From assembly GCA_011109175.1 (NCBI GenBank), contig RDEW01000007.1:867712-900711 (forward strand): a DNA stretch of 33,000 nt. The letters are read 5' to 3'. Position 1 is the stretch's first letter, and the number at the start of each line of letters is the position of its first letter. This document shows positions 1 through 33,000 of this stretch, in pieces. The stretch is from Dicyema japonicum. Taxonomy: Eukaryota; Animalia; Dicyemida. A program made the translations under genes and the position numbers. Below the pieces are notes generated by a model that made no database searches, was not told the DNA's origin, and saw only the letters and a program-made list of their open reading frames with translations.

Positions 1-245
1 TTATGAGTGCTTTGAGTGTCTCTGACAAACCAACTCAGAGGATTCCCCAGAGAGGAGAAAGCCCCAATCAGTCGAGGTGGATAGATCGAAGCGAACCTGT
101 CATCCTTTTCCTGCCAAGTGATTTATTGTGTCTATTTTTTTAATTCTTATTTTGGTGGACCAATGAATTAAATCCATTAAAAGTATCAACGCTTGACTTA
201 TCCCGTATGCTCTTATAATGTGCACGAAGAAGTGATGGGCCTAGA

Positions 246-370
246 AGAGGTCGGTTGTCTAGTTTTTGACCTTTGCCCGAGTTCTTTAACATTTTAGAGA
301 GGTCGGGTGTCTAGTTTTTGACCTTTGAGTCGACAATCTTCTAAAATGTTGAAGAACTCGGGTAAAGGTC
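246..370. repeat. Overlapping 30-bp direct repeat and 31-bp inverted repeat
   Basis: agaggtcgg(t/g)tgtctagtttttgacctttg occurs at 246-275 and 298-327. Segment 268-298 is the reverse complement of 340-370 with 2 mismatches. Confidence 0.9.
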
Positions 371-435
371 GTCTGGCCTCAGGTGGACTAAGGATTATAG
401 ACAAATTAACGAAGTACAATTCCTAATTTTAACTA

Positions 436-808
436 ATGGAGGTTCCCTTCTTTCAAAGACAGTGCTCTGGGTCGGCTTGTGGATATGTCTGTCCAATTCT
501 TGATAGTCAACACGGAGAGAGGACGCGATGTTCAGATGCGAATGAACAGATCACTAAAATAAAGAATATCACTCAGGTGGAAAGACAGATAACCCAACGA
601 GTCAATAAGGAGTATGGATTGAAAATATCCCCTAATATACGTGTACAGAATAAAATCAAAGTTTTTATCGTTGGTTAGAAACACGGAAAATGGAGTCGAA
701 GTCCGTGGGCATGTCTCTATGAGATCACATACTACGGTAAATTGTGTCCTGTGGTACATAGGGGGGCTATAAGTACAAGATCACATGAGAGTGCTTAATA
801 ATAATAAT
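436..808 (+). mobile_element. Decayed 3' fragment of an RTE-like LINE with (TAA)n tail
   Basis: Degenerate post-RT peptides, including a GHVS remnant of the RW-GHV-R motif near 705-720. Ends in ttaataataataatca at about 795-810. Confidence 0.4.
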
Positions 809-814
809 CATTGA

Positions 815-2330
815 TTAGACAAAAGTGTTTTGCAGTCTACAAAATCTATTGAAATTTGTAAATTTTATTTCGCTCTCATTGCCACTCATCCACGAGTTTT
901 CTTTTGAGGCTTGCAAGTTCGAGATCACCCCACTCAGATTCTCATAATTCATCGAATTTATTCTAAAAAATTACAAATTAGTACGTAGAAATTGAATTTT
1001 CGTGAGAAAGATTAGAACCTCCCCACTAAGCATAAAAACGAACAGTACATTCGAAACGGACTTAAAAATGTAGCATTTTAGAAACGATATATTCTCAGCC
1101 TCCTTCGTCAGCATGCAGTACCTGTCGGTCCCAAAGTCCAGAATGACCCTGTTCTGGGAGCATCCGTACTTTGTGATAATGTTAATCGGCCACTCGTATT
1201 TTATCTGATTGTTCGTCTTCATTATTCTCACGAAATTTTTGGTGATCGACAGCATCCTGTATATCAGCTTTCCGTGTTTCACGTTTATTTCCTGGAAACG
1301 TTATTTTAGCCAGACTTTAACGGCAAAGTAGGTTGCCCCGAAAAACGCCTTGCTCTGACACTCAATAATGTACTCAGACTTGATGGTGTGAGGATCGGAT
1401 CCCCTCAGCAACTTGTATTGGTCGACAATTTTATTCTTGTGCTTCTTGTAGATCTCCGGGAGATACATTCTAATAGGACATAAATTTACTTGATCGATTC
1501 GTGGTAGTCCCCCAGGTTTATATGGCAGTGAAAAGCCGCCAGTTTTACAAGAGTAATGCCGTCCACCGACGCGGTCCCAGAAACGACATCATTAGAGATC
1601 TAGGATGTCACAATTATAGCCACGTGGTCGTAGAGAATGTCTATTTCAATCGAACTGCTTGGAATGTAGCCATTCAGGTAAAGACGTCGCTCCAGCATGA
1701 GGGTCTCATTGGGACCAACATCCTGATCAGGAAGGGTCAGATTCCCATCAATCCACGTGACTGAATATTCGTAAATTTAAGTCACCATCATTTCCAAGAT
1801 TCAGTCTGTTGAACTTAGTTTTTTTATTTTTGAAAATTTCGTAATTTTCTGCGGTTTTTTCTTTCATCAAAAAAAATTCTTTGAAATTTTTGATTCCTTA
1901 AATAAAATCAAGTCCAACCAACATTCCTGCAGAACGAGGCAACAATGAACTCCGCCGACTGACTGCAAGCATATTCAACGGTAGTAAGGGTCCCAATCCT
2001 CATTTTGATCTTAACAAGTCGCAGATTGTATTTGTACTCAAGAACACTCTATTTTAACCAAAAAGGCAAACTGATGTCTCGTCATTCAGGTAGAAGCCAA
2101 TTTTTTTGTGTGGCTGGAACCAAATCTCCTTGCCTTGGAGATGGTCGTGGATCATTAAACTGTATTCACCTGGGAATCATTCGGAAAATACTTTCTGAGA
2201 GAATCCTCAACTTTCTAACATTGGCTCGCAAAGTATCAATGACTCCTGAAACTGACATTTTGTACAATATATTGATCTTCTCATATGAGGTTGTTCCATT
2301 CACAGTGACCTTTATTTCAATTGTAGGCAT
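815..2330 (-). CDS. TLN: Talin-like FERM protein, head only (F0-F1-F2-F3 plus ~60 aa tail), ~436 aa, 9 micro-introns
   Basis: Removing GT-AG introns 2170-2191, 2049-2071, 1897-1918, 1761-1785, 1600-1623, 1470-1489, 1292-1315, 1026-1048 and 963-984 gives a 1311-nt open frame. Translation: MPTIEIKVTVNG...EIWFQPHKKIGFY...LEYKYNLRLVKIKMRIG...WIDGNLTLPDQDVGPNETLMLERRLY...LAAFHCHINLG...FFGATYFAVK...YEWPINIITKY...ILDFG...TKEAENISFL. This is colinear with the talin head as I recall it (WLDHGRTLREQGVEEHETLLLRRKF; YGVSFFLVK; EWNLTNIKRW; TLDFG; TEGEQIAQL). The last two introns are less certain. Confidence 0.85.
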
Positions 2331-3371
2331 TCTGATGGTTAAGCGGCTAATTTAATGGTTTATTATGTTTGATAAGAAGTCAACCTTCTTATTTAATTAA
2401 TATTTTTAAATTTAAATATAAAACAAATAAATTAATTTGATTTAAATTACATTTATTTGAGGTTTGTTAATTGATTTTTGTGTTAATAAAATTGTTAGTT
2501 AATAAAATATGATTTGCAATTTAACGATTTTATGTCCTCAAATTAGATATTCTGCCAAATCAATTGATGCATTAATGAATCTTTTAACTCAATTTTTCGC
2601 AATTCTCTGTACTTTTATTTTAACTGATATTGAAATTTTTCGTTTTGTGGTTATGATGGTGAAGCCCAGTTGCCCAGTTTTCTGTGCAAAGTTGAGCTGC
2701 TGACGTAGCTATATACACTTAATGTCCCCATTGATGAAACTGGATATAACTTCTTCCGCTTTTTAATGGACTCACGAGAAACTGGAAACCTGAGTGTTGA
2801 AACACTGAACCGTCGTATGCGCCAATGTCTGGGTTCGAATCCATGGCCCATGGAACGTGAGTTAGTCTGCCTTTAGGGAATGAGGGATTTATGAATTACC
2901 AGTGGCGAACTTTTCTTACACAGCTGTTTAAAATTATTGACCGCAAAAAATTTCAAATATAATTTATCAAATTAAGTAGAAAATTTCAACCAGTAATGAC
3001 AGGAAGTCGTGGGACTACTCTTGGATCACCTACATAACTCTAATGGTTTCCGCAGGATCACTTCACGGCGGAATCTAGTAGAAGTTAAGTTAGGTCACTC
3101 TTAATCTTTAGGTTGTAAGTAGGACAACGACACATCGGCAGTGATTTCGAGCGATTTCGACCCCCCACCATATACTTTTTTCAAAATCTTTGTAAAATAC
3201 GAGATATCTTTCAACAGGACACTTCAAATGCCTTTTTATGGATTATTCAGCATTAAATTGGGTGGATAATTTTGTGGTCACTGTAACGGTAACCTTACCC
3301 TAGGATCTTTATTCAACTAGATGCGACTTTATATGACCGACAATGTAATAGATGCTGGATGCAAAGGCTCA

Positions 3372-3600
3372 TTTATTTTATTTATTTAACCCCAAGACCA
3401 CCAGGAAAGATTGGTCAAAACTAACTAAATAGGTGATCTCAGTTTCCAACAACATCCGAACTCAGAAAACTGGGGAGTTGGTAGGCCACCCTTCTGAAGA
3501 TCGCAGAAAGGTAGGGAAAGTTCCATGCAGAACTTGCACTGATCGCCACCACAAAAACAGGTGAACCGCATGACGCCACGTTTTAAAATTACAAAGGCTC
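3372..3600 (-). mobile_element. LINE 3'-end remnant, same family as 5345-5905 and 6265-6772
   Basis: Reverse complement ends gagatcacctatttagttagttttgacc...gtggtcttggggttaaataaataaa, which matches the 3' end of the copy at about 6710-6770. Confidence 0.55.
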
Positions 3601-4949
3601 ATGAGTGGGGTAAGTTGTTTCGAGGACTTAAAAAATGTATTAGCGCTAAAAATTATTAAATATAGCATCTAAATAATAAAATCTAGTAAAAATATTTATT
3701 TATTTAGAGATAGATAGAATAAATAATAAAATTATTCCAAAGATCAAGGGTAAAACCAAATTGACTAACTCCTTGATCCTACACGTTCCAGCGATTCCAA
3801 AACAAATAACACAATTGTCTCCTGGTGGAAAAAATTTACAAATTAAAGAATCTTATTTATTATAATAAAATTTAATGTTTAACATTATTTTTATAAAGTT
3901 CCTATAATTTTTAAATATTAAGAATTTTAATAATTATTTATAAAGATGAAGAGGATGCTTGCCGTTGTGACAAAACAAGATGATCCTTATTGCGAATTTT
4001 TTTCTCAGCCATCTCAACAATATTTTTAAATTTATTTTGTTCCATTTTTCTATGTAATTCTTAATATCCGCCTTTTCATTTTCAAAATATAGTCATTGGA
4101 TATGCGATTAATTGAGTATTCGCACCATTTCGATGTTTGAAGAAGATCCATTATTTTTGACGAACCAACTTCCCCATAAATTAAATAAGGAGAATAGTGA
4201 CTACTACATCCGGGGATATCCAATATCCTCAAGCAAACTACGACGTGTGCGGTTTTAACTGTAGCAGCTTTAATGCTTGACATCTATTTTCTGATGTGCC
4301 ACTTTATGCGTAGAATAATATTATTTGATAAAGGAGAATATCGATTATTGTACATCACCATCAGTTTTTTACCAGAAATCACGTAAGGTGTAAGAAATTA
4401 GGTGTATATTGCATGATTTGAATTTCTCTTATTACGTCGTCTATCAAAAATGATAGCAACAGTAGCGTGAGTGTTTACACTACACTTTTTTTATTTTTTA
4501 TGTGGGAGTAATTATACTTGTGCATGCAAATTCAGAAGAATATTGAATGTTTTAAACATTTTCTTGACGCAATCATAACTTGTGAAAGGAAGCTTTCGCA
4601 ACAGCTTCTGCGATTGTTTCTTTAAGTGAGGATAGTTCAGTTGTTTTAGCTAAAGTAGTTTGTACTGCCCTGGTTATCTAAAATTGATTCACAGTTATAC
4701 TAAATTCCTTTGATGTTTTAAGATTGAAAGATGAGAATCAACCGGAAATTTTGTAGAACAGTTATAAGCAAATATATTGATTTCCATCATCGGTAGTGCA
4801 GATTTCATTTTTGAATAGAGACTATACTTCTAGCTTTTTTAAGAGTGAACACCAGGTTTGGCATAACTAGAGAGATTTTTAACTAGTGTGGTAAATAATT
4901 CGATTATTTTTTATGTTTGACACTTTGTTTGTTTCACTCACTGTTGAGA

Positions 4950-5125
4950 TGTCTGGTTCCCTTGCGCCTTCGACGCTGGAATTCTAGAGTTGTCTAAGGA
5001 TTCGGATTTCTACACGACCAGGAGATCCTTGTGATCACTGCTGGTTATTTGAGTCAATCTCGTTTGCCATCCTGGGAGGATAGTAACACAGGCGGCCGAT
5101 ATATGACCATTTGTTGCACTTTTTT
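4950..5125 (+). mobile_element. CRE-clade non-LTR retrotransposon 3' end remnant
   Basis: Translates GDPCDHCWLFESISFAILGG, resembling the CRE C-terminal TGDPR..FL.QRIS.AIQRGNA motif. Homologous to 16138-16212. Confidence 0.5.
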
Positions 5126-5285
5126 CGTAGTAAATTCAGAATGTTTGACACTCAAAAAAATTAGAAAATATAAATTATTTTTAGCAGTTAGCATTTATTT
5201 TTTTACGTAGTAAATTCAGAATGTTTGACACTCAAAAAAATTAAAAAATATAAATTATTTTTAGCAGTTAGCATTTATTTTTTTT
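5126..5285. repeat. 80-bp tandem duplication (2 copies)
   Basis: cgtagtaaattcagaatgtttgacactc...gcatttatttttt at 5126-5205 and 5206-5285, about 2 differences. Confidence 0.95.
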
Positions 5286-5344
5286 TAATATTATAAAGTA
5301 TAATAGGTTTTTAATGAATAAAACAAAAAAATTACTTTTATCTT

Positions 5345-5905
5345 ATTTTAATAATAAACAGTCACCTTGATGTTGAACAAGGTCGGCATCCTTTTCAACA
5401 GATGTCAAAGGATCTTGGGTGTGACAATTGATATGCATCTCTGTTTTACACGTAGAAAATATTATATTGAATTGAGAGAAAAAACTGAACGTATTTAAAA
5501 GTTTATCGGAAATATGGATGAGTGGTACTCACCCAGTCTTGGTGAACGTGTACAAGCAGTACATAGAGTCATGCTTCTCATATGCATGCGCCTCGTCCAC
5601 ATCTTGGACAAATATGAGGAAAATTGAGAAAATGCAAAAGAGGGCTTACAGAGCAACAGAGCGTTGGATTTGTGGCGATCACCGAACCGGACCTACGAGT
5701 CTTGAAGCCCTTATGAGACTAGACTTCAGATCAGGGGAATGTGGCCTTGAAAATTCAGTCAGTCGTCATGTATGTTTATGGGCGAACACGAGGGAAGAAC
5801 ACCTGGCAAAGATGAGGTCGCTGTTAGAATGGATCAGGATCACGTGATAATTAGTTTGGTTTTACCGTGGGCTTAAGTTGTTAAATAATAATAATAAAAT
5901 AAAAA
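5345..5905 (+). mobile_element. 5'-truncated LINE (I/Jockey-like) 3' end, copy A
   Basis: RT thumb/post-RT motifs RILGVTIDMHLCF, KLNVFK, VYKQYIESCFSYA, KIEKMQKRAYR. One frameshift. AT-rich TAA tail at about 5885-5905. Confidence 0.75.
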
Positions 5906-6264
5906 AATTTAGCATTATAGCATTTAAATTGCCATACTTATTAACCTTCACGTGTGACTTGTCGATGTTGTTGGCGAATGTTGGAACACAACATTATGTA
6001 AGAAAATGCTTACTTCACGACATATGCTTGCTAGCCACACCAGGAAAGCTCTAGATAAAGGGGCGTTAAAAGTTAATATTCTTCACGCGTTATCCGTGGA
6101 TAGCGATAATGAAAGTAACTGATGCATTCTCTGAAGGTTTTTAATGAAGAAAGTTATTCAAAAATGCGGGCTATCGTGATTAGCCAGCCTGGCTCAAGGA
6201 CTTCATAATGTTTAAAAGAGTACTGAGCATTAAAGGACGGAGTTGTAGGGATGTATCAAAGGAG

Positions 6265-6772
6265 TGTACCACCTCCACGTGCTGTCGAGGATATTGGGAG
6301 TGACATTTGATATGAACCTTTGTTCATCACCCCATATTGAAAACATACAAAATGAGAAAGGAAAATTAATATTCGAAGACTTTATCTGGAATATGGAAGG
6401 TCGGTACCTGAAGAACATATACAACCAGTACATCGAGGCATCTATCTCGCATGCATGAGCTTCGTGGGTTCCTCCATCTCATATACAAATAAAAGAAAAG
6501 TGGAGGAAATGCAAAAAAAGGCGTTCAGAATTACGGAGCGATGGACTCGTGGGGAACATGGATCCGGACCGACTCCTCTGGATATCCTCATGCGGCTAGA
6601 TTCTGGAATGAGTCAAAGCACCTCTGCAAACAGTTGCCCAATACGTACCTGTGTGGGATCGAGAGAGGAACATTGGGCAAAGATGAGGACTTTATTCGAA
6701 CATATCGGGATCACGTGATAGTTAGTTTCGATTTTTGACCGTGGTCTTGGGGTGTTTGAATAAATAATAAAC
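6265..6772 (+). mobile_element. 5'-truncated LINE 3' end, copy B
   Basis: RILGVTFDMNLCSSPHIENI, IYNQYIEASIS, KVEEMQKKAFR...EEHWAKMRTLFEHIGIT*. Clearly paralogous to copy A (EEHLAKMRSLLEWIRIT*). Frameshifted. Confidence 0.75.
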
Positions 6773-7045
6773 ACTGGGGGAGTTTGAATCAAGAATACAT
6801 TTTGTCATGGAGAAGACTAGAGGCCCCAGCGTGTCCCTGTGCTGGACAATCATCTGTAAGCAGATGATATCTATCCAGAACATGAGAACAAGTTTAGAGA
6901 TTTCTGGAGCCATTATGTCTCAGGAAGACAACCGCATTGAACGAACCCTAACTAGAAACTTTTGAGGCGAATAAGGATTTTGGCGCACGAACGACAATTA
7001 CAGTCCATTCATGAGAGTAATTGGACGAATCTCCCCAAACGTATA

Positions 7046-7330
7046 TTTATTAACCCAAAAAATATAAAGAAAAAAATATCAAAACCGGCTAATTAAGTGA
7101 TCTCAGTATTCCTTATACCTTCTCCTTGACCAAATCCACTAATGAAGACTACCAGTATGAAAACTTTTCTACTAAGGAATGATGTCTGCGACTGTAAGGC
7201 GTGTGATGAAAATGGAGGAGGGTTGACCTACTTCTCCACCTCTCTTCTCAAGTGGAAGCCTCTACTGGACTATTTTTGGATGAATTTGGGCACGCAGGAG
7301 TTCTCCCTTGAGTTCCTTCCTTGAATTAAT
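7046..7330 (-). mobile_element. LINE 3'-end remnant
   Basis: Reverse complement ends gagatcacttaattagccggttttga...gggttaataaata, similar to the termini of copies A and B. Confidence 0.4.
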
Positions 7331-7478
7331 TAGTTGTGACTGCCAAAATACTTGGGAATATTTTGGAAGGACAATAAATGTCTTAACAGGGAATTCTATC
7401 ATTCAGATTAAATATATTATTGTGTTTAAATTAATAATTATATTTAATTTAAATATTTTAATAAACATTTTTTGTGGC

Positions 7479-8224
7479 ATGATAACCCCCAAAGTTCCCG
7501 CCCATAGATCCACCTATGATACAGTTTATGAACCAAGTAGCGATACTTTCTTTATGCTGGACGCTCTGGAGAGTGATTTGTTGTCTATCAGAAAAATCAA
7601 GTACTAAAATGAATAATTTTTGACCCCTTATTTGCCTCGAAGTTGGAAGTGGAAGTGGGACAATAATAACCTCATTAGCACGTGCACTAGGAAGATCCTC
7701 TCATTTCATGTATTTAGTCAGTTTACTCAGGTGCTGCGATATCAACAAAAATGCGTGTCTTCTCTCATTAAAAACGTCCAACCATAACCACGTGGTTGTA
7801 GACTGTGTAAGGAGTGACCTGGTATGTGGATTTTAAATATCTTTAAGCTTATGGGGTTTCACGATCTGTTCTCCATTGACGTGATTGTCTTCAATCCCCC
7901 ATACGTTGAAACAGAAGATAATGATTCAGTTCGTTTCCATGGTGATTTTAGCTTGATTGTGACGGAATTGACCGCTCATTTGCCGGGGGACCGTTCGGGA
8001 GGAAAGTGATCGACAGAGTTCTCCCCATGGTGGGTAAACTTTTGTCGAGAGATGGTGTTTTTTATTTACTGACTATTTCGTATAATAATATTGGTTGGAC
8101 TAAAGGTCTTATTTCAGAGGAGATCAAACGTGTAATGAGAGGGTTGGGGTTTGATGCCAAGATTGTTAGAAAGGGAAATGAATGTGGAGAGAACCTGGCA
8201 GTGACAAAATTTTATAGATATTAA
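7479..8224 (+). CDS. N6AMT1: HemK2/N6AMT1 (eRF1 glutamine methyltransferase, Mtq2 family), ~209 aa, 5 micro-introns
   Basis: Introns 7601-7622 (GT..TG), 7710-7730, 7822-7847, 7929-7951 and 8094-8117. Motifs VYEPSSDTFFMLDALE, CLEVGSGSG, CCDIN, VFNPPY, FAGGPFGRKVIDR, LSRDGVFYLL. Spliced length 630 nt. Confidence 0.93.
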
Positions 8225-8479
8225 GTTTTACGAATATTTTACAATAACATTTTTTGGATTTATTTTGTATAATTTCGGCCTTGTGTGGATGGTTGAGGGG
8301 TGACGTAGGTATGTTTGGTGTCCTTATCTGCCCAATATGAAAGTTGCTCCTTTTTAAAATCGAGAGACTTCGGGCGCAAGGAAGCTTAGGATGCACATAT
8401 TGTAAGTTAGAATCTCGTCAGGCCCAAATTGGAGGACCCTGATATGTTTGTCTTGAGGAGGAGCTGAAATTAATAGAGT

Positions 8480-8790
8480 CACCCAACAAAGGAAATCTGA
8501 ACATCGGAGGCACTCTGCTCCCACAGATGACTCACAGTACGGGTAGAGACCTCAATACGACTCGGTATTGACATTGTTTTTCGAGTTTACCAAGATACGG
8601 CAGTGGGTTAGAGTACAGGTAGGGAACGGGACCTCACGGGAATTCGAAAACATCAATTGATTCCCAATCTCCACTGTTTTGGTTTTTATTAAAAGACGGC
8701 ATTCCGTAATTTTATAAAACTGACAAAAATAATTACCGAAATAACGTACGTGGACGATGTCGACTTGATATCTGACGACGAAACGGGCTT
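8480..8790 (+). mobile_element. Decayed LINE reverse transcriptase fragment (RTE-like)
   Basis: VRVQVGNGTSREF followed by ITYVDDVDLISDDETGL (YxDD motif). Stops and frameshifts present. Confidence 0.6.
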
Positions 8791-9029
8791 AAGGTGAGAT
8801 CTCGAACCCCTTACAAAAATTATTCCTTTTGGTAGACCAAAAAAACGATTTCTTCATCACCCCACCACATTTCATACACAAAAGTTTACGTTGGTCCTTT
8901 GGATTTTGAATACAACCATAAGATAAATACAGGTGTTTGATGTGCGCCAAATTTTTCCAAAAATAAGCCTTCCAAAAAATTACACAAAACTTACGACTGC
9001 CAAAAAGTCTAAATATTGCGACCAAACTA

Positions 9030-9190
9030 ATTAATCCCGTCATCCTGACGCGTCCAGTAAAATCCTCATTTGTAATCCAGAGGTTATTGTCCAGGATGTT
9101 GAGGTCAAAGGCAGAACTCATCTCCAGGGAGTGACTAGTCTCCAGTGAACGGATATATTTAACGTTGGTACTATAATCAACAATAACCAT
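9030..9190 (-). mobile_element. LINE C-terminal remnant, homologous to 22760-22890
   Basis: atcctgacgcg(t)tccagtaaaa...gttgaggtc.aag.cagaactc is shared with 22768-22860. ETSHSL resembles the ETxxHxL zinc-knuckle remnant. Confidence 0.5.
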
Positions 9191-10135
9191 GACTCATTTT
9201 TAAGATCTAATTTTGACAAAAATACACTTTTTTTGAAGTTGGCACATAACATTAATCCAGTACAATTCAAAATGATTCGCGTGAGTATACTCCGACAAAA
9301 GTAAATAACAAAATATAACTATCATTTACCCTCTAAACAGCCGTGTGATAAAATTGCTTGATTTTGTAATTTTCATCACTGTCCTGCCTTTTCAGACATT
9401 TTTTTCAGACTCTCATTTCTGATGATGGGCTTTCCATTTTCGGATTATCACTAAGCGGCTTAATGCTGTACAAAAATTGTTATATTAACTTTGATAAAAA
9501 AAATTATTTTATTTTTAAATACAAAAACACTTAAAACTATTGAGTTCCTTTTAGTCAAGGCTGGTCTGTCTCGGAATTGAAAACCCAACTTAGTAAGCCA
9601 GCTCCTTTCTCAAATATCTTTTTCCATCTTGTGATAGGCGATCAATACGGTTCATCGGGGTCGGTGATCTTCCAGGATAAACAAACATATTCTTCGATGT
9701 GCTCGGACCCAATACGACAAGGTTTATCAGGCTGATCGGGCATTTGCAGGAGTCCGGAAGAAATATCCTAGGATGACACTAAATTAATAGTGAGAATGCT
9801 TTTATGTGCTTTCGATAATTAAAAAGAATCAGACTCAGGGAAATTTAGAGTCCCAATTAATAATAAAATTAAAAAAAATAGTTTTTACAAAAAAGCTAAA
9901 AAGTTGTAAATCATCGCAATAAGAACCCAATAATCTCATTCAGACTGACCTATAAAGCTTTAAACTATAGTGTGATGATTTCGAATGTGGATTAAGAAGG
10001 AATAGTAATTTTAAACGTGTTTACTATTTTATTTTTTTATTAAAATAATTATTTTTTTAATGAAAGTAAAATGGCATTTATGGCAAAAATTGCCCTAGTT
10101 ATAACAGATTAAGGCACTTTCAGGAAAAGATGGTT

Positions 10136-10270
10136 GAAATAGATTCATCCAAATTTAAAGGGTCCTCTGAACAACTGCACGTATGAAATAGATTCATCCA
10201 AATTTTCCTCTGAACAACTGCATATGAATAGATTCATCAAATTTAAAGGTCCTCTTTAATATAACTGCCT
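10136..10270. repeat. Degenerate minisatellite, 3 units of 41-49 bp
   Basis: Core gaaatagattcatccaaattt...tcctct...aactgc repeated at 10136, 10185 and 10226. Confidence 0.9.
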
Positions 10271-10322
10271 GTCATGCGTATAATTAAAATATCAGCAAAC
10301 AATCCAAAGTTTTAGACAAATA

Positions 10323-12067
10323 CAATACGACCCCGCCCCAATAGAAAAGTGACCCAAATATAGAGGGTATATATAATTCTTACATTTAAAAACTATTATT
10401 TGTATTTTTAATAACAAAATATGTTGTTTCGATAAAAAAAGAGGATTTAATTTATTTTATGATAAATAATCAATTATTTTGAACCCAGTATTATACTTAT
10501 TTCTTAGAATTTTTGAAATTTTTATTCTGAATTCATAGTATTCATTGAGCCCTTCAAGGAAAGTATTGAATAAAGAAGTTTCGAGATTATTCATTATTCT
10601 TATTGAATTTTTTAACATAACCCTTCAATCTCATCATTTCCATTATACAAAGTCCCATTATCTTCAATTCCGTTTATTTCAAGTTCCATTGACCCTGAAA
10701 CATGTTTATCAATTAATTAAGATGCTTTTTTGAATTAATTTCACGAACACGTGTTCTCTGTTTATTTTCATCCAACAATTGACAATCGTTGTTGTTGTTA
10801 CTCGACTCCAAGCTTTCCTACAAATGTAATTATTTGCCTCATATTAATCTTCAATAGGGTCGAATAGTATTCCTTAACATCTTCTTTCATAAAGAACGTT
10901 GTTAAACATGTTTGAAAGAGTTTATGATCCCCATATCTAAAGGTTGAAAAGTGCTGTTGTATTTTTAGGAAATTTGAGAAATGATAAGTTTGAATATTCT
11001 TGAAATTTGTGGCACGGTGCATTATCCATAAGTAATCAAAATTTTTCTGTTTTTTTGACCATTTCAAAGTTTTTTTTGTAACCATTTGTCAAAAATATCA
11101 GTCGTCATCCAAGTATTTTTGTACAAAACCTAAAAATAACCTAATAAAATATACCCCATAATCCTCAGTTTGTATATTTTTTAAGCATCTTGGCGATTTA
11201 ATTTCCCGATAACAAGGGGCTTTAATTTCTCACCCTCAAGACTGCAGCATAAAAAAACTGAAACTCGTTCTTTGCTTTTCGTTTTACCAAAACAATCATC
11301 ATTTGAAGAGACAAATAATTTACATGATTTTTTTAAAACAAAAGAGAGGTTTTGTCGCAGTTAAAAATATCTTTTTTTGTATTTATCAAATAAATTGTCG
11401 TAATTGTTAAAAAAATCTTCGACTTTATTTCTGTCACATGAGTTCTTTTCACCCGAAGTGACTTTGAAAAATAATTCATGGCGCTTTTTAAATCGATCCA
11501 ACCATCCATTTGATGCTTTGAAATCATTGAAATCAAGATTAGCTGCAATTTTTTGCAATAGTTTTGAGGAGAAATCCTGAAACTGAAATACCATCCTCTC
11601 TCAAATTTTAGACTTCGAATACTAATCGATCAATTCGAATAGAATGATCTGATTCGAACTTCTTAGATGAAAGTGCATCAGAGCATATTTGTGTTTTTGA
11701 AACCCCTTCTCCGATTTTTTTAATTCGTGAGACAGTTCTTTTCCAATATTGTATAATTGACAAATTTTTCTTTCTGATATATTTTCTTTCATTAAAGAAT
11801 CGGAAATCTTCCGTTTCAGGTGGCGACTAAGCTTCGCAGACATGCTTAAAAATATTTTAAATTAATTAAATAAAGATAAAAATGAAATGATAAATTTTAA
11901 TATTATCGATTGAAAAAGTGCTCCAATAAGCGGGGTTTTGTATTTCAAATTAAGGCTTCCTATTGGTCAAAAAATGTACAAATCATTCAAAATAAAATTA
12001 TTAAAAAAATCGCCCTCAAAACAGATGGTGCCCCAAGGCCGGGGTTTTATTGGGCGGGGTCGTACTG
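10323..12067 (-). mobile_element. Tigger/pogo-family DNA transposon with both TIRs, transposase pseudogenised
   Basis: TIRs ta|caatacgaccccgccccaata (10323) and tattgggcggggtcgtactg|ta (12067) with TA target duplication. Transposase motifs FKASNGWLDRFKKRH, IFNCDKTSL, KSKERVSVFLCCSLEGEKLKPLVIGK and WMTTDIF, broken by frameshifts. Confidence 0.92.
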
Positions 12068-12176
12068 TAATTTAATTTTTAATATAATTTTATTTAATTT
12101 GTAATAATATGCGTCTATAATTATTTTTAGGTTAACCAAAAATGTAATAAAATATTAAAGATTTTCCAAATAGAAA

Positions 12177-13745
12177 ATGAATCTTGGATTTCTTTTTCTA
12201 GTTGTGACACTAGCCGGAAAAACTTTATCGTCATTTGCTCAGGAAACAAAGAGGGATATAAAATATCAGGAAAAATGGTTTGAGACAAGGGTTGAACATT
12301 TTTAACCACAAAGCAAGGTTGATCATTATGGATTTATGAACAACGACAAATTTATGCTGAGATATCTTTATTCCGGAGAATATTACAAGCCTGGTGGTCC
12401 AGTCTTCTTTTATCCAGGAAATGAAGGACCGATCGAAGACTTTGTTAGAAACACTGTAAGAGCTATTTTGAGTCCAGGGATTCCTCTGGGAATTTGCTCC
12501 TCAGTTCGGCGCCGAAGTGCTGTTTGTTGAGCACCGTTATTACGGAAAATCACTTCCATATAAGAATGCAAGCGAGGTATCATTGAAAGTCACCCTTTCA
12601 GGATACCCGCATGCTGAACTACCTGACAGTCGAGCAAACCATGTCTGACTTTATCGATCTCCTTTCTACATTATTCCCAAATCGAAAAGTTATCGCATTT
12701 GGGGGATCATACGGAGGAATGTTAGCGGCTTGGATGAGGACGAGATATCCCGAATATATTACAGGGTAGTTATATTTCCTATTTTAAGAGCCTTAGCGTC
12801 TTCTGCTCCCGTTTATCAATACGAAGGTCTCAGTGAATGTAGTAGACCATACGATGTCGTCACATCACGATTTGGGAGTTACTTTGAGAAATCCCCAAGT
12901 AATATCAAACAAATGTGGAATGTAATGGGCAGCAAATCAGATGGTTTTATCATTTTTGATTACCTAGATAACGAATATGTGGAATATTTGTGGAAAAGAT
13001 TAAATTTATGTGAATTAGAAAATGAAAATAAAACCATGAACTATCTGTTTGACTACTTCGAATTGATCCTTTTCAACGTAGTGATGGTCAACTACCCAAC
13101 AGAGGCTGATTTGTTGGTTCCCCTGCCTCCCTATCCAGCCTACGTACATTTATTGGAATTATTGATAGCTGATGGCCAGCTTTTTCTCAAAGAGAATTAT
13201 GGGAGTTGTGGATTACGAAATTGCTATGGCACTTTCCATGGATCTTTACTTCAATTATACGGGGGAAACTCAGAAATGTTATGACCTGAAAACCACTAAT
13301 GGAGTTATCCCCGATTATTTCTGGAACTATCAGGTTCTTACAAAGTCTGAGTATTTAGTACTGCACAGAGATGGATATGTATATATGCTCTAAAGAAACT
13401 GAGCATAATATGTTCCGTCCTTATGAAATCAATAAAACCGCTTATTCTGAAAAATGCCAAAAAAGCTTTGGAGTCTCCCCCGACCCAACCTGGCTTCCTA
13501 AAGAATTCAACGTGAGGGATATGTCTTCTCTCAGCAACATCATATTCACTAATGCAGAATACGATCCGTGGATGCCTGGTGGTGTCCTCCAAGACGTGAA
13601 TGACAGTGTAGTCTCAATATTCATAAACGATGCCGCCCACCACGTGGATCTAAGATTTAGTACCCCATATGACCCACCCGGTGTTGTTGCAGCAAGGGAA
13701 AGAGAAGTAGAAATCATTTCTCAGTGGCTCATGGATAAATACTAA
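12177..13745 (+). CDS. PRCP: Lysosomal Pro-X carboxypeptidase (peptidase S28, PRCP/DPP7 family), ~465 aa, 7 micro-introns
   Basis: Signal peptide MNLGFLFLVVTLAG. Introns 12291-12317, 12456-12477, 12577-12601, 12766-12788, 12944-12967, 13144-13168 and 13334-13358. Motifs VDHY, PVFFYPGNEG, EHRYYGKSLP, GGSYGG (Ser), ASSAP, VNYP, YDPW (Asp), AHHVDLR (His). Spliced length 1398 nt. DPP7 orthology not excluded. Confidence 0.92.
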
Positions 13746-13799
13746 AACCCAATTATTCTAACAATATTTTGGTCCTCTTAACAATTTTACCTAATGAAT

Positions 13800-14205
13800 A
13801 GCTTAATACTGTCAATTTTGTCTCACCTCCATATTTATCATAAAAAATGTCAATCTGTCTCCATGGATTGCCAGCTATCACTATCGCCACAGAGTAAGCT
13901 GGAAGTGTTACAGAATATTATTAAGACCGTCGAAAAGACACCCACGTCGTTACTATGGACGACAGTAAACGCCCCCAATCATGGAATACCTTACGGGACC
14001 CCACTGAGACTTCGTTTGATGGCAAAGTGGGATGGACATCATATCTGGACGTCTGCCGAGATATGAGAAGGAACCTTCCCCTTTGTGGAGATTAATTCAG
14101 GAGTCCAAAACTAACTGCAGGAAAATGCCTGATGCGGACACCGGGATTACTAAGACGATGACTCTTGTCCTCCTTGTGATTCGGGGGTTAATAAAATTAA
14201 ATCAA
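13800..14205 (+). mobile_element. Decayed LINE 3' fragment
   Basis: SKLEVLQNIIKT post-RT motif. Ends gggggttaataaaa like other LINE termini in this window. Confidence 0.45.
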
Positions 14206-14949
14206 AATCAAAGAGTTCCATTATTGATTCCAATGAGAGTTACCCCCTGATGATCGCGATCCCAATGTTTTGGGGAGTCATCGTTTCATTCTAGGGTCTT
14301 CTATCCGCAATCTTGCAAGACGCAAAATGGATAGACATTATTGTACACTGCTTCTTTAGAGTTCTTGTGTCTATTCTAGGATCAGGGTAACTCACAATAA
14401 GTTGTGCTTGAAACAATTTCTGCACATAATTTTAATCATAAAAACCTCAATTGTCGATAAGATTAACATTATATTGTAAATTTTCCCCAATCCACTATTT
14501 GTGACTTTCAAAAAGTACGAATTCAAGAATTTTGAAGATTCTAAAAGATTATTATTTTTTATTTAATCTATGAACCGTCAGAATTTTTCTGTCACTTTTT
14601 TGAAACAAACACAATACTGATTTAGCAACATTAATACTGCACTTACGAAGAGCCATACTAGCTATAGCTCCTCCCAGACACACACTTTATTTAAGCAAAG
14701 AACAGTTATCATAACTTAGAGGAAGAACCAAGGAATGCTCTCACTTCTTAGAAACAGGCTTCAATTAACCGAAACTTCATTATCCGCAATCCGAAAGACA
14801 TTTATTAAATATTTTTATTTTGTTTTTGTTATACATTCAGATGAATTTACATTTAAATCAAACAGTACCAAATTGTTAGAAAAAAGTAATATTTGTGAAA
14901 TAAAAATATTAAATATGACTCTCATTATCCATATCTGTGAATAAAAATG

Positions 14950-16120
14950 AACTTTTATTTGGGAATTTCTACCCTCAGAAAATCTAAAAAACCGTGAAAG
15001 TTGGAAAACTGTGAAACTACGATTAACAAGACAGCCAAGTGGTAGACATCATCAACTTGATAATTCACTTGTTGAATGGATGAAATTAAATGGTTTTATT
15101 ACTGAAGATATCATCAAGCTTGGAATCATTGATTTGAAGTTAGGCTACACAGATTTAAGAAGATTTATCTTAAACTAAAAGTTTTTAACGGAGAAGCTAA
15201 CAGCTTAACACAATATGAAATTAATTTGAATAGACAAATATGATTAGTTAAAAGAAGTGACCCTGACGTATTGCAAAAATGGATGAAACTAGACTTTTTC
15301 AATCTTACCCTTTTAGAACAATTTCATATTAAGATAGAAATGGCATAAAGCAATCAAAAGTGAGGATTACTATAGCTATTTGTGCTAATGAAACTGGAAC
15401 AATAAAAATTAATCCGTTTTATTGGCAATTTTAAATGACCGAGATTTTTAAAAGATTTTGACATTGAAAATTATTGCACTATGTAAATAAAAGGGTTAGA
15501 ATGACAACAGAACTTTTTAACGTTTTCATCAGTCATCATTATTATGAATTTAACTGTATCAGATAAAAGTTTTTTTTACTGATTGATAATGCTTCACGTT
15601 TTAACGATTTTTTTTGAAAATTGAAATTTATTCCTTCCAAAAACACAACTGCACATCTCCAACCATGGATGCAGGCATAATCAAGAACTTTAAGCATTAT
15701 TATAGAAAAAACTTATTTTGGCTTGATTTGGAGAAAGAATTTCTTGTGAATTTACGGAAAGCCATCATTATGGTATCTCACACACGAAGTAAAAGAAGAC
15801 ATAAAAATTGTTTTAAAAAGACTGAGGCAATTAAATGTTTTGATTAATTTGCTAATGAAGAAATAATGCAAGATCCTGTTTTGAATGGGTATCGAACGAA
15901 CTGAACTTGCTTATGATGAGAAATAACACAAACAGAAATGCTAGACGAGAACAAAATCGTCATTCTTTGTGAAGATTGTAATGTAGACGAGAAATTATTG
16001 ATGCTAAAATGGAGAGATTATATTATATGTGAAAACATAAATATTAATTACATTGAAATTAATATATTTATTCCCTTCACAATCCGAATTTTTTTAGTTC
16101 GGATTAATGAGGGTTTACTG
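14950..16120 (+). mobile_element. Second Tigger/pogo transposase relic
   Basis: Fragmented motifs LDNSLVEWM, MDETRLF, KQSKVRITIAICANETGT, LLIDNAS, PTMDAGIIKNFKHYYRK. TIR-like gttcggattaatgagggtttactg ends at 16120. Left TIR not identified. Confidence 0.8.
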
Positions 16121-16137
16121 AATATCGTAAAACATAG

Positions 16138-16212
16138 ATCTCGCACGCCATCCTGAGAGAGAATAGCCACGCAGTCAGGGCTGCGCTATATGACCATTTA
16201 CTCTATTTTTTT
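16138..16212 (+). mobile_element. CRE-clade retrotransposon extreme 3' end
   Basis: ISHAILRENSHAV motif and nucleotide similarity to 5057-5125. Confidence 0.5.
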
Positions 16213-17299
16213 AATAAATAAAATATTTCGAATTTTTTTTTAAATTAATAAAAAAAATAAATTATTTGTAATAAAAAAATCTTCATTGTGGCCTGCAGGT
16301 ATTGATCACGAAATGAGAGCTTACCCCTCAATATCGCGTGCCCCATATTCTGGAAGAGCCATTACGACAAGGTCTTAATTTTCAAAACCGGAAAAGAAGT
16401 GTCGAAAGATCTATTGGGAATTATTTAAATCAAGAAAGATATTTTGTCGAATTTTTAAAAAACCATTTTTTATAATAGAAAAGTAATGAAAGGCTAAAAA
16501 TTCATTGGACATAGAACGGCTCGCTGGAGTTTCGAATAAGAATCCAAAATAAAAGTGCAGAACGGTGATTCATATGCTTATGGAAGAGCTTAACTACAAG
16601 CATATAAAACTCTTCTCCATGGAGGAAAATATAGAATATTTTAGGTGGCTATATCAGTCAGCGAAAGTGGTTTTTCCATTTATAAAAAATTTGGTTGATA
16701 CAAGGTCTTGTTACCGTTATTTTATTATTCCACGTGATTTTTAACATTTTCGTTTGTTTTAGAATAATTAACAAATTCAAGCCGGTTCAAGCCACAATTG
16801 GCAGGAATCATTCGGTTTAATGAATTTCGCTTTTCTTGACTTGTTCTTAGTGGCAATTTACGGAAGAAGTAAAGAAATCAATGTCATCAAAATAGCCTCT
16901 ATATTTAGCCACCAATTGCGGAGATGTAAGATGACTCACGTGATGCAGATATGAGTAATGTAGTCACGAATTATCGAGGGGTACTAATTATCTGGTTGTA
17001 TCCGAAATCTGTAACAAAAATCATAGTCTCTTTCAAAGTTCGTTAGAGTGTGATCCTTTTTCTGACAATAATCGATGAGTTAGAGATATACAGTCCGACC
17101 TCAATTTGGAACACCAAGCGTTCCCAAAACCAAGATTTTAACTCGAAAGTTATAAATAATTATTAATTTTATGAAAGTTGGTTGGCGGCTTTTGAAAAAA
17201 TCCCTTTGATCGACACTGATTGAGGAACTGGACCAACATTTCGTACAAAACTCTCCAATCGACCCTTTTGGAAACGACGACTTGCACCGTCGGGCTTGC

Positions 17300-18090
17300 A
17301 GTCTGTCCGCCTATTTCAACCCCCACAGCGGTTCTTGGTTGAACGTGCTTTCATCATCTTCAATTGGTTCCCTTCTGGGTCAGGACGAGGTGCAGACAGT
17401 TTCGGCCAATTAATCATTGACGGTTTTCTGGAAGAGAAAGCGATTAATACCCACGTGCATCCACTAGAGACACGAGCATATAGGAAGTGGTCATGATTCC
17501 CGGGAAAACTATATGAAAACGAGAAATTAAGTGAGATAAATTGGATCACTCTTTTGAATGATGCTAAATGGCAGATATAACTTTCCTGTTGCCGGATTTT
17601 GGAAAGTAAGCAATAATTTTTTTAATTAAATACAGTTTATTAAAAAATAAATCACAAAAATCAATCAAAAATATTTTGGCCGAATTTTGTCCATTACAGC
17701 TGGGCGCGAAGTTAAAAGCTGAAGTGAGAGCACATACGGTTAAGGAGTTCTTCAGGCTATCATCTGAAGCTGAGGATAACGTCTTTATCAAATGGGATCT
17801 GTGCAATGTTTTCAACTCGGTCAGAATAGATATCATCGTGACGTTCGCGTGAAAAGAACGCCGAAAATTTATCATTTGCCCACCTATCATATTCGAGTCC
17901 ATCCCTCCCGAGTTTTTGGAAATGAAATCATCCCTTCTGAAATGGGAGTGCAGCATGGTGACCCTCTTTGCCCTCTTATCGGCGATTGATTATATTGTGC
18001 AAGAAATTTCTACTCCCATAAATTTATGGTGCCTGGAGGATCAAATCCTTGGAGGAAGTCCAGGGAATGCCCTTTCAACAATAACAAGAT
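17300..18090 (+). mobile_element. CRE-clade non-LTR retrotransposon RT relic
   Basis: FPSGSGRGAD, LQLGAKLKAEVRAH, IKWDLCNVFNSVR, SEMGVQHGDPLCP, NLWCLEDQILGG. Multiple frameshifts. Confidence 0.75.
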
Positions 18091-18437
18091 TTCCGCTTCT
18101 CGCGGTCGCAACAGAGATCAACTGGAGAAGCCACCGAGTCTCACGTGCGTCTGTAGCTAGGCGTCCAAATTTCTTTATGAAAATAGCGATTTCTCACTTA
18201 TTCCAGCAATAATTTAAAACTTACATTTCAAAAACCCTGAAGAATAAATAATAATCACACAATTAAATTAAAGTTAGTGTCATTAGTTGAATAACGACAG
18301 TCAATAAGGTTCCTAAGTGCTTCGTCTAAAGCTCCCGAAAGACCTGGCCAAGTTCATTGAACCATGTTTAAGTCTAAAATATGAGTTAAGGTTACTTCAG
18401 GTAAAATAATGCACTACTAATCACACCAAGATTTCCA

Positions 18438-18515
18438 AAAAAATATTCCCACTTTAAGTTTTGTACTCTGTGTCAACACACGTAGAGTACAAAACTTAAA
18501 GTGGGAATATTTTTT
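18438..18515. repeat. Perfect 32-bp inverted repeat with 14-nt spacer
   Basis: aaaaaatattcccactttaagttttgtactct (18438-18469) and agagtacaaaacttaaagtgggaatatttttt (18484-18515). Confidence 0.95.
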
Positions 18516-18994
18516 GACACACTCTCAGGAAAATTTGGCCACTTCAGTCTCTCAAAATTAGTAAATATTAAATTATCAAAAATATTTAAATCAGAAGAGA
18601 ACCCTGTATTACCACTTTTGCCAAATAACAAAATAAAATGAACAAATTTCATATTTATAAGACTGCAATTTACGGAGAGCCATATTCCCAGACACACACT
18701 TTATTTTTAGTGGTGACTGGATCGCGAAAGTCGATTAATTTCCACTGAGAACCCTTAAGAGGCATACAAGACGGGTATGAAACATATCTGGAGAGTAAAT
18801 GTACAATTTTGTAATTTTTTAATTATTTTATTTGTAATTCAGCATTCGCACATCTCATAAAACAAAATGGACTTGACTAAAAAAAACGGAATTGGAGAGT
18901 ACTTCCGAATTTATAATCAGATAGTTTACGTACTCTGCCAAATATCTTTGAAAGTACTGTTAACCGATTCCCAAAGTTATGAAGGCACATCCAC

Positions 18995-19210
18995 TTATTT
19001 ATTTACCCCCGGTCTCTTTGAGTGAAAGAAACTGATGGCTAACAAAAACGTTACAGCCAAGAGCGGACGCTCCAGAGAATCGACAGGTGGATTCTGTGGA
19101 GAACTAGTAGGTGGACCCAGACAAGAGTAAAGGTGACCTGCTTGTCAAGAAAGCACGGTGTGAATAGAGGAGAGGACGATTGTCCAATCCTGTAAAGATA
19201 TGAATGTTAT
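18995..19210 (-). mobile_element. LINE 3' end remnant (a related copy lies at ~26600-26680, +)
   Basis: HSYLYRIGQSSSP...HLYSC...ERPLLAVTFL, ending gggggtaaataaataa. A similar terminus is at 26600-26680. Confidence 0.55.
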
Positions 19211-19479
19211 TCAAGTGATGACCAAACAATTTACGAACGCGTCGAAGAAATTGAAAAACTGAGATATAAGATCAAATGTTAGTTCTGTTCGCCGACATGG
19301 GGACCCAACCTACAAAGATTTGTTTTCACGACAATCATTAACTGTAATCGAAAATAAAGAAAAACATTCCATGAGTGACTTATTAACGAAAGCTTGGCCT
19401 TTGACGACTGACATTTCTTTGTTCTCGATGTCCAAATGCTCCATGTGATTCTCGGAATGAAATCCAAATGCTCCATATA

Positions 19480-20296
19480 ATCCGCAAGCTTCGTATTGAT
19501 GCATTTGGTCATAAGCTTATATACACGTAATGGGCAGTAATTCTTTTTGTGACTGGAGCATTACACTTTGAAATTAAATATGTGATTTCAGTGAAAAACC
19601 AATTTACAGAGACATACGCTTCATTCATTAAATCAGCAAGAAGTGAACATTTTTCTGTAAACTGATCTTTGATTAAGTTTAAGGTTCAATTGTCAAAAAA
19701 AATCCCCCGTGATTCGTATATCGATAATTTTTTTATAGACTTTTAATCTTATCTCAAAAAATGATGTAATTCGAGCTCTTTCCCTGATTTTTAATTTTGT
19801 AACTCGCTAGCAACAGGTTTCACATGCCACAGCTTTTCTTCAGTAGAAAGAGTCTAAAACTTTTCAATCAACTCGAGATACGAACCCCAAACTTCTTAGA
19901 AATTAGACTCTGATATGGCGCCTGTCCATGATAAACAATGCAAGAAATTGACGTGGGACAATTCAGACGATAACATGACGGACCACAGAAGAATGGTGCT
20001 GTCCATGGTAAACACCACTAAAGAATAATGGTACGTCATGTATTTCATGAAGGATTTTTTTCCGGTAATGAAAACTCTTTTTCTGATGTCTTTGTATTAA
20101 CCCATGGTTAGGGTTTAGATTATTTTCATTGTACCTACCTCCACGTGGTTTCAAAGCAGGACTTTCCTTTGTAGTCAACTGGTTTTGTAGCTCGGTTTCC
20201 ACACAAACAGAGACTCTTTTTAAAAGGAAAATAGCCAACAATCGATAAATCGCAAAAAATAAGGTCAGAAACGCGTGGATCGCAAAAAAAGGTTAA
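19480..20296 (-). mobile_element. Possible highly decayed piggyBac-like element
   Basis: Terminus ggttaa at 20291-20296 with nearby repeated tcgcaaaaa motifs. Only faint peptide resemblance (FLALFIM, NEAYV). Confidence 0.25.
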
Positions 20297-20339
20297 CTCT
20301 CCCGCCCTCGCAAAAAGAAATTGAAAGCCGATTCGGACA

Positions 20340-21400
20340 AGTGTCCTTCCACTCGTGCTTTCTACAGTTCAGGCATCTTCCAAACGTGGTTCTACAGGAT
20401 TCTGTTCTCCCCCGACCATTTTCAACCTTCACCTGAGCAGCCTTCCGACTACTCTAAACTCAATCGTCCTTACGTATGCCGATGACATTTTCATCGCTGC
20501 CAAGGACACAAACATTCAGAGACCCACGCTACATTTGCAGCATCACCTGGATCTTATGAGTGATCCCCTTCCCATACGAACTCATCTTTCACACTTTTCA
20601 CGTCGGACAAGTGACAAGAGACAGTTAACTTCTCACCAGCTCTGCCACTACACCATTGTCCCCTCCCTGTCATAAACACTAAAAAAGACTGGGTGTCACT
20701 TTTGACCAAAATCTCTCCTTTAGCCAGTATATTAAATATCTTACCGCCAAAATTGAAGAGGAAATTAAATGTCCTCTGTGCAGTTGCAGGTGTCTCTCAC
20801 CTCCAATCCAAAGAATTCTTGACGAATATCTACAAACAGTTCGTCAGGGCCACGGTCAATTACATCTACCTTAGCTGGGTATCCTCCTGTCACAATCTAA
20901 TCCAGAAGCTCCAAGTCATGCAGAACCATTACAGGATACGACGACAATCTACACTGGGAAACGAGGATGTTGCCGATCATGCGAAGCTTACAGTTTCTGA
21001 GGCAGTTTTCGGATTCTAACCTATGAGAGCGTCCTAATGGATCCATGAGAGCGTCTTATCTACAAGAAGCGAGTTTTTTGACGGTTGTCAGTTTCCACAT
21101 GTTAGCGAAACTGGAGTTAATAATTTATGTTCGGAGGTCATATTTATATCGGAAGCGTTGTGATGTGGATGCCTGATTGAAGATTTCTCTTACTTCCTTC
21201 TAGTGGCGTTATTGTCTCCATCTTACTCTGGAGACGCCCAATTCCTGAGCAACATTCAACATTCATACATTACATTCCATCTAGGTTATCTATCCCCACC
21301 AATACGACCCATTCCATTTTCTGTGCCAAGTATCCCCCGATCTCGTTATCAGCACATTCTTACTGTGATCCTCGACACATATTTGTTGCTACAGAAAATG
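20340..21400 (+). mobile_element. Decayed LINE (I/Jockey-like) reverse transcriptase
   Basis: GVLQDSVLP/PTIFNLHLSSLP, VLTYADDIFI, LGVTFDQNLSF, RKLNVL, LTNIYKQFVRATVNY, KLQVMQN. Frameshifted. Confidence 0.85.
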
Positions 21401-21749
21401 ATGTACGTTTAATTAGATGATAATTTTCAACTTTTTGTGATTATATTTTTAATTAAAATTTGAGATAAAGTTTTAAATGTTTTTGGAAATATGTAATACA
21501 TTGCCTCAAATAACTTTAGCTTAAACAGAGGCTCAAATGGCATTCATCAGAGGAACATTTACTATTTTCCTTCTTTTATTCCTAATAGATGTCATGTGAA
21601 CCCCCTGACACGAGAAATGCCCAATGTCTAGCCCACATAAAAAAATCTTTCTCTTCCTCACTTCAGCTGAGTGGATCTCAAAATGGCGGATATCAATGGA
21701 CTTTGATGTTTGAAAGAATACGTCCCACTCCGACCGCGGGAACTGGATA

Positions 21750-22182
21750 TATTTTAAATCTCTATAGTACATTTGTTCTCCCTATATTACCGTACAATTG
21801 TGGACGTGGGGGTGAATGGTATACAATGTGAGAAGTCGGATTAAACCATAGAAAACATCTAAGTTCACTGTTAAGATCCCCCTAAAAGAAATCACCAACA
21901 ATAAGGAGAGAGGTGGGGACTGTTGAAAATATTCTCAGAATGGATCCATCGTTACCTAACAACGATGTAATGGAAGCATACCTCAGGTTCATCTATGATA
22001 TCAAAGACAACAGAGATACACATTACCCGGTGTAATCAAGAAGACCTAAGGAATTCAAGAATGAAGTTAATAGATGAACCCAGACACTCTGTAAATTGAA
22101 TCCTCGGGGGAGCGTGGAAGCGTCTCACATAAAAAAATGTCTGTGGTGATGCACAAGCGACTAGATCACTCTAATAATAATT
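21750..22182 (+). mobile_element. RTE-like LINE 3' fragment with TAA tail
   Basis: LNLYSTFVLPILPYNC, NHRKHL, RW..ILRMDP motifs. Ends ctaataataa. Confidence 0.55.
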
Positions 22183-22759
22183 TTTATATTCATTGTAAAA
22201 TTCCCCGCAGAGATAATGGTACAATTAGAAATCGATATATTTGTTGGTTGAGTGGTTGAGATCTCTCTAATAATGATATGTCCTTATCGTACTCTCAGTC
22301 TGTCTATTCTAGCAACTTTCAACGTCATGGGAGTCGCTTCGAGACCCATGGATTCCTCGATGAAATATGTGCGAGGAGCAAAGTTACATGGAGATAACTG
22401 GTAGAAAGGAAGAGCACGGCACAGCGGAACCCTAAGTATTCATGTGTTATGAGTAACGTATGAGTGCATTTAACTGACTCAAAACATATAATGCTCCTTG
22501 TTGGTGGTTTCATGGTAATATATTGCCTACTATCACTATAAATAATTTATTGAATATACAGACTTAATGGTTATTGTATTTTTGTCAGTAGAGTTTAATC
22601 ACTAACACGCAAATTTGACATTAAAGGGATATGTTACACCCTCATCACAAATCTCACATATGTTACTGTTATTCAAAGCATCATTGAAATATCTTAGTGT
22701 TGAGATTTACTAGAAATTTCAAAATATCTCTGCACTAAAACATTGAGACTATAGGGGGA

Positions 22760-22920
22760 ATTCCTTGATCCTGACGCGTTCCAGTAAAACTCCCACTAAG
22801 CAGAGTGATCCAGAAGACATTGCCCGGGAAGTTGAGGTCGAAGCCAGAACTCGTCGCCAGGAAGCGAAATTGTCTCCCGGTGGAATGAAGAGATGGATAA
22901 TTTGAGTGCCGGCTAGGTAT
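22760..22920 (-). mobile_element. LINE C-terminal remnant
   Basis: Homologous to 9043-9150 and to about 3772-3800. Translates ...VLLERVRI, like LLEWIRIT in copy A. Confidence 0.5.
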
Positions 22921-23067
22921 TGGGCGTTTCCTGAGCTATGTGGATCGATGACATCACTAAAAGGAAGAGAGAGAAATATAAGCTTAAAAGAAAGAATTAT
23001 AATTAATTTAAAATTAAATTAAAAATATAACTATTTAAATTAAACAATAACCGTAAATTGCGGTATT

Positions 23068-23955
23068 ATGTCTACGGCTCTCCAACAATTCAAAGAAAAA
23101 ATCGAAAATTTAAGAGATGAGCGTGACAACTACGAATCGAAGATTATATCTTTGAAGGAATCCATTAATCAACTCACTCAGAAATTCGAAGAGGTTGGTA
23201 TGTCTTACCAAACTACAGAACGAACGAGAACTGGCCTCTCTGTCTAGAAAGGAGTGTTTTCTGAGCGAACAGAATGATCAAATCAGCGTCGCCCTGTACT
23301 CGAAGAGTGCCGAACTGGATGACATCAACCAACGATTCTCAGAATCGGAGAGGTATGTGTAATGGTAACTTTAAGACAGCGAGTGAACCTGGATATAGAA
23401 AACCAGCGATTAGAGGACGAAAACTCCGGACTCATGTCAAAACTGAAGGAATTGAGGGATCTGAACGAAAATAAGGAAAATGAGCTCAAAGAAGTGAGAT
23501 TTAAGCTTTATCTTAGATTTTATTACAGAACAACTCCTTGCAGACACGGGAAGAGGTCCTGGAGAGTCAGTTGGAGGAATATGACTCGTTTGTTTTGCTT
23601 GGCACGTAGAATGATGAACGAGTCTGTGGAAAAGCACGGTAGAGTCTCTTCAGACTTGAAGGAACTCAAAGTGCTGAACGAGGAGTACTCATTGAAAGAG
23701 AGTAAGATGGAGGGACTGGTGGACTCTCTAAGATTGGAGATTGAATCAGTGAGTGTTGCCTTATTAGCAGAAAGAGGCCATTATGAGTGAGCTGATCTCT
23801 AACAACCAGCGATTGGGACGTGACTACAATATTTTAGAAGGTTATCTGGTTTGCTAGGTTTAGAGGAGAGGGATACATTGGAGAGGACAAGAATTAAGCT
23901 AAAACAGGAGTTGGAGAGTGTTATGACCGATTTGGGAGCCCTGGTGGATGAGTGA
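23068..23955 (+). CDS. TPM: Divergent short-form tropomyosin, ~249 aa, 6 micro-introns
   Basis: Introns 23194-23218, 23353-23375, 23494-23516, 23588-23609, 23749-23770 and 23841-23863. Uninterrupted proline-free coiled coil with ELASLSRK and ESER motifs. Internal exons are 134, 118, 71, 139 and 70 nt, equal to canonical tropomyosin exons 3, 4, 5, 6+7 and 8 as I recall them. Confidence 0.85.
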
Positions 23956-24352
23956 TTTAATTATGTTTTGGCGGTTTATTAACTCTGATTAACTTATTTT
24001 GTGCTTTTTACATTTTTAAGGTCAATTTTATCAAAAATTGATAACTTTTATCCAAAATTACGTAGGAATCTTAAAAATCCGATAAAATAAGCTAGCGGTT
24101 GGCGCACCATAGAAGCTTTATTCTATAATCTGTTCCTTTCTCGTTTGTTCGAAAGGTCGTGGAGTACACCTGTCTCAGTAGGCGCCATTTGGTTAGTTAG
24201 TTGCCCTGACCTCGCTAACATGCAGGAGGTTGGCGCATTCATCAAACGAGACGCCATTTGTCGGGAGGGGACCAAAAATAATCATTTTCTCTTTCATAGT
24301 CCACTGGAGGGGTTCCCATTAATTTATTTTTAAATAAATAAATTAATTAAAA

Positions 24353-26156
24353 ATGAAATTCGTGAATTTGCTGAGCCGGTTTTGTTGCCAAAAGGTGGCA
24401 GTCACAACCCCTATATTTTACGTCAATTCAAGTAAGACTCGGACTCACAACCAGAACCCCATGTCGGCCACCTCTACACGGACTGCTCGCGGATACGTTC
24501 ACTCGATGGAAGAAGCTGAACGGGCAGGATGTCGTAATGTCTACAGGGACTGACGAACATGGCTCTAAGGTTTTAACCCACGTGGTATTTTGAGGTTTTC
24601 AAAGCCGCCCAACTCTGCAAGGAAGAACCACAAGACTTCTGCAACCAAATTTCACTTCAATTTAAAGTTGCTGTGCGCTTATTTTCAGAATTTATTCGAT
24701 AACTACAACATTAACTACGACCATTTCATAAGAACTACGAGTCCAGCTCACATTGAGACGGTCCACTATTTCTGGGTTCTCTTAGTAGTCATCAAAGAAC
24801 CTCCTTTCCTCCAATGGTCTCATTTATAAGGGAAAGTACAACGGCTGGTATTCTGTCAGAGATGAGTGCTTCATTTCTGGGGAAGATTTGGTGGTCGGAA
24901 ATGATGGAAAAGCTGTTCATTTCATAATTTAGTCAAGACTTCAAAATCGGGAGAAGAACTGGTTTGGGTGGAGGAAGATAATTACATTTTCAATATTATG
25001 TCCCTCAAGGACCAACTGATGCACTGTTGGGACAACATCAGTAAGATTTCTTTCCAAATTAGGCATTTTCCCGACATTTCTGAGAAGAAGTGTTATGAAA
25101 AGCATAGAGGAATTGAACTCCAATATTTCAGTGTCCCGGAGTTCCTCCAGAGTTTGTTGGGGTATCGACGTCCCCCATGACTTCTCACAGAAGGTTTTAG
25201 TTCCCTCTTACCCAGATTTATGTGTGGTTCGAGGCCTTACTAAACTACCTGACCATCAGCGGCTTCCCCAAATGCCGGGAGATACCCCAATTTTACCACA
25301 TTCTCGGGAAGGACATTCTCTGGTTCCTTTATTACTCAACGTAGGTTCCACGCCGTGATCTGGCCAGCCATGTTGATCGGTGCCGGACTACAACCGCCAG
25401 CCAAACTCATCGTCCACGGTCATTTCTTAATTCGGGACTCCAAGGTCACTTACCTGAGTTCCTTAGATGTCCAAAAGCCTCGGAAATGTGATTGACCCTT
25501 CTGCTGTATTTTCTTCACAGATTCCAGACGCTGTCCGATACTTTCTACTCAGGGGGAACCTACTGGACGGTGACTATGGTCCCTGCTTTTAGTTACACTA
25601 GATTACAAGCAATCGGCCTTCGAAACTGTTGTCAATTCTGAGCTCTGTAACTCTATTGGAAACATGTTGACCAGAATTAGCTCTGATAAGTTGAATCCCC
25701 GGGGGATCTTCCCTCCGTTCACTTCCCTCGACTCATCTCTGGAGTTTTACTTTGAGGAGTTGACTTCCATTTCAAGTTGTGAGTGTTTTTGATGAAGATG
25801 ACGTTGTGAGGATGTACGAGGAGTTTAGAGTTTACCAAGTCATGGAAAGACTCATTCTTGGGGCGGGTCACTTCAATTCACTAATCACAAAGTCAAAGCC
25901 GTGGAAGTTGGTGGACAACGATGTCCAACAGGCTAATAATGTGTTGCATATCTGTTATCACTTTTTGCGGGTTTGTGGGGTAGTTCTCTCCCCAATCATT
26001 CCCAGTTTGTCGACTCGCTTGTTGGACACTCTGAATATTCCTCACAATAAACGGAAGTTTGAGGCTGTCGTCAATTGGGAGTTTAAGAGAGACGACTGTG
26101 AATATTCATGTAGGGAATTGAGGACTGAGTATTTGCCGTTTTTTAAAAGACTTTAA
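24353..26156 (+). CDS. MARS2: Methionyl-tRNA synthetase, mitochondrial type, ~518 aa, 11 micro-introns, one apparent 1-nt deletion near 24481
   Basis: Motifs TTPIFYVN, PHVGHLY, TGTDEHG, FIRTT, YKGKYNGWYSVRDECF, EEDNYIF, SVSR..WGIDVP, IYVWFEALLNYL, GKDILWFHAVIWPAML, KMSKSLGNVIDP. Introns 24432-24454, 24570-24594, 24667-24688, 24776-24797, 24915-24937, 25041-25062, 25194-25215, 25323-25344, 25445-25466, 25579-25601 and 25776-25797. Spliced length 1556 nt, one short of a multiple of 3. Confidence 0.92.
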
Positions 26157-26231
26157 TCTACTTTTGAAAATTTAATAAAAATATTTTTGGTGGATTTTAT
26201 TGGATAATTTATTTTGTTGTTATTTTTTCAA

Positions 26232-26495
26232 GTTAGAGGTTGGCCCTGTATTATAGGTGCCGGTCAGAATTCAGATGCTTCTCTGGGTCGAATCGTGCTA
26301 CTTCCATTCGAGTGACGACGTCATCAGTGGGAAATCACTTGGGAACATGATTGTCTACTGGGACCTACAATCAATTAATGACGCCTTAAATGAAGAAGAC
26401 GGCCTAGTAGTCAAATACGATAGGTCATTGAGAAGAGGACTCTGAAAGTAGGACTCATGAAACAAGGAAACCTCTCTTCTTTTACCTCTCCTTGT
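26232..26495 (+). pseudogene. Orphan WD40-repeat-like gene fragment (LRWD1/EED-like)
   Basis: A 25-nt GT-AG intron-like segment (26232-26256) is followed by WVESCYFHSSDDVISGKSLGNMIVYWD. No start exon is visible upstream. Confidence 0.3.
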
Positions 26496-26919
26496 TAATC
26501 AAATTTTCTAAAATTAAAATCTTAGCATACAGCCTGGGAGAGAGTCGGTTGGATATCTGACATGGCAGCGTTAAAAAAATATAATTAATTTTCGTGAAAT
26601 GGGAGGGTCCGTTTTTGGTGATACTTTCGTGTTAGCCACCGGTTTCCTTAACTTGAATAAACTGGGGGTAAATAATAAAATGGAGAAGTCAATTGTTCAT
26701 CAAGTGATCATAAAATGAGATGAAAAATACCTCGATATCGGAACAATGCTATAATCTCAGATTCAACACCCCGGATAAATTACTCGAACCATTTGAGTAG
26801 AATTTCAAATGATGAGAGGATACATTTTTTATCATAGAATTGGAAAAACGTTTATTAATAACATATTAACTACAACCTTGGAAAAAATGGATTTTAAATG
26901 ACAATTTTTATGACCTAAC

Positions 26920-28080
26920 TACACTGTCCGTTGGAGATCCAGAACCCAGTCTAACGAATAAACTACCATGAACCGGATTCTGTCTGAGTACTTCGCGAAG
27001 TTGTCCGCTATTTTCTGTTCTCCGCCAACTTGCTAGCCTTCGATAACAAGGGCCGTGGAGTACGACCGATTGGAGTCGGATTTCTCTTCAGAAGGCTGGC
27101 TGCCAAGATTTCCTCCCGATATTTTATTCTCTTCGTCGCACAATTTTTGAACCCCCTCAAGTAGGTGGACATGTCCTTCAACAGTATAAGGAGAGATAAT
27201 ATCCTGGGGCTGCGTGCGTATGGAGAGATGCCCTAATATTTTTGAAAATAGAATCAGTCTACCTTCATCCTTACTCTTCGGGGACTACCTAATCCTTCGT
27301 CCACCAAAGTGCAACAAGGAGATCCCATCGGACCACTGTTGTTCTGACTTGCAATTGAAAAAATCACCAAACTTCCCCGATCGCCTCTCATCTGTGGTAT
27401 CTGAATGATCCGGTTCTCAGATGACCCACAGATACTGTCTTCCAGAATTTGGAGGTGATAATTCCAACCCTGTCTGAAGCAGACTGGAATTAAAGTAAAT
27501 GCGAAATCTACAATTTTTGACTTTTAGAAGAGTATTCACATGCTGTGTCATCTTTCGCGAATTACTGTCTGGGAGAGCTATACGGGAAAAACGACTAATA
27601 CTCGAAGAGACTCTGGACAGTTTGTGTCTACTTGACGTGCAAATATAATTATTCCTCCTAAAGAATAGCCTCAAAGTACAGAGGCTTGCGTATGTACTGA
27701 GGACTGTCCCTATTTCACCTAATGTGACCAACTCGCACAGATTGATGGGATCTTCCGTTTGACAGAGGGACGTATCTTCAATGTCCGGTTTGAGGAAACT
27801 CATGGAAGCAGACCACACTGTTGATCAGACTCAGGTAGCTTGGAATTCGCAACTCTGTAAATATTTATCTCCCTGTATATCTCTCGTCGGTAATGGCCTG
27901 TAGTACTCTTGTAAAGAGGATTCTACAATTCTCTTCCTGAATTCTTTACTGAACAGGACGTCGGTCATGCACGTGAGGTGTGAAGCCGTAACTATCAGTT
28001 TTCCCAACCTTCCTTGAACTCTCAACAAGGTCTGGAAGATTCCTATGCTGGAAGCCATTTGAAGATCTGCTGGTGTCATC
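26920..28080 (+). mobile_element. CRE-clade non-LTR retrotransposon RT relic
   Basis: YFLFSANLLAFDNKGRGVRPIGVGFLFRRLAAK, LLFGDYLI, VQQGDPIGPLLF, LWYLND, RLAYVLRTVP. Many disablements. Confidence 0.85.
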
Positions 28081-28094
28081 TAACCAACACCGTC

Positions 28095-28331
28095 CGTGCT
28101 TTTTTGTTATCGGAGAAAAGTGTCGATACTAATGGGTTTCTCAAAGAATTTCAAAAAGTTTCAAAATCATATACCTGCGAGCAGATTTATAACCTGGATG
28201 AAACTCATCGATGAGAAGTCTCCCAATAACTATTATAAAATTATTGATTAACTTCTGAAATTTGCCAATTCCGATATATGCCGCAAAAAATGCTGGAACC
28301 AAAAATGGCAAATTTGGGAGAGTTTAATGTA
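28095..28331 (+). mobile_element. Internally deleted Tigger/pogo fragment
   Basis: YTCEQIYNLDET motif. TIR-like end gggagagtttaatgta. Confidence 0.55.
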
Positions 28332-28361
28332 ATAAGACACTTTATTCAAAAACAAATTTTA

Positions 28362-28677
28362 TAGGGTTTCCAGACCATTAGCGTCACTTTTTAATTAACA
28401 TTGGGATAAGCTATATTTTTGGATAAAAGAACATCTTAAACTCAAGACATTGTAGAGCTGTTTTAGGATCTTCTGCTTACATTCCTGTAGGGACCATAAG
28501 AACTGGAAATGTGTCAGTCATAAGTGACCGAATATAGTATGCTTATAAGGTTTTTTGACCATCAACGTCACTTCACATGGAAAAACTATGTTTCCAGAGG
28601 AGAGACTTAAAATGAGAAAAAATATTCAGTCTGTTTTTACCCTTAAAATTATTAGAGCTATTGGTTGGGAAACCCTA
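28362..28677. mobile_element. MITE (Tc1/mariner-type, TA target duplication), 316 bp
   Basis: ta|tagggtttccagaccattagc ... gctattggttgggaaacccta|ta: imperfect 21-bp TIRs flanked by TA. Confidence 0.8.
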
Positions 28678-28711
28678 TAATATAAAATAAAAAAACAAAA
28701 TAAAACTAAAA

Positions 28712-31700
28712 TCAATAAGCAATTTTATTCTGCATGTATTGCATAACATCGTAGGTTCGAGAACGAATACTCAAACAACAATTATCAATAATTTTCCTCA
28801 TATGTTGGGCAGCCGCACGATAGGACAGGCTAGGATTCAGTCTACTGGACAATAGTCTAACAGAATTTCCCCTGAAACAAGGAAATCCACTATCCGTCAT
28901 CAAATTAACCAAAGTTAATATAGAATCAGTGTAAGGTCTAGAGTGAGCACAAAAGGTCACCTAATAGCCAAAAAAGCCTTGATGCACAATTCTGTGAAAT
29001 ATTGAAAGTGGGGAGAGTCCACTCGTCCACCCATAATTTGAAGCATCTCTTCCGTCAATTTAAAGTCGGGTTCCCAACCCAGATTACCCCCAGGAGAGGT
29101 TTCAAACAAAAATCCAAAATCAATATGAATAATGTGTCCACAGTCACTGATCATTATATTCCCATTATGTCTGTCCTTGATTTGTAGCAAATAACAAAAC
29201 ACACTGTAGGCGGCCATACTCTCAATAAAACATTTCCGGGCCTACATTGACTCACAAATAGTACTTGGATAAAATTCTGGGACTTTTCACCACCATATGT
29301 CGATTTAAAGTAATCAAACAGGGAAGTATCTGTCTCGTCCCCAATTTTACTTCGAGACTTACAAGACGGCACACATTCGATCACTCCACTCTACGCATAA
29401 AGTTAAGATCTAACCGACAATGAGGTCGAGACAACCTTATAAGGACGGAAATAGACGTTTAAATTAATATTTTTACAAATAACCGCGAAAAGCTCCATAA
29501 ACTGCAGAGCTAGAGCGTCCTACAATCTCACATCAACCAAACCTGTCTCACATCGTCCCCAACCTTCATAATGGCCCCCAACCAATAAACATTACCCTCT
29601 TTAGGTCTCTCCATTTTCCCCTGACAAGTCAATTCTACCTCATCCAGTTGCATTTGCTGAACCTTAAAACTCACCAAATACGGTGCCTTCTCCGCACTGA
29701 AATTCATCTCAAATCAACCTCTGCAGAGAAACAGCGGATTTACTATCAATGTCCAGTATTATGCACTCTGGATTGGACGGCAAGTAACAGTCTAAATACA
29801 CTTACATAGCTACTCTCCACTACTGATATTTTCTCGAGAGCTTCAACACACGCCTCATTCCGTAGTCGTCCCTTCGGAAACTCCCTGATCTATAAATCGT
29901 AGGAAAACACCGAATAATGCCGGATACGTTGATAATTTCGTCGATAAACTCAAACTGTTTATTGTAAAGTCTCTTAGAGTCCTCGGACATCAGTCCGATA
30001 ATGTCCTCAGTCACTTTTTGAGCTATTGTTGAAATTTTAGCTACTTTAACAGAACAATATTACCATCGGACCCTTCGTCACCACGTGATAGATTACCTTT
30101 CAGATTCCATAAAAACTGATGGGCCAAAAGCTGGGACCTTGAAGAAACAAAGAGAATGAAGGCTTGCATAAATCCCAACTACACGTGTAATATTTCAACC
30201 ACCTTATCATTCCTAAGACACTGCACAATTTGCAACAAATATCTGAGTACTACATCGACAGAATAACTCTCCAAAACAGTTATAGCATATTTTTGTAAGG
30301 TCGGATGAGCGGGAAAAGTCTTTGTGAAAAATGATAAGGCCAAGACGGGAGAGCAAATAGCCCAAGTTATTACATGGTTTAGCTACATAAATAGCACAAG
30401 TAACCGAGGATGAGTCTGACTCTATAAGATACGTAGAAACAAAAAATAGAAGAGCCTCAGGGATGTGGTTAACAGAAACCGGGTCCTGTCTGACCAATCG
30501 TCTCACCTCAGAATTCACCGTTTCACTGTTTCGAATTCTCATAAACTAAATCACAAATAACGACCTAATAGCGAAGAAGATGGCTGCTGGAGGATAAATT
30601 TTCCACGCCACAGAACAATACTCAACCAAATATTTGTCCTTGACATGTGCAGCCCTCCATGAGGTGATCACCTTATCATCGAGTTCACTTAATTCTGCCA
30701 GATCCATTGGGTTGTGCCACACGATCAGTCTCTCAATTTCAACCGCCTTAGTAATCTCACAATTCTACCAGGAAAACAAGTAAAAAAGACCGTCTGGCAA
30801 CTACAACCGAGTTACTCTCCCTGTTAGCAACATTATCTAAAATTATTAAAAATATACTCTTTGAAGACACAAAAGATGAGGAGTCTAGTCTAAAATGGCA
30901 TTGTACCTGAAGAGTCCCCACTATGTTGCAAAAACTTCTTTTCTCTGTAAATATAATTCCACAAAGAGTTCATATAAAGAATATCCCGTCTGAGTGAACT
31001 TCCCGAGTACTGCGGAGTCATTGGGTTACATCTACGGTCATTTATGAAAATATACGAAAAGAATCTGACAACGGCGTAATATAGAACCCTCCGCAAATTC
31101 CAGGACAAATTTCGCGAGGTGTTGGCTTCTGTTTGGATAAGGGAATATCCGATGGACAGGAATCTGATCAATTAGACAAATTTACTTGGAGACCGATCCA
31201 AAAGCGAGAACTGTAGAGGAAAATATCCGACCATTCAACTGTTTCTTGGTGGTAAGGCACAGAATCATCATGTACATCAAAATATCAGAAAAAGATTGGT
31301 TAGAATATTTACGATTTTCCACCCTCTCATGTAAAAACTAAAAATTAGCTGAAAACAACAATTAGCCAGGGTTCATGGGCTTTCAGCGAGTAAGTCAACG
31401 GAAAATCCTGCAGATCACCCTTCCTCTGTGTAAGAGGATCGTTTTCAGAAATATCTGTGTTAAAAAATCCCATTTTCCGGCGACAAGTCTCAGCGAAAGC
31501 CTTGGAGATGGCAATAATTAACTGGAATTATAGACTAAAGAACCTCAAGCTCGTATTTTTCACTTTTTATTGACATAATCCACTCCCAACAGGAGACAGC
31601 ACACATCACGGATCTGTCCGAAAAGAAGTTCAAAGGAGAAAAGGCAATGAAATTCACTAGGCGTTTGTTTAATGGGTCATTCTCCTCATTGAGAATGAGT

Positions 31701-33000
31701 AGGGCGGACATTTTATATAAAGCTCTCTCAAAGTTTTCGAAACTCCTTATTTTGACGGCCTGGTCGAAGTGATCGTTAAGTTCTGCGAAAATAAGGGACT
31801 TATCTTTCATCCCAGCAAGTACTTTGACCTAATCAAATCGATAATCATAAGACCTCATTGAAGAAAGCCACCCGACGTTGTAATATGGAAATGAATGAGA
31901 AATACTGATGCTCAATCACATGCACTGCCGTCGATTTGAAGTTTTGTACGTCATTTGAGTAGGAATGGGCCAGGGACTGAATTAGCAGTGATATAGTTGG
32001 ATTGGAGTACTTCTCAGCCCTGTCAATTAATATTGCTGCTTTGTGTTAATACACTTACAATTAAGTTCGATTTAGTTCGTCCGGGAGCAAATTTTATGGC
32101 CTCGTTCAGCATCTCTGTGCATCGTGAATGGAAAATAGTCGCCGATTCCTGCAATTTTCTGTCAAAACAACCTTCCTCTCTGCCAGGGTTTCTTTCAACT
32201 CCAAAACGGAATCCGTTCCCTCGACAGGTATACTATCAGAGATATAATGCCCATCGAAATTCGTAAGAAGGTGAAAAATGTCCAGTAACGTTACCAATAC
32301 GTTCCGATTCCATAGTATGTGGGGGACTCTGCAAAATGGTAAACTTTCAAAACTTGTCCACAAGATCGGATAGATGGGTATCAGCCAGTCCGCAGATAAA
32401 CTTCTCCTCCGAGTTAAATTTTACCAACAGAAATTTAGCAATTTCTTCTGCATCCCTCTCCTTGTCCCCATTAATCTAGAAATGAGTAAAAGACAACCAA
32501 TAAGTTAAGACAGTTGGAAAAAAATATATTCGCCATGGTTTTCACACATTGGTGGATTCCTGTAATATTTAACCACTTCAACCGAGTTTATCTTTTAAAA
32601 AGTGTTTGTCCTCCAAATAGTTGTAAATATGATAGACTGCCCGCGAAAGGTCAGAACAGTTAAGAGTTCTAAGATTTTCGAGAGCAAAAATAGCATTTAG
32701 GTACGAGCACTGAGGTACATCCAGTCTATTCACGACTGAGCTGTCTGTATTGTCCAAAATAGACAGCAGTCGATTGCGGAAGATAACCACATCCCCCTAT
32801 TATAATCTAGCAATTGTCACAGTCATTTGAGACAGTGAGTTACGAGTGGCTATTCCATACCGTTCCTTCAGAATATAGTCAGACGAGGAGAGTGGAGGAG
32901 AACCACAGGCAACAATGCGAATAGCAGAATAACTATCCCCCGACCACGAGTCACCTTAATGTGAGATATAAAGTTACAAATTTCATTCGAATGAAACCCC
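28712..33000 (-). CDS. PI4KA: Phosphatidylinositol 4-kinase type III alpha, 3' portion (5' end outside window), ~26 micro-introns, one apparent 1-nt deletion near 32029
   Basis: Spliced translation gives [126 protein letters not shown] and the C-terminal [13 protein letters not shown]. Confidence 0.95.

Follow-up and report, generated by a model that had tools for sequence, protein, structure and literature searches.

Full-length talin is a protein of ~2,500 aa that occurs in animals, amoebae and many unicellular eukaryotes, and it is viewed as a universal force-bearing coupler that links adhesion receptors to actin. The talin head is familiar as the fragment that is released by calpain, and we know of no natural talin gene that encodes the head only. 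Kindlins likewise comprise F0 to F3 with an F1 loop and bind the tails of beta integrins. A natural stand-alone piece of talin has been described in TLNRD1 (bioRxiv 10.1101/2020.05.19.103606), and according to a 2025 study, force coupling through the rod has been conserved between amoebae and mammals (PMC12686525).

Here, we describe a gene of the dicyemid Dicyema japonicum that we read, with a probability of roughly 60%, as the sole talin gene of this species, with its rod lost, encoding 384-436 aa with the lobes F0-F1-F2-F3 and a short tail. The gene lies near the start of the window, by which we mean the whole 33,000-nt stretch of DNA that was analysed (GCA_011109175.1, contig RDEW01000007.1, 867,712 to 900,711); positions below refer to the window unless other coordinates are named. 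The source assembly contains 67,542,437 bases in 377 contigs, and the GC content of the window is 37%. The D. japonicum genome as published has 67.5 Mb in 377 scaffolds, a GC content of 36.7%, a mean intron length of 38 bp and 49% repeats (PMC6736024), and introns with a length below 30 bp are a known trait of this species (PMC13644364).

The gene is positioned ~870 kb into a 1.74-Mb contig and is read from the minus strand, with the sure exons extending from 2330 to about 1062. Neither the window nor the 10 kb downstream of the gene contains any N letters. The start codon ATG is located at 2330-2328 (minus strand), with an in-frame stop eight codons upstream. Splicing of exons 1 to 8 (E1-E8) at seven GT-AG introns, which measure 22, 23, 22, 25, 24, 20 and 24 nt from 5' to 3', produces a single open frame of ~370 codons. 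The features of the locus are listed below.

2192..2330, minus strand: exon 1, the start codon and first half of F0; assigned by position and by eye, with no family match of its own
2072..2169, minus strand: exon 2, the second half of F0, after a 22-nt GT-AG intron (2191-2170); weak FERM_f0 match
1919..2048, minus strand: exon 3, the first part of F1, assigned by position only, after a 23-nt intron (2071-2049); codon log-odds 0.27
1786..1896, minus strand: exon 4, the lysine-rich F1 loop, between introns 1918-1897 and 1785-1761; 8 Lys in 36 residues
1624..1760, minus strand: exon 5, the end of F1 and start of F2; weak PDB matches, all talin
1490..1599, minus strand: exon 6, the first helices of F2; FERM_M match
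1316..1469, minus strand: exon 7, the remainder of F2, probably followed by the first F3 strand; FERM_M match
1062..1291, minus strand: exon 8, the F3 PTB lobe as far as the last helix; tentative 3' edge (1062, 1058 or 1049)
963..1061, minus strand: T-rich stretch, read as one 99-nt intron, as 23/32/36-nt and 22-nt introns around a 41-nt exon, or as retained, with stops at 973-971 and 980-978
957..962, minus strand: AATAAA, a possible poly(A) signal just past the early stops
815..962, minus strand: candidate last exon, 48 codons open in the tail frame, with TAA at 817-815; A-rich like the exons

The coding potential of the exons was assessed with codon-usage log-odds (LLR), for which 1,734 codons taken from elsewhere among the genes of the genome served as the training set. 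E1-E8 score 0.13-0.31 per codon, compared with a median of 0.04 and a 95th percentile of 0.147 for random windows, and the proposed frame is the best frame in all eight.

The identity of the head was derived from exons searched one at a time (Pfam, PDB sequences and a protein language model), and the joined translation served for frames and stops only. E8 matches the Pfam IRS-type PTB family with 24.6 bits, over the cut-off, and its best 24 matches among PDB sequences (phmmer) are all talin-1 or talin-2 chains, with a top E of 1.5e-5 and alignment to talin-2 residues 141-209 and 328-396 (F3). The protein-language-model search with E8 likewise returns IRS-type PTB clusters with a score of 0.93. 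F2 is covered by two exons that match Pfam FERM_M, E6 at positions 20-52 of 112 (E 0.0056) and E7 at positions 72-112 of 112 (24.5 bits, over the cut-off). By these matches, F2 and F3 are talin-type FERM lobes. The matches of the exons ahead of them are weak: E2 aligns with positions 44-70 of the 81 in Pfam FERM_f0 (E 0.14, 12.9 bits), and all 13 PDB matches of E5 are talin chains aligned around talin-2 residues 177-220, the F1/F2 boundary (E 0.18). E1, E3 and E4 have no family match of their own, E3 drew no usable match in the language-model search, and nothing useful was found for E1, E2, E3, E6 and E7 among PDB sequences. The E2 and E5 matches, taken with position, suggest that F0 and F1 are present, and the Pfam and PDB matches along the exons fall in talin lobe order with a spacing that fits. 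The proposal of the earlier note that F0, F1, F2 and F3 stand in one intact spliced frame is thus upheld by the seven introns and the open frame, with matches above cut-off for F2 and F3 and weak ones for F0 and F1.

Two other FERM identities were considered and rejected. A kindlin would carry a PH insert in F2, which is absent here, and no kindlin chain appears among the PDB matches of E8 or E5 up to E 10. An ERM or band 4.1 protein does not fit the ~200 residues (E1-E5) that stand ahead of F2, nor an F3 that matches talin only, with no ERM chain among the PDB matches of E8 up to E 10.

The F3 lobe is ~37% identical to that of human talin-2, as counted from the E8 alignment. In its pocket, the Lys-Leu pair before the second strand is kept, which we take to be K324/L325 of talin. 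The Lys-Arg-Trp of talin is replaced by Thr-Lys-Tyr, as the earlier note had read and as is visible in the HMMER alignment of E8; Arg-Trp presumably corresponds to R358/W359 in talin-1 numbering. At the level of sequence, these are conservative changes. The F1 loop and F2 presumably are shorter than those of human talin-1. A large phmmer search with the F3 exon returned no talin at E <=0.001 and no copy of the gene; its sole match is a spurious repeat protein (DUF6688, scramblase-like repeats).

Downstream of the last F3 helix, which ends in CYIF, the DNA is T-rich from 1061 to 963 and A-rich from 962 to 818. The T fraction of the former stretch (0.44) is close to that of the seven sure introns (0.39), compared with 0.26 in the exons. 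Eight splice combinations were tried at this 3' end, and all eight stop 15-67 residues past F3, which gives products of 384-436 aa. When two short introns are removed, the first of 23 or 32 nt and the second of 22 nt, the frame runs to the stop at 817-815 with 433-436 aa and the C-terminus TFV, and a single in-frame 99-nt intron (1061-963) leads to the same stop with 418 aa. With no further intron, the product has 399 aa and ends at 973-971; when the first of the two short introns alone is removed, it has 386-389 aa and ends at 980-978 or 973-971; and the 36-nt variant combined with the 22-nt intron gives 384 aa with a stop at 960-958. Even when the TAA at 817-815 is skipped via a possible 27-nt intron, a new stop follows nine codons on. 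The earlier note had stated that alternative splice choices also stop nearby, and the stop at 973-971 with the last introns retained agrees with this.

Its account of the tail itself stands in part. The frame is open to the TAA at 817-815 and ends in TFV as described, but the tail of ~60 residues is one of eight readings and has non-coding-like codon usage. It is open for 62 codons; given that stops occur locally at 0.058 per codon, the chance of this is ~2.5%. The LLR of the two-exon version (E9+E10) is 0.07, near the non-coding median of 0.04, and its frame is not the best of the three; the candidate last exon at 815..962 scores 0.08 in the tail frame, the middle one of the three frames. The retained-intron tail reaches 0.17 over 30 codons only and is hydrophobic (Kyte-Doolittle up to 1.95), a property that translated T-rich intron sequence shows as well. 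Because the tail lacks codon-usage support, the TFV "PDZ ligand" is a guess that is tied to one splice model. AATAAA was also considered as a marker of the 3' end; it occurs at 0.0018 per base in the region and is found at 5 of 35 ORFs against a background of ~8%, and it is uninformative.

The assembly is intact across the locus. Four sequencing runs from one sample contain 0.90-0.92 of the words, introns included, which marks them as DNA-like, and independent Logan contigs from these runs cross the gene and its 3' end unbroken. Their spans are 881-4808, 786-4900 and 249-4808 in the coordinates of the extended locus L005 (window = L005 - 1500). The earlier note had asked for read support here, and the unbroken spans leave no misassembly at about 810. 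Farther out, at L005:341-721 (about -1159 to -779 in window coordinates), sample and reference disagree at no fewer than 20 positions in 380 nt, far above the surroundings, and at L005 232/249 the contigs carry ~209 other letters in place of 16; the divergent stretch near L005 232-721 probably represents either a haplotype that has diverged or one copy of a repeat. Between these and the gene, ~450 nt downstream of the latter, two repeats interleave at window positions 246-370, one direct (30 nt, 246-275 and 298-327, 97% identical) and one inverted (31 nt, 268-298 and 340-370, 94% complementary), and together they resemble a small repeat element.

No rod was found at the locus. From 815 to 3 kb past the window start, all three frames of the same strand are closed repeatedly, and none of the ORFs that reach 70 aa within 10 kb downstream is helical, alanine-rich or rod-like; some of them are retroelement-like, and repeats are also present. 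With every splice reading stopping near F3 and no N letters in this 10 kb, the description of the gene in the earlier note as a talin head with no rod is confirmed for the locus. The search was extended to the whole assembly with six-frame, exon-wise scans of Pfam models. Talin_middle, VBS, Talin_IBS2B, Talin_R4 and TLN1-like_RS gave no first-look candidate genome-wide, and the sole candidate for I_LWEQ (PF01608), on contig C1 with E 1.18, is a transposon-like ORF and was rejected. A genome check with Talin_middle, VBS and I_LWEQ had been suggested in the earlier note; neither a rod gene nor a full-length talin was found. As a control, the spectrin repeat gave eight matches (best 30.8 bits), so the method sees helical repeats. 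The Vinculin family, which covers alpha-catenin, is silent genome-wide. This silence may reflect loss or low sensitivity. Dicyemids are reported with adherens junctions and 18 cadherin-domain genes.

The scans also indicate how far such silence reaches. The FERM_M scan finds the gene at 22.1 bits (E7, C345:869036-869161) and the IRS PTB scan finds it at 23.3 bits, and the FERM_f0 scan misses it, which is a limit of the method. With F3 at ~37% identity and F0 missed, a rod as diverged as the head could be missed when exons are scanned singly with HMMs. Of the two explanations in the earlier note, the first, a split talin whose rod is a separate, strongly diverged gene elsewhere, with products that work jointly or independently, gains from this divergence: the large search with F3 reached no talin either, an equally diverged rod could pass unseen through all six Pfam scans, and a rod-only protein does exist in vertebrates in the form of TLNRD1. 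Against these points, the six rod families yield nothing save the transposon-like ORF, in an assembly where the helical spectrin control matches eight times. The split gene did not emerge from the genome, and we consider it unlikely, although it is the best placed of the alternatives to a lost rod.

Somewhat less likely still is a decaying relic, in which a talin gene was cut by a transposon or deletion and its non-functional head has not yet degraded. Half of the genome consists of repeats, repeat and retroelement-like ORFs lie downstream of the gene, and the integrin tail described below has no canonical talin-binding motif, all of which would suit such a history. However, the ~370 codons remain open over eight exons and every splice site is intact, each exon has coding-like codon usage, and no rod remnants were found. 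The differences between sample and reference inside the gene, all in E8, are three in number and are either synonymous (1111 and 1121) or in frame (a 3-nt insertion at 1079 that adds one Leu), whereas four of the five indels nearest the gene in the flanks are 1 or 2 nt long. With three variant events, this is modest evidence of purifying selection on the gene.

A gene that continues is improbable. It would have to reach rod exons more than 10 kb downstream through a rare long intron, or have exons too diverged to recognise, and the eight options for the 3' end leave some room for this. The mean intron of the genome, at 38 bp, and the seven sure introns of 20-25 nt speak against a long intron, the next same-strand ORFs downstream are neither helical nor rod-like, and no rod family matches on the same contig.

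The second explanation of the earlier note, a head-only paralogue beside a normal full-length talin, is very improbable and was not borne out, given that no rod family matches in the genome scans, that the IRS PTB scan yields no more than this gene, a DOK-like gene and the latter's degenerate copy, and that the seven other FERM_M loci show no similarity to the exons of the gene (tblastn, all E above 0.2). The two further IRS PTB matches were rejected as talins: the one on C317 (L003:4120-4780) belongs to a DOK-like gene with PH and PTB domains, and the one on C235 (L004:4350-5060, minus strand) to a near copy of that gene with frame breaks. Both adjoin similar retroelement-like ORFs. By eye, the other FERM loci are of the band 4.1, ERM and myosin-FERM types; they include a MyTH4-FERM myosin on C18 (L009, G000:C18:36000-45000), an ERM-like gene with a coiled coil on C168 (L014) and band 4.1/FRMD-like genes, with L008 on C13 among the loci viewed, and no kindlin-like locus is evident by eye among the eight FERM_M loci. 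Since neither a second talin-type F3 nor a full-length talin was found, the gene is, as far as these sequence scans reach, the only talin-like gene of the genome and not a paralogue.

The presumed partner of the head is also present in the genome. Dicyemids are reported to retain one integrin alpha and one integrin beta but neither most matrix genes nor the laminin and collagen IV signature domains (PMC6543705). The beta-integrin gene is located on C57 (L007:2940-3200, about 311,940-312,200) and encodes a transmembrane helix followed by a 61-residue tail; AATAAA is found within a few bases past its stop codon. The tail gives no Pfam Integrin_b_cyt match and lacks NPxY; a single Trp and a single NxxY (Asn-Gly-Thr-Tyr) are present. 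Judged from the tail and the F3 pocket, both sides of the classical talin-integrin contact are altered. A complex prediction for the F3 exon with the integrin beta tail scored 0.00, which weighs neither for nor against binding. Talin in dicyemids is not mentioned in the literature searched, and the supplements of the dicyemid genome papers contain no tables of talin, FERM, vinculin or integrin genes.

If the gene is the rodless talin that we favour, the head would sit on the inner face of the membrane via the lysine-rich F1 loop and lysines in F2 and F3, and the PTB pocket of F3 would hold the single beta integrin by its cytoplasmic tail. The product, in the absence of a rod, would bind neither vinculin nor actin, would not dimerise and would not be autoinhibited; the loss of these links and of autoinhibition would make it a constitutive membrane and integrin adaptor rather than a force-bearing link. 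Such an adaptor fits an animal in which laminin and collagen IV signature domains are reported absent. We further propose, tentatively and at less than even odds, that dicyemids as a group have no talin rod and perhaps no vinculin, and that their single integrin is served by a free-standing talin head. If true, this would be an animal integrin with no talin-based mechanical link to actin, a state that could arise once the basement membrane and force-bearing adhesion to matrix had been lost.

A head-only animal gene would amount to an evolutionary "truncation experiment", which would reveal the talin functions that are kept when matrix adhesion and force transmission are gone. Candidates are binding to the membrane and to the integrin tail, and perhaps the activation of integrin. 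Such a gene would further reveal how an integrin tail co-evolves with the head, here with a tail devoid of NPxY facing a pocket with Lys-Tyr in place of Arg-Trp. Gene and domain loss is expected in the dicyemid lineage, and the case would be a concrete addition to the domain losses catalogued for extremely reduced parasites. Should the rod instead be encoded by a diverged gene of its own, the finding would reduce to an unusual gene split.

Compared with the known systems, the dicyemid gene is distinct from each in a different respect. Kindlins carry a PH domain inside F2, whereas the dicyemid F2 (E6+E7, ~90 residues) has no insert and is interrupted at the DNA level by a 20-nt intron. TLNRD1 is the mirror case, with rod bundles and no head, and it exists beside full-length talins. 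Full-length talin has the head in common with the dicyemid gene; its rod bundles R1-R13, the vinculin-binding sites, the autoinhibitory R9 and the I/LWEQ (THATCH) actin-binding and dimerisation domain are neither present at the dicyemid locus nor detectable in the genome. The closest counterpart is the head of talin-1 and talin-2 (residues 1-400), which shares the IRS-type PTB of F3, the Lys-Leu pair of the activation loop and probably also the lobe order F0-F1-F2-F3 and the lysine-rich F1 loop. The NPxY pocket of the talin-1/2 head has Arg-Trp, whereas that of the dicyemid head has Lys-Tyr in an F3 with ~37% identity, and the talin-1/2 head is a cleavage product, whereas the dicyemid head would be the whole product of its gene.
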